Assembly (NCBI GenBank): GCA_965603825.1
Contig: CBFDEM010000052.1
Span: 310,001 to 374,000, forward strand
Length of the DNA stretch: 64,000 bases
DNA from: Blepharisma stoltei ATCC 30299
Lineage: Eukaryota > Protista > Ciliophora
Direction: 5' to 3'
A program made the translations under genes and the position numbers. This document shows positions 1-64,000 of this stretch, piece after piece (positions within the stretch are counted from its first letter, which is position 1; each line of letters begins with the position of its first letter). The notes below the pieces were generated by a model. The model saw only the letters and a list, made by a program, of their open reading frames with translations. It ran no database searches and had not been told where the DNA came from.

Positions 1-332
1 AAATGGAAATTGCATACCAAAAATATAAAAAAACTGGTCCAGTATCATCTCGAGATCTATGCTTGCTTCAAAGAAGGTTCGACTTAGAAGGCGGCAAAAT
101 CGTTGCCATCGCAATGTCAACAACCCATCCGAACTGCCCAGAAACCAAGTTTGTAAGAGCTCATCTTTATTTAGGCTGTTTTGTGCTAACTCCTGTGTCT
201 CCTACAGTAACGCATATGGTTTACATGATAAATGTTGACATCAAAGGATCAATCCCTAAGTTCATTATAAACTCTGTTCAATCTGATCAAGCTTTGGTCG
301 TCGAAAAGATCAGAAAGAACTTAGCAGCTTAA
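1..332 (+). CDS. START-domain lipid-binding protein, C-terminal part (5' truncated by window)
   Basis: Motifs GPVSSRDLC, FVRAH, INVDIKGSIPKFIIN are typical of START domain C-termini; TAA at 330-332. Confidence 0.85.
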   Translation, partial: MEIAYQKYKKTGPVSSRDLCLLQRRFDLEGGKIVAIAMSTTHPNCPETKFVRAHLYLGCFVLTPVSPTVTHMVYMINVDIKGSIPKFIINSVQSDQALVVEKIRKNLAA

Positions 333-695
333 TTTACTATTTCTTTCATATTAATATAATTGAATTAAAAATAAAATATATCAAAATTATCAATTTGTAA
401 TATTAAAAATTATCCCAAATAACTGAATTCTTAATTAATGCAGTTAACCCATTGGATAAAAATTTAATCCTAATTTTCATGTAGCGCTATTTACTTTTGA
501 TGATGAAAATAAGGAAGATGGAGCTGTAGAAAACGTATTTTTTGGGGACATACCATTAAAATTGAAGAGTTTTAAGATCTACAAAGGTAGGAGCTATTAA
601 AAGGCTAAGAAAGCATAATAATTAAATTATGACTATTTTTTTATTTGGCGATATAATTTGTTAGGAGTTTTTTCTGAATTAATATAATTCATTAA

Positions 696-1298
696 ATGTT
701 CAGCAGTGGAGCCACTGTGAGTTACTATCGAATCCAAGATAAAGGCGACAATAAGCTGACTGAAGAGATTTACAAGCTCCATATCAAAAATTTCATAAGC
801 ATCTTGAGACTTCTTTCGATATTTATCTGCACTTATTTCGGGATCGCTTTCATACTGGGGATTTACCGAATTGCAATTAGCCAGGATGTAGATACATCGA
901 GCATTCCAATCATAATTGACTGGGTTCTAAGTTTGATAGTGTCTATTTTATGGCTTATAGTAGCTTATGGAGGATTCAAAGCTGTCAAAGTCCAATCAAG
1001 AGGGACATCTAAAAGGTTTTCTAAAGCTTTACTTGGATGTGCAGCAATTTATGTTGCTTATTTAGCATTTCACTATTTCGCGAATTTCGACTCAATTAGA
1101 GCACATTGGGAAACGGCATATGGATTAAATACAATTCAGACTATTGGATGGATGATGACCTATATATTCATTATTGCTTTCCTGCAGGGATTTTTTGTCT
1201 TAAAAGCTAGACAATTTAATAAAATCATCACTCAGTGCATTTTAGAGTCATTAAATGATAGCAAGGTGTTGAACCAGCCTTTACGAAAAATTAATTAA
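696..1298 (+). CDS. Hypothetical 4-TM membrane protein (200 aa)
   Basis: ATG..TAA ORF with four hydrophobic segments and AT-rich flanks. Confidence 0.75.
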   Translation: MFSSGATVSYYRIQDKGDNKLTEEIYKLHIKNFISILRLLSIFICTYFGIAFILGIYRIAISQDVDTSSIPIIIDWVLSLIVSILWLIVAYGGFKAVKVQSRGTSKRFSKALLGCAAIYVAYLAFHYFANFDSIRAHWETAYGLNTIQTIGWMMTYIFIIAFLQGFFVLKARQFNKIITQCILESLNDSKVLNQPLRKIN

Positions 1299-1345
1299 TC
1301 ATTCTTAAATCAAAATTATTGAAAATATATACTAAGGAATTAAGT

Positions 1346-1726
1346 TTATTCGCTGCTCTCATACTTGCTTAGAGCTTTCTCAGCTTCTTTTTGGGCATGA
1401 CTTCCTAGCTCGCCTGGCAGCAAGAGCTTGATGCCTGTGAGAACTTCACGACTGGTTATAGTCTTTTTGCCAGTGTATTTAGAAATATTTGCAGACTCTG
1501 TGGAGAGTCTTTCAAATAGGTCTTCTACAAAGGAACTCATTATATTCATCGATTTTTTTGAAATACTTATATCAGGATGAACCTGCTTTAAAAGGCGGTG
1601 GATGTAGATAACAAAGCTGTTAGATTTAGGTTTGGATGATTTTTTTTGAGTTTGAGTTTCTACCTTTGCGTCTTTCGAGGCCATTTCTTTCTTTTCTTCC
1701 TTCTTTTCACCTGTCTTTGGTTTCAT
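1346..1726 (-). CDS. H2B: Histone H2B, divergent variant
   Basis: YIHRLLKQVHPDISISKKSMNIMSSFVEDLFERL...ITSREV...LLLPGEL is the H2B histone fold. Confidence 0.93.
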   Translation of the reverse strand: MKPKTGEKKEEKKEMASKDAKVETQTQKKSSKPKSNSFVIYIHRLLKQVHPDISISKKSMNIMSSFVEDLFERLSTESANISKYTGKKTITSREVLTGIKLLLPGELGSHAQKEAEKALSKYESSE

Positions 1727-2205
1727 ATTTTATAATTTGCCGCCCTATTTAAAGGCTCTAATATTTTTTATCATGGCAACAGGCTAAATTAATACTTTTA
1801 ATAAATTCAAACATTTTTGTGATAGTTTATAAGAACTAAAAAATATATTAGATTTCATACAGACTTATTTTTAATTTAACTTCATAAATTAATATTTATC
1901 TCATGCATAAGCTCCTAATAATCATTTATGATATTCAATTGCTTTATATAGCACACTAGCTATATTTCTCTGCGCATTTTATCAGTCAAGACGACTTTTA
2001 ATATTTTAGATTTAACCATAGAATTTAGAATGTCAAAATAAAACTGTCGATGCATATCCAGACTGGTATATTTAAATTTAAGATTCCTTTTCAGTATTAT
2101 TGGCTTATAAAGCGACCTAATCAGGCAGTATTAGCCAAAAAGTTTTATTAAAAAACGCTCCAGGCTTTAAAAATATGGAGTAACACTAATGAAACCCATT
2201 ATATT

Positions 2206-4212
2206 ATGGGAAAAAAAGCTATTATCAGCAAGCATATTGTTTTATGTAGCTACACACAAAATTATTCTCATCATCCCATATACGGAATTATCCTTATCGA
2301 TGGTGAAATAATCCATGACGTCATCTTTTTAGATGAGAATATCCCTGTTCAGGCTATTATTGAAAAATACTCTGAATGAGATCCTCAAGACTGTTCGGAT
2401 TTATATATATCTCCTGGATTAATTGATATAAATGTGAGAAGGGAGTTCGAGAATTACACACATTTAACAAAAGCTGCAGTCGCCGGTGGTGTAACTTTGA
2501 TTTCTGAAGAAGATGGATATTACACAGATAATCCTCCAACTGGAGAACTCTTCTGTGATTTAGGAAAAATAGCACTTATTGACGCCACCAACGTGAATTC
2601 TATGGAAGTTGAGGCTTGTAAGGGCTGCCTAGCATTCAAAGGCTATTTTTATCCGCCGAGCAATTCTGTGCGAGCTTTACCTCACAATATGACTGAAGTG
2701 TATTCTAATTTGGAAAAAACAGGCCTACCTTTGTTTATCGACCCAACTCTACCAGATCCAAGGATGCTTTATATGGCCTCTCCAATGAGAATGGAAGCTC
2801 TGGAGTCAAGAAATGATGCAAAAACATCAGGAAATTTAAATGTGTTTGCAGGAGCTTTTTCGAATGCCATTGAAAGTGAAGGAGAAGAGGAAGATGAAGA
2901 TTACTCTGAAGAGTCTCCTCAAGACAACGTCAAGAGAATGTCTTTTGATGAAGAACACATTAAGATCCATAGCTCGCCAAGGACAAAAGACAGATCTCTT
3001 TCTGGAGAAGGATTCAATTATGAACTGACTTTCCAAAGAAACCTTTCTCATTTAGTATGCCCTGAAATCACTGAAGTAGAAGAAGAACAGACTCCAGCAA
3101 AAAAATCTAAAAGAAAAAAAAACCATAAATCAAAATCGACAATTTACACAATATTTGACGATCTTGACAGAAGGATCAGGGAAAGCCAGCAAAGCATTGA
3201 GAACTTAAGCTTAGCAGAGCAGTTCACATATCATGAGTCTGGACCAACACAGTTTTTAATCAAAAGAAAAAAGAGCTTATCACTAGGGCCTGCTGATTCT
3301 TACCAATCAGACAGCGACTCTAGCGATGCTGGAACTGTAAAAGCTGCTCCAAAGTCAGCACTTTATGAAAGAAGAATGGTTAATAGAAGACCAAACCCAA
3401 TAAAAATAGAGAAAAAATCAAGCGAAAATGACAATAAAGAAAGACTTTACATCTATCATTTAGCCAATTTCCCTGACCATTGAGAAGTCTCTGGAGTTGA
3501 AAAACTTATACAGAGCTTAAGAAGCAATATATCTATACACGTCGTCAATATTTCTTCAGCAGCTGCAATCAATAAAATTCGACAAGCAAGAGACCATTTT
3601 CCTAATTTGACTTGTGAAATCCCTGCAACACAGCTTTATTTTACAAACAATTCAATAGGAGATGGGCAGACGATCTTCAAAAATACCCCACCAATTCGAA
3701 ATCGAGGAAACTGCAACTTATTGTGGGATTTATTGAAAATGAAAGCAATTGACTGCATTACATCACAACACGCATATATAGACCCCTCAATGAAATCTTT
3801 AGACACAGGAAACTTCCAAAAGGCTCTAAATGGGATTTGTGCAATCGGGTTTACCTTGCAAGCTATATGAACTATGATAAATGTCCCTGTTAGCAGTCAT
3901 ACACAACTAGAGCATTATATCGTCAGGATGTCAAAGTGACTTTCATTGCATCCTTCACGAATTTTAGGGCTACAAGATAAGCGAGGGTCAATAGAAAAGG
4001 GAAAATACGCAGATTTAGTGATTTGGGCGCCATATGAGCGAGTGCTAGCTCCAGAAGTTCATTCAGAAAAGAAAGAGATGTCTCCATTTCTTTCTCAAAA
4101 TCTCCAAGGCAGGATTTATAAAGTGTATATAAGAGGCAAGCTAGCACATGATGGGACAAACTTTAAAGCTAGAGGCAAAAAAATAGTTAGGATGAACACA
4201 AATAAAAATTAG
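2206..4212 (+). CDS. Allantoinase/dihydroorotase-like amidohydrolase-fold protein (668 aa), metal ligands degenerate
   Basis: One frame from ATG 2206 to TAG 4210-4212 through TGA=Trp at 2377, 3481, 3868, 3937. Motifs SPGLID, AAVAGGVT, KNTPPIR, MSKWLSLHPSRILGL, GSIEKGKYADLVIW. Confidence 0.85.
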
Positions 4213-5405
4213 ATTATTATATTTAGGGATTTTAGTTTTCTTGTGGTTTCTTCAAGCCAAAGCTCAGTTCTAGCTCTGGGGCCTTGACTTTCTTCTTCAT
4301 GCTCAACTGTGACGACTAAAATCTTGAGTTCTTCACTGTCTCGTACGTATACTATTGAGAGTTTATCTAAACTAAAACCATATAAACCTTGATTTGAATG
4401 TTTCAATTTCATATGAACTGTGCTAGGATCTTGGCCCAAACAATTTGAAATTATTTCTTCAAGATTATCATTTTGTGTGTAAAATTTTAAAGTGTATTGA
4501 GACATTATTCTGGATAGCTGCTCTCTAGCATATGAGTGAAACTCAACAGTATATAGTTGTAAAGGTGCACTAATATACTCAGGGAAATTGAAATTCCTTA
4601 TAGAATCAGCAGGATGATAAGGCTTGATGTCTAAAATTGGCGTCCCATCTATAAGATCGATTCCTTGGAGATAAAGAGTCCTATCAACAATTTTCAGTAG
4701 CTGGACTGCTGACAGCCCAATTGGGTTAAATCTGTGTGGACTTCTTGTAGCATATACTCCTTTTTTCCTACCGTTTAATCGTGGAAGTTTTATTTTTGAA
4801 ATTTGTTTATTGTGATGACTGGCATGAAATACGAATATTAGCCAAATGTGAGAGAATTCTTCAAGTCCTTCGTATGCATCAGTGTTTATTTTAGATGAAA
4901 GGGTGAGAGATCCTCTTGCATATGGAGAATATTGGCCTAATTTATAATTACTTTGACGAGGAGTTCCGAATTTTTCTCCAAAGCAGCTTTCAATATAACC
5001 AATTGGCTCAAACTGCATATAGTTTACAGCGAAAGCATCTTTATTATCTTCATCTGCTTCTTTTACTTTAAGTTCTTCATCATGATCTGATGTGATTAGC
5101 CGGATATTAATGAAGCCTTCTCTCGCATAAATTTCAGACACTGCATTTGGGTAGCCTTCATCCGCTGATCTAGCTATTAAGTGTTCTGCTCATTCCTGTG
5201 GGTCAATATTTGAGCCAGTTTCTTTGTTAATTTTTTGAACAGTCTGTATAGGAAATACTCTAATTACTGTAAAAGAATTTAGATCGCCTCTTTCTTTCAA
5301 TTTTGGCTTCGAGAATATTCAAGGCTCTCAGTTTACTTTGGGGATAAGTTCTTTTTGTTCTGCTTGTTTGACTAAATTTAGAAAGTAATCTTCCAATTCA
5401 GTCAT
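4209..5405 (-). CDS. TRMO: TrmO/TsaA tRNA m6t6A37 methyltransferase with N-terminal ArgRS-N-like extension
   Basis: FGTPRQ, LEEFSHIWLIFVFH, GVYATRSPHRFNPIGLS, DLIDGTPILDIKPY. ORF extends to ATG 5405 via three TGA=Trp. Candidate introns 4937-4951 and 5244-5258. Confidence 0.9.
4937..4951 (-). other. 15-nt intron candidate GTAATTATAAATTAG (in frame, no stop)
   Basis: GT..AG with A10; removal gives PRQSQYSPYARG, closer to the usual TsaA spacing. Confidence 0.7.
5244..5258 (-). other. 15-nt intron candidate GTATTTCCTATACAG (in frame, no stop)
   Basis: GT..AG with A10; removal improves spacing relative to the ArgRS N-terminal motif pattern. Confidence 0.55.
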
Positions 5406-6012
5406 ACTTTAACTTTATAATATCATTATTATTAAAAATTGAAGTATAAAATTATTGGAATGCTATTTTCTTGAATATAGCAGAGTATTGAGTAATCTTA
5501 GAAATCCTGAATAATTTCTGGAAAGCAAGATGAAATTAGGTAAAAATATTTTAATGAAATCTATAGATGCCTTGGCTATCGAGGAGTATGATTTAGGCAA
5601 TCAATATAGATATCTTAGGCTATATGCCACTCCGTAATTCTAAATTATTCTGGGAATTTTGTTTAATTACTTTAAAAAGTTTAATCAGTAATCTTCATGG
5701 TATAAAATTAATTTACATATTTTATGTGGTTGCTTATAATGAACAATAATCATAATTCAAACACTAAAACCAACGTATAATTTAATTTGATACAGCAATC
5801 TGGCTACATTTGAATTTTTTCTGAGTTGATAAAAATTTCAATTTTTTCTACTTACTGATTATTAAAGATAAACTTATAATATTCCCTGCAAGCTCTCTCA
5901 AGCAATTTAATTCATTTATGACATTTTCCTATAATTATTATCTTTAGCTAGTCTATTAAATCATCATTAAAATAATGAAATCAGCAGAATTTCTGTGTTG
6001 ATAATAATAAAA

Positions 6013-7989
6013 ATGCTATTTCTTTCTTTACTACTGTTTGGGTCAGCAGCTGGTCAATGCCCCAAGTTTACGTGTTTAAACGAAACCACTACAGAAAAGT
6101 GCTTAGATTACGACAGTAAAAGCGCCACTTACAAAATTTCTTATTGCACTTCCGATTACATCTGCCCTGCAGGCTCCAGTCAAGAAGCTTTCTGCACTTT
6201 TAATAAACCGATTTACTCTCTTCGCTATCCAGGTGAATTTTGTACCTGGGATTCTGATTGCACAAGTAATTCTTGCGTTTTTAATGTTTGCCAAGGTCTG
6301 ATTGCCCCTCAGACCTGCATAAACTTATATGACTGCAACCCAGGCTATTTTTGTGACCCAGAATCTGGTCTTTGTGAAGAGCAAGCTGAAGAAGGAGGAG
6401 ATTGCCTTGTTGACGAAGGCTGCGTAAACTCAGCAATTTGTATAAAAGGAACTTGTGAACCCATTTTTTCTCAAGCAGTTGGCTATGCTTTTACTGATGT
6501 AGATGTCAACCCAAATACAGGCTTTAACTTTGCTTGTGCAACTGGCTATGCTATTGTCAAACGTGAAGGAGTGTTCCAGTGTGCAAAAGCTCCAGTCAGT
6601 AAACAAGCTGTTCCAATTCAATGCGAATTAGGAACTAAATGTACAGCTTCTGATGGTGTTAGCCAACAAAACTGCCAATGCGGATACAATGAAGCTGGAG
6701 CTGCATATTGCCCTCTGTTTATTGGAGATTCGATTGCTCAATCTATGATTACAAACTGGATTGCTATCTCTAAATATAGCTCAGCCTGCAATTCTATTAG
6801 AAGATGGAGTTTTGAATGCTTTGCAACTTTATCAGGAGAAGCTCAAGCTGCTTATAATGCTTGGGAAGTTGACTACATGCTTTATAATCAAAGCCACTAT
6901 GCTCTTATACAAAATAATCCACCTTGTGTTCAAGAAACTTATACAAAAGATTATAATGAAGTTATAACTGCCAGTACAAAATATAACACTTCTGTATGTC
7001 CTATTTACCACTGCTCTCCAAGCTCAAGCTATAATCAATGCATTCTTTATAGGCAAGAGACTGCCAATTTTTATGTACAGGAAACTTTTTACTTATCAAA
7101 TTGTTCAGAGAGCCAAGTATGCCCTGTTACTCGGACTGCCAACTCTACTTGTCAATCTGCTGAAGTCCAATTGGCATATCCAGGAGATTATTGCACTGAA
7201 AATGCCCAATGTCTTTCAGGATCATGCAAAAGTAAAAAATGTCAAGGACTAAGTGAAGGAGATGCGTGTATAAATCTATATGACTGTGGTCCTGGCTTAT
7301 TTTGCAATGATGATTCTGTATGCCAAGAACAAGTTTCTAAAAATGGGCAGTGCTCTGATGAATATGATTGCGAAAATAATTTGATTTGCAATCTGGGAAT
7401 TTGCATCCCATATTTCTCACTTGGAACAGGCGCAGAAACTGACGCTGTAGACTATAATGGATTATCTTTTGCTTGTGGCACAGGATTCGCAAAGATTAAT
7501 AGTACAACTCCACTTATGGGCTCCTGTGCAGCAGCTCCAGTATCAGCATTAGGGGCATATACATGCACTCCTGGCTCTGTATGCATGGACTTGTCAAATA
7601 TATACTCAAAGCCATGCACATGTGGATATAGCAGTGAAGGGTTAGGATACTGCCCATCATTTGAAGGCGATAAACATCTTCAAGCTGCTATAACAGCATT
7701 TAAAAAACTTATGACTTATGATGTCAGCTGCAATACGTTTTCAAGAAAAAGCGAAAACTGCTGGATGAGGTATCCGAAGTATTTGAAGCAGTTTTATTAC
7801 TATGCAACTAATTTTACGATGTATCAGCAATTTCCTTATCTGCAGAAGAATCCTGATTGTGCTGACAATATATACAACACTGAGTATTATGGGCTTCTTG
7901 AAAGGCTAGCTAAAGGACATTTCGATGATAGCAAAGGCAACATTTTAACGTTTTGCCTTGGAATCGCTATTTTGATTGTTGGATATTAA
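6013..7989 (+). CDS. Cys-rich surface protein with signal peptide and probable GPI signal; two internal ~320-aa modules
   Basis: Hydrophobic N-terminus MLFLSLLLFGSAAG; duplicated motifs YPG(E/D)xC, CINLYDCxPGxFC, CxCGY...YCPxFxGD; hydrophobic C-terminus. Confidence 0.85.
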   Translation: MLFLSLLLFGSAAGQCPKFTCLNETTTEKCLDYDSKSATYKISYCTSDYICPAGSSQEAFCTFNKPIYSLRYPGEFCTWDSDCTSNSCVFNVCQGLIAPQTCINLYDCNPGYFCDPESGLCEEQAEEGGDCLVDEGCVNSAICIKGTCEPIFSQAVGYAFTDVDVNPNTGFNFACATGYAIVKREGVFQCAKAPVSKQAVPIQCELGTKCTASDGVSQQNCQCGYNEAGAAYCPLFIGDSIAQSMITNWIAISKYSSACNSIRRWSFECFATLSGEAQAAYNAWEVDYMLYNQSHYALIQNNPPCVQETYTKDYNEVITASTKYNTSVCPIYHCSPSSSYNQCILYRQETANFYVQETFYLSNCSESQVCPVTRTANSTCQSAEVQLAYPGDYCTENAQCLSGSCKSKKCQGLSEGDACINLYDCGPGLFCNDDSVCQEQVSKNGQCSDEYDCENNLICNLGICIPYFSLGTGAETDAVDYNGLSFACGTGFAKINSTTPLMGSCAAAPVSALGAYTCTPGSVCMDLSNIYSKPCTCGYSSEGLGYCPSFEGDKHLQAAITAFKKLMTYDVSCNTFSRKSENCWMRYPKYLKQFYYYATNFTMYQQFPYLQKNPDCADNIYNTEYYGLLERLAKGHFDDSKGNILTFCLGIAILIVGY

Positions 7990-8276
7990 ATCAGCATTAA
8001 CTATCTTATTTCTCATTAAAATATTCAATATATTTTCTATATTCTTTGTTCAAGCTTTGTCTCATTTGATAATTAAAGTATGGGATTTAGCGATAAATTT
8101 CACGAAAAATTATTAGCTTCGGATAAAAACAAATAAAAAAATTAAATCAATTTATTCAAGGGGAGATTCTTCTTTCAATAGCAATAGTTTCTTTTAAAAT
8201 AAATAAGAATCAGTTTATTTATTGTTAGATTAATATATTTCACCATTTCTAATGAGTCTTCTGTTGAATAAATTGC

Positions 8277-10253
8277 ATGATCCCATTAATCTTATTAATC
8301 TTAGGAGTTTCTGCTCAGCAATGCCCAAAATATACCTGCGATACGGCCGAAAAATGTATGTCTTTTAGTAAAAAGACTAACACATATCAAATATCCCCTT
8401 GTTCTCCAAATGCCACTTGTCCGATAGATCTATCATCAAAAGAATCGCATTGCGTTGATTTACAACCAGAGAAATCATTCAACTACCCAGGAGAATTCTG
8501 CACATGGAATTCAGATTGCAGTAGCAAGTCTTGTCTTGGCAACATATGTCAGGGCAAAAACCAAGGAGATGACTGCATAAATCTTTATGACTGTAACCCT
8601 GGCCTTTACTGTGATCAAGTTGTAAAGACATGCGAACCTCAGCTTGTATCAGGGAAGGCTTGCAATTCTGATGATGAATGCGTAAACACCAATTTTTGCC
8701 TTTCAGGAACTTGCCAAAGCTATTTTTCACAGCCAAACGGATATTCCTTTACAAAACTACAGGTCAACTCAACAACAGGCTTTAATATGGTATGCGCATC
8801 AGGCTTCGCAATATTAAGCGCAGGGACCTATACATGTACAGCTGCCCCTACAAATAAAGCAGACCCTACACAAGCATGTACTCCTGGATCTCAGTGCACA
8901 TCTTCAGATGGAAAATATACACTCCCATGTCAATGTGGATATACAGAATCAGGAAGTGGATATTGCCCACTATTTGCAGGAGATACTGTAGCTCAAAACA
9001 TGATTACTAGCTGGATTGGTTTGCTTAAAGGCTATAGTACTGGTACTTGTAATACAATGAGAAGATGGGGATATCAATGCTTTATAGGTCAGAATGCAAA
9101 TGCAGAGATGGCTTTCAATACTTTCATGCAATATTATATCGCTTATGTAGGAGGCCAGTGGCCACTTTTGCAAAACAACCCACCATGCATCAAAGAAACT
9201 CTCGCAAAAGAATATTACGATCTTCAGGCTGCACAATCAGATGATAAGTATACAATTTCCTCTTGTCCTGTTTACTTTTGTTCTTCATCATCTTCAAGTG
9301 ATCAATGCATAGTTTATAAAGAAGAAATCAGCGATTTTTACGTTCAAGAAACATTTTATGCAAAGACATGCTCATCTGGAAAAACTTGTCCAGCAACAAG
9401 GACATCAAACTCAACATGTGAAGATGCGCCAACTGCAGTTCGATATGCTGGAGACAAATGCTCTGATAATTCTGACTGTTTATCAAATAAATGCGATAAT
9501 AAAGTCTGCGTTGGAAAAGCTCAAAGCGATACTTGTGAGTACATATATGACTGCAATCCTGGATTATACTGCAACTCTGGGTCTTCCCGCTGTGAAACGC
9601 AGCTAACTGCAGATGCGACATGTTTAGATGACTATGACTGCGCCAATGGCTTGATGTGCAACTTAGGAGCTTGCACTCTTTACTTTACTTTAGAAAATGG
9701 CATGCAAACTGACAATGTCAATAATTATGGTTTTTCTATGGCATGCAAAACCGGCTTTGCGGCAGTTAATAGGCAAACCAATCCTCCAACTGGGATCTGT
9801 GCAGAAGCACCTCTTTCACCTACAGTAAAGACATGTATGGTAGATTCGATGTGTCAAGACACAACTGGGACTTATTCGAAACCGTGCACTTGTGGATATA
9901 ATGCGAATGGGCTCTCATTCTGTCCAAGTTTTGAAGGCGACCAGTACCTGCAAACTGCAATTGTCGCTGCAAGAACTCTTTTGCTAAGTAATGTTCAATG
10001 CAACACTTACTCTAGGCTAAGCGAATATTGCTATGAAAAGTATCCAAAATTACTTGGAAATTATTATAATTACGCAATAAATATGGAAATGTATTTGAAC
10101 TATCCATTACTACAACAAAACCCAGACTGTATCGAAAAAATTTATAATGCAGACTATTACTATGTTGTCCAGAAACTAAAGGATATGAATGATAGTGGGT
10201 CAATTGAAAAATCCATATTCTTTGGATTATTGGCTCTCCTAGTATTAAGCTAA
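8277..10253 (+). CDS. Cys-rich surface protein, tandem paralog of 6013-7989
   Basis: Same architecture; shares YPGEFCTW, CINLYDCNPG, YSKPCTCGY, CPSFEGD. Confidence 0.85.
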   Translation: MIPLILLILGVSAQQCPKYTCDTAEKCMSFSKKTNTYQISPCSPNATCPIDLSSKESHCVDLQPEKSFNYPGEFCTWNSDCSSKSCLGNICQGKNQGDDCINLYDCNPGLYCDQVVKTCEPQLVSGKACNSDDECVNTNFCLSGTCQSYFSQPNGYSFTKLQVNSTTGFNMVCASGFAILSAGTYTCTAAPTNKADPTQACTPGSQCTSSDGKYTLPCQCGYTESGSGYCPLFAGDTVAQNMITSWIGLLKGYSTGTCNTMRRWGYQCFIGQNANAEMAFNTFMQYYIAYVGGQWPLLQNNPPCIKETLAKEYYDLQAAQSDDKYTISSCPVYFCSSSSSSDQCIVYKEEISDFYVQETFYAKTCSSGKTCPATRTSNSTCEDAPTAVRYAGDKCSDNSDCLSNKCDNKVCVGKAQSDTCEYIYDCNPGLYCNSGSSRCETQLTADATCLDDYDCANGLMCNLGACTLYFTLENGMQTDNVNNYGFSMACKTGFAAVNRQTNPPTGICAEAPLSPTVKTCMVDSMCQDTTGTYSKPCTCGYNANGLSFCPSFEGDQYLQTAIVAARTLLLSNVQCNTYSRLSEYCYEKYPKLLGNYYNYAINMEMYLNYPLLQQNPDCIEKIYNADYYYVVQKLKDMNDSGSIEKSIFFGLLALLVLS

Positions 10254-10472
10254 GGACAAAATTTCTTTAATAATGATTTATTTGCTTAAAATAAAATGAT
10301 TTTTTAATCATCTTACTGATTACTTGGGCTAGATTTTTCATAACGACATATAATAGAATTTATATAATGGCAGGCTGCTCACTGAAACATTGTTGGCAGA
10401 CTTCATTTAAATAATTATATTCGATTAAATATTATATCTGTCAAAGTAACATAATAATTTAAATGGGTTTGA

Positions 10473-11225
10473 ATGGACCAACAAAGAGTAAATTATAAAA
10501 ACGAGAGCCATCAGCCTTTTCTACGAGAAATTACCAGGCACAAATCCCAAAAACTATTTGAGCGGAAGCCATCGCTTCCTTGCATCAAAGCTTATTCATT
10601 GAAAAAATCTAAAAGCAATCTTCCAGAAATAAAACATTGTGCAATAACTCCAGAGCCTTGTTTGATAAGAGATCGATCGATGAATTTCTCTCCTAATGAA
10701 TATGTTTATGGTATAAATCCAGAAAGCCAAGAAAGTTTAACTTTGAATTCGCTAATCCAAGGTACTTATCATACTTCCAAAAACAATTCAAGACAAAATT
10801 TCTTCCATTCATTCATTAAGGACAAATGAAAAGAGACTCAGGCATGCAAAAGAGTCAGCAATAAACTTACAAAGTTAAATAAAAACTATATGAATAAACT
10901 TTCAGTTCATTCACCTTTTTCCATTCCTTCTACCAACCTGCCTAAATCAAGAATTTTAGAAAGCAGTTCTCAGCTTTCAAATTCAAAAATCAAGCTTCAT
11001 GAAAGCATCCCACAAATCCCTAAGGTAGCCGTAACAGAAAAAAATACTCCAATCAGGCCAAAAGAATCCAAAAAACTAACAATCAGCCACTCGCTTCCTC
11101 AAAAGCTTAGAAACTACAAGCCACACTTCGATGTGAAGATCAGACACAGGCCAACACAAGAAAGAAAAAGGTCTTACTCAAACATTAGATTAAGCAGTTG
11201 GGACACTGAAGAAAACAAGTGTTGA
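10473..11225 (+). CDS. Hypothetical basic low-complexity protein; 3' end uncertain (TGA 11223-11225 or TAA 11334-11336)
   Basis: ORFs 10473-10829 and 10890-11225 are one frame joined through TGA 10827-10829. Confidence 0.65.
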
Positions 11226-11252
11226 GTAAAAATAATTTTATACAAAATTTTT

Positions 11253-12818
11253 TTAACTTCCATCTCCTCTTGACCCAGTTGAGCTGCTTATTCTCGATTT
11301 CGGTTTTTCTACTTCTATCATCCATGGGTGTGATAACGCTTCTTGAGGTGTCATTCTTGTGTCCGGGTTTCAATCCAAGCAGCGCTGAATAAAGCTCAAA
11401 AATTCTGGATCAGTCGACTTCACTCTTTCGTTTAAATTTCGAGTCCCTGGGAAGCGTTTCTTTCCTCTGCTGTTTGGTGCAATTTTTGGAGTGTTATCTT
11501 CTTCAAAAAATAGCGCTTTTCTTGTTGATCTCTCCAGTATCGAGTCTGGAGGGACTCCTTTGACCTCCATAATGCATAGGAGCTGTTCAGCTTCTGACTC
11601 TCCAGGGAATAAAGGGCAGCCTGAGTGCAGTTCTGCGGCGATGCACCCAAGAGACCACATATCGATTGCCATCGTGTAGGGTAGTCCTAATATAATATCA
11701 GGAGCCCTATAAAACCGGCTTTGTATATAAGTATATAGTTTTTCATCTTCGAAGCATGATGATCCGAAGTCTATCACTTTTATGCTTGATTTATTCTGGT
11801 GCTTCAATAAAATGTTTTCTGGCTTCAAATCACAGTGAATAATTCTGTGGGACGCAGCGAATTCTAAACATTGAATGATTTGGAGGCAAAATCTTCTGAC
11901 AAGCGACAAAGAGAACCCTGAGAACTTATTGTTTTTGAGCAGTTCATATAAGTTCATATTGAGGAGCTCAAAGGTAATGCAGATATGCTTGCGAAAAAGA
12001 AAGTAGTCTTGCATTATTACTGAGTGCGAGCATCCACCTTTGTCGTGGATCCTTATATGGTTCAGAACTTTGATTTCAACTCTACCTTGCCGATGGAACC
12101 TTCTCTGATTCCTAATTATTTTTAATGCTACATAGTCTTTTGCTTTATGGTCAAAGCATCTTAGAACTTGTCCAAAAGATCCTTTTCCTAAGACTTGTAA
12201 AATTTCATATCTATAAGCAATTTGGTCTCCAATAATGTGGATGTAGTCAGATCTGTCATCGTCAAAGCCAAGATTATTTCCTGCTGCATTTGGCTTGGTT
12301 TTTTGAGCTTTTAAACCTAAATAATAAACTTCAGGATAATCCAAAATTTCACCCTGCTCATATTTTGACATGAAATTAGCAAAATTCTTTAAGACTTGTG
12401 GAGGTGTCAAAGGAAGCTGCAAACTTGCCATCAAGTCGTCAGGAGTAATCTCTGAGTGGCTTGCAGATTTTTGCCTTACAATTGTGCTTGCCCTTGGACT
12501 TGGTTTTGCAGTGCGCACTTCGTCTCTGCTTAAATTTACATTGCTTCTATTGAAAGAGCCGTTCAACTTAAAAGTAGACACGTTTGGGGAGTTCAATGTA
12601 TTGTTTAAAGACCCTTTATCTGGAAAAAAATGCTCTTGTTTTCTATTTGAAGGAGTTTGCTGTTTCGGGGTTGGCAATTCGCTTTGTATCATAGACTTTG
12701 AAGTTGGGTTCCTTATTTTGGTGCTTATTGGGATTAGATTCTTTCTAATCGTTGATCCAGGTAGCAGGATTTTTTGTTTTGAAACTCTTGTCCGAGGAGA
12801 CTGCATTGAATTATTCAT
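11253..12818 (-). CDS. DYRK-family (class 2-like) dual-specificity kinase
   Basis: DH box FDDDRSDY, GKGSFGQV, HCDLKPEN, activation loop YTYIQSRFYR; TGA 11370-11372 = W in CLDWNPDTRMTP; TAA 11253-11255. Confidence 0.93.
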
Positions 12819-12903
12819 TCTATTTAATATATTGACCTCTTATCCTTTTTAAAAAAATTAACAGATTAGGCTAATTACAGACTGTATTAAATTATATGTG
12901 AAT

Positions 12904-13785
12904 TTATGACAGCTTGGCGGGCGCATTTTGAAATATTCGGACTGGAGAAAAGTATTGCTTCATTATCAAGCTTTCAAGGGATTTCTTGTAGATTTTGGAA
13001 GACAGGCTGGAACCTGAAGGGGAGTTATTTTTGGCCATGTTCTCATTAGATTTATAAGATCGGATTGAAGAAGGCTTAGACATGAGACTATCCCATACGT
13101 CCGGCCTTCTATATAGTTTGAAATCGCCATTTATTTCTTTGGATTTCTCTCTTGGACGGCCTATTTCAGCTGCGTTTAAGTTTCCTCTGATATAAGGCTC
13201 TGACTGATTTCTTGTCATTTGATGCCATGCGGCATCATCTTTCTTGAATTGCTTAGAAAAATTGACAAAAGGTCGATCATCTTTGTGCTCGATCCTGACT
13301 GAACTTATTCCGACGAATTTATCTGCGTCAAATTCGTCATATCCTTTGATTTTATTTTTTTCTATATTTGGTAAAGGTTTTTGCTCGACTATAACCAATC
13401 TAGAATATGAATCATTAGAGCTGCTTGAGCTAGATATTATTGATAATTCTTGCTTGCTTGAATTAGCTTCATCTATTGGATCTGGGCTTTTTGAGTATTG
13501 TTTTATAACCGTGACTCTCTTGTCTACTTTTATAGGGCGGAAGCCCATTTGATCTGGATGATTTAAGGTTATTGATCCATCAATTAAACCTAGTTATGAT
13601 TTACTCTTTGTAAAAGTTGGTTCTAGATTCCTATGAGCTCATTCCATCATTCTCATTTTTGATTGATTACTTAGTCTATCTTGTCTTTTCTTATATTTCG
13701 CTCTATCACTTTTGGCTTTTTCTTTTTGGATTGTCTCTTCTGATTTTTCCTTTTCTAATTTTTCGTGTCAAAAAGCATTAAACAT
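12904..13785 (-). CDS. Hypothetical protein (~288 aa) with one 15-nt intron
   Basis: ATG 13785, two TGA=Trp, intron 13590-13604 removes an in-frame TAA and joins ORF 12904-13548. Confidence 0.7.
13590..13604 (-). other. 15-nt intron GTAAATCATAACTAG
   Basis: GT..AG, A10, contains in-frame TAA between two open segments. Confidence 0.8.
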
Positions 13786-15235
13786 TTTATAATTAATCTT
13801 ATTTTTTGTTTATAATTTTATGTCGCGAATTGAATATTTCAAAGCTTTTGCGTTCCTGGATATTACTATTGTTTTAGCATTAATTGATTTAATTTACAAA
13901 GCTACAAAGCTTACTTAAACAGTTTCATGTTAATTTTTAAGCAAAAAATATATTGGCATGCTTAAAAAAAATTGCATGTTTAACTGTGGTAACTATACAA
14001 TTAATGAATTTGCTTACTTTACAATAACAAAATAGACCTTATAGATTTTTAAAGCATCAGTTATTATTAGTATCGATTATTCAGCAAATGCTAAATATTT
14101 TGCTTTGCAATCCATCAAAGTATTGAACCGTAAATTAAATAATTAATATTAATTATTAGAGCCAATTTCTTGTTTCTAATATGCAAACTATTTAAAAATT
14201 ACATTATTGATGCTTATTTATGATAAATATAAATGATTATTTTTATGATCTTATAATTTTCTTTGAATTTTATATTGTTATTTAATCATGAAAATAGCTA
14301 TTTTGAAGTACATTTTTATTTAGTTAATTAAAAATGAAACCATTTATAAAGTACCTCATCATTCAAATTGGATTTTAAATATGCAAACTAAAATCTTTTT
14401 AATAGATAAACAATAAATTCGAATATGATTACTATTATATTTTCAATTGGAATTCAATAAACTAAAGCCCAACTAATTATTTTTTTACTGAAAAAGCACT
14501 ATTTAACTATAATTTTTTAGGTCATTATAAATTAGGAGATTATACCATATTGTCTTAATAATAAGTAATTAAATCCATTATAGCCATTATGATCATGCAA
14601 TTCTTCGTTCTGGCATTTTCTTATAATTCTTCGATCCTTTCTTCAGCCATTGGTGATTTTTAGATAGACTAAGCAAATCATCATTCATTTTTATTATCTT
14701 TGCAAAGCATTTTAATATATAATCCATTTATAATTAAATGGCAACAAATAATAATAATAAAATAACTTGTAAAATGATGATTGAAAACCATAAAAATGAA
14801 CTTTATTGACCTGACAACTAGGGCTCTGAAAATTCCTTATGGCTATTTATCTTAAGAAATTTGAATTAGCCATCTGACCTTCAGGTTTAAGAAAATTAAA
14901 TAATATATTTTTAAGACTGAGGATCAAAAATTTCTAGAAAGGAATTATTTATAATTGGATAAAAATCTCGATATATCTTTTTCTCAATATCTATTTTCTT
15001 TCACCCGTTTAAACTTATAATTATTAATTACTCAATTACCTTCATTTTTCTAAAAACTATGTGTGGATAATAATTTAAAATCAATAATCGTTAAAAAAGG
15101 CCCAATTCTTACTTCTAATACAATCTTAATAAGCTTCGAGAGACTAATATTTTTAATAGATATTCGATGGAGCCAATATGAAAATCTGTTATCACTATTT
15201 TTAATTGTTATTTTGAAAAATATTAAAGGTTGAAA

Positions 15236-15739
15236 ATGTTTAAAGAAGCTCTTCTAGAATTCCCAAATGCTTCGAAATCTTTGCCCTCGGTGGTTTGCCT
15301 GTCTCTTGCTTACAATTCGAGGCCAAAAATTTCTTTGCAGTGCAAAGACTGCAATTTGGTTTTCAGGTCTCAAAAAGACCTGTGCATGCATAGATACTTT
15401 ACACCTCAAAACGAACACTTAAAACCTCAGCGCAAGTTAAATGCAGATCAGGCTGCGACAAACGATAGCTCTTCGCTTGAGCCATTTTTCTGCGAAGAGT
15501 GCAAAATAGCATTCAAATCGCGAAAAGGAAAAATGCAGCATCTTGGAAAGATCCATAAGACCAAGTATAAACATTCTAGATGCCAGATTTGCAATAAAAA
15601 ATTCAGAAATAAATATGCAGTGAGATTTCATGTCAAACAAGTTCACGAAAAATCGACAAGGGTTAAATGTATGGTGTGCGAAAAAGAATTTTATAACAAA
15701 TATCTGCTCGTTGACCACATGGAAAAGTGCCAGATATAG
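15236..15739 (+). CDS. C2H2 zinc-finger protein (about 4 fingers)
   Basis: CKDC..HR, CEEC...HLGKIH, CQIC...HVKQVH, CMVC...HMEKC; start codon uncertain. Confidence 0.85.
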   Translation: MFKEALLEFPNASKSLPSVVCLSLAYNSRPKISLQCKDCNLVFRSQKDLCMHRYFTPQNEHLKPQRKLNADQAATNDSSSLEPFFCEECKIAFKSRKGKMQHLGKIHKTKYKHSRCQICNKKFRNKYAVRFHVKQVHEKSTRVKCMVCEKEFYNKYLLVDHMEKCQI

Positions 15740-16981
15740 ATAATAATAGAACTATGCTTATAATTAATTTGTTTTCTATCAGCTTTTTCACATAATAATA
15801 ATAAAATATCATTAACAGAAAATGATTTTTATTTGTATAGGTACAGTATTTAAGCTCAAAACTTGAGCATTTAAGAGATGATTTGATAAAAAACCTTTGC
15901 AATAATTTTAATTCGATGGATACGAAATCCGGCTTTGACAGATTTTACTTGACATAAAATTATTATAAATAGGTCTGAAATTAAAAAAAGAGATTTAATG
16001 GATTTATGGAAAAATTAAAAATTTCATATTTTTAACTTGATTAAAACGAGAGTTAAATAATATCGCAGACTATCAGAATGTCTTATCTTTTCCACTCATT
16101 TAATAAGTATTCAATAATAGCTCTCTAAAGATTAATAAATTTATTGAACCTTGGAAGGAAATAATAAAATTAAATATTAAGCATTATTGATGAAAGAGAT
16201 AATATTTAAGAAGTGGAAATTATGTGTATAATTTATTTTGCGAAATAAAGTCTTTATGGTCTTCCAGCTCTTTATGAAATCTTGAATGAAAAATAAGAAG
16301 CTATTTTGAGATTGCTGCATAGCAGTTTTTTTTTCATAATCCCTTTTAGAATGGCACTCTAAATATATATTTATTACATAATTGATTGCTCTATGGTAAT
16401 TTCAGTTAGATAATATCAAATTGATACTTTTTTATTTATTTAATTCTTAAAAATATTAATTATTAATATCGATAATTTGCTATATTTCTTATGTTATAAA
16501 CACTTTTGCTAATAAAGCATATCTTAATTTTTATTTAGGATTATCAAGAAGCTCCCAGTAAGGTCCTAAGTCTTTATCTCTGCATTGATTGAGAGTCACC
16601 TTCTGTCTCATAGCCCATCTCTTCAGATGGTGCCTGGAAATAATATGGGATAGGCGATTGTGCGACGTATCAAGTTACATAGTCAGCGGTGAATCCGAGG
16701 GACCCATCAGTTCTTCTTGGGAAGTGCGACAGGAAAAACTTAATATGCTTCAAAAGAGTTGATATATAGATAAACAATAAGAACTAAAAAACTCACAAAT
16801 TTACGTCTGATATAAGCAGTAAGTCGCTGTAGAATTTCTTTCCCTACTCAGAATTGCAAAGTCCTTTAGTTCAGACCAGTTGCATACTGATCAATGGCGT
16901 CGCAATTTATTTTTAAAGCGCCATTCTTCCAGTTATGAAATTATTATTTTAATAATGAGATTGACTATTTTATTTTTTTAC

Positions 16982-18064
16982 TTAATTTAAAGATCCTCTT
17001 TCTAATCTGTTCTTCAAAATCAAAGCTGTCTCATATGCAGGGTTCCCAGGCTGTATTGTAAAATTTTTACTCTCAATCTGAGCCCACATTTCTTTTACTG
17101 GAGCAAAATAAGGATGATCTGCTGCTTCTTTTGGTAGAATTCTCTCATTTGGATTATACTTTAGCAAATGTGATAGGAAATCAATCGCGAGCGGATGAGC
17201 CAAATGAGAATTTTTACTATTCACAAACTTTTGCCAAGCCTGCTTTTCATGTCTCCCAACCATTGCTTCTAATTGTGGGTCCATTTCAATTTGATATTTA
17301 GCCAAATACCTATACAGCTCATTTGTTCCTAGTACTTTAGCAATTTTTACCAATTGGTCCATATTATCATGCCCATGGAAGAATGGCTCTTTTATAAAGA
17401 TCATTCCTGCAAGCATTGCTCCTAGGCTTCACATATCCAGCGAATAGTCATATAATTGGTCATCTACTAGCAATTCAGGCCCTTTAAAATATCTCGATGC
17501 CACTCTTACATTTAATTCAGTTTTTGGATGATAAAATTCTGCTAGACCCCAATCAATCAGTCTTAATAATCGTTTTTCATGATCAATCATAACGTTGTGA
17601 GGCTTCACATCTCTATGCATAATTCCCATAGAATGGCAGTAATCCAATGCTTTCAATAATTCAAAAATATAGTAGCGAACCTCAAAGTCAGTCAATTGTG
17701 GATAAAGCTGTTTAAAATTAAAATTATTCACATGCTCAAAAATTAGAGAGGGTGTCTTTGAGGCGGGATCTCTAACTATGTCTAGAAGACGCACAATATT
17801 GGGGCCTCCTTGCAGGTTCTGCAAAATTTTAATCTCTCTCTTGATTTTGGCTTTTTTTACTGGCTTGAGAATTTTTATTACCACTTTTTCATCTGTTGCG
17901 GAATTTATTCCGTCAAAAACTTCAGAATACTTTCCATGGCCGATTTTTCGAATAATCTCATAGTCATCTTGACGACCCCATCTAATTATTAGGTTTTCAT
18001 AGTCAGAATGTTCAGGTCCTAACTGAGCATTAATATCTGCATATAGCCTTGGTCTTCTAGCCAT
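16982..18064 (-). CDS. CSNK2A: Casein kinase II catalytic subunit alpha
   Basis: [55 protein letters not shown]; TGA 17429-17431 = W of DMWSLG. Confidence 0.97.
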
Positions 18065-18227
18065 ATTTACTTAGCTTTAATATTTAAAAGAAGAAAGTGA
18101 CCAAGTTTCTGCTTATAAGAAAATTTATGAGAAAAGTTTGGAATTGATTAAAAAGCTTTTTAATATTTATAAATTAATTTAATATGTGAAGCTAAAATTA
18201 TACGATGAATTTTAATTATGAGTAGCT

Positions 18228-18668
18228 TTATTTAATCTCTTGATATTCTGACAGCAGTCCTTGGCCAATGCAAGCAGATATTCCAAATATACACGCTGCA
18301 ATAGTAATAAGGCCGAGAAGAGTGTAGTCTGTGATTATCAAAATTCCTGCTGCAACATATCCTTCAGGGAAATCATTGCTGCAATCTCCATCAATCGCCC
18401 ATATAGTTCCTAATGCAGCCCATGGTATTATAAACAAAGTTCATAAAATAAGTCCAAACTTTTTCGTAAATAGATAAATTAGCAATAATCCCGGTAATGC
18501 ACTGGCTTGGACTATGAGCCATGCTCTTACAGGGTCTTCACAATCATTAGAAGATGATAAAAGGGCATATAAGCATGCTGCAAGACTAACTGTAGCTTGA
18601 CAACATAAAATTCCTAGTCAAAATGTTCCTAAATATGACAATATTGTTGCCAAAGATAGTTTTGTCAT
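18228..18668 (-). CDS. Small multi-TM membrane protein (146 aa)
   Basis: ATG 18668 in frame with ORF 18228-18437 through two TGA=Trp; hydrophobic segments. Confidence 0.7.
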
Positions 18669-19098
18669 AAAATATAATGTTATGCTCTATACTAACGGCT
18701 AATAATTTATGAAATGACTATTGGTTTAAGGTAAATATTATGCTACATCTATATGTAAATTTTCCTTTATTTTTTTAAGAGTAGCATCAATTCTGCTTTC
18801 AGTTTCCATCATTTTTAGAAATTTTATTGTTTTTATTGTACCATAGAAGTAGATTTTTCTAAGAATTTTGATATAAAATAATGCTTATAAAGTGAATTTT
18901 CTTATTTAATTAAGCATGTTTAAAACATAACCATAATTTTCAGAAGAATTTATTGCTTAATTTTATCTAATTATCTTTATATTCTTTTAAGACAATGGCC
19001 ACTCTAAAATAAAATTGCTGAATTTCGTGAAAAAAGATCCTACCATTAAAATTAAATTTAGTTGGTAATTAAGAAAATATTCCTGGTATTTATATATA

Positions 19099-20412
19099 AT
19101 GGATAAGGATTTTATCAAAAATAACTTAGAAGTTTCAAGGTTTAGTTTTAATCCTAAAGAAAGTATCTCCAATAATCAATGCTCACCTGAAGACTTCAAT
19201 TTTTATTTAACTTCACTACCGCTCCCTTACGATTCAGAGTCAGCTCGACACTCTATGAGCGGCTCATTTGAAGGTGATAGTGCACAACCATTTGATTTTA
19301 CACTCAGCAAGCAAAACGAGCGAAAAGAGTCAAAGAAACCTACACTAGATTCTGATACAATGATGCAATATGAAGATCTCGAATACGATAGTAGGCTGCA
19401 GAGAACCGTTAGAGAGTTTGAGGACTGTGAGATGTTTCGCCCTCAAACTCCTCAATCTCAAACCCCTATAAAACAATATGACGACCTTGCCAGAAGCGAA
19501 AAACATTTTGAATTTTTATCGCCTTATGAGCCATCCACCACTTATTCAGAAAAACCAAAGTTTCTTTCTACTGGTTATTCCTTGCAGAGCTTACACATTG
19601 AATCTGCATCAGAAGTGGATGTTCTTTGTATAAACTGCTATGAATGTATACCGGCCGATTCTGTCGATTCACATTCCTCAGTCTGTTTCAAGCCAGTGCT
19701 TGAAGAAACCTCCAACTGCGCGGTCGAAATAAGGGTACGAAAACTATTGAATTCTATAAGGCTCAAAAAACAAGATGCTTATGGAGACGTATTGCTAGTA
19801 CTTATTGACCTAGAAGAATACGCCCAAGCAATTTTAGATGCTTCTATTTGCTCTTATACTCTTCTAGATAAGTTGGATTCTTTAGTCAAAACTTGTATGC
19901 TGATGAGGGATGGACTCTCATGCTCAATATTTGCAAAGCGGCTTATTCATTTAATTGAACTTAAAGGACCATTTGAAAGTGCAATCAAAAGCATATGTGC
20001 TGATAAAATCAAAATTTATGAAGAAGAAATGGCAAGACAGAGGCAAGAGCTAGAAAGGTGAAAACTGAGGTCAGAAATATTACTTGAGCTAGTTGATGCT
20101 TTTAGACCTCAAGGCGTCAATGAAATCAGAAGTGACATGGGATCAGAAACTTTTACTATCAGCTCAGTATATTCTAAAGCTACAGAATACACTGAACAAA
20201 AAGAAGAAAAACAATCCTCACACAGTCTTACTGAGGAAGAACTAGAAAAATATTTTTATTCTATATGCATAAGGAAAAAGATGAGTTTCTCGAAAAATCA
20301 CCCAGCAAGAGATATAATCATATGCCATTTGTATGATAAATGCAAAAGAGAAAACATTCCGGTAGCGTTATGGGATGATTTTATAGATGAAAATTTACAA
20401 AATGCGAAATAA
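19099..20412 (+). CDS. Hypothetical protein (437 aa) with a CxxC...HxxxC zinc-binding-like motif
   Basis: Two ORFs joined via TGA 20059-20061; CINCYEC...HSSVC. Confidence 0.7.
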
Positions 20413-20448
20413 TATAATGTTAATCAAAATTTGTATGCTCCAAGAGAA

Positions 20449-22218
20449 TTAAAGTAGCTTCTTTGGAGAATCTGGAGAAATCCGCGGTGTCGGGGTTAAT
20501 TCAATTTCAAATAAATTCTTAATTCTTGATTCTAAGTTTCTTGTTCGGTATGTAATCAAAAAATTAGGTGGGGGTGTCTTTTTGTGTACTAGCATATTTT
20601 TCTTCGGGGAAATCGCTTCATATGATCTTCCAGCTCGAGGAGTTTTTGGGCTATTTAATAAATAGTAATTGTACTTATTTGAAGAAAACCCAAGGGATTT
20701 ATTTAAAATTGACTTTTCATCACTTGCTGTACCTTTGGTTTCAGTCCTCAATCGTGAAAGACTTGTCAATTTAGGTATTGCTTGGGGTTTTTTAGCCAAG
20801 AAAGAGAGCTTTTTATTGATCGGAGAAAGTTTTGGACGAGGATTATAATCTGGAGTGCTAAACTCGAATGTACTTTTCATCTCCTCAATCTCTTTAAGCT
20901 TAACTTCTCTTTTCAGAAATCTCTGCGAATCATAGTTTTGTTTATCTTTTAAATAATTCCAAGTTTCTTGGTGAGGGAATTTGCTTGTGAAATCTTCTTT
21001 AGATATGTAAATCAATTCTCCTTCTATTGAGCAGCAATGACATGAATGAACCCTATATTCAAGGCCTTCTATGATTTCTTCACCCCCTACCATCTCATTT
21101 TCTGCTTTTATGACAAGCTGCAAATTGGTTTTTTTGTTAATTTTCCTCATATTTCCAAGTTTCAGCATTGTTTGTGTATGAGCTTCAGGGGATAATGGCT
21201 CGTTATAAGCACTTAAGTCAAGAATTCCTAGAGATTTCTTGACTCCTTTTGTAATTTTAAATTCACCTTTTTTTACAAAATATACATTTGCAACTGGATC
21301 TCCTTCGTTGTAAACTGGTTGGTTTCAATTATACTTGGCAGTTTTAAATGACTCACATAGCCGAGCAACAGCTACTTTGCTTCATTTTGAGAAAATAGTA
21401 AGTTTTCTTAATATATCAATTTTCTCATCAAATTGGGTGTCTGTGATTTTTGAGAGAATTTGTCTAAAAGTTTTTTTTGAAAGATAAGCAAGGACTGTTG
21501 GCTTAGTTGCGATCGCTGTCATTGCTCTTGGCTTTGAACTAATAATGCCGAGTTCTCCAAATGCATTTCCAGCATTAAATCTGGATTTTTCTTTTAAATT
21601 TGACATTGTGATCTTTACAGTTTCTAAATTAGGATACTCAATTAGCAATCCAGTAAGAATTGATTGCTCTTCTTCGATTTGGCTTTCAAAACTATGCAAA
21701 ATCAGTTTTTCATTTGACACTTTGCTTGGGCTTCCGGGAACATCGTTTATTGACTTGTGAATGCCTTTATCCAGCACTTGCTCTTTTATTTGGCCTATAT
21801 TAATATTGAATTCTACCTTAGGGTCATCATTGAACTCATCAGGATTAAAATCAATATCTGAATCTGATTTGTCGATTTTTTCAGATAAATCTGTTTTACA
21901 ATTTCTTATGCGAGTTTTTCTTTTCGGAGGTTTTTTATAAGGGTAATAAATCCCTACTTCTCCTCTTAAAATAATGTAAAAGTTATTATTTCTATCTCCC
22001 AGTTTAACAATCGATTCTCCTTCTAAAAAAGTTTTTAATGTAAGTGATTTACAGCAGCTTTTGTGTATGTCGATAGAGTTTGCTATTTCGTTTATTGTTT
22101 GAAAGAAATTTATGTTTGATGTTAATCTCATCAAATGCTCTATATCTGCCTCGCTTCTTAGACGTTGGATTTTTTGTAAGATTTCTATTGCTTTGTTGCA
22201 ATCATATTCGTGATTCAT
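20449..22218 (-). CDS. Cyclic-nucleotide-binding-domain protein (two CNB domains)
   Basis: FYIILRGEV, GNAFGELG..KPRAMTA, VYNEGDPVANVYFVKKGEF; continuous via TGA=Trp. Confidence 0.85.
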
Positions 22219-22336
22219 TATAAAAAGAAAAATTTAAGATAATATCTCCTACAACTAACTATTTGATATGTTTTTTATAAAACAACTATTTTTCAAAATT
22301 TTTCAAATTATTGAACATTTGAATTATAACATCTAT

Positions 22337-24547
22337 CTAAAAATTGAGATATTGCTTAGTATCGAAAAACATCTTGTATAGAGGACTCCGCGACTCAGAA
22401 CAGTCACACTGAATTGTTCGATTCATATTCATATAGGCTATCCTTAATATGTGAATCATGTTTTCAACTCTTGTGCTATAAGCAACATTATTTTGCTGAT
22501 TTAATGGATCAACAACTATAAGCTTGGGGAATTGTTCCTAAATTACTTTTACTGTTGGATATGGATATGGATTTTGTACTGGGTTTTCGGGGTCATAAGA
22601 AAATATTGGGGTAATATACGTAAACTCAACAGAATAAAATTTCAAAATCTGATAAAATATTTCTCCTAAATTTTTTTTTGTGTTAGAATTTCTCTTCAAT
22701 CATTTTTCTTTTTGGGATTGAAAATAACTAGTAACCATCAAAAACAACGAATAACTGCTCAATCCTCCGTTGTAAGGCTCTTTGCATCCACAGAGGTAGA
22801 ATAGATGCTTTAATATCAAGAAAATGGGTTTAATATTTCCATATGCTGCTTGCACCCGATTGACGAATGAGCAACACTGCACGCCTGTGTGTTTTATATC
22901 TTGAACTGTGATGTCCATATTTATGGTTTTTCCTCTTGATTCGCACTTAAGCTTTATTATTGGTACAACTGCTAGAGATATTAATTGAGTGCTCTTTACA
23001 TATGGTTGCCTTTGAAGAACCTGATCCAGAAGTCTCAAAATTTCTTTTTTGTCACCTTCAACGTGTGTCACAACCATATCAATATCACTTGAAGGCAAAT
23101 GCATCTTTGTCACATAGCTTCCATACAATTCTAATTTGGCTCCTTGAAATGTTTTTTCAACAAGAACGCTGATTTTTGTGGAAATATCATTGAAGATGGG
23201 CTCGAGACTTAGCTGCCAGCTTTCTCACTCCTGCATGAAATTCATGATATCATCTTGCAGAAGATTCACTATTTCTGCTTTTGGTGTATGGTGAATATTT
23301 TTTATCCTAAGGAATGCGACCTTCCTTTTATTCTTTTTCCCATTTTTATCTGGTATCTTAGCTTCTTCTTCAAGCTTATCTCTTAGCATTTCATTTTCTT
23401 GATTCATTATCTTTAATGAATGCTTTAAATTCAAGATTTGTTCTTTTGTGCTTTCTAATTCATCTTGTAAAAGAATGACAGAGTTTTCACAATCCTTTTT
23501 GCATTTGTCAGCTTCTTCAATGATCTCATTTTCTTTATCAAATAAAGATTGCTGGAGTTGTTCTTTTTTATTTTTCAATTTTTCAATTTTTCCAGATTTT
23601 TTTTCTAAATCTGCCTGCAGCTTCTTAACTATGTTTTCTAATTCAACATTTTTTACATACAGCTCTTCAATCTTTTTCACATTAATTTCGCTTTTTTCTA
23701 TACTTTCATCATAGCAAAATCTGCATATTTCTGCAGCCCTTGCATTACAATTGCTGCATTGAATTTCTTTATCTTCTGGCATGGATTCATAGCATCCACT
23801 AGATTCTGAATGCGGCTCTTCATTTTCGCTAATATCTGATTTCGTTATAGGTGTCCCCGGATTTGGCGTAAACAATATTTTCAAATTTTCTGCTGCTTCT
23901 TCATATGGAGTTTTCCCATTCAAATTTTTCAAATCCGTCTTTGCATTCCATTTCAGCAGCAGCTCCACACATTGTTCATGGCCAAGTCTCACAGCAAGAT
24001 GTAAAGGGGTATCCTTCTCTTTATTTTGTGCATTAAAAAATGCAGCACTGTCTAATAAAGCCCTCATAGAATTCACATACCCTCTTTCTGCACATTTGTG
24101 TAGAGCAGTGTTTTCATTGTTATCTTTTGAGTCTACTTGTGCTTTGCAATTCAAAAGAAGCTCAACTACGTCGACGTTGTCTCCGTAGTCACTTTCACAA
24201 ACATACATTAGAGGGGTACGGCTTTCGTTGTCTTTGTCATCTACTGGAGCGCCATACCTGATCAGCAAATCTACCAATTGGATTTGTCCCATTTTAGCAG
24301 CGTGCATAAGTAATGATACTCCTGAGTCTTTATAGCTCGGATTTGCAGAGGAATTTAAAAGAGCTTCTACACAATGAAGGTGATCAGATGTGGATTGAGA
24401 CTTGCATACGGCTAAATATAAAGAGTGATTAAGGATATTCTTATCGTTTTTGTGTGGTGCAGAGAGAAGCTCACAAAGTCCTTCGTAATCCCCTTCACTA
24501 GCTGCTCGTGAAAGTGAAGTATTGTGGCTTGTGTCTGGATTATCCAT
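22337..24547 (-). CDS. Ankyrin-repeat + coiled-coil + Trf4/Cid1-type non-canonical poly(A)/poly(U) polymerase (~731 aa)
   Basis: ANK motifs (TPLMY, TALHK, TPLHLAV); NTase YGSYVTKMHLPSSDID...MDIT; GGLSSYSL; PAP-associated LIVVDPLNQQNNVA. Joined by TGA 23225 and 22700 and intron 22538-22552. Confidence 0.85.
22538..22552 (-). other. 15-nt intron GTAAAAGTAATTTAG
   Basis: Removes in-frame TAG and restores the PAP-associated motif. Confidence 0.85.
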
Positions 24548-25156
24548 AATTATTGGAAATATTCAGGTAAAAAAAGGTTATAGATTTGAATCAAAAATAG
24601 CTGAGAGACGTTATAGACTCAAATGGTAATGCTATGGGTTTATAGTGAAAGCCTGTGCTTAAGAGATGTTAAATTATTAAAGTTGATAGAATTTCTTTTA
24701 ACTTAGCTTTAAAGCCTTCAAATATTTACATTCTGATTAATTTGCATTTTCCTCTTTATATTAAATTCACCTTAAAATTGGATTTATTATCAAAAACATA
24801 ATAATAAATATTCTTATTGAGAATTGTGGAAATTATATAAAGTATAAGAAGTCATTATAGAGCTCAAAAATTATATAATATTTTAAAAGGAATAATAGTT
24901 ACTTATAATAAAAATGCATGATAATAAATAAGCACAGATGTATTTTGGATATTTTCAAATTCTGCTTTCGAAAGAAATCTTGAAAAGTATAATTTATATT
25001 AAAAATTTATTGAAAATGAATTCATATAAAATTTTCCTGAAATCAATATCTACTTGTGGTATGCTAAATAGTAATAGATATCTAAATTAACTAATAGCAA
25101 GTAACCTCCAATTTTAGAAACATTTAATTATAAAACCTACTAATTAGCTTCTATGC

Positions 25157-25396
25157 TTAAGATAGATTGTTGAAGAATAGATAAAAGACCATTAAGAGTA
25201 AAAGCAAACATAAAAGCCCAAATGTGTACTTCATGATTTCAACTCCTTCTTTGAGCTCAGAACTATGAGAATCTTTAGAATCAATATGCTCAGCTTTTTT
25301 CGTCACCTTTTTATTGAACTCACCTATATTCTTTCTGTAATTCTCATGAGGTGTCATTTTTCTTACAGGAGTGTATGTCTTCTCAAATTTATTCAT
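25157..25396 (-). CDS. Small tail-anchored protein, weak RAMP4/Ysy6 resemblance
   Basis: 79 aa, basic N-terminus, single C-terminal TM. Confidence 0.5.
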   Translation of the reverse strand: MNKFEKTYTPVRKMTPHENYRKNIGEFNKKVTKKAEHIDSKDSHSSELKEGVEIMKYTFGLLCLLLLLMVFYLFFNNLS

Positions 25397-25640
25397 GCTT
25401 TTTGTAATTTATGCTTTATTAATGGCTTACTGAACTATTAAAACTTAAGATTTTATAAATATGATCCTCTATGCTAGAATATAAGAAAATTAAAGCTCGC
25501 TATTTGCTAAATTGATGTCCATTATTTATACCCAGCTTCAATTAAATAGATGAAATAAAATTTGGGCATAAATAAGTCCTTATTTTTATTAAATTTTGTG
25601 CATAATTTTCTAACTGATTTTCATATTTAAAAAATTTAAA

Positions 25641-26225
25641 ATGTTTTCTTCGATAGCATTCTATATCTTGCTCGCTCTTTTTGCTCTATACTTCACATGG
25701 AAGAACCAAATCAAAGCCAAATCTCAAGCTATTACTGTCCTTCAACAACCTCAGACTATTCCTATCTCATCTCAACCAATTGAGACTCCAGCACCATCTC
25801 AAAATGTTGAAAATGAGATTCCAAGGCCATCTCAAGAGGCTAAAGAAGAGCCAAAAACTGTAGAACAACCAGCTACACAAATGTACACAGTAAAAACTCA
25901 TACTCCAAAATCAATAAACCAGTCAGAAAATAAAGAAAATGTAAGCTCAGCAAGTGTGCAAAATAATGATACGAAATATAATATTGTTTTGAAGTCTAAG
26001 CCAGCTTCAAAGCCAGAAGAAAAAAGAAAGAATCTCGAACTTACATCGTTTATTCTTAAAGAGACTGAGAAATCAATCCAAGAATTGATAAGTAAACCTC
26101 GAAGCCCGTTAGAAAGCATTAATCCAACAACAATGAGAAGCCAATTTTACGATCCAAATGTTCCAGAGTTTCAACCAAAGCTTAGGCTGAATCCTAATGC
26201 TCAGGACTTTTGTCCTATAAAATAG
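25641..26225 (+). CDS. Signal-anchored membrane protein with two C-terminal PAM2-like motifs
   Basis: N-terminal TM IAFYILLALFALYFTW; C-terminus FYDPNVPEFQP and LRLNPNAQDFCP. Confidence 0.75.
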   Translation: MFSSIAFYILLALFALYFTWKNQIKAKSQAITVLQQPQTIPISSQPIETPAPSQNVENEIPRPSQEAKEEPKTVEQPATQMYTVKTHTPKSINQSENKENVSSASVQNNDTKYNIVLKSKPASKPEEKRKNLELTSFILKETEKSIQELISKPRSPLESINPTTMRSQFYDPNVPEFQPKLRLNPNAQDFCPIK

Positions 26226-26675
26226 TTCAAATTTAACGTTTAGTTTCAAATTTATAATGTCTTCAATTTCATTAATTTTCCAATGAAATTTATTATTAAA
26301 GTTACTTTTTAGATTCTCATGTTTTGAAAACATTGGGAGCAGTATGATTTTTATATTAGAAACTATTTCAAGCTAGGCAATATAGAGAGAGCTTGTCCAG
26401 CCAGCATTTATATTGTAGATAAAAATTTTAATTATGTCTAGAATAGTCAGTCTTTTAAATGCTGCTACCATGAGTATCGTTACATGAAGGTTTAAATATT
26501 AATTGTATAACAGATGACAACATCAGATTAGAATTCTATCCTTGCCAAAAATAAGCTAAGAATTTAATTATTGATTTCAATTGTAAAAATTGAATTTAAT
26601 AAATAGACTCTCCTGCTAAAGAATTTAATTTGGTTACCTTTTCAAAACATATTTTTTAAGAATAATAAATTCTAA

Positions 26676-29429
26676 ATGGGCAGTCAGCTGACCAAGAACT
26701 ATGACGTGGATAGAGAGCCACTTAGCTTTGGAGGTATCGGTGGACCTTGGAAAATTTATGGCGCAACTCGTAAAGACCGTGAAAAATCTCCTGTTTCAAT
26801 CTTTATGTTCGATAAGAAAACAATAGATAGGAAACCAGACAAAAATGACACAATTAATCGACTAAAACTTGAAGTGACTAATCTCGTCCGTCTCAGACAT
26901 CCTTGCATTCTTCAAGTTGTTGAGCCTTTACTAGAAGATAAAAACACCTTAGCATTTATTACAGAGCCAGTGCAGTATTGCTTAGGTGACTTATTAAGGA
27001 GGCCACACATTTTAAGTACCATCTTATGTGATACTGAAGTCAGATTAGGGCTGCTTGATTTAATTCAAGCAATTGCTTTCATCCACACTGAAGCTCGACT
27101 GATTCATTTTGCAATTTGTCCAGATAATATTTATATCACCATCAAAGGAAAGTGGAAATTAGCCGGCTTTGGGTTTGCTTCTTCAATAACAGCAGAACAG
27201 GTAGCTAATTTGGATCCTTCACTTGATATTGTGCTCTCAGGGAAAACTATGAGATATCAAGCTGAGCTTGAGAAATTGGCACCTATGCTACATTTTACAG
27301 CACCCGAAGTTGTCAGTACAAAATCATCTGGACAGCAGGCTGATATATTTTCTCTTGGCTGCACGATTTTTGCTATTTATAAAGCTCTATCTAACACATC
27401 TTCTGATATTTTTCTATTATCAATTGAAGATTATTCAGTGAGTGGCCATAGAGCATCATGCCAAACAGTCCAAAGAATGGGCCCTACACTTGTGAACTGT
27501 GTTCCTGACTTTTTAGGAGAAAATGTATTAAGAATGGTTAATGTGAATCCCCAAGACCGTTCTAACTTGCATGAACTTTCAGTTTCCAAAGCATTTCAAA
27601 CCCCTTTTGTAAAAGCAATCTACTATCTTGAGCACCTACAAGAAAAGCAAGAGTCACAAAAGCTCCAATTTTTCAAAGGATTAACTCAAATTATCGACAA
27701 ATTCGATAGAGTCATTATGAATAAGAGGCTCCTCCCAGCTTTGGTTCAAAACATGCAGCATCCTAATATGACCCCTTTTATTCTTCCAAATATTTTGAGC
27801 ATAATAAAAACCTGTGAGGTTTCTAAAGAATTATTCCAGTCAAGCATATGGCCAAGTATAGCAAAACTGTCATCTGGAAAAGAAATGCCAGCTCAGAGTT
27901 TTTATTTGATTTTAAGCGAAATTGATGTACTTATGAATTATACTGATGATGAACAATGGAAAAAAATTTTGATGCCACTTGCTTTTAAAGGATATGATTG
28001 TGGAGTGGCTCAAATTCAAGAGACTCTTATGATCAAAACGCCAGAGATGGTCAAAAAAATAAGAGACAATATGTATGTAAGGGTTCAGGTATTGCCAAGG
28101 TTTCTAGGTGGAATTTTAAATGCAAAAAGTCCAAGTGTAAGAGAAGCAGGACTTCATTCTTTGGCACAAATTTACTCGATTTTTGACAGATCGACAATGG
28201 TCGAGTCCATTCTGCCATCATTAGAAAAATTCAAAAAGCTTGATGTCACAGGGAATATGATTATGCACTTATTAGATGTTTATGAAGGAATTTCGAAATC
28301 GCTTGGCCATAAAGCGACAGCTGTTAATATTATCCCTGCCCTTGTCCCATTATTAGTTGAAGGAGAAGTAAATAAATCACAGTTTGAAAGATTGAGCAAT
28401 AGCTTAATGGCGATGATAAATATGATTAAAGATGCAAGATCAGGAGAATTGCAAGAAACAGTGGAAGATGCCAAAATTGAGCTGAATCCGGATGCAGATA
28501 AGCCGCCTGAAGAGCCTAATGAAGTTTTTAATGATATTTTTGAAAGTGGAGGAACACCGATTTTTGAAGCTCCAATTGATGGGGGAATTAAAAAACAAGA
28601 AGTCCAAAATATTGGAGGCTATGGAGGAAGCACAAAAAACCCAGCACAAACTTCATATGAGATGCCAGGAAGGATGAAATTTGAAGCAGATAATACAATG
28701 AATTTTAATCCACAGCCAAATCTGCAAGTAAATCAGCCTAATCCTATGAGATTTGAACAACAGATAAACCCAATGAATGCTGGAAATAGATATGAGCCAC
28801 AGCAAAGTGTTCCTAATATTTCAAATCCAATGAGATTAGATTCTCAAGCAAATTCGATGAGATTTGAGCAACAAATAAATCCTATGGGGGCGCCCACTTC
28901 TATGAAATTTGAAGCTCCAAGCATGGGTAATTCTGGGAACATGTTTGGGAAATTGGCTTTGAAAACTCAAGATAATCAGAATGAAGATGATTTTTGGAAA
29001 ACAAACGGTATGAATTTAAATAAAAACCAGGGTCAAAAACCTATTCAAGCCTTGAGGCCTCCATCTCCGTTGCTTGCTAAGCAAACACCACAGCCTAATC
29101 AAATTCCACAGCCAAGTCAAAATTCTTTTCAGCCAAATTACCCAGCTGCCCCTCAAAACTTTAAATCTTCATTTACAGAGCAACAGTTTCAACCTCCTCA
29201 GCGTGAAAAGTCTCCTATTCAATTCCAGGCTCCACAGGATGCTTTTTCATTTAAAGCCCCAGGACCTCAAAATACTCCATTCAGCTTGCCACCACCTCCT
29301 CCCTCTCAAACTCAAGGAGGTCCAAAACGAACTAATAATCCATTTGAGAAGCCAAAAGTTAAAATTGACACCGAAGACTTTTTTAATGAATTTCTACAAG
29401 GAAAAAAAGACCCATTTGATGGTCTTTAG
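26676..29429 (+). CDS. SCYL2: SCYL2/CVAK104-like pseudokinase with HEAT repeats and Q/P/N-rich tail
   Basis: WKIYGA, LVRLRHPCIL, HFAICPDNI, WKLAGFGF; C-terminal NPF and DPF endocytic motifs. Confidence 0.85.
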   Translation: MGSQLTKNYDVDREPLSFGGIGGPWKIYGATRKDREKSPVSIFMFDKKTIDRKPDKNDTINRLKLEVTNLVRLRHPCILQVVEPLLEDKNTLAFITEPVQYCLGDLLRRPHILSTILCDTEVRLGLLDLIQAIAFIHTEARLIHFAICPDNIYITIKGKWKLAGFGFASSITAEQVANLDPSLDIVLSGKTMRYQAELEKLAPMLHFTAPEVVSTKSSGQQADIFSLGCTIFAIYKALSNTSSDIFLLSIEDYSVSGHRASCQTVQRMGPTLVNCVPDFLGENVLRMVNVNPQDRSNLHELSVSKAFQTPFVKAIYYLEHLQEKQESQKLQFFKGLTQIIDKFDRVIMNKRLLPALVQNMQHPNMTPFILPNILSIIKTCEVSKELFQSSIWPSIAKLSSGKEMPAQSFYLILSEIDVLMNYTDDEQWKKILMPLAFKGYDCGVAQIQETLMIKTPEMVKKIRDNMYVRVQVLPRFLGGILNAKSPSVREAGLHSLAQIYSIFDRSTMVESILPSLEKFKKLDVTGNMIMHLLDVYEGISKSLGHKATAVNIIPALVPLLVEGEVNKSQFERLSNSLMAMINMIKDARSGELQETVEDAKIELNPDADKPPEEPNEVFNDIFESGGTPIFEAPIDGGIKKQEVQNIGGYGGSTKNPAQTSYEMPGRMKFEADNTMNFNPQPNLQVNQPNPMRFEQQINPMNAGNRYEPQQSVPNISNPMRLDSQANSMRFEQQINPMGAPTSMKFEAPSMGNSGNMFGKLALKTQDNQNEDDFWKTNGMNLNKNQGQKPIQALRPPSPLLAKQTPQPNQIPQPSQNSFQPNYPAAPQNFKSSFTEQQFQPPQREKSPIQFQAPQDAFSFKAPGPQNTPFSLPPPPPSQTQGGPKRTNNPFEKPKVKIDTEDFFNEFLQGKKDPFDGL

Positions 29430-29775
29430 TATAATTATTTATCAAATAATGCACATTCTTTATATCGCTGTATATTTATTGTATATATATTTATATTAGC
29501 AAATAAGGCAACTTTTCAAATTTCTTTTTTCTTTGATTATATCAAATTGTTTAAAAAGTTTTTTTTATAAAATCTGATCTAATGTTAAATAGATACACAT
29601 GCAAATAAAAAAAATGCAAAGTTAAAAATTTCTTAGCAATTTTATTGGCAATATAAGGAGTGAAATAATATTAAACTTATAAAATGTTTATTTTACTATT
29701 GGATACTAAAACTTTGAATCTAAAGGTGTTATGAATTGTTATTTTCTATATCAATGCTTATATCCAAAAATTAAT

Positions 29776-30585
29776 ATGGCAGAAGTCGTGGCTGGATTTT
29801 TCCAAGGTTTAGGGATGGCATTAAGCAGTTATCCTTTAGAGTAAATCATATACAGTACAATAAAGGTTAGAATGCAATCAGGAAATTTTTCTTCAGTGAA
29901 TGAATGTATCAAAAATTCTTTCAAAAATCACGGATTATTTGGATTTTACCGTGGAGTTGGTAGCCTGATTTATACTTCTCCACTTAGAAGTTCAATGTCT
30001 TTGGCTTTATACAACAATGCGCGAAATAGATTAAAATGCGAGACGCCTTTTTACAACGGTATAGGAGCTGGAGCTATTACGGGAGGATTTATGGCATCAA
30101 TTGTATGCCCTATTGAAGTAATCAAGTGCTCTATTCAGACCTCAAGCCAAAAACTAAAGACTCTTGAATACGCAAAGACTTTGTATAAAAATCACGGGAT
30201 TAAAATATTTTACCAAGGCTTAAAGATTACCCTTTTAAGAGAGCTTGTCGGATTTTCCGTATTTTTCGGTACTTATGAGCATATGAAAACAATATTAGTA
30301 AATAAATATCAGAAAATCCCGAGCTGAGGGTATTTTTTAGCTGGCTCTGTTTCTGGAGTTATTTGTACGATAAGTGTGTTTCCTATAGATACAATAAAGA
30401 CAGTCTTTCAAACTAATAGTTCTAAACTTACATATCCCCAAACTGTAAAATTTATTTTATCAAGTAGAGGAGCTTTAGGATTTTGGAAAGGCTTGTTGCC
30501 TTCTGCTTTGAGATCACTAATTTCATTTGGGACTGGATTTTTTGCTTATGAGCAAGTAAAAAGCTGTTTATTAAGCATCTCTTAG
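29776..30585 (+). CDS. Mitochondrial carrier (SLC25) family protein
   Basis: Signatures YPLDTIKVRMQ (after splicing), CPIEVIKCSIQ, FPIDTIKTVFQ; TGA 30325-30327 = Trp. Confidence 0.9.
29841..29855 (+). other. 15-nt intron GTAAATCATATACAG
   Basis: Removal deletes an in-frame TAA and rebuilds the PxDxxKxRxQ carrier signature exactly. Confidence 0.95.
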
Positions 30586-30920
30586 TAGAAGTTTTAATTC
30601 ACTAATTAAAAAGTAGTTTTAAAGAATAATAGATTTAGATAACTTATAAAATATTTAAATAAATTAAGCTGAATCTGGAGTTCAATCTATAAATTCTCCG
30701 ATCTATGAAAAACTATGAATTATTTTAGATATGATTAAAATTCTTTAGATTTTTTTTGACAAATTATTAAAAAAAATATTAAATTATTTATTAACCCTAA
30801 AGATCTATACGATTATACAGCCTCTAATAAAATCAAACCATAAAAAAATAAATCCCAATGCAATTTGCCTGACTATAGATAATTAATTTATTTATTTTAA
30901 TACAACTGTAATTTTGTTCT

Positions 30921-31499
30921 TTACTCATGACCAAAAGAGGAATAGACCGAAGGTTTCAAAAATGAATGATCTCCTCTCCTAGTTTCTGATGGATATCTAT
31001 AAATAGAAGGCAGTAACTTCTCTTTAAATGTATGAGATCTCTCTGTAGATTGAGCGTATTTAGCTCTCAATTGTATTGCGTTTTTCATTTTATCCATTTT
31101 GGATTTTAAGTTTACTATGCTTTTGGAGCTACCATCAGGTAGTCTTTCTGCACTTTTATTAGGAGTTCTCTTTCTCAGAGGGCTAATATTATCTTCAAGA
31201 CGCAAATGAGCTAAAATTCTCGAAGTTGACTCCAAAGGTGGCTTTATAATTGGCCTTGGAGTTTTAGAACTTCCATTCACTTCTCTATTTTCTAACTTCG
31301 GAAGTTTCAATTGACTAATTCCTTGAATTTGCTGTTTAGGCAGCTGTTTAGAAGGAGAAACTGATAGTGTTGAGTTAAGTCGTTCTAAAAAATCAGGTGT
31401 CTTTGCAACAGCTTCAGATTCACGTGTATCAATTTCACCTGTTCTTCCTAGTGTAGATGCTTTATTCTTAAACCTCTCCAAAAATTTCTCTGATGCCAT
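30921..31499 (-). CDS. Hypothetical basic protein (192 aa)
   Basis: ATG..TAA ORF, GC higher than flanks. Confidence 0.65.
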   Translation of the reverse strand: MASEKFLERFKNKASTLGRTGEIDTRESEAVAKTPDFLERLNSTLSVSPSKQLPKQQIQGISQLKLPKLENREVNGSSKTPRPIIKPPLESTSRILAHLRLEDNISPLRKRTPNKSAERLPDGSSKSIVNLKSKMDKMKNAIQLRAKYAQSTERSHTFKEKLLPSIYRYPSETRRGDHSFLKPSVYSSFGHE

Positions 31500-31626
31500 A
31501 TAATAATTCTAAAATTTACATTATTATGAATGAATATTCGTTTTTATCAGTATAGGCTCTTATCTATTACTCTTATCAACTTGTTTAAAATAATCGTTAA
31601 TTTTAAAGAGACTTAAATAATTGGTT

Positions 31627-33489
31627 TTAGCGACCAGCTTTAGCATAAGTTGGCAAATTTCCAATTGAAGAGTGAACTTCATAATTTCCAGGCCCAGGAC
31701 TGTCTGATCTTTGTTTACCATTTCTTTGGGATGAGCCAAATCCCCATTTAGGGCCTCCTAATTTTCCTCTAACATCGTATAATCCTGGCCCAACTGCACT
31801 TTGGGATTTAGACAAACTGTGTATTTCATTCCTTTTGTCTTTTCCTACACTCCAGCTAGGGTTTGATGCACCTATATTTGGGTTATAAGATCCTGGGCCA
31901 GGCGTTGTATGCGCTGCATTTTTTGATGTTTTTGCACTCATTGAATATGCAGGGCCATCTCGCCCACTTTTGACATTATATCCGCCAGGGCCAGGTGTAT
32001 CTGTTACATTTGATAAAGGCTGTCTTTTGCCTGTTCCAAATAAAGGTGCTGTTTTATTGAAATCTTTCCCAACATTATAAGCTCCAGGTCCAGGGCTTCC
32101 TGCATTTCCAGATAGAGGACGTCTGCTCGTTCCAAAGCCATAATTGGGTGCTCCATAATTTGGCTGAGGATTATATGCTCCAGGTCCAGGAAACTCTCCA
32201 AGATTTTTTTCTTCCAAGTTTGGATGTCTTCCTGACATACTTCAAGCTTTTTGGTCTAAGCTGCTTCTCATTTCATATTGCCCTGGGCCTATATCAGTGC
32301 TTCCACCTCTTCTATCCCTTTTCTCAGTCCCAAATCCCCATTTTGGTCCTGCAGTCTGTGGCCTGCCTGAGTAGCTTCCAGGGCCAGGGAATTGATTTCG
32401 AACTGTATCAGGCTTATCATCATCTCTTCTTGCACTACCAATTCTATATGATGGAGAAGCTCGATCAGTCATTGATCCTCCAGGATTATAATGCCCAGGG
32501 CCAGGAGTTTTTGGCCGATCTCCTTTGCTTGATCTTCCTGGCATTGAATATTGAGGTCCCTCATTTGTATTTCTAAATTCATATGTCCCTGGCCCAGGGG
32601 TATTTTCAAATTGTGATAAAGGCTGTCTTTTTCCAGTTCCTAATTTTGGTCCAGATGAACTAGGTCTAAGAGTATGCTCATAAGCTCCAGGTCCAGGCTG
32701 CTTTTCTCCATTTTTTGTAAAATCACTTCTACCTGAACGACCAATTGTGTAAGAAGGCATTTTTCCTTGGCCTTCAGGACTATAAGCTCCAGGTCCAGGC
32801 ACTTTTAATTTATCAGTTCCAGCTCCATCTGGATATTTCCCACTTATACTCCATCCTTTGCTATTTAAAGTTCCTCCCATTTCATAAGCACCGGGACCAG
32901 GGTCATCTGCTTTTGAATTTTTATTTCTGCCTTCACTGCCAAATCCCCATTTAGGTGCTGCACTTTGAGGTCTATTTTCATAGCTTCCAGGACCTGGGTA
33001 TTCAGCTGCGTGCTTAGTCATATAATTATCTCTTTGAGCAGTTCCAATTCTAGCACTTATTGGTCTTTCTTTTGTAGTAAAATCATTTAAATCTTGTTCA
33101 TAATATCCAGGACCTGGACTGTCTCCAAAGCCTTTAGAAGAGTATTTTCGCTGAATACTATACTGAGGACCTTCTTGGACCTTTGAAGGAATTTGATAGG
33201 TTCCAGGTCCAGGATTCGCCATGGTGTCGCTTAGTGGATCTCTTTTGCTTGTTCCCAGTTTTGGGGCTGGTGAATGCTCTTTTTTCTCAGGATTATAAGA
33301 TCCTGGGCCAGGAGCCTCAGCTGATTTGCCAGTAAAATCATATCTGCTGCTTGTGCCAATTCTATATTGTGGAGGTTGTTCATAAGTCGCCGCTTTAGGA
33401 GAATACGCTCCTGGGCCTGGGGCACGGGAATCTAGCTTATTTGCATATTTTTGTGCAAAACTTCACGCAGGTCTTGATGTCAAATGCAT
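31627..33489 (-). CDS. SHIPPO/PGP-repeat (ODF3/STPG-like) ciliary microtubule-associated protein (620 aa)
   Basis: About 18 (P)GPGxY repeats in one frame from ATG 33489 via TGA=Trp. Confidence 0.9.
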
Positions 33490-33617
33490 ATTTAAAGTTT
33501 ATAATTGTCAAATGAACTTAAAAAGCAAGCAGTTATGTAAAGGGAGAGCAAAAATAATCGGTTTTTGAAATTTAACATTATAGATATTGATATAGATGTT
33601 TTTATGATCAAATTTAT

Positions 33618-35669
33618 TTAGAGACTAAATAATCTACTTATTAGTTCTTCGGTGTCATCATCTATATGAACTAATTCATCCTTTTCAGCATTATCTGAGT
33701 AGATATCTCCGTTGATTCTAATGATCGCCATATCAGAGCTATAAGCTTGGTTTAAAATGAGCCAAATTTCTTGATTGACATCGACATAATCTTCTCCAGA
33801 CCTCAGCCCATCTTTCATGCTGCCATTTTCATAGAAAAAGTATTGATTATTCCTTATTTGTCCAGGAGGATTTGGAGCTTCAATTGAAGATTTCCTAGTT
33901 AAAAACGATTCCCAGCTTTTTATCCAAGGCTTTGGTATGAAGAATCTTGGAAATCCATTTGATCCATTCTTGACTCTATTATATAGGGCACTTTCAAAAT
34001 TAATTCTTTCGTCAAGCCTCCTTTTGGCTTCCAAACATTGCCCACATGGATTTTTTGAGACAATTGGCTCACCTTTAAAGCCGACATCACCTTTTAGTTC
34101 TTCCCATTGCCAATTAGTGATTCCTATTAACTCGTTTTCTTGTATATCTGCACTTAAAAATGAATGACTACAATAATATTTATTGAAATTTATTGGGCCT
34201 GGGTTTGAAAGAGAGTAATACCTATTAACCCATTCTTTTGGAATATAAATATCAGCAGACTCGCTTTCAATAATTTTAGGACGCTTCACAGGAAACTTTG
34301 TATATATAGCAATATAAGTTTGTGCTTCTCTTACTTTTTCCTCACTGCATTCTTTTACATATTTATCGTCACACTCATATCATTTTCCTCCATTATCAAA
34401 ATCTCTGAAATAGGCAAGATAATGCCCTTTTAGCATTGCAGCACTATCATGCTCAATTAAGCAGGATAAATTATAAACTGGACTACCGCCTTCAGAAAAT
34501 TCGTCAAGTTTTAGTGTAAATGGAGTGATCACATCTTTTGAAATCTTTGATCCAGAAGAACTGGCCCTATTCAAATTAATTATCAAAATATCTGGAAACT
34601 CTTTAATTCTGCATTGCTGAGCACATGGATGTTTTATACGGCACCCTTCACAAAATGGATCTACCAAATCTTGTGGGCTGAAAAATAATAGCAAACAATC
34701 ATATAGATTAACTATTTGATCACTAAATATAATTTACCTGCTCAGTTTTTTCCAAAATGAACCTTTTTTTGATAAATAGTAAGCTCTATCTTGATCTTCT
34801 AATCAAGCCTCTGATCTTTGTGCAAGTCTTGCAATTTCTTTTTTATCTTGAGGTATTGCTAGTGAAATGTTGCCGAAATTATCCTCTTTTTTACGCTCAA
34901 ATCCACAATTGTGGCATCTGAATTCTGTTACCATTATGCCTTCAGTAGCTTCAGAGATTATTGATCTCTTCCCAGTTTTCTCTTGGAGATAGGTACGCAA
35001 GTTATCAAAAAAGAGCAGTAGGAATTCTTGAGCATCCCTTTGTTTTCTCTCAGCATAGTCAGGATTGAGGGATGGAATTAATTTAATGAATTTATCAGGA
35101 GAAATCACTATATGACCACTTCACATAGCTTTAAGAATTTCTCTAAATTGATAAATTAAAGTATTGGATTGTGAATCATCAAGTATTTGGTTCAAAACTT
35201 GGTCTTTTCTGAGATAAGTTTGGATTGGCAGCATTCTAGAAATGCATTGGAGAACTGTGCTCACATAGCAAGTGTTTCCCAAGTTTTTCATTCCAGTGAT
35301 CCTTTTATTCTTTTTGTTAGGATTACTTTTATCGTAGCCAAGTGACTCCGCAATTACTTTAAACATTCTGCTCAAGGTTATTTCTCTGGATTCACTTTTG
35401 CATTCAAAACAATAAGAAGTAAGGGTACTTATATTGAAAAAGAGGGTATGTCCAGGCTCTCTTGCATGCCTTTCTCGGTCTCTTGAGCAAACTTCTATAT
35501 GACAGGTCAAACTTGGTGAAGTGTACAAGCATCTCCAGACATCAGGAGCTCCAGCCCCACAATTATTATATTTGCACTCCAACCTGTCTAGCACATCTGC
35601 TGCATCTGATTTGCCTTGGTTGAGATATTGAACTTTTTCATCTACTTCTCTAAGATGAGGGCAGCTCAT
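33618..35669 (-). CDS. Ubiquitin-specific protease with zf-UBP and DUSP domains (USP20/33-like architecture)
   Basis: MSCPHL zf-UBP, GMKNLGNTCY, QRDAQEF, GHYLAY, W(TGA)YECDD, PGPI/PPGQI DUSP motifs; intron 34723-34737. Confidence 0.9.
34723..34737 (-). other. 15-nt intron GTAAATTATATTTAG
   Basis: GT..AG, A10, removes in-frame TAA within the USP domain. Confidence 0.9.
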
Positions 35670-35782
35670 TTTATTATTTATATAAATCTATAATTTAATA
35701 TAAAAAATCTTCAAAAATTAATTTTGGAATTTATAAAGAAAAATATTAATAATAAGCGTTTCCTTGATTAATTTTACCTGTA

Positions 35783-36460
35783 TTAGCAATTTTTGAAATT
35801 AAAGCCTCCACACGCAATGACCAAAATAAAAAACAAAACAATCTGCTTAAATCTTACCATAAAACTTGCAAAGATTAATAAAGTGAATTTTGTATTTTTC
35901 CACCAAAAATGTCTTTTTACTCTAACAGCCTCTCTTCTAAATTCAAATGATGATTCGCTCATATATTGTGTTTTATTAACAAGCATTTCAATTTTTTCTT
36001 CTCTCGCTATAACTTTATCAATATTTTCTATCATAATATCTTTCGTTTTTTCAATATTGTCTCTTGCCGCTCTCAACTTGTCTGCATTTTTATCAGTGTT
36101 GAAAAAAATCATTCTCTTTTTAATAATATCAGAAAAATCTTTATTCAAGCTGAAAGCTATTGCATTTTTAGCTCTTTCTCCGTACTTTTCCATAAAAATA
36201 TCTTTAATGTCATATAAGAACGCATATGCAGTCCTATAAGTAAAAGCAGACTCTGCAAGGCATAAAAATGTAAAGCCATCGATATTTAAGCAATGAAAGA
36301 TATATTTATCTTCATAAGAATAAGAAATTGTTGGGGTTGTTATTTTTTTACTCAAAATTTTGAGGGCTAATTGTTGGAAGTTTCCACTTGCTGATGAGTA
36401 TTCAACTAAAGGTGTTGGAGAGTTAATAGAACTGATTAGGGCATAAAGTATGGCAGCCAT
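35783..36460 (-). CDS. VAMP7: VAMP7-like longin R-SNARE
   Basis: Longin domain (AYAFLYDIKDIF), R-SNARE motif IMIENIDKVIAREEKIE, C-terminal TM. Confidence 0.92.
   Translation of the reverse strand: MAAILYALISSINSPTPLVEYSSASGNFQQLALKILSKKITTPTISYSYEDKYIFHCLNIDGFTFLCLAESAFTYRTAYAFLYDIKDIFMEKYGERAKNAIAFSLNKDFSDIIKKRMIFFNTDKNADKLRAARDNIEKTKDIMIENIDKVIAREEKIEMLVNKTQYMSESSFEFRREAVRVKRHFWWKNTKFTLLIFASFMVRFKQIVLFFILVIACGGFNFKNC
35843..35857 (-). other. 15-nt intron GTAAGATTTAAGCAG (in frame, no stop)
   Basis: GT..AG, A10; removal deletes charged VRFKQ from the middle of the TM helix. Confidence 0.85.
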
Positions 36461-36668
36461 ATTTATAATATTTTAGGCCCTTAATTCATAATTTAATTGT
36501 AAAAATTTAAAGTAGATTAGAAAAGTTCAGAAATAGGATTATATTAATTATTATGCTTAAATAATATCTTATTAGCTTCTTCTAATGAAAATAAACGATC
36601 TTAAGTTATTGCGCTGATATAAAGACTAGATATATAAATTCAAAGAATTCGTCTATTGCTAATTAAAA

Positions 36669-37631
36669 TTACATGTTTGTAGGTACCGAATTCAATGTAA
36701 CACCTTTCTTTTCATCTCCTAAAGCAGAAATCATAGTTCCTGTCCCTACCTGTTTCCCACACTTTCAATTTCCCACAAACTTATTCCCATTTGGCCATTC
36801 CAAGACCCCTTCACCATGCCTTTTATCTTTTTTATAGTGCCCCTTAAAAATTTTCCCATCTTTTCATCTGAATTCTCCATACCCCTCCATTTTGTTATCT
36901 TTTCACATTCCATTATAGCTTCTCCCATCAGATCAATGATATTCGCCTTTCCCATGAATATTATTATTCATGAACTGGCCTTCATATGTACTCCCATCTC
37001 CCCAAATGAATTTTCCAAGTCCATGCTTTTTTCCATATTCATATTGACCTTCATAAGAAGATCCATCAGGCCATTTCTCAGATCCTCGCCCATGCTGTTT
37101 ATCTTCTAGTCAATCTCCATCATATCGTGAGCCATCTGCATGAATATATAATCCTTTGCCACTTGCTTTATCATTAAGCCAATCTCCTTCATAAACATCT
37201 CCATCATTATGAATCAGTCTGCCACGTCCGTTTGCTTTATCGTCTTTTCAAAATCCTTCATACTTTGAGCCATTTTTCCAAATATTGACTCCACGTCCTT
37301 CTCTAAGATTTGTTTTTATATTCCATTCCCCTATATAAATTTGTTGATTCGGGAATTTATATACAGGCTTTTTTACTGTGTTCGGAATAACAATATTTCC
37401 ATAATCAAAAGCTCCTAAAAGATTTTCAATTCTGACAGAATTTTTAACGAAAAATTCAGGATGAGTAGATAAAATATTTTTTCTTGTAGAATACCCACGC
37501 CATAATGCTTGGATTTTTATAACTCCAGGAAGCGCTTTTCGGGTACTATGATGCTTATATACAGACTCAATTTCTCCATGGCTTTCACTTCGAGAAAAAT
37601 CGCTCATGCAAGCTGAACAAACTCCTCCCAT
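36669..37631 (-). CDS. MORN-repeat protein with IQ motif and N-terminal acylation signal
   Basis: [20 protein letters not shown], repeated YxGxW..dk..GxG units, several with TGA at the Trp. Confidence 0.9.
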
Positions 37632-37740
37632 ATTTAATCTTCATAAGAAATAAAGTAGTTAAATGCTGAAAAAATAGATAAAAAATTCATAAATATCCTT
37701 ACTGAGTTGCTTTTATAAAATAAAATTTTATAATACTACA

Positions 37741-39420
37741 TTAAAATTCAGGCATGCATGCGTATTCATCTGTGATAAGTAGTTTTTCGCCTGAAAAAAT
37801 TTGCCTTCTTTTTAGTCGTAAAAAATTTGGAGGAGGCCCTGTTCGTAGCTTATGCTTTTCTCGCTTTTTCTTGTCAGCTGTTTTTACCATTCGCTTTGGG
37901 GGAGGAGAAGTGGTTGGAGAAGGTGCTGTGCTTGGATGAGGACGAGGGATGCTAGTGGTTACTCTTGGCACAAATTGTTCTTTTTGGTAAAAGCTATAAG
38001 ACGATTTATGAGCCCCAAGCATCAGATTATTTTTCAGGCAGCTATATGTGTTTCTATATGGAGACACATCTCTTTTGGCTAGTCTCTGTGATTCTGATCT
38101 TTTATGGATTCCAAGAGTTGGCAATTCTGGGTTAAGGATGGCTTCTTCTACTTCTTTTAATTCTTCAATCCGATTTTGAGTTCTTATCAAATCCTGTGAT
38201 CTCTTATTCTTTAAAAAAGCTCATGTGTCTGGATAAGGAATTCTTGCTTTGAAATCATCTTTTGTAATAATGTAAACTTCTACAGTACCACTATTGCATT
38301 TGCAGGAAAATAGTCTTTTTTCAGTTCCATCAATAATTTCATCAGCCCCAACTATTTCGTTTTCCCCTTTTATGACAACCTGTAGTGATTTTTTTTTTGA
38401 CAAAATGGTTTTATGGAATCTTGCTTGGTCTGGTAAATTTTCAGTATTTTTTTTGGTCAGCCTTACCTCTCCACTCTTTATGAAATAGACAAACTCAACT
38501 GGATCGCCTTCTTTATATAAATATTGTTTGTTTTTTACTACTGTAAACTCAAAATAATAGCTGAATTTAACTAATGCAATTTTCGTTCAGGAAGAAAACA
38601 TTGGTATTGACTGGAAAAATTTTATTTTTTGGTTCATTCTTTTTTCAGTGACCACCCCTAGGATTTTTTTAAAATCACTCTTGTTTAGCACTGCTAAAAA
38701 GGACCTTTCAAGTGCCTGAACAGAAGCAGCTCTTGGTCTGTCACTTATTAGTGCAAGCTCCCCAAAAGAGTCTCCTTCATACAAAACGCTGACTTCTTGC
38801 AGCTGCTCCACTTCGATTTCAACTTTATCACTTGTTTCTTTCAGTTTTGTAATACTATCTATTACAAACTTTTCTTGCAAAAATTTTTCCTGAAAAAGTT
38901 TTGTCAAGTGCTTTTCTTCATTTTGAACTAAGTCGTTGATTTCAGGTTTTTCTTCATGAACCCTTGGTCTTATTTTATTAAACATAAAATTATCAATAGC
39001 ATTTTGCACTTTTTTGTCATTTGTTTTTGAATATTCTATGCCTTCATCTTTATACGACGCTGATTTATATCCTACGTTGCACCCGAAATAATTTTGGAAC
39101 TTGTCTAACAATTCCCTTTTGACTTTAAGTCTTTTTTTAGTAGGAACCTGCACCGAAACTGACCCTTTGAGCAAGATGAAGAACTCTTCACCTTTGCTTC
39201 CAAAGTCCACAATATAGTCGAATCCTTGGAATTCTCTTAACACCATGACTTGGCATGATGCTCTATGGACATCATTTGATTTCTGTTCTTCAGTTATTTT
39301 CCTGAAGAATTCACAATCTTTTGTGACTCCGACAAGTTTGTCGATATCAGCTTCAGTCCTAAATCTAGGAGCTATCTGAAGAATATTCAGCGCAGTCTTT
39401 ATATCATATCTAATGTCCAT
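37741..39420 (-). CDS. Cyclic-nucleotide-binding-domain protein, paralog of 20449-22218
   Basis: FFILLKGSV, GDSFGELALISDRPRAASV, LQVVIKGENEIVG; joined through TGA 38587 and 38221. Confidence 0.85.
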
Positions 39421-39431
39421 ATTAATTTTAT

Positions 39432-41171
39432 TTAATCAAACATGCAATTAAGGTTTTTCTTTTCTCTGTATATCTGTCTTGTGTGTTTACAGTATTTTAT
39501 GACTTCACCTTCATTGTTAAATATATAAGCAGCTTCGTCTCCTACAAAGCTTGGCATTGTGCTACAAACTCCTAGCTTCTTTTCAGCGCTGTCTACCTCA
39601 AACTTTTCTGTTTCAAAGTTGACGAAAAACAATTTGACATTAAATCTTGTGTTTTCGCTTTTTCCGCCAAATATTAGAAAAATGTTGTCCTCAATGTGTA
39701 AAATTCCTGCACCAAAGAGCCTGCATGGCATTCTTATTTCGTATAGTTTTCAGCTGGATCCGTCAAAATATTCAATCGTGTCAAGATCTTCTAGCCCGCT
39801 CGTGCCACCAAATACATAAATTTTTTCTTGATAAACGCATGATGCAGGGTAGCTTCGTTCTTGACGGAGGACTGGAAGATTTTCTCATGAAAGGCTTTGA
39901 TAATCTAAAGCTTCACAGTTTTTAATAGGTCGGCTTGAATTTTTGCCTCCAATTAAATAAACTTTATTTTCGAAGAAAATTGATGTATGGCATTGGTGAC
40001 CTTGTGGCATGTCAGTTTCAAACCAATGCAAGTCGCCTTGAAAGAAGCAAATTCACGCTTTTCTTAATGATGATTGTCCTCCGCTTATCATTAGTCCATT
40101 TGGAATTGTGCAAAGAGAAGTGCCTTCACTGAGTTTTTCAACGAAATTTATTTCTCCGAATTCGCTTGTTTTGGTGTTGTAAGAAGCTACTTTGTCTCTT
40201 CTTTGGTTAAATCCATAAACTCTATCACCTTCAATATTTGGGGTTTGCTGTAGGACTTTTACATAATTGCTTTCTGGGCTAATAACATGCTCCATGGACT
40301 GTATCAATAAAACTACATGCCTTTTGTATCCAAGTGCTTTTAAAGATCTCACAATTTCATAGCAGCTTGAAGCTTCATTATTTGTTTGGCTCCCAGTAAG
40401 CTGTATCCCTAGCAAATTCCAGTTTTCATCAAATAAAGGACTTCCAGCAAGCCCACATTTTTCAAGTGTTTGGTATACATATCTGCCTCCCAAGCTTTCT
40501 TTTAATTCAACCCATTTTACAGATACAAAAATATCACTGTCATGAGGAGGTCCAAGTGTAATTGCGACAGCTCCACTCGTAATATGTCTTTCTCCATCAA
40601 TATCATGCTCTTGTACTTCAACTAAAGGATATGTAGATTTAAAAGCAAAAAATGATAATGGGTCACTTATAATGAAAAATTCTTCAGGATCAGCATATAA
40701 TGGTAAATTAGAGTCTTCAAAATAAATCAAAGCACGGGCTGCTTCTTCATGAGATGAAAGTATTTTTGATGTAGTCATTCCAAATCTGAGATTGATTAAA
40801 ATTCCGATTCCTCGGCATTCCCCATCAACATGGATACTAAAAAGGGAACGAAGCTTTTGTCATCCTAAGCAGAGATTGATGGATTCTTCTGAAATAATCC
40901 GAGAAACTTGGTTTGAAGGAGCTTGAGTGGTTTTTATTTCTAGTCGAAGAGCTCCTTCTGTTTGGCTATAAGCGTCTTGTAAAGACTCTGTTGTGGTTAA
41001 TGTGATTGTGTCGTGATCTCGGTCTTGGTAGGTAATTGTCATAGAATTGGCTTGGAGAAGAGAAGGGATTGTTGCTCTGATGCTTGAGATTAGCTGGTCA
41101 TAAGTGTTTGGGCAACCTCCTAAGCTGTAAACTGAATCTTGGTAAAAGAGCTTAACTCTTGTTGTGAACAT
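39432..41171 (-). CDS. PB1 + degenerate trypsin-like domain + Kelch-repeat protein (579 aa)
   Basis: RVKLFY...TYQDRDHDTITL (PB1); GIGILI...GLAGSPLFDENWNLLGI (trypsin-like); VYLIGG/IYVFGG/FLIFGG Kelch units with TGA=Trp. Confidence 0.75.
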
Positions 41172-41540
41172 CCCCCCTTTTTAAAAATCTTTTAAATTAT
41201 ATTTTTATTTGATGCATGTGAGGCTAAAAATTCATAATTTTATTACAAAAATTAATTAATGCTATTAAAATATTTTTTAATTTTTATTTAAATATTAATA
41301 TTTTGTAGCATCATACATGCAATCAATCTTTAAGATTTGATTTATTTATTTTGCCTATGGATTTAAACTATCTTATCTTAAAAGAAATAAAATTTTAATA
41401 GTTGTTAAAAATGATGGAATTTTTCTAAAACATTAGAAATTAAGATTATAGAATTTAAATCAGTCATTTTAAATTTGCATTTAATTAATTACTTTTCAAT
41501 AGCATACTAAATGTAAAATATTTATGCACAGCTCCAAAAT

Positions 41541-42050
41541 TTAATCTAAACTTCTTCTTTGACTTCTTTGGTTTATAATAAGTTTTTGCATGTCTAATGG
41601 ATCCAATGTATCTGATTGGCCGAAGCCATTAAAAGAGCCCATCTTTTTCAAAGAAGGGAGATGAAATTGGTCAGGAAATGCAAAGTTTAGCCGCATTCTT
41701 CTTCCTATTATTGCCTTTTTTTTGATATCAATTGGATTTCGTTTAAATTTAAATATATTCTTCAAATGGCTTAGCTTCGATGTTTTGTATCTGTCAGTAT
41801 TAATTTCTATAGGCCTTGAGCCTAATACTAATTTAGCTTTCATCCTTATTTCGTTTTCTTTATGAAACAAATCTTCCCAATTCTCAGCTTGATTCATAAT
41901 TATATTCTCATTTCATGACCTTTTTGATTTATGCTTAGATGATTTTTTATTCTTTGGTGTAAAATCTGGGGTCTTTAATCTTTCTGGAGGTGGCTCATTT
42001 GTATCTAAAACTGCATTTATAAACTTTTCTCTTTTGGAAAAATTATTCAT
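41541..42050 (-). CDS. Hypothetical basic protein (169 aa)
   Basis: ATG 42050 in frame via one TGA with ORF 41541-41897. Confidence 0.6.
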
Positions 42051-42114
42051 TTTATTACAGACATTTCTAATCAATACTATCTTTTTCAGCAATTTATTTA
42101 CAATTACGATGAAT

Positions 42115-43728
42115 TTAAACGATATATGATGGGTAATAAGGTACGTTATATCGAGAAGACAGCGATTGCTGCTTGAAATGTTTCCCAGGCTGCCCTATTC
42201 TTAGTCGCTTAATTCTATGCACTTTTGGCTTTGATTTGTCAATTCTGACTTCAGATAAACTTGCCCGATGCATAATTTTCTTCGGTTCTATTAATCAAGG
42301 GTGGCTTAGAGCTTGAAATGCAGTTATTCTAAGAGTAGGGTCTCATTCAAGACACTCTAATTACATTTTACTTTTAATGAAATCTATAAATAGCTCATCT
42401 GCTCCTTTCAAAACTGTTTCTAAGCTTAGTGTTCCTGGCATTCGTACTTTTCCTTTGTGATTTTTCACCAAAATTACTTCATTATTTTCATCAAAAAACA
42501 GAAGCCTCTTAGAGGCTAAATTTATGAGATGCTGAGGGGGTGCATTAAGATGCTCAATAAAGCATAGTAGTTGGTCTTGTTCACTATCCCCAGGAAATAA
42601 AGGATTTCCTGTATAAAGTTCAACTAAAATGCATCCTAATGATCACATATCAATTGCTTTGGAATATCCAAGCCCTAAAATAACTTCGGGAGCTCGATAA
42701 TACCTGCTTTGAATATAGCTATAGAGCCTTTGATGCTCAAAACAAGCAGATCCAAAGTCAATGATTTTAATTAAAGTGTCATTTAAATTCCTCAATAATA
42801 TATTTTCAGGCTTGAGGTCGCAATGGATAATATTTAAACCGTGAATCAGCTTTATTGCAGTCAATAACTGATGGGCAAGATTTCGAATCACTCCAAGTGA
42901 CATTCCTTTAAAGGAATTAATTTTTAAATAATGATAAAGGTTTATGCTGAGAAGCTCAAAAGTAATACACAAATGATTCCTGAATAAAAAATATTCCCTT
43001 AAGTGCACAACTCCGCTGTCGCCAGAATCGTTATCTCTTAGCACTTTTAAAACTTGCACCTCAATATTTGCTTGATTATGAAATTTTTGTTTATTTCTTA
43101 TGATTTTCAAAGCAATTTCTTCTTTTTCTTTGTGATCATAAGCTTTGATAACCTGCCCAAACGACCCTTTTCCTAGAATTTGAATAATTTCATACCGATA
43201 TGCTATATGATCTCCTTTGACCAAAATATAATCACTTCTTTCATCATCAAACCCAAAATTATGCTGCGGATCTCTGTCAGGTTTCAGTTTTTCTACTCCA
43301 AATCCAATAAAAAATACTTTCGGGAAGCTTAAAATTTCACTTTGTTCTAGATCTGTAAGTTCACTGCGAAAAAGTTGCAAAGTCATTCCAGCTGAAATAG
43401 GAAGACTCATTGAATTCCATGAACCTTTTAAAACAGCTTGGGAAACAGAACTTATTGAAGCTTTTAGTGATGGCATTATGTGAATAACTGATGAAGATCT
43501 ATGATGATTAATTTTAGTTTCATAAGTTGGTGCTGTCTGCTTTGGGAATGATTGAGAGTCATTATAAGAGTCCGCTGAATTTTTAATTCGAGCTGTAGTA
43601 CTGGAAATTACTTTAGAAGTATTTTTAAGAGAAGCCAGCTTGAGAGGCGGTATTGGCCTTGTAGGGGTAAAATTTTTGGGCAGGGACTCCTTGAAATATA
43701 GTCTTGCCTTTGATTTCGGATTTGACAT
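42115..43728 (-). CDS. DYRK-family kinase, paralog of 11253-12818
   Basis: FDDERSDY, HCDLKPEN, YSYIQSRYYRAPE, DMW(TGA)SLG; intron 42357-42371; TAA 42115-42117. Confidence 0.92.
42357..42371 (-). other. 15-nt intron GTAAAATGTAATTAG
   Basis: Removes in-frame TAA and gives FIKKCLEWDP, matching the paralog's FIQRCLDWNP. Confidence 0.92.
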
Positions 43729-43792
43729 TTAATAATAAAATCTGTCCTTTTGAATATGGATAAAATAAATAATTTCTTAATCAATATCAATT

Positions 43793-45208
43793 ATGGATTT
43801 TTCTGTTTCACAAAGAGACTTTGTGTTCGAACATGATGGCCATCTGAGGGATTTTTATAAAATTGGAAATAAAATAGGCGAAGGAGCCTTCAGCAATGTC
43901 AGAAAAATTAAAAACCGTGAAACTCATGAAAAAAGAGCAGTAAAAACTGTTCATAAAAAGAAAATAAGAAATGAGTCAGAGAGGGAAATGATTTATAATG
44001 AAGTAAATTTGCTATCAAAGCTGGACCATCCCAACATATTGAAAATCTATGAGTTTTATCACGACGATAAAAACTATTATATCATCACCGAATTTTGTTC
44101 TGGAGGCGAATTGTTTGAAAAGATTATTCAAGATGGGAATCTAAGTGAAGGACTAGCAGCAAGCTATATGCGGCAATTATTATCTGTGCTAGTATACTTG
44201 CATGATAGACATATTGTTCATAGAGACATAAAGCCTGAAAACCTTTTATTAAATAGTTCAGGGCCTGATTCACATTTAAAGGTTATTGACTTCGGGACTG
44301 CACAAATATGTCGTCCAGGAGAAAAGCTCCACTCAAGGTTTGGAACTCCTTATTATGTAGCTCCTGAAGTATTAAGAATGAGATATGATGAAAAATGTGA
44401 TATATGAAGCGCAGGAGTCAATATGTATATTTTACTGTCTGGGATTCCACCTTTTGGAGGTAGTTCAGACCATGAAATATTGCTTAAAGTGAAAAATGGG
44501 AGACACTCGTTCCCATCTCCTCAATGGGATTCTATTTCATTTGAAGCTAAAGATTTAATTGAAAAAATGCTTGAAATCGACCCTGACAGAAGAGTTTCAG
44601 CCAGAGAAGCCCTTGCACATCCTTGGCTACTAAATGCAGCTCGGTTTCAAATTGACCAAAATGCAGCTAGATCTGCTTTGGGGAACTTAAAAAGCTTCAG
44701 AGCAGAACAAAAACTAAAAAAAGTCACATTAGCCTATATAGCTTCACAGCTGGCAACAAAATCAGAAAGAGAAGAAATGGTTGAGCTATTTGAATCTTTA
44801 GATACTGACGAAAATGGCACATTGTCACGTGAAGAGCTTAGACATGGCTTTGAATTAATTTTTGGATCAGATTTTGAAGATATAGATGGAGAAATCAGCA
44901 GAATCATGGATGAAGCAGACGTTAATAGGTCAGGAGAAATCGATTATAATGAATTTATCACAGCTTGTTTAAGCAGACAAAATCTTTTGTCACGGAAAAG
45001 ACTAGAGGCTGCTTTTAAAGCTTTCGATTTAGATGGAAGTGGCACTATTTCTGCAGACGAACTTAAAGAAATTTTAGGAAAATACCACAAGTATGATGAC
45101 TCGTTTTGGCAAGACATGATTAGAGAAGCTGATATGAATGGAGACGGGGTCATTGATTTGCCAGAATTTGTAAAGATGATGCTTGATCAGAATTGTGTGA
45201 AATTATAA
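43793..45208 (+). CDS. Calcium-dependent protein kinase (CDPK) with four EF-hands
   Basis: HRDIKPEN, GTPYYVAPE, CDIW(TGA)SAG; EF loops DTDENGTLSREE, DVNRSGEIDYNE, DLDGSGTISADE, DMNGDGVIDLPE. Confidence 0.95.
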
Positions 45209-45263
45209 ATAATATTAAATTTTATATATAGAAATCTATTTTAATGAATTAATAATGATTTTT

Positions 45264-45375
45264 ATCAGAATTTCTTATTTAAATTGAATTTAATGTGAGT
45301 TTGAATTGACAATAATATGGAGCAACGGATATACTTATCAGAATTTTCTGGCTATGAATAATACAAAATATGGAA
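45264..45375. repeat. Direct repeat copy 1 (~110 bp, imperfect)
   Basis: Contains ACAATAATATGGAGCAACGG (45309-45328) and ACTTATCAGAATTTT, shared with copy 2. Confidence 0.85.
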
Positions 45376-45464
45376 AATAATTGTTATGGACCACAAATAT
45401 TTGAATCCCTATTGGAATTGCTAGGACGAAATTATTAAAGGAAAAGATTTTGGTCAAATGATAT

Positions 45465-45926
45465 TTATATTACGTCATTTATAAGCTCATCTCGCAATTT
45501 TCTGTTTGCATCGATTCCTCCTTCGATCCAGTGGTTCCCATGGCCACATTCATAATAATCATCACTTTCACAAGGTGAGCTGCAGCTAGGCTTTGGTGGA
45601 CAAGTGCAATTTGTCACGTTTGGTTGAGTTGTGTTCTGTGGAGGCGGAATGACAATGCAACTGCAGCTACAATTGCAGGTCCAGCAAGAACAATTGCAGG
45701 AGCATGAACAATTTGCAGGTCCTGTTGTGTTAATAGATGTGTTTGTAGGCTGGATAGGAATTGAAGGCTTGCAGGGCGAATAGTCATCACAATCATCGTA
45801 AGATTTGCCACAGTTTGAAGAGCCATGCCCATATCCACCTAATTCTCTTGTCTGTCTTCCTTTGGCTTCTTCGTTTGCTGCTGAAAGTAAAACTAAGCTT
45901 AACAATAAGATAATGATCGGCTTCAT
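45465..45926 (-). CDS. Small secreted Cys-rich protein (153 aa)
   Basis: Signal peptide MKPIIILLLSLVLLSA; NCSCSCNCSCWTCNCSCSC tract; several NxT/S sequons. Confidence 0.8.
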   Translation of the reverse strand: MKPIIILLLSLVLLSAANEEAKGRQTRELGGYGHGSSNCGKSYDDCDDYSPCKPSIPIQPTNTSINTTGPANCSCSCNCSCWTCNCSCSCIVIPPPQNTTQPNVTNCTCPPKPSCSSPCESDDYYECGHGNHWIEGGIDANRKLRDELINDVI

Positions 45927-46036
45927 CAGAATTTTTTAATTATAAGTGACAATTAATGTGAAGCTGAAATCAACAATAATATGGAGCAACGGCTAGACTT
46001 ATCAGAATTTTATGGCATGAATAATATGGCATGGAA
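45925..46036. repeat. Direct repeat copy 2 (~110 bp), immediately upstream of the Cys-rich gene ATG
   Basis: Contains ACAATAATATGGAGCAACGG (45973-45992) and ACTTATCAGAATTTT. Confidence 0.85.
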
Positions 46037-46208
46037 TTTAAATAAGCAGAAAATTAAGGCTTATAATAGAGAATTAAAATACAATAGTATGCATAGGAGA
46101 GATATATAAATTCAAAAATTAGTCTTTAAAAATAAAAAGCTTTTAGTAGAATCAAAACTTATTATTTGCTGTTTATGATTGGTTCTCAGATAATTTATAT
46201 AATAGCTA

Positions 46209-47534
46209 CTAATTTTCATGAGTCTTGGCAATCCGTTTAAGCATTTCATCAATCCTTTTAACTCCAAATTCAAATTTTTCATGGGCCTCTATAAATGATT
46301 GGCGCTTGGCTTTAATTTCAAAAAGGTCTTCTTTTGGGACTGAGCTAAGGTTTAAAAGTTCAACAGGAAGTTTTACTGTGAGATTTTTATCCTCATCACT
46401 TTCAGGAGGTACTCCATTGGTCAGTGTCGTCATGGTTTCTATTAGCTTTCTCATCTTATGTTTTGCTTTGTCAACCTTATGCTTCATGAAATTTTTTTGC
46501 TTAGCAATTTTATTCGCGTATAATCAATCATTTGGAGACATTCTATTACCGTTTCAAACCCTCTTATTTCATTGATCATATGTTATATATGCAATTCCTC
46601 GACTTCTTGGAAACCCCATAAGCTCTTTAATATTAAAATTCAGTTCTTTTTCTTTTTGAATTCTTTTAGACTTTATATGTGGAATCGCTGGAACCTTAGA
46701 GTCTTCTTTTGCATTATTTCTCGGAGTCATTATATTTTTAAATGGCAAAGGAGTATTACATTTGTTAACTACAGGGGTAGATTTGCCGTTAAATGAAAGC
46801 ATATCTAAATGCTTATGTGAGCGGTTAGTAGCTGTTGAGCTTTCAGTTCTTAAAGTTTTTTCTGATCGAAATGATAGCAGCTGCCTATTTTTGCAAAGAC
46901 TGTAATTATCAATACTAATAAAATATCATCTGCCAGAAATATCTTGCAAAAAATCAGCTGAAAACTCAAGTATCAAATCTATGTGGGAGAGAGAATACTC
47001 CAAAATGTTTTTCAATGTTTCAGCATATTTATTAAGTTCAATAGTGCTCGCTGTAATTAGTACTTCAGACTCACAAGCAGCTTCTGACAGAATAAACTTG
47101 TCGGTGTCTTCTTCATCGTCATATGATATATATGTTGCTCTTATATGTCCTGGAGTCTTCCATTTTATTCTGACAATATGTGGTTTTCCTCCCTTGCATT
47201 CTAAATATTCTTGAATAATTAAGTTTTCTGAGCTACTGTTTCAGATTTTTATGATTTCTTGTACAGAAAAACAAAGAATTCTGTTTTTTAATGTTTTGAT
47301 GATTGCGCATGGAAAATTATGCTTTTCCTTGAAATTATTTACTATAATTGTCTCAATTTCTTCTGATTGAATATTTTTAAATATATAGGTTTTGACTGTT
47401 TTTTCGACGAGAATAGGAGTTTTCAATCTTGAGTCTCTAATAAGAGATTTAGGAACTGGCAAGTGGACATAGTTTTCTTTTGCGGCTATATAAAGCAAAT
47501 AAAAAAAATCATTGCTTGCTAACTTAGTTTTCAT
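46209..47534 (-). CDS. Hypothetical protein (441 aa) with degenerate ATP-grasp-like N-terminal half
   Basis: Three ORFs in one frame through TGA=Trp; LPVPKSL, FPCAIIK, LIIQEYL, ADFLQDISGRWYFI. Confidence 0.65.
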
Positions 47535-47961
47535 CGTATATTTATGTTCTAATCTTTAATAAATAATGGCAGATTAGAATAAAAAAAATATATAACTCTT
47601 ATTAGTAAAATAAAAGCTACATCTCTTAATTTTGAATCATAGCGTCTATACTTTTATATTTTTTTGAGATGCATACCTATGTATTCAAGAAAAGTTGACT
47701 TTTATGCAAAAATCTTAAAAAGCTAGAATTCTGATCTTTTCCATTCAAGATCATTTGAAGTCAAAATTGAATTGAATTTCCTTAATTAGTTTTAATAAGA
47801 ATAAAATTTATTTTTCAGTGAATTTTACTATAATTTTGTATAGCTTATAAATCAATAATGATTAAAATTTATTGATTCTTTGATGATATGCTAATTTACA
47901 AATGGAATTTATAAATAAATCGAGCTAAATATTAAAATTAAGTGCTCCTGTCCAAGATATT

Positions 47962-49431
47962 TTATTTATCTTTGCTTACCCCTTGCTTGTGTGTTGATAA
48001 TGGGATTTTCCCTTCAATATTATTTGAAGCAGCCATTATAGGTCCAAAAATTCCATTTCTCTTCTTTTCTATAAACCGCGAATTTTCTTCAATCAATTTA
48101 ACTGTGTGGCTAATTTTATTTTTAATAGCAGCGTTTTTTGTGTCTTTTATTGACTTTTTCAATGCTAGTTTGATAGGGAGCGAGACTTCTGGAAATGCAA
48201 TGCTATTTCCAAAATATGCAATATGCTCAAGTAAAGCTCTGCAAGATTCTTCTATTATTTTTTCCTTAAAAACGTCACTAGTGAGCTGCTCTTTATTTAC
48301 TTTCAGCATTGAAGCAAGGCTAAATTCTGTGCATCGGTTAGTTTTTGATCTTTTTTGTAATGCAGGATTAGTGATTATTTCAAGCACATAAGATGATATA
48401 CCAGGAATGTACCTATCCAAGTTATATTGAAGAATTATGAGCAGTTTAATTATATGAAGTTTCAAAGGACTGTATTTTTGAGCCTGATTTGCTTGAAATA
48501 AATTGTGGAGGATTTGGATAATAGAAGGTGAAATTTGAGAAAACTGCTTGGGATATGAAATTATCAAGTGAGAAATAAGGGAAATTGAATTGAAAAATTG
48601 CCAGTTATAGATTATTTTTGATTTTGCTGAGCCTCTTGATGCTTTTGCTAAATATAATTCTAGTTTATTAGCATAATTTCTAACAAACTGTAGTCCGGCT
48701 TCCAAATTTACGCTGAATAAATCTATAAAATAAGTTCGCATTAGCTCTATATCTTCTTGACTTTCAGATGGCATTATTTTCCACTTTTTTGCTATTGCAT
48801 GAAATAAGACTTCAAGAGCATAACCAGGCTCAATTGATTTTACGCATGCAGCCTTTTTGATAAATGATAAAAAGGCCAATTTTACATCTGCTGATTGTTC
48901 CACAAAAATTCTACTTATTTGTCCAACCAAAATCTGAGCTTGATTTGGGAATAATTTCAATAATTTTGCTAGTTTTTTTAAACAATTTGAAATATTTATG
49001 TATACTTCAGGGGCAATCCCAGCTCCGCTTAGTAAGGTAGCTGTGTTTTTTAAAAAAATTCTGACTTTTTTCTCATATGATTTTCATTTTGTTGACTTAT
49101 CTAGCTTTTTCCCTAATTTTGTCTTGAAATCTTTGGTGATTTCAGCCAAAGCAATATCTAAAGAGTTGCGGTAGTGTGTTTCCAGATCATATTTCTGAGC
49201 GTTTTCGATGTCACAATGACACAAAATTGAGTAAAGCTTTCTAAGTTGTTTGAGATTTCCTTGCTGCGAAGCTTTTATTGTCTCTTTACCAAACTCATTT
49301 GTGAATAATTTAGTCTTTTCTTGCTTTCTTTTTATTTGTAATCCTGCATTTTTATCGCCATCCTCAATAAAATCCTCAAAAGTCTCAAAATAAAGTTCCT
49401 CTGTATTATCTAAAGGAACCTTTTTTACCAT
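47962..49431 (-). CDS. NOC2: Nucleolar complex protein 2 (Noc2) homolog
   Basis: IYNWQFFNSI, YSPLKLHI, SIAFPE, LIEENSRFIEKKR; joined via TGA 49084. Confidence 0.85.
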
Positions 49432-49526
49432 ATTTTACTTTATTACTAAACTTGAGATGCCCTTTACTATGCTTCAAGTTTGATTTTTTCCAAATTAGTT
49501 TTTAAATTATGAGCTTAATGATTCTA

Positions 49527-49907
49527 TTAAAGCTCGGGATTTGAAAAAACTTTTGCAGTCACAACCTTTGTTTTTATAGGTTCAGCTTCCCATGGTCTTT
49601 TATATTCGAATGCTAATGATAATAATTCTCCATCTTCACATAACTCACTGCAAGAAATCTCGAAAACTTGAACTCCGCCTCCTCCAGTTAATCCACTTAG
49701 TAATTTATACTCTCCATTTAGGTCAGGAACTTTTAATTTATTTGAATTTGGTAGATTCAAAAACCAGCTGTATCCAGTTGTTGGATTTGAGGACAATGCA
49801 ACATTTGTTATCTTACCTATTATCACTTTGAACTCCTGAGCATTGTCTATACTTGTATAAGTACTTATAACAATGATGATAGAAAGCATAAAAATAAAGA
49901 CTTTCAT
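49527..49907 (-). CDS. Secreted chagasin-family (MEROPS I42) cysteine-protease inhibitor
   Basis: Signal peptide plus the three I42 loops SNPTTGYSW, GxTGGGG and YKRPWE. Confidence 0.88.
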   Translation of the reverse strand: MKVFIFMLSIIIVISTYTSIDNAQEFKVIIGKITNVALSSNPTTGYSWFLNLPNSNKLKVPDLNGEYKLLSGLTGGGGVQVFEISCSELCEDGELLSLAFEYKRPWEAEPIKTKVVTAKVFSNPEL

Positions 49908-50075
49908 ATTTTAATAATAAATAGGCACTGAAACTCCTAAGAATGATATATTTGCAGCTCATATGTACCAATATAAGAGAAAGCTAATCTATATTGTACA
50001 GGAATTTCTTGATAATAATGAATATCATTAATAATTTAGTCATCAGTAATCATATTTTATATAGAGATAAAATAG

Positions 50076-51341
50076 ATGGGCTATGAAGTAGAAAGATTCG
50101 TAGACAAAGTTCCAAACTCTTTTTTATGTCTTATTTGCCATGAAGTCGTAAAAAATCCTAAAGAATGCACCTCTTGTGAAAGCCTCTTCTGTGGGGATTG
50201 TATTGCAGCTTGCATAGAGCTGAACGGATACATCTGTCCTAATCGCTGCGAAAAATCAGAAATGCAAAGACCAGGCAGGATAATCCGAACAAACTTAGAA
50301 GACCTACTACTCAGATGCAAATACGCTAAGAACGGCTGCGGAAAAGTGGATAGAGTTGGTCGAATTGAAATACACGAGCAAGATGAGTGCCCCTATAATT
50401 GTGACATCAAGAAATGTGCAAGTCCAATCTGCAACACAAAAGAAGCTGTTGAAAATATGATATTATTTGCCACCCCTGAAAAACCTTCAACTCCTGACAT
50501 TTATGTTTGCTCACTGAAATGTGCAGCTACATTGGAATTTCAAAATATTTTAAACACATCAAGATCACAAGAAGAAATGCTTCGACGGCTTCAAAGCCGA
50601 TTTATGGAAAATATTAATAATATTGTTGCCCTTAGCAGTCCTATTACGTCTATTCATGAACAAGATAATGAAAAACCAATCATTTATAGCTCAACTACAA
50701 AGGTCAAAAAAGATGCGGTAGAGCTGCCTGATGGCTCTGTATACACAGGAGAATGGACTCTAGATGGACGAATTGAAGGAAAAGGAGTACAGACTTGGCA
50801 GGATGGGGCAAGGTATTCTGGAGAATTTTTAAATGGAGAAAAGCATGGATATGGCAATAAAACTACCAGTAATGGTCAAAGCTATTATGGGTTCTGAAAA
50901 CATAATAATAGATCAGGCCATGGGACTTATAGATGACCAAGTGGAAGCACCTATACAGGCAATTTCAAGCATGGCGATAACCACGGATGGGGCAAATATA
51001 CCTGGCATAATGGAAAAATCTATGAAGGAGAGTACAAAAATGACGAAAAAGATGGATTTGGAGCTATGATTTTTCCAGATGGAAGACGATACGTCGGGGA
51101 ATGAAAGCACAACATGCATCATGGCAAAGGAGTTTTAACTAACAGTGATGGGAGTGAGTATCAAGGCGAGTTTGTTGATGACATGAAGCAAGGATATGGA
51201 GTGATGAGATTTCCTGACAATTCCAAACAGATTGGATATTGAGAGTCCGACAAGCTTCATGGAGTTGTTACTTTTATTTCTAAAGACGACCAAAAAGAAG
51301 TCCAGCTCTGGAGAAATGGACAAAGAATAAACCTTGGTTAA
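50076..51341 (+). CDS. RING + TRAF-type zinc finger + MORN-repeat protein (421 aa)
   Basis: CLIC...CTSCESLFCGDC...CP; RCKYAKNGC...HEQDECPY; MORN repeats continue through TGA=Trp to TAA 51339-51341. Confidence 0.85.
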
Positions 51342-51432
51342 TTTGTGCTATTTATCATTTATGACTATAGTAACTTAATTTTATAATGTAGTTTATCTAT
51401 GATCTGTAGAAATACCTTTCTATAACTTATAA

Positions 51433-53325
51433 ATGGTCGATTCAATTTCACCAAGCATTGGCAGCGATCTCAGAAACAGCCTAAAGTCAAAGTTCGACGC
51501 AACCTACGAGGAATACACTCATGCTGACGAAAACCAAAAGCTATTATATTCTAAGTTCTTTTTGACGTTCTTTTTCAATAAAGTTGACAAAATAGAGCCA
51601 GAAGACATTGTTGGCCTAAGAAAAGTCATATCTTCAATGGCAAGCAATTCCAAGGACAACCTATCGCATGGATACCAAAAACTATTTACTTTGGTCAGAC
51701 AAAGTATCAAAAATCAGTACGACCTTTTCATTGCAAATGCAAAAATATCTGAAGAAAACAAAGGAGAGGAGGCAGAAAAACTTGTTCAGGATGGAGAAAA
51801 TGCGTTACAAGATCCCATTAAATTTCTTAAGTCCATCGAAAAGTGGTCAGAAGGCATCAGAATGCTAGAAGAAGTAGATATTTCCTGCCAAGAACTAAAA
51901 CATTATCTTTATATCAACTTAGCATGCCTAAATGTGGCTCCTGACGATCTTAAGAAGACATCTGAGTTGTTAAAGCATTTAAAACCTTTTGTAAAGTTCC
52001 TAGAAGACCTGGGTACGAAAGATATCATTACAACTCCAACCAGAAATTTGGTTTCTACTATAAATAATTATGAGCTCTACAGAAAAATCCAAGATGCCTC
52101 TATTGGAGGTCTAGACACTGAAGCATTATTCAAGCGTGTTAGCTCTTTAAATGAAGAAGATATAAAGGAGTCTATAAGAACCGTTCAGTTCTATGATTAT
52201 TCGCATTGCGATTTAGGTGATACAATCAGAGACAAAGTGTCTAAATATTCAGGAGAAGAACTAAAAGGAGAAATCCAAACCACAACAGATCAAGAAGAAT
52301 TAGACGAGGAAACAAAAGATAATGTGGGAGAACTAGGGGCACAGGAAACTGCAGATAACGCTATTGACAATCTTAGTACTGTTTGTCCTGAAGCTGATTC
52401 TTTCAGGCTTGGAGATCTAGAAATAAACAGCTGGGATCAATTATCAATTGATTCCCAAATCATCCCTCCTAGAGATAAAGGCAACAATGTGATCATGAAT
52501 GTCGAAAAAGTTGTTTATAATGATGAAATACTTGTAGCAAAGTCTCATACATTCCCTTCTGATTTTACAAAAATAAAAAGATTCGAAAATGAAGCAAAAA
52601 TAATGGCAAGTGCTTCAGAATCTGGGTCAAGTAATTTCTTAAGAGTTTATGGAGCTTTTCACGACGTGGTAAACCATAGAAAAAAGTTTACAGTGGTAAT
52701 GGAATATTGTGAAGGGGTTCTCACTAATGAAATCAGAGAAAGAAAATATTCTCATAATAAATATTCTGAAGAAGAACTGCAAATGTTTGCAATAAGCATG
52801 ATCAATGCTTGCTCTATATTGGCAGATATGAAAATCTATCACCGTGATATAAAGCCTGATAACATTTTTATTAAAATAGAAGATGATACAAAGATTTATA
52901 AGCTTGGGGATTTTGATGTCTCATTCACCTCAGAAACTACTTCAACAGAAAAAACGGTATCAGCTGGAGTAACAGGGACACCAGATTATTTAGCCCCTGA
53001 ACTATTTAATTTATATTTAGAGTCTCTAAGACTGCCAACGCACAGGAGAGCAGAATTTGCAATGAGAGCAAGATTAAGGATGAGCAAGGCAGATGTTTAC
53101 TCTCTTGGCCTGACAATTCTTGAGATGGCTACCTTATCAAGTCCTGGAGGTCATAATTCGTGTGATCAAGAGGAAATAGACAATTATGTAAAAGCAAAAG
53201 TTGAGATTCCTTGGGTTAAGGAGCTTTTACTATATATGCTCAAAGTTAGCTACCAGGAAAGACCAGATTTCAGAATGTTGAGAGAGCGGTTTGGAAATGA
53301 TGCGCCTCAAGCAACAATAATATAA
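51433..53325 (+). CDS. Divergent Ser/Thr protein kinase (630 aa) with helical N-terminal region
   Basis: VAK, YHRDIKPDN, KLGDFDVS, GTPDYLAPE, ADVYSLG. Confidence 0.88.
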   Translation: MVDSISPSIGSDLRNSLKSKFDATYEEYTHADENQKLLYSKFFLTFFFNKVDKIEPEDIVGLRKVISSMASNSKDNLSHGYQKLFTLVRQSIKNQYDLFIANAKISEENKGEEAEKLVQDGENALQDPIKFLKSIEKWSEGIRMLEEVDISCQELKHYLYINLACLNVAPDDLKKTSELLKHLKPFVKFLEDLGTKDIITTPTRNLVSTINNYELYRKIQDASIGGLDTEALFKRVSSLNEEDIKESIRTVQFYDYSHCDLGDTIRDKVSKYSGEELKGEIQTTTDQEELDEETKDNVGELGAQETADNAIDNLSTVCPEADSFRLGDLEINSWDQLSIDSQIIPPRDKGNNVIMNVEKVVYNDEILVAKSHTFPSDFTKIKRFENEAKIMASASESGSSNFLRVYGAFHDVVNHRKKFTVVMEYCEGVLTNEIRERKYSHNKYSEEELQMFAISMINACSILADMKIYHRDIKPDNIFIKIEDDTKIYKLGDFDVSFTSETTSTEKTVSAGVTGTPDYLAPELFNLYLESLRLPTHRRAEFAMRARLRMSKADVYSLGLTILEMATLSSPGGHNSCDQEEIDNYVKAKVEIPWVKELLLYMLKVSYQERPDFRMLRERFGNDAPQATII

Positions 53326-53655
53326 ATCATTCATAAAAATTGAAATTTAATTAAATTATTGATGAATTCACTATTATATTAAGCACAGCTTCAAGGAAAA
53401 ATCTTAATTTATTGTTTTTGATACATATTTAATGAAGTTTATGATTTAAGAAATTATAGAGCGTATAAGAATGAGATTGTATATTTTTTCTTTAATAAAT
53501 TTATCTTTAGTTAAATTTATTCCTATATTCTTTAGCTTATTTATAGATATAGATATTTGCAGACAGCATAAATTCACTATATATCTCAATTAAATAGGCA
53601 TTAGTTATTATTTATATCTTATCTAAATTAATAAAGATAGTTTTGTCTAGATAAT

Positions 53656-56404
53656 ATGAAAAGGCCAATAAATATTCTTACATTCACTCAGAAAGAAGAA
53701 CCATTGAGTTTAACTGAAATCAAGCCTATCTCTTTAATAGCCAAAGAGCTTTCTCTTCCAGAACCCCTCACAGAAATCGATCGTAATTACTATTTCAGAA
53801 GCCGATTCACAAGCCCTCTCATTTGAAGAGCGGAAAAAATATACAGAGTCAGCGATGGTTTGACTCAGAACTCTTTTTTTAAAGCGAAAACATCTTAAAG
53901 ACCATCCTTCATATGTATTTGATATTCAGATGCTTGACCAAACAAATCAGTTCGCTAATATCCTTTGCGATTGAATTATTTACAGTCTAAAAAGTGACAA
54001 ACGGACACAAGCGTTTAGTTTAATAGGAGTCCTTGATAAATTAATTGACCCCAAATCCAAGCTAAAATTCAAAGACCGTAGCACATTACGAGGTTGTCTT
54101 CAAATTTAGTAAGAAATATCCAGCACTGGTGCTTATTACCTAAAGGAAAAGAAAAATGACCAAGCTATTGAAGCTTGTGAAAAAGCTATTGCTTTGACAG
54201 AAAAAAATAACGCTTTTCAAGAATTAGTCTTAGCCCTTTCAATTTGCGGTTATGCAATTTGTATGTCCGAAGATCATAAAAGGGCATTGGACCTTCATCA
54301 AAGAGCTTTAGACCTTTTGTCAAATAAATGCAGATTCGAAAATGATAAGGTGAATATTTATATTACTGTATGCTTATATAACACTGCAATAGAATGCGTG
54401 CACATGAATATGAGAGAAGAAGCCCAAAGCTATATCATGCAAGCATATAACATTGCACAAGTTAATTTAAAAGCACTTCCTTTGGTCCATACAAAAGTTT
54501 TGTGGCTTTATAAAGAGCTGAAAGACCAATCACCACAAAGGCCAGACGCTTTGCCTAAAATTGAAAAGCAAAATGCCTTAATTAGCTCTTCAGATAGCGG
54601 AAAAATGCAAAAAAGTACAAAAGATCCAATTAAAATTTCTCCGTCTAAAGCATTACCTCCACATCCATTATTTAAAATGCTTCACTCTAGTGCGCAAGAG
54701 AATAAAAATCAAAGGCCAGGGACTTCTAGTGGCCCAGGCGAAAAAAGAATTGGAAGAGACCTATTAATTTCTAACGACAAAAAGCCAAGACCTGTAAGTG
54801 CAAATAAGCAAGATTTAATTGATTTAGAAAAGACTAATGCAATTAGCAATGATAAGCCTGCATTATCACTGAAAGAGAAAATTAGAATTAGATCAAAAAA
54901 AGAAAAATCAAGAACCAGGATTGAGCCAGCAAAGAAAAATGTGGTAGAAAACATTGGGACAATAAAAGTTAGAAATAACGCTGCAAAAAAGATTCAAAAA
55001 AAATGGAGACTACATTTCAGTGAAAAAATTCTAAAAATAATAAAAATCCAAAACTGATATAGAAGATATAAAAATCAACAGAAATTAGCAAGGCTTAAAA
55101 GAAGCATTATTTTAATCCAATCTATAATTAGGAGAAAAGAAGTATTTCTGAAAGTTAGAGGTATAAAAAGCCTGAATAAAAATATTTTATCAATTCAAAA
55201 ATCATACAGAGGACATAAAGACTATTTGAAATTCAAAATGCTTAAGAATAGCATAATGATTATTCAGGCTGTATTTAAAAGAAAGGATGCATTTATGAGT
55301 GTGCAAGAAATGAAAAATGATTATAAAGATAAAAATATGAAAGTTTTGGATATTCAAAGATGCTATAGAGGATATAGAGACCGAGAAAAAAAGAAAAAGC
55401 TTGAATATGCTTTATTAGCACTCCAAGCTTTATATAGAAGAAAAGAAGCAATATGAGCTGTCCAAGAAATCAGAAAAGTGCGCGATAATGAGGAGGAGCA
55501 AAAAGTTATAAAAATCCAAAAGTGTTATAGAGGCTACAAACAGCGTAAAATAACAAAGCGCATTGCTGACTTAATTTTGATACTTCAATCCTTACTAAGA
55601 AGGAAGGAAGCCATTCTCACTATAAAAAATTTAAAAAGTGAGGTTTATAATGGAAATCGTGAAGTTATACTCAAAATACAAAAAATTTACAAAGGCTATA
55701 AAGAAAGAAAAAGAGTAAAAAATCTCAAAAATAGTATTTTGATTATTCAATCTTTATTAAGAGCAAAATCAGCTTACAGTGAAACTAAAGAAATGAAGCA
55801 AAAAGTTATCCTCACACAGAGTGTTGTAAAGGCGCTATTAGTTAAAAAAAAATACAAGCATTGCCGAGATGGGATCATAAAGATCCAAAGTAGTTGGAGA
55901 AGATTTATTACACAGAAGCAAATTTCTTCTAAGAATGCTTCAATAAGCAAAATAAAAGCGTTCCTTCTTGGAATTATTATTAGGAAACAGTTAGCTAAGA
56001 AAAATCAGTCAGCCATAAAAATTCAGAGCTGATACAAATCCCTAATAGTTCAAAGAAAGCTAAGCCCATGCCAAAGATTTCTCAAGAAATTTATATTGAA
56101 ACTAATATTGGGAATTTGCAAAGAGCTGAAGAAAGATGCTAAAGAATTTTTATGCATTAAAATTGGACAAAAGGAAAAAGCAGCGATTAAAATTCAAAGC
56201 CAATGGAGAAAATGCATTTGAAAGGCAAGAGCAGAAATTATTAAACTGTCTCAAAATAAAGTAAAAGGATTTTTATTAGGAATAATTGCACGAAAGAGAT
56301 TAAGGAAGCAAAAAGTCGCTGCGATAAAAATTCAAAGCTGAATCAAGGGATTTCTTTATAGGAAAAATGCCCGAAAAGTTCAGAGGTTAAAAAGATTACA
56401 TTAA
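53656..56404 (+). CDS. TPR-like + multi-IQ-motif calmodulin-binding protein (~900 aa)
   Basis: ATG 53656, introns 53783-53798 and 54109-54123, seven TGA=Trp; many IQxxxRGxxxR/IQSxxR units; TAA 56402-56404. Confidence 0.8.
53783..53798 (+). other. 16-nt intron GTAATTACTATTTCAG
   Basis: Supplies exactly the frame change needed to join ATG 53656 to the downstream ORF. Confidence 0.8.
53915..53929 (+). other. 15-nt intron candidate GTATTTGATATTCAG (in frame, no stop)
   Basis: GT..AG with A10; not required for ORF continuity. Confidence 0.45.
54109..54123 (+). other. 15-nt intron GTAAGAAATATCCAG
   Basis: Removes in-frame TAG TAA and gives LQIYTGAYY. Confidence 0.88.
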
Positions 56405-56639
56405 AATTGAAACCTTGTAACCCTTAAAAAATATCGAGAATACTTTAATTCTTTGCATTGATAAAATAATTTACACTATAGAATATTTATTTGCATAATT
56501 GGCTATCCATTAACTAATACTTTAAAAAATTGCTTTCTTTAGCATTATAGAACTAATAACTATTTACTTAGAAATTTAAATAATATTTATTGGCAAAGCT
56601 TTTTGCATAGATTTCAAGATTCTAAAAAATTGTAAAAAG

Positions 56640-56710
56640 GTCCAAGGTTGGGATTCGAACCCAATGAATACTGCTGAGATGTTCAATATCTTGGCACCCG
56701 CCTCCCTGGA
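56640..56710 (-). ncRNA. Aberrant tRNA-like RNA (possible tRNA-Ser(UGA) variant or pseudo-tRNA)
   Basis: 7-bp acceptor stem TCCAGGG/CCTTGGA, T-arm TTGGG-TTCGAAT-CCCAA, T5 tract 2 nt after the stem; D-arm only GGC-GGGT-GCC. Confidence 0.65.
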
Positions 56711-57163
56711 GCAATAATTATCTATACCGGAAACATATATAGTTTGTTTCGCATAATTGATAAATCTACTATTTATTATAGGCAAAATCTTACTAATCCT
56801 GATAATTAAAGTATCTTGCTAAATTAAAAAAACGCATTAAATAAATTGCATATCCTATAAATTTCTTCTTATATCTAGCAATACACATAATTAATCCATT
56901 CTTCTTTTACTTTAAGTAATTTAAAGCATCAATTTATTAGCTAATTATTTAAAATTATAAATTAACTTCATTTCTTTTAAAAATTATTTAGCACAGCCTT
57001 ATTATTTCCATATCTTTATTACCCAATAAAAACTAACTCTTTGTTAATACCCATTTATTATATAAAGCCAGTTCAGTTAACATCATCACATAATTTGTCC
57101 TATTTATGCGCCTGATGACTTCTAAATTTCTCTTAATTTCTGATAACCGTTCGATAATATATT

Positions 57164-59515
57164 ATGGTCAAAGAAGGGACTGAGCTAACTGAGCCACTTA
57201 TCCATAAGTCTGGTTCAGCAGCTGAAAAAGACTCATTTAAAGAAGACTACCAATACATTTTCGTCTTCCCCAATCACTTTTCTGAAGACGAAGCTGTAAT
57301 CGCCCCACTCAACGAAAAAATAAGCATTTCTCTCTGCAAAGAAATTTTTGCCAACACTTTTAAGCTGAGTGAAGAAGAAGGACATTCTGAAAGCTTAGAA
57401 ATGAAGCTTAAACAAGAAACAAGCCAGCACATCCCACAGCGTCACGCCTGGATCAGCGAGATGTGGAGAGGATTTTCTAAAGAAAACCAAGGAGAAGTGG
57501 AATTCAGAAGATTCCTAAACTTGATCATAACTTGCGTCCTCAGAGTGATGCAGGAAGATCTTAAATTAGATTTAAAGCTGTTCTTTTCAAGGGATAAAGA
57601 TGAAATATTCTGCAAGATCCGCGCCAGTGAGCACAATTTTAAGGTCCAAGCTGATTTGATGGATTATCATTTACAGTTGAAAAGACCTGAAAGCATTCCT
57701 AGGTCTGGTTATAGTCTGATTTGCCCTTATGGGAGATTTGAAAAAAATAAAGACGAAGAAAAATCAGGCCCAGTTCTCCAGAAAAAGGTTATCAAAGATG
57801 TAGAAAGCAACTATAAGAAGTATGGAACTGATGAAAGACAAGCAAAAACAGGAAATGGGATCACCATGTTTAAATATAAAGACAAAGTAAGAATTCTACT
57901 GGCAATGATCAGTTCAGTTATTGACATTGGTGAGCTTTTAGATAATGACATCTTGATCAACCATTTTTGCATACATAATGAAGAGCAGCTGGCTTTCCTC
58001 AGAAGCAACTGGGGATCATTTTCTATGTTCTGGAAACCTCAGCCACTCCAAAAAGTCAAAAATTACTTCGGTGAAAAAATCGCTATGTACTTTGCATGGC
58101 TTGGGTATTATGTAGCATGGCTTATTGCTCCAGCCATAATAGGGCTTGTAACGTTTATTATCCAACTTATTATGGATAATCTTGATGATAAGGATCAAAA
58201 AATGAACCTTGCTGAAATTTCTCTTCTTATATTTTCACTGTCATTAGCATTAGGCTCTACACTGTTGGATCAGCTTTGGATAAGACGTCAAAATCAGCTT
58301 TCTTGGATGTGGGGAACTACAGATATCCAAGAAGTGGAACAACAACGTCCTACTTATAAAGGGAAATATGGAACTGATCCTGTAACTGGCCGTAAAAAGA
58401 AAATTTCTAATAAATCAATATGGGAAAAAATCAAAAGAAGCATTAGTATGTCAGTAGTTTTCATTTGCATTGGAAGTGCAGTTGTAGCTGTTGCTGCGAT
58501 CATGATTTATCGTGACATTTATGCTAGCTATTCATGGGGTCCGCTTTCATGTGCTGTTATCAATGCTCTCCAAATCAGAATTTTAAATTTAATTTATAGA
58601 AGAGTTGCGAAGTTTTTCACTGAGTGGGAAAACTATGAGTATGATACTCAGTACAACGATGCCTTATGCATCAAACTATATTTGTTCCAATTTGTCAACA
58701 GTTACGCCTCACTTATTTATTTAGGATTCATTAAATGCTATGGAGATGAAGACAACTCACAGTGTTTAGATGAGCTATCACTTCAGTTAGAAGTCATTTT
58801 CGTATTTAATGTAATTTGCAACTTTTTCGAATTAGGGGCTCCTTATTGTTCTAACGCTTGGAGAAAGAGAGCTGAAAAAAGACATTTAAAAGCAATGCAT
58901 GATTCTGGACATAAAGGGAGAAAAACAATGACTTCTACTGAAAAGCAAGCAAGCTTATCAGAATATGAGACACCATTAGACGATTATATGGAACTCATCA
59001 TTGATTATGGCTATGTCGTTATGTTTTCAGCAGCCTTCCCAATCGTCCCACTAATTGCATTATTCGTGAACATTATTGAAGTCAGGGTTGACGCATATAA
59101 ATTATGCTACCTAATGAAAAGACCTTATCCAACCCCTGCAAATTCTATTGGTGAGTGGGAATCTATAGTCAGAACCATTTCTGTTATAGGAGCTTTAACC
59201 AATACAGCAATCATTATTTTCACAGCAAATATTTTCGATTTAACTGATTTCGCTACTAAGTGGGGATATTTCATGGTCATTGAGCACGTCCTTTTGGTAT
59301 TTAAGTTTTTAATCAGCAGACAAGTCCCAGATATTCCTAATGATGTCAAGAAAGGATTGATATGGAGCAATAGAATTTCTGACGAAAAGATCTATGGAAA
59401 GAGCAGCGATGTTGACCAGCAAAGAGTCCTCAGAAATTTATATTTCAAGAACAATCCAAATGCAATTAGGGAAAGATCCATACTAGACCCAGAAAAGATT
59501 GCACTCACGGATTAA
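57164..59515 (+). CDS. Anoctamin/TMEM16 family channel or scramblase
   Basis: NYFGEKIAMYFAWLGYY, TEWENYE, FQFVNSY, DYMELIIDYGY, IEVRVDAYKL, SIGEW. Confidence 0.95.
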   Translation: MVKEGTELTEPLIHKSGSAAEKDSFKEDYQYIFVFPNHFSEDEAVIAPLNEKISISLCKEIFANTFKLSEEEGHSESLEMKLKQETSQHIPQRHAWISEMWRGFSKENQGEVEFRRFLNLIITCVLRVMQEDLKLDLKLFFSRDKDEIFCKIRASEHNFKVQADLMDYHLQLKRPESIPRSGYSLICPYGRFEKNKDEEKSGPVLQKKVIKDVESNYKKYGTDERQAKTGNGITMFKYKDKVRILLAMISSVIDIGELLDNDILINHFCIHNEEQLAFLRSNWGSFSMFWKPQPLQKVKNYFGEKIAMYFAWLGYYVAWLIAPAIIGLVTFIIQLIMDNLDDKDQKMNLAEISLLIFSLSLALGSTLLDQLWIRRQNQLSWMWGTTDIQEVEQQRPTYKGKYGTDPVTGRKKKISNKSIWEKIKRSISMSVVFICIGSAVVAVAAIMIYRDIYASYSWGPLSCAVINALQIRILNLIYRRVAKFFTEWENYEYDTQYNDALCIKLYLFQFVNSYASLIYLGFIKCYGDEDNSQCLDELSLQLEVIFVFNVICNFFELGAPYCSNAWRKRAEKRHLKAMHDSGHKGRKTMTSTEKQASLSEYETPLDDYMELIIDYGYVVMFSAAFPIVPLIALFVNIIEVRVDAYKLCYLMKRPYPTPANSIGEWESIVRTISVIGALTNTAIIIFTANIFDLTDFATKWGYFMVIEHVLLVFKFLISRQVPDIPNDVKKGLIWSNRISDEKIYGKSSDVDQQRVLRNLYFKNNPNAIRERSILDPEKIALTD

Positions 59516-59554
59516 TTTAAATAATCCATAGTTTAAGCTAAAATCTAAACTGAT

Positions 59555-59986
59555 TTAATTACGTTTATCACCAATTTTCAGATTATTCAGAATGACTTGT
59601 TTGCTGGACTCCATGATTTCTCCCCCTATAATAATTTCATCTAGAATCCCATAAACTTTGTGGAAATTGAAGACCAAATCAAGTTCGCATACATTTCCAA
59701 AAAATTGGTCAAGAACTTCTACAAATAAATGAATGATTTCCATTATAGAGAGCTCGTTTTCGTCAATATCAACGCCTACTGAAAAGAAAAGTCCTGCGTA
59801 TTTTCTGTAAATCACTTTAAAGTTTTTGAATTCAATGAAGTTTGTAAATTTTTGGTCTCTGTTGATGACGAGACGATGAATTTCGTTTTCTGTTTGGCAT
59901 TTTTCGTCGTGAGGCACATAGGTATACCATTTGGAGAGTCGGGTTTTGCCTTGGCGATTCTGCAAGAGGAGAAATCGAACTACCAT
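59555..59986 (-). CDS. AP2S1: AP-2 complex sigma subunit
   Basis: [37 protein letters not shown]. Confidence 0.9.
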
Positions 59987-60000
59987 TATAAATTATTTGA

Positions 60001-60558
60001 TTAAATTGCTAACTTATTTGTGAGTTTATTATACTGTCTATTAATAAATTGGGATAGCCTGACTTCTTCTTGCTTTTTAGAAAGAAGTTCGTTTTCTTTT
60101 TCTAATTTAGATGAATCAGAATCGATTTTAGTTCTGCTCATAATGTTTATAAAGTTTAGCTTTGATACAAGTCCTGGGTCAACAGCTAAGCTGTACTCTT
60201 TTTTTATTTTTGGGTTATCTAGCTTCAGAAATTCGATTTTTTGTTTCAATATTTTCATTTTCGGGTTATACTTTTTAGGCTTCCTATTTTCTAATAATTT
60301 TATCTTCTTGAGCATCCCAATCTTTTTTTCAATTATTTCTCTTCTTTTAGCTTCACTCTCAGTAAAATCAAAATCGCTTTTATATTCTTCACTTTCATAA
60401 CTTTCATAACTTTTTTTACTTTCTTCATTTTCTTCACTAACAAATTCATCGCTATAGACTTCACTGCTTTCATAATCATAATAACTTTCAATTGTTTCAG
60501 TTCTTATCGCGCTGTCCAACTCTTCTGAAATCTGCGTTTGAATATTTTCCTCATCCAT
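60001..60558 (-). CDS. Hypothetical protein with acidic N-terminus and basic C-terminus (185 aa)
   Basis: ATG..TAA ORF. Confidence 0.6.
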   Translation of the reverse strand: MDEENIQTQISEELDSAIRTETIESYYDYESSEVYSDEFVSEENEESKKSYESYESEEYKSDFDFTESEAKRREIIEKKIGMLKKIKLLENRKPKKYNPKMKILKQKIEFLKLDNPKIKKEYSLAVDPGLVSKLNFINIMSRTKIDSDSSKLEKENELLSKKQEEVRLSQFINRQYNKLTNKLAI

Positions 60559-60692
60559 TTTAACTTTATTATGAAATCTTCATTTATAAATAGGGATTTG
60601 TTAGAAGTATTGCTTAATAACCTAGAAAGCAGAGGATCGATATATGATGATTAAAGATGTTACATTTATTACCATTTTAAAGCATTTTAGCC

Positions 60693-62309
60693 TTATTTAG
60701 CGTCAAGCAACTTCAAGAGATCAGGATTTGTCGACCAAGCCTTTCTAAGAACTTCAATAGCTTCTTGAACTTTGATAAGCAAAAGAGGTGGGTTCTGCAA
60801 TAGTCCAAGGAGTTCAGCATTGTCCATTTCAAGAAGCATCCCAGTAATTTTGCCGGCAATCTGTTGGCTTGAGTTCTTAAGGACTTGAGGGTACACAGCT
60901 TCGCCAATCATTCTTTTCTTGATATCAGCAGATGCAGCATTAAAGTCACTTATATTAAAAGGTAGCTGAGGCTGTGGGACAGGCTGAGGCTGAGCAGGTG
61001 GTGGGTAATGAACAAAAGGCTGGGTTATGAGCATTTGGCTAGGAGCTTCTGCCTTTGGCCGAGCTGCTGCAAATCCAGGGACTCTCATACCTCTGCCTCT
61101 CCCCATCATGTTCCCCATCATCCCATACTCTCACATTTGGCTTTGGATTTTTCTCATCTTCATCATTCCTACCAGTTTTGCGACTTCTTCTCTTGGCTTC
61201 CAATGAGCTACAAACAGCTTATTCCCTTCTAGTGATGTATCCCTCAAAACAGCCAGTGCTTTATTTGCACTCTCAGCTTTAACATAGCACACATATGCAA
61301 TCCCTCTCGGAGTCATCTCTTTGATTTGTCGCCCATCTTCAAACTTCACATTTTCTGTCTTTGGAATCAAAACTGATTCAACCTGCCCATAAGTTTCGCA
61401 GATTTTCTTCAGTTTTTCTTCATCAATCGAGGTAGGGATTCCTCTGATATAGAGATTTCTCCTTTTCCACTCCTCAATTTTCTTCTGATAATTAGCCTTG
61501 TTAATTGCCAGCCTCAAAGCTTTTTTCATATGTGGGACTACAAACCATGTGAAATTTCCTTCAGCTCTTCCATTCATATCACTTGCAGCTTTTCTTGCGT
61601 TTTCTGCTGTATCAAAGCAGACGAAGCCGAAATATCTTGGTTGGCCTTGGAATTCGTTTTTCATGATGACGTGAGATGTGATTTCTCCAAAAGTGGAAAA
61701 TCGCTTGTGAAGATCTTCATCAGTTAATGAGGAATCAAAGCCTCTCACATATAGGTTGCGGTTGTTTGATAGGTCATTTCGCTCTTTCATTGGGACGAAT
61801 TTTTCAACAATAAGTCTGCTTCCATTAAGCTCCAAATTTTTGGCTGATTCTAATGCTAATTTGGCTGATTCTTGCTTTTCAAACTGGACAAAGCCGTAGC
61901 CTCTGGGGCGCTCGTTGGAGTCATAAACTAGCTTTGTAGACAAAATGCTACCATAAGGACTAAATAAGTTATCTAGCTCTTTGCTTGTGACGCCTTCAGG
62001 GAGGTTGTTGATGAATAAATTTGCTTCTGGGTCGCGCTCTTTGCAGTATTTCATGACTCTTATGTGCTTTCCTTTGATGTCAAGACCATTCAATTCAACT
62101 CTTGCTGTGTTGGCCTGAATTGGGTCTGTGAAACTCACGAAGGCAAAACCTAATGAAATACGTGTATCGATATGCCGAAGAACTCTAATATAAACCACTT
62201 GGCCATACTTTGAAGTTGTTTGAAATAGGTCAGATTCAGAAACACTTGGGTGAAGGTCTCCAATAAAAATCTGAGCTCCTTGATTACTTGCTTTTCCTTG
62301 GACTTGCAT
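60693..62309 (-). CDS. PABP: Poly(A)-binding protein (4 RRM + MLLE), divergent
   Basis: RNP motifs LGFAFVSF, RGYGFVQF, RYFGFVCF, RGIAYVCY; MLLE AGKITGMLLEMDN; TGA 61131-61133 = Trp. Confidence 0.9.
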
Positions 62310-62927
62310 TATTATCCTTAAAGACAAATGCTATAATGGCATCCATTTATCTAAACATTTAGAGCGAAACAATGAGAAGAGGTGGAATCAAGAGATAGGC
62401 ATTAGAATAACAGTTAATAATTAATTAAAAATCGATTTTAACAGTAATTTATTATTTATGAAAACAATTTGATTTTATTGAACTAAACTAATTAAAACTA
62501 AAAAATATCTTGCTTGGTCAAATATATTGCATATCCCTCAAGACTTTTACACAGAATTTCTATAAATGCTTTTTAGCTTTAAGAAATCATTGTAGTATAG
62601 TCAAATCATACATTTTAAAATAAAAGGATTTAATGGAAATAAAAAATCATAATGATTAATATAACTTATTCCACAATCATTACTTAATAATATTAATCAA
62701 TAATCAAATCTTAAAAAAAAACCAAAAAGATGCAAAAATCGCAGAATAAAAGCTCTTTCTGAATCTTTAAATAATCATCTCACTTCTAATAAAAATTATA
62801 TCATCTCAACTAGGGATGCCCAGAATTGTCTCCATTTACTAAATGTCAGTTAGATTTTTTAAAATTTAAAATAAGTTCGGGGCTCTTTTTTGGGAAAATT
62901 ATGCTTAATTAATTATGGTTTATCAGT

Positions 62928-63440
62928 TTATATTTGTGCAATGATTTCATTGATTGTGTTGATGCAGCCAATTTTAGTTTCTGGCACGATCTTCAAGTCC
63001 CTCAAAGCGAGATCAACCTTTTTCTTCAATCTTGCGAAATTTATATTTTCAGTCATTGTTTTTGGTGTTTCTTTTTCTATTTCTATTTGTTCTTTAATCT
63101 CCCAGCAAACCCTTCTAATTATTTCGTATTTTTGCGGATTTATTCTAAATCGTGCAATTCTGAGATGCTCAATACATTGATTTGTGATCTTGAGCACGAT
63201 TTGCCTTCTCTTCCTATAAAGTATTTTTGCCATAAGGTGTATATGCGAATTCTGTGCTTGGAAGTCAAGCTCAGTGATTTCGTCAGTCATAATAAGCCTT
63301 TCTATACGCTTTCTTGAGTCATCTATTTGCTGCTCGATTGACTGAGTAAGAGTTTGGAGGCATTGTAGCTCTGAGTCCAAATTATCAGATTTTGCGCCTA
63401 AAGTCTTAGCGAATGAAGCCCATCTGTAGAGATCCTGCAT
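62928..63440 (-). CDS. Hypothetical coiled-coil protein (170 aa)
   Basis: ATG..TAA ORF with heptad-like character. Confidence 0.6.
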   Translation of the reverse strand: MQDLYRWASFAKTLGAKSDNLDSELQCLQTLTQSIEQQIDDSRKRIERLIMTDEITELDFQAQNSHIHLMAKILYRKRRQIVLKITNQCIEHLRIARFRINPQKYEIIRRVCWEIKEQIEIEKETPKTMTENINFARLKKKVDLALRDLKIVPETKIGCINTINEIIAQI

Positions 63441-64000
63441 TTTTCTTTAAATTATATTGATAAACGGATACTTCGCTTGAAGTGTTTTTATGCTAACCTA
63501 ATATGGTGCAGGACAAAAATGTTCTGTTAGAGATTTTACTTAGACCGAAAATTATTAAAGAATAAAAGCAAAGAAAGAGGTGATTTTTAAAATCTGCACG
63601 ACTTTGGATACCAGCTAAGAAGTATTGAACTTATATAAAGAGCTTGGCCAAAAAGCCAGTAAGATAAATTAAGCAGATTCTTTATTTTGGATTGCATGCT
63701 TCCATAAACTGTAAATGCTTTTATTTAAGTTTGATATGACTTATCCAAAGTTCTTCAGACTGCTCCAATCATAAAGCTAACGATAACCAACTAAGCAGCT
63801 TCCATTATTTTTAGATTCCGTAAAAACTAATTTTGGATACAAGGCTACCAGGAATCAATTTAAAAGCAAAATTATTTTGTTAAGCTCTGTTCCTAATAAT
63901 TCTCTTAATTTTAATTATTTTATATATCTTTGCGCAGAAAGCTCATAACACTTCAATAAACACCTCAGTTTGGTTTTATTTTTTGCAATTTTTGATTTAT

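Follow-up and report, generated by a model that had tools for sequence, protein, structure and literature searches.

The DNA analysed here (the window) is a stretch of 64,000 nucleotides of Blepharisma stoltei Contig_56, G000:C52:310001-374000, taken from a 41.46-Mb assembly of 64 contigs in which C52, C33 and C1 denote Contig_56, Contig_39 and Contig_1; its tRNA coordinates agree base for base with the published tRNAscan-SE table of the B. stoltei ATCC30299 macronuclear genome. Between two plus-strand genes, a TPR/IQ gene that ends near 56404 and an anoctamin gene that starts at 57164, lies a 71-nt tRNA-like RNA gene (G000:C52:366640-366710) that is antisense to both neighbours and represents the sole match to the covariance model of its family within the 64-kb window (Table 1). 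It forms a GC-rich island in an AT-rich spacer (51% GC vs. 21-23% in the 300-nt flank on each side) and carries a promoter set of its own, consisting of a TATA-like run, a B box and a T5 terminator. The A/T-only window with which the TATA-like run coincides emerged from a comparison of 97 canonical tRNA gene copies of the B. stoltei genome. All of these elements had been recognised in an earlier note on this DNA, whose minus-strand letters and coordinates are likewise correct (gene at 56710-56640, followed by a single C at 56639 and T5 at 56638-56634). In a germline-containing assembly (L140), the element is free of interruptions. Germline-only insertions were seen there at ~56938 (~0.55 kb), the nearest one and located in the spacer, as well as at ~58340 (~0.6 kb) and ~58640 (~0.4 kb), both inside the anoctamin gene.

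Neither ARAGORN nor tRNAscan-SE predicts the Contig_56 gene, and Rfam returned no match to it at E up to 10, nor to its paralogs up to E 1. The suspicion that standard scans would overlook this tRNA-like RNA is supported by these results. The Rfam result covers the models for mascRNA, vault RNA and Y RNA, of which distant members could be missed; a vault RNA or Y RNA is without support and without a match. A tRNA-Sec was rejected, since RF01852 has no match at the element and the true tRNA-Sec is encoded at C30:34444. A plus-strand tRNA with a UCA loop was discarded as well because of its wrong arm order and wrong terminator. Two non-genomic runs contained no contig over the element, neither of them being a usable tRNA library for a 71-nt RNA.

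Table 1. The tRNA-like gene and its parts in window positions, followed by the full-D-arm genes in assembly positions.
Feature	Position	Strand	Basis or remark
tRNA-like RNA gene, 71 nt	56640..56710	-	family model 82 bits (by construction)
TATA-like run, -31..-25	56735..56741	-	same place as A/T-only window upstream of canonical tRNA genes
Acceptor stem, 5' strand (U1, C2, C3 as in tRNA-Glu/Asp)	56704..56710	-	covariation
Connector, single nucleotide	56703	-	sequence; homologs have 1-2 nt
Miniature D hairpin, 3 bp, 4-nt loop with GG	56693..56702	-	covariation
Long "anticodon" stem, 5' strand, 7 bp	56684..56690	-	pair probability 0.64-0.94
10-nt loop, closed by invariant G-C pair	56674..56683	-	homolog comparison
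Long "anticodon" stem, 3' strand	56667..56673	-	predicted fold and homologs
Variable linker, 2 nt	56665..56666	-	predicted fold
T arm with B box, 5 bp, 7-nt loop	56648..56664	-	covariation
Acceptor stem, 3' strand	56641..56647	-	covariation
Discriminator C73	56640	-	common to all 19 family and sister-family genes
T5 Pol III-type terminator	56634..56638	-	T run after every homolog too
Conserved block	56626..56744	.	7 differences in 119 nt in organism B, 94% identity
Full-D-arm genes	C12:82833-83495 (3), C33:56555, C37:127654, C42:21578/21724/52403, C62:61866, C3:113481, C38:104463, C10:276672

Fold of the tRNA-like RNA

The gene shares the 7-bp acceptor stem and the 5-bp T arm with TTCRA loop of canonical decoding tRNAs. 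All seven acceptor pairs form in 7/7 homologs, with two-sided changes at four of them, while the T arm is 100% paired across the seven genes and shows such changes at three pairs. Both arms had been described as perfect in the earlier note, but the acceptor of the Contig_56 copy (U1:A72) includes one G.U among its 7 bp. The 3-bp hairpin that had been taken for a miniature D arm is supported by covariation, with two-sided changes in the distant homologs. Its 4-nt loop retains only the GG from among A14, R15, G18G19 and a full A box, in agreement with the earlier view that a normal A box and D loop are missing; this GG occurs in 7/7 genes and likely makes the elbow contact with the T loop.

The centre of the molecule looks different from what had been proposed. 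The minimum-energy fold (-21.4 kcal/mol) leaves the acceptor, D hairpin and T arm of the earlier proposal in place, but instead of a 4-bp anticodon stem with a 7-nt loop and a 12-nt variable region it has a stem of 7 bp that closes a 10-nt loop, followed by a linker of 2 nt, compared to -18.7 kcal/mol for the form with the 4-bp stem, whose pair probability is only 0.02 (vs. 0.64-0.94). The long stem retains 6-7 pairs in each of the seven homologs with differing letters, whereas the 4-bp stem is paired at 35.7%, which equals the level of shuffles. Within the 10-nt loop, the fifth base U and the sixth base C are invariant in the seven genes, and no 7-nt register with U33 and purine 37 exists in more than 3/7 of them.

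The folding energy alone is ordinary (z -1.4); the case against chance is built on comparative evidence. Over the acceptor, D, closing and T pairs of the seven genes, 95.8% of the cells are paired and 10/17 pairs show two-sided changes, values as high as these being found in 0/500 shuffles and in none of the slid controls, with the shuffle control inflated by relatedness. Seven sequences from two lineages form a small and related sample. The earlier impression that all four stems pair in a manner unlike random decay therefore holds for the acceptor, D and T stems, which covary, but not for the 4-bp stem, which stays at chance.

The reading of the gene as a non-canonical tRNA-Ser(UGA) that employs a 4-bp anticodon stem for relaxed decoding has become scarcely credible. 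Four pairs can indeed be drawn in the Contig_56 sequence, yet the stem they form is improbable and unconserved, and the supposed anticodon letters lie across the pairs with which the long stem closes. The same letters UGA recur in two distant homologs, which can be traced to the closing U-A and G-C pairs together with the first loop base. Moreover, eukaryotic tRNA-Ser requires G73 and a long variable arm (PMC9976931), in place of which the Contig_56 gene has C73 and its 2-nt linker, and three ordinary tRNA-Ser(UGA) genes are present in the genome. The conserved fold with long stem and 10-nt loop thus argues against a serine tRNA. A UGA-decoding tRNA-Trp(CCA) with 4-bp stem was rejected too, because those genes are separate loci and the 4-bp stem is not conserved here.

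Decoding of any kind appears unlikely from the sequence. The gene has no canonical 5-bp anticodon stem with a 7-nt loop that carries U33 and purine 37. Atypical mitochondrial tRNAs, for example mammalian tRNA-Ser(UCN), share with the Contig_56 RNA a one-base connector, a small D loop and a lengthened anticodon stem (PMC4394434), but they decode, and even the most reduced ones retain a 7-nt anticodon loop (PMC4394434), whereas the Contig_56 gene is nuclear and specifies a 10-nt loop. The lack of a shared U33/purine-37 register and the 7-nt loop kept even in minimal mitochondrial tRNAs thus speak against codon reading.

Paralogs and homologs in other ciliates

By its sequence, the gene is the fifth copy of a tRNA-like family that has already been reported. 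BLAST against the own genome detected only the Contig_56 locus itself, while sequence patterns of the T arm uncovered four paralogs (C33:543661, C1:245787, C1:246555 and C1:246761), and the covariance model found no further copies in the genome beyond these five. The four are 66-73% identical to the Contig_56 copy, with which they share the acceptor, C73, the mini D hairpin, the T arm and the 10-nt loop. They correspond to the gene on Contig_39 and the three on Contig_1 that were described as tRNA-like RNAs in the supplement of a 2023 preprint, which reported YAMAT-seq coverage of 7700-7800x, base modifications and added CCA for them (bioRxiv 10.1101/2023.10.09.561518). The preprint, which does not include this copy among its named genes, also mentions reads at six unpredicted loci, two of them without a name, and the Contig_56 copy is plausibly one of these two. 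[quoted passage not shown] A Stentor locus, MPUH01000092.1:29518-29590, is listed in the preprint as an odd tRNA. In this frame, the family was a possible UGA-decoding candidate or a set of pseudogenes confined to Blepharisma. The present analysis adds a fifth copy, a corrected fold, a link to Glu/Asp tRNAs and the finding of homologs in a distant ciliate that shows no evident UGA=Trp.

The Contig_56 copy is under purifying selection. In a second organism (organism B), judged to be a Blepharisma relative by synteny and 87-94% coding identity and represented by two DNA runs with the syntenic region on single contigs, the conserved block of Table 1, which extends 34 nt upstream of the gene and takes in the TATA-like run, is better preserved than the adjacent coding block (68 differences in 508 positions, 87% identity; p=0.027), whereas the spacers on either side do not align at 80%. 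A second short spacer block at 56826-56916, located 5' of the element as well as of the anoctamin gene and possibly regulatory, aligns as well (~85%). For another relative with 68% identity, traced by synteny through the anoctamin gene, the contig ends before the position of the element. At the loci examined in Stentor and elsewhere, no family copy was found in the local neighbourhoods covered.

Homologs outside Blepharisma came from a pattern scan of metagenomes, in which one contig (L146) contained two family genes 270 nt apart, a pair that was recovered in four further assemblies (five in total). One of the two, at L146:918-989, is 71% identical to the Contig_56 copy overall; its loop matches the Contig_56 loop at 8/10 positions, and it displays compensated changes in the acceptor, D, long and T stems. 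No synteny was apparent between Blepharisma and the distant ciliate. A viral collection yielded no family match, and pattern matches in prokaryotes were rejected as tRNA-His with encoded G-1:C73 (L150, L169, L170) or as chance. Both L146 genes are preceded at a distance of 8-17 nt by the 8-nt word AACTAGGG, which was not seen before the Blepharisma genes. The spacer between them (L146:1060-1230) is GC-richer, contains words resembling boxes C and D, differs by a 29-nt indel between samples and has no Rfam match.

With copies in the same genome, the island in organism B and distant homologs with compensatory changes, the search for copies and orthologs that the earlier note had proposed turned out productive, and the structure is conserved in both organism B and the distant ciliate. 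These data also bear on the idea of a decaying tRNA pseudogene or SINE-like relic that is still transcribed. Low copy number, divergent paralogs and the pseudogene suggestion for the Contig_1 copies would fit such a relic, but the conserved island in organism B and the compensated homologs in a distant, gene-dense genome largely refute it, and neither an A-tail nor dispersed copies were found, which leaves it a very low probability. Nor is the gene a plain deletion derivative of any tRNA of today's genome, and a tRNA-derived SINE was rejected on account of the five copies, the gene end at a T run, synteny and conservation.

The distant ciliate has a gene-dense genome with a GC content of 41-43%. 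Between its calcium pump and the closest Blepharisma match, identity is 54-55%; Stentor is the best named relative of its Ku80 (58%), and an anoctamin that occurs in one of these samples and is assumed to belong to the same organism falls outside Stentor and Blepharisma in a quick tree. None of its 32 called genes ends at TGA, and 166 TGG codons were counted in those genes; at the TGA:TGG rate of Blepharisma (44,087 vs. 78,535), many of the 32 would be expected to end at TGA. We infer a heterotrich with standard code. The sample name appears to refer to a saltern, and the organism is probably Fabrea salina, which has a streamlined genome (PMC9004412). The presence of homologs in a ciliate without sign of UGA=Trp indicates that UGA reassignment is no precondition of the family and, together with the unconserved 4-bp stem, leaves the proposed connection to relaxed decoding unsupported. 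The family is thereby shifted off the UGA-decoding question, being either older than the reassignment or independent of it. The matching gene kept in such a distant ciliate rather points to a probably ancient job outside codon reading.

A sister family and a probable link to Glu/Asp tRNAs

B. stoltei contains 12 further genes with U1:A72, C2:G71, C73 and a 10-nt loop that possess a normal D arm (full-D-arm genes, Table 1). They carry a 4-5-bp stem, U35 is not fixed among them, and they are 49-58% identical to the Contig_56 copy. The tRNAscan-SE table lists them with low scores as Ala, Val, Leu, Phe, Ser, Arg, Met or Undet, and this dozen of mislabelled genes inflates the annotated anticodon list. 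A G[N5-C-N4]C loop is common to 19/19 genes (seven short-form and 12 full-form). Counted in paired layers, the short form (3 D + 1 + 7) equals the full form (4 D + 2 tertiary + 1 + 4), so that the distance between loop and elbow may be the same in both. Compensation by stem length is known from atypical tRNAs.

In the ranking by the short-form model, the full form comes next, ahead of the C15:410321 gene, which combines C73 with a Glu(UUC) loop of normal type; the canonical Asp and Glu tRNAs (27-30 bits) follow as the last and only other matches. In B. stoltei, tRNA-Glu and tRNA-Asp resemble the Contig_56 RNA in U1:A72, C2:G71 and C3:G70, as well as in U35-C36 if counted in the same way from G30, but the latter differs in C73, the 3-bp D stem with 4-nt D loop, the 7-bp stem, the 10-nt loop and the 2-nt variable region. 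In the anticodon slot counted from G30, five of the short-form genes have CUC and the other two AUC, which makes the U35-C36 equivalent invariant in all seven; all full-form genes have NNC there. U35 and C36 are Glu/Asp identity bases, G73 is required for Asp, and C73 is normally a mark of Pro or prokaryotic His (PMC9976931). The discriminator is A73 in tRNA-Glu and G73 in tRNA-Asp of B. stoltei. Probably, the family descends from a Glu/Asp tRNA by addition of one base to the loop, which is the simplest account of these sequences. Two genes at G000:C15:410082-410395 (L121), namely Glu UUC and a Val CAC with a deletion, exhibit the family acceptor end and C73 with normal 7-nt loops and could connect the family to tRNA-Glu. 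A further unusual tRNA-like gene, whose anticodon arm is shortened (L092, G000:C4:968603-968671; Lys(TTT) call at 38.5 bits), has G1 and A73 and was rejected as a family member.

Possible functions

We consider it likely that the Contig_56 gene encodes a selected, non-decoding tRNA mimic, and on balance favour a mascRNA-like RNA that binds a tRNA-reading protein. As in mascRNA and menRNA, a small D stem-loop with two G residues is combined with a longer anticodon-equivalent stem and short linkers (PMC11693755); a CCA end (known from the paralogs in the Contig_56 family) and presumed mimicry of the elbow are further parallels. mascRNA is uncharged and binds GlnRS (PMC11693755; PMC9976931). It is, however, released by cleavage from a Pol II lncRNA, of which it forms the 3' end, whereas the Contig_56 gene is free-standing and of Pol III type; mascRNA is also the shorter molecule and has a compact loop in place of the 10-nt loop. 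The likeness is one of convergent design, not of membership, with no sequence relation, and the mascRNA design was apparently reached independently in this ciliate family.

In such a scenario, a stand-alone Pol III gene derived from a Glu/Asp tRNA would give rise to a stable L-shaped mimic without a part in codon reading. Its maturation by RNase P, RNase Z and the CCA enzyme could proceed, as in mascRNA, through the acceptor/T half, which these enzymes recognise, and the GG of the D loop, while the long stem may replace the lost D-loop layers and thereby place the 10-nt loop as in the full-D-arm sister family. The oversized loop and the missing D-arm core would exclude the RNA from decoding, and C73 would prevent aspartylation. 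The invariant U35-C36 equivalent may then contact GluRS or AspRS as first candidates, with the RNA acting as an uncharged regulator or decoy by analogy to mascRNA with GlnRS. This specific assignment is the least certain step and tentative, and since U35 is not conserved in the sister family, not every member has a synthetase as its partner. Conceivably, the paralogs are old specialised versions, as suggested by the Contig_56 loop type that is kept across lineages. An abundant tRNA mimic in a gene-dense ciliate would offer a tractable case for non-decoding roles of tRNA-like RNAs.

Alternatively, the RNA could be charged, most likely with Glu by GluRS, to serve as a donor outside normal decoding or as a ribosome adaptor with extended loop. 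Bacterial GluRS ignores the discriminator, so that C73 would be compatible with glutamylation. The CCA end and an abundance of the paralogs like that of true tRNAs would suit this explanation, as would the invariant U35-C36, the Glu-type acceptor, the apparently compensated arm length and the sister gene at C15:410321 with its normal Glu loop. Still, D-arm pairs required by bacterial GluRS are absent (PMC9976931), the 10-nt loop lacks a conserved U33/purine-37 register and ordinary tRNAs serve all codons, which makes charging rather unlikely. The same low standing is given to a broader version, according to which the five short-D-arm and twelve full-D-arm genes constitute an old, heterotrich-wide adaptor class with its own biochemical role, for instance as GluRS-charged donors or as readers with an extended loop outside normal decoding; if true, each loop type would specify another partner.

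Charging with histidine would presuppose that Thg1 adds G-1 opposite C73. One Thg1 gene was found, and the prokaryotic tRNA-His end with G-1:C73 matches the end pattern, a likeness that was selected by the pattern rather than independent and is probably coincidence. A GUG anticodon and an encoded G-1 are both missing, however, and the strong YAMAT-seq capture of the paralogs suggests a free NCCA end, so that a histidine acceptor seems very improbable.

Little more can be said for the RNA as a source of fragments, bound by Piwi or others, or as a decoy that intercepts toxins with which intracellular symbionts cut tRNAs. Ciliate Piwi is known to bind tRNA 3' fragments, and the large exposed loop as well as the conserved 3' end would be in line with such uses. 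But the compensated acceptor changes imply that shape was kept rather than fragment sequence, and the paralogs accumulate as abundant full-length, CCA-tailed RNA, for which reason we regard these uses as quite improbable.

The tRNA body might also be a scaffold that presents the 10-nt loop of each paralog as a guide for pairing with another RNA. The loops vary among the paralogs, yet the Contig_56 loop type persists across lineages (8/10), and a precedent exists in the trypanosome sRNA-85, which is tRNA-like and pairs with 7SL RNA (PMC2800229). No loop, however, matches the SSU rRNA or the next 1.5 kb above shuffles in a test confined to these sequences; three loops match near SSU 353-372, none of them significantly. 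Since the fixed invariant C is better suited to protein recognition than to pairing, a guide function appears improbable compared to the protein-binding mimic favoured above.

The trypanosome RNAs sRNA-85/sRNA-76 resemble the Contig_56 RNA as dedicated tRNA-like RNAs with a non-decoding job and replace the missing SRP9/14 (PMC2800229). SRP9 was not found in the B. stoltei genome, which may reflect a limit of the search. A corresponding replacement role was rejected for lack of its premise, since SRP14 is present at C16:307442.
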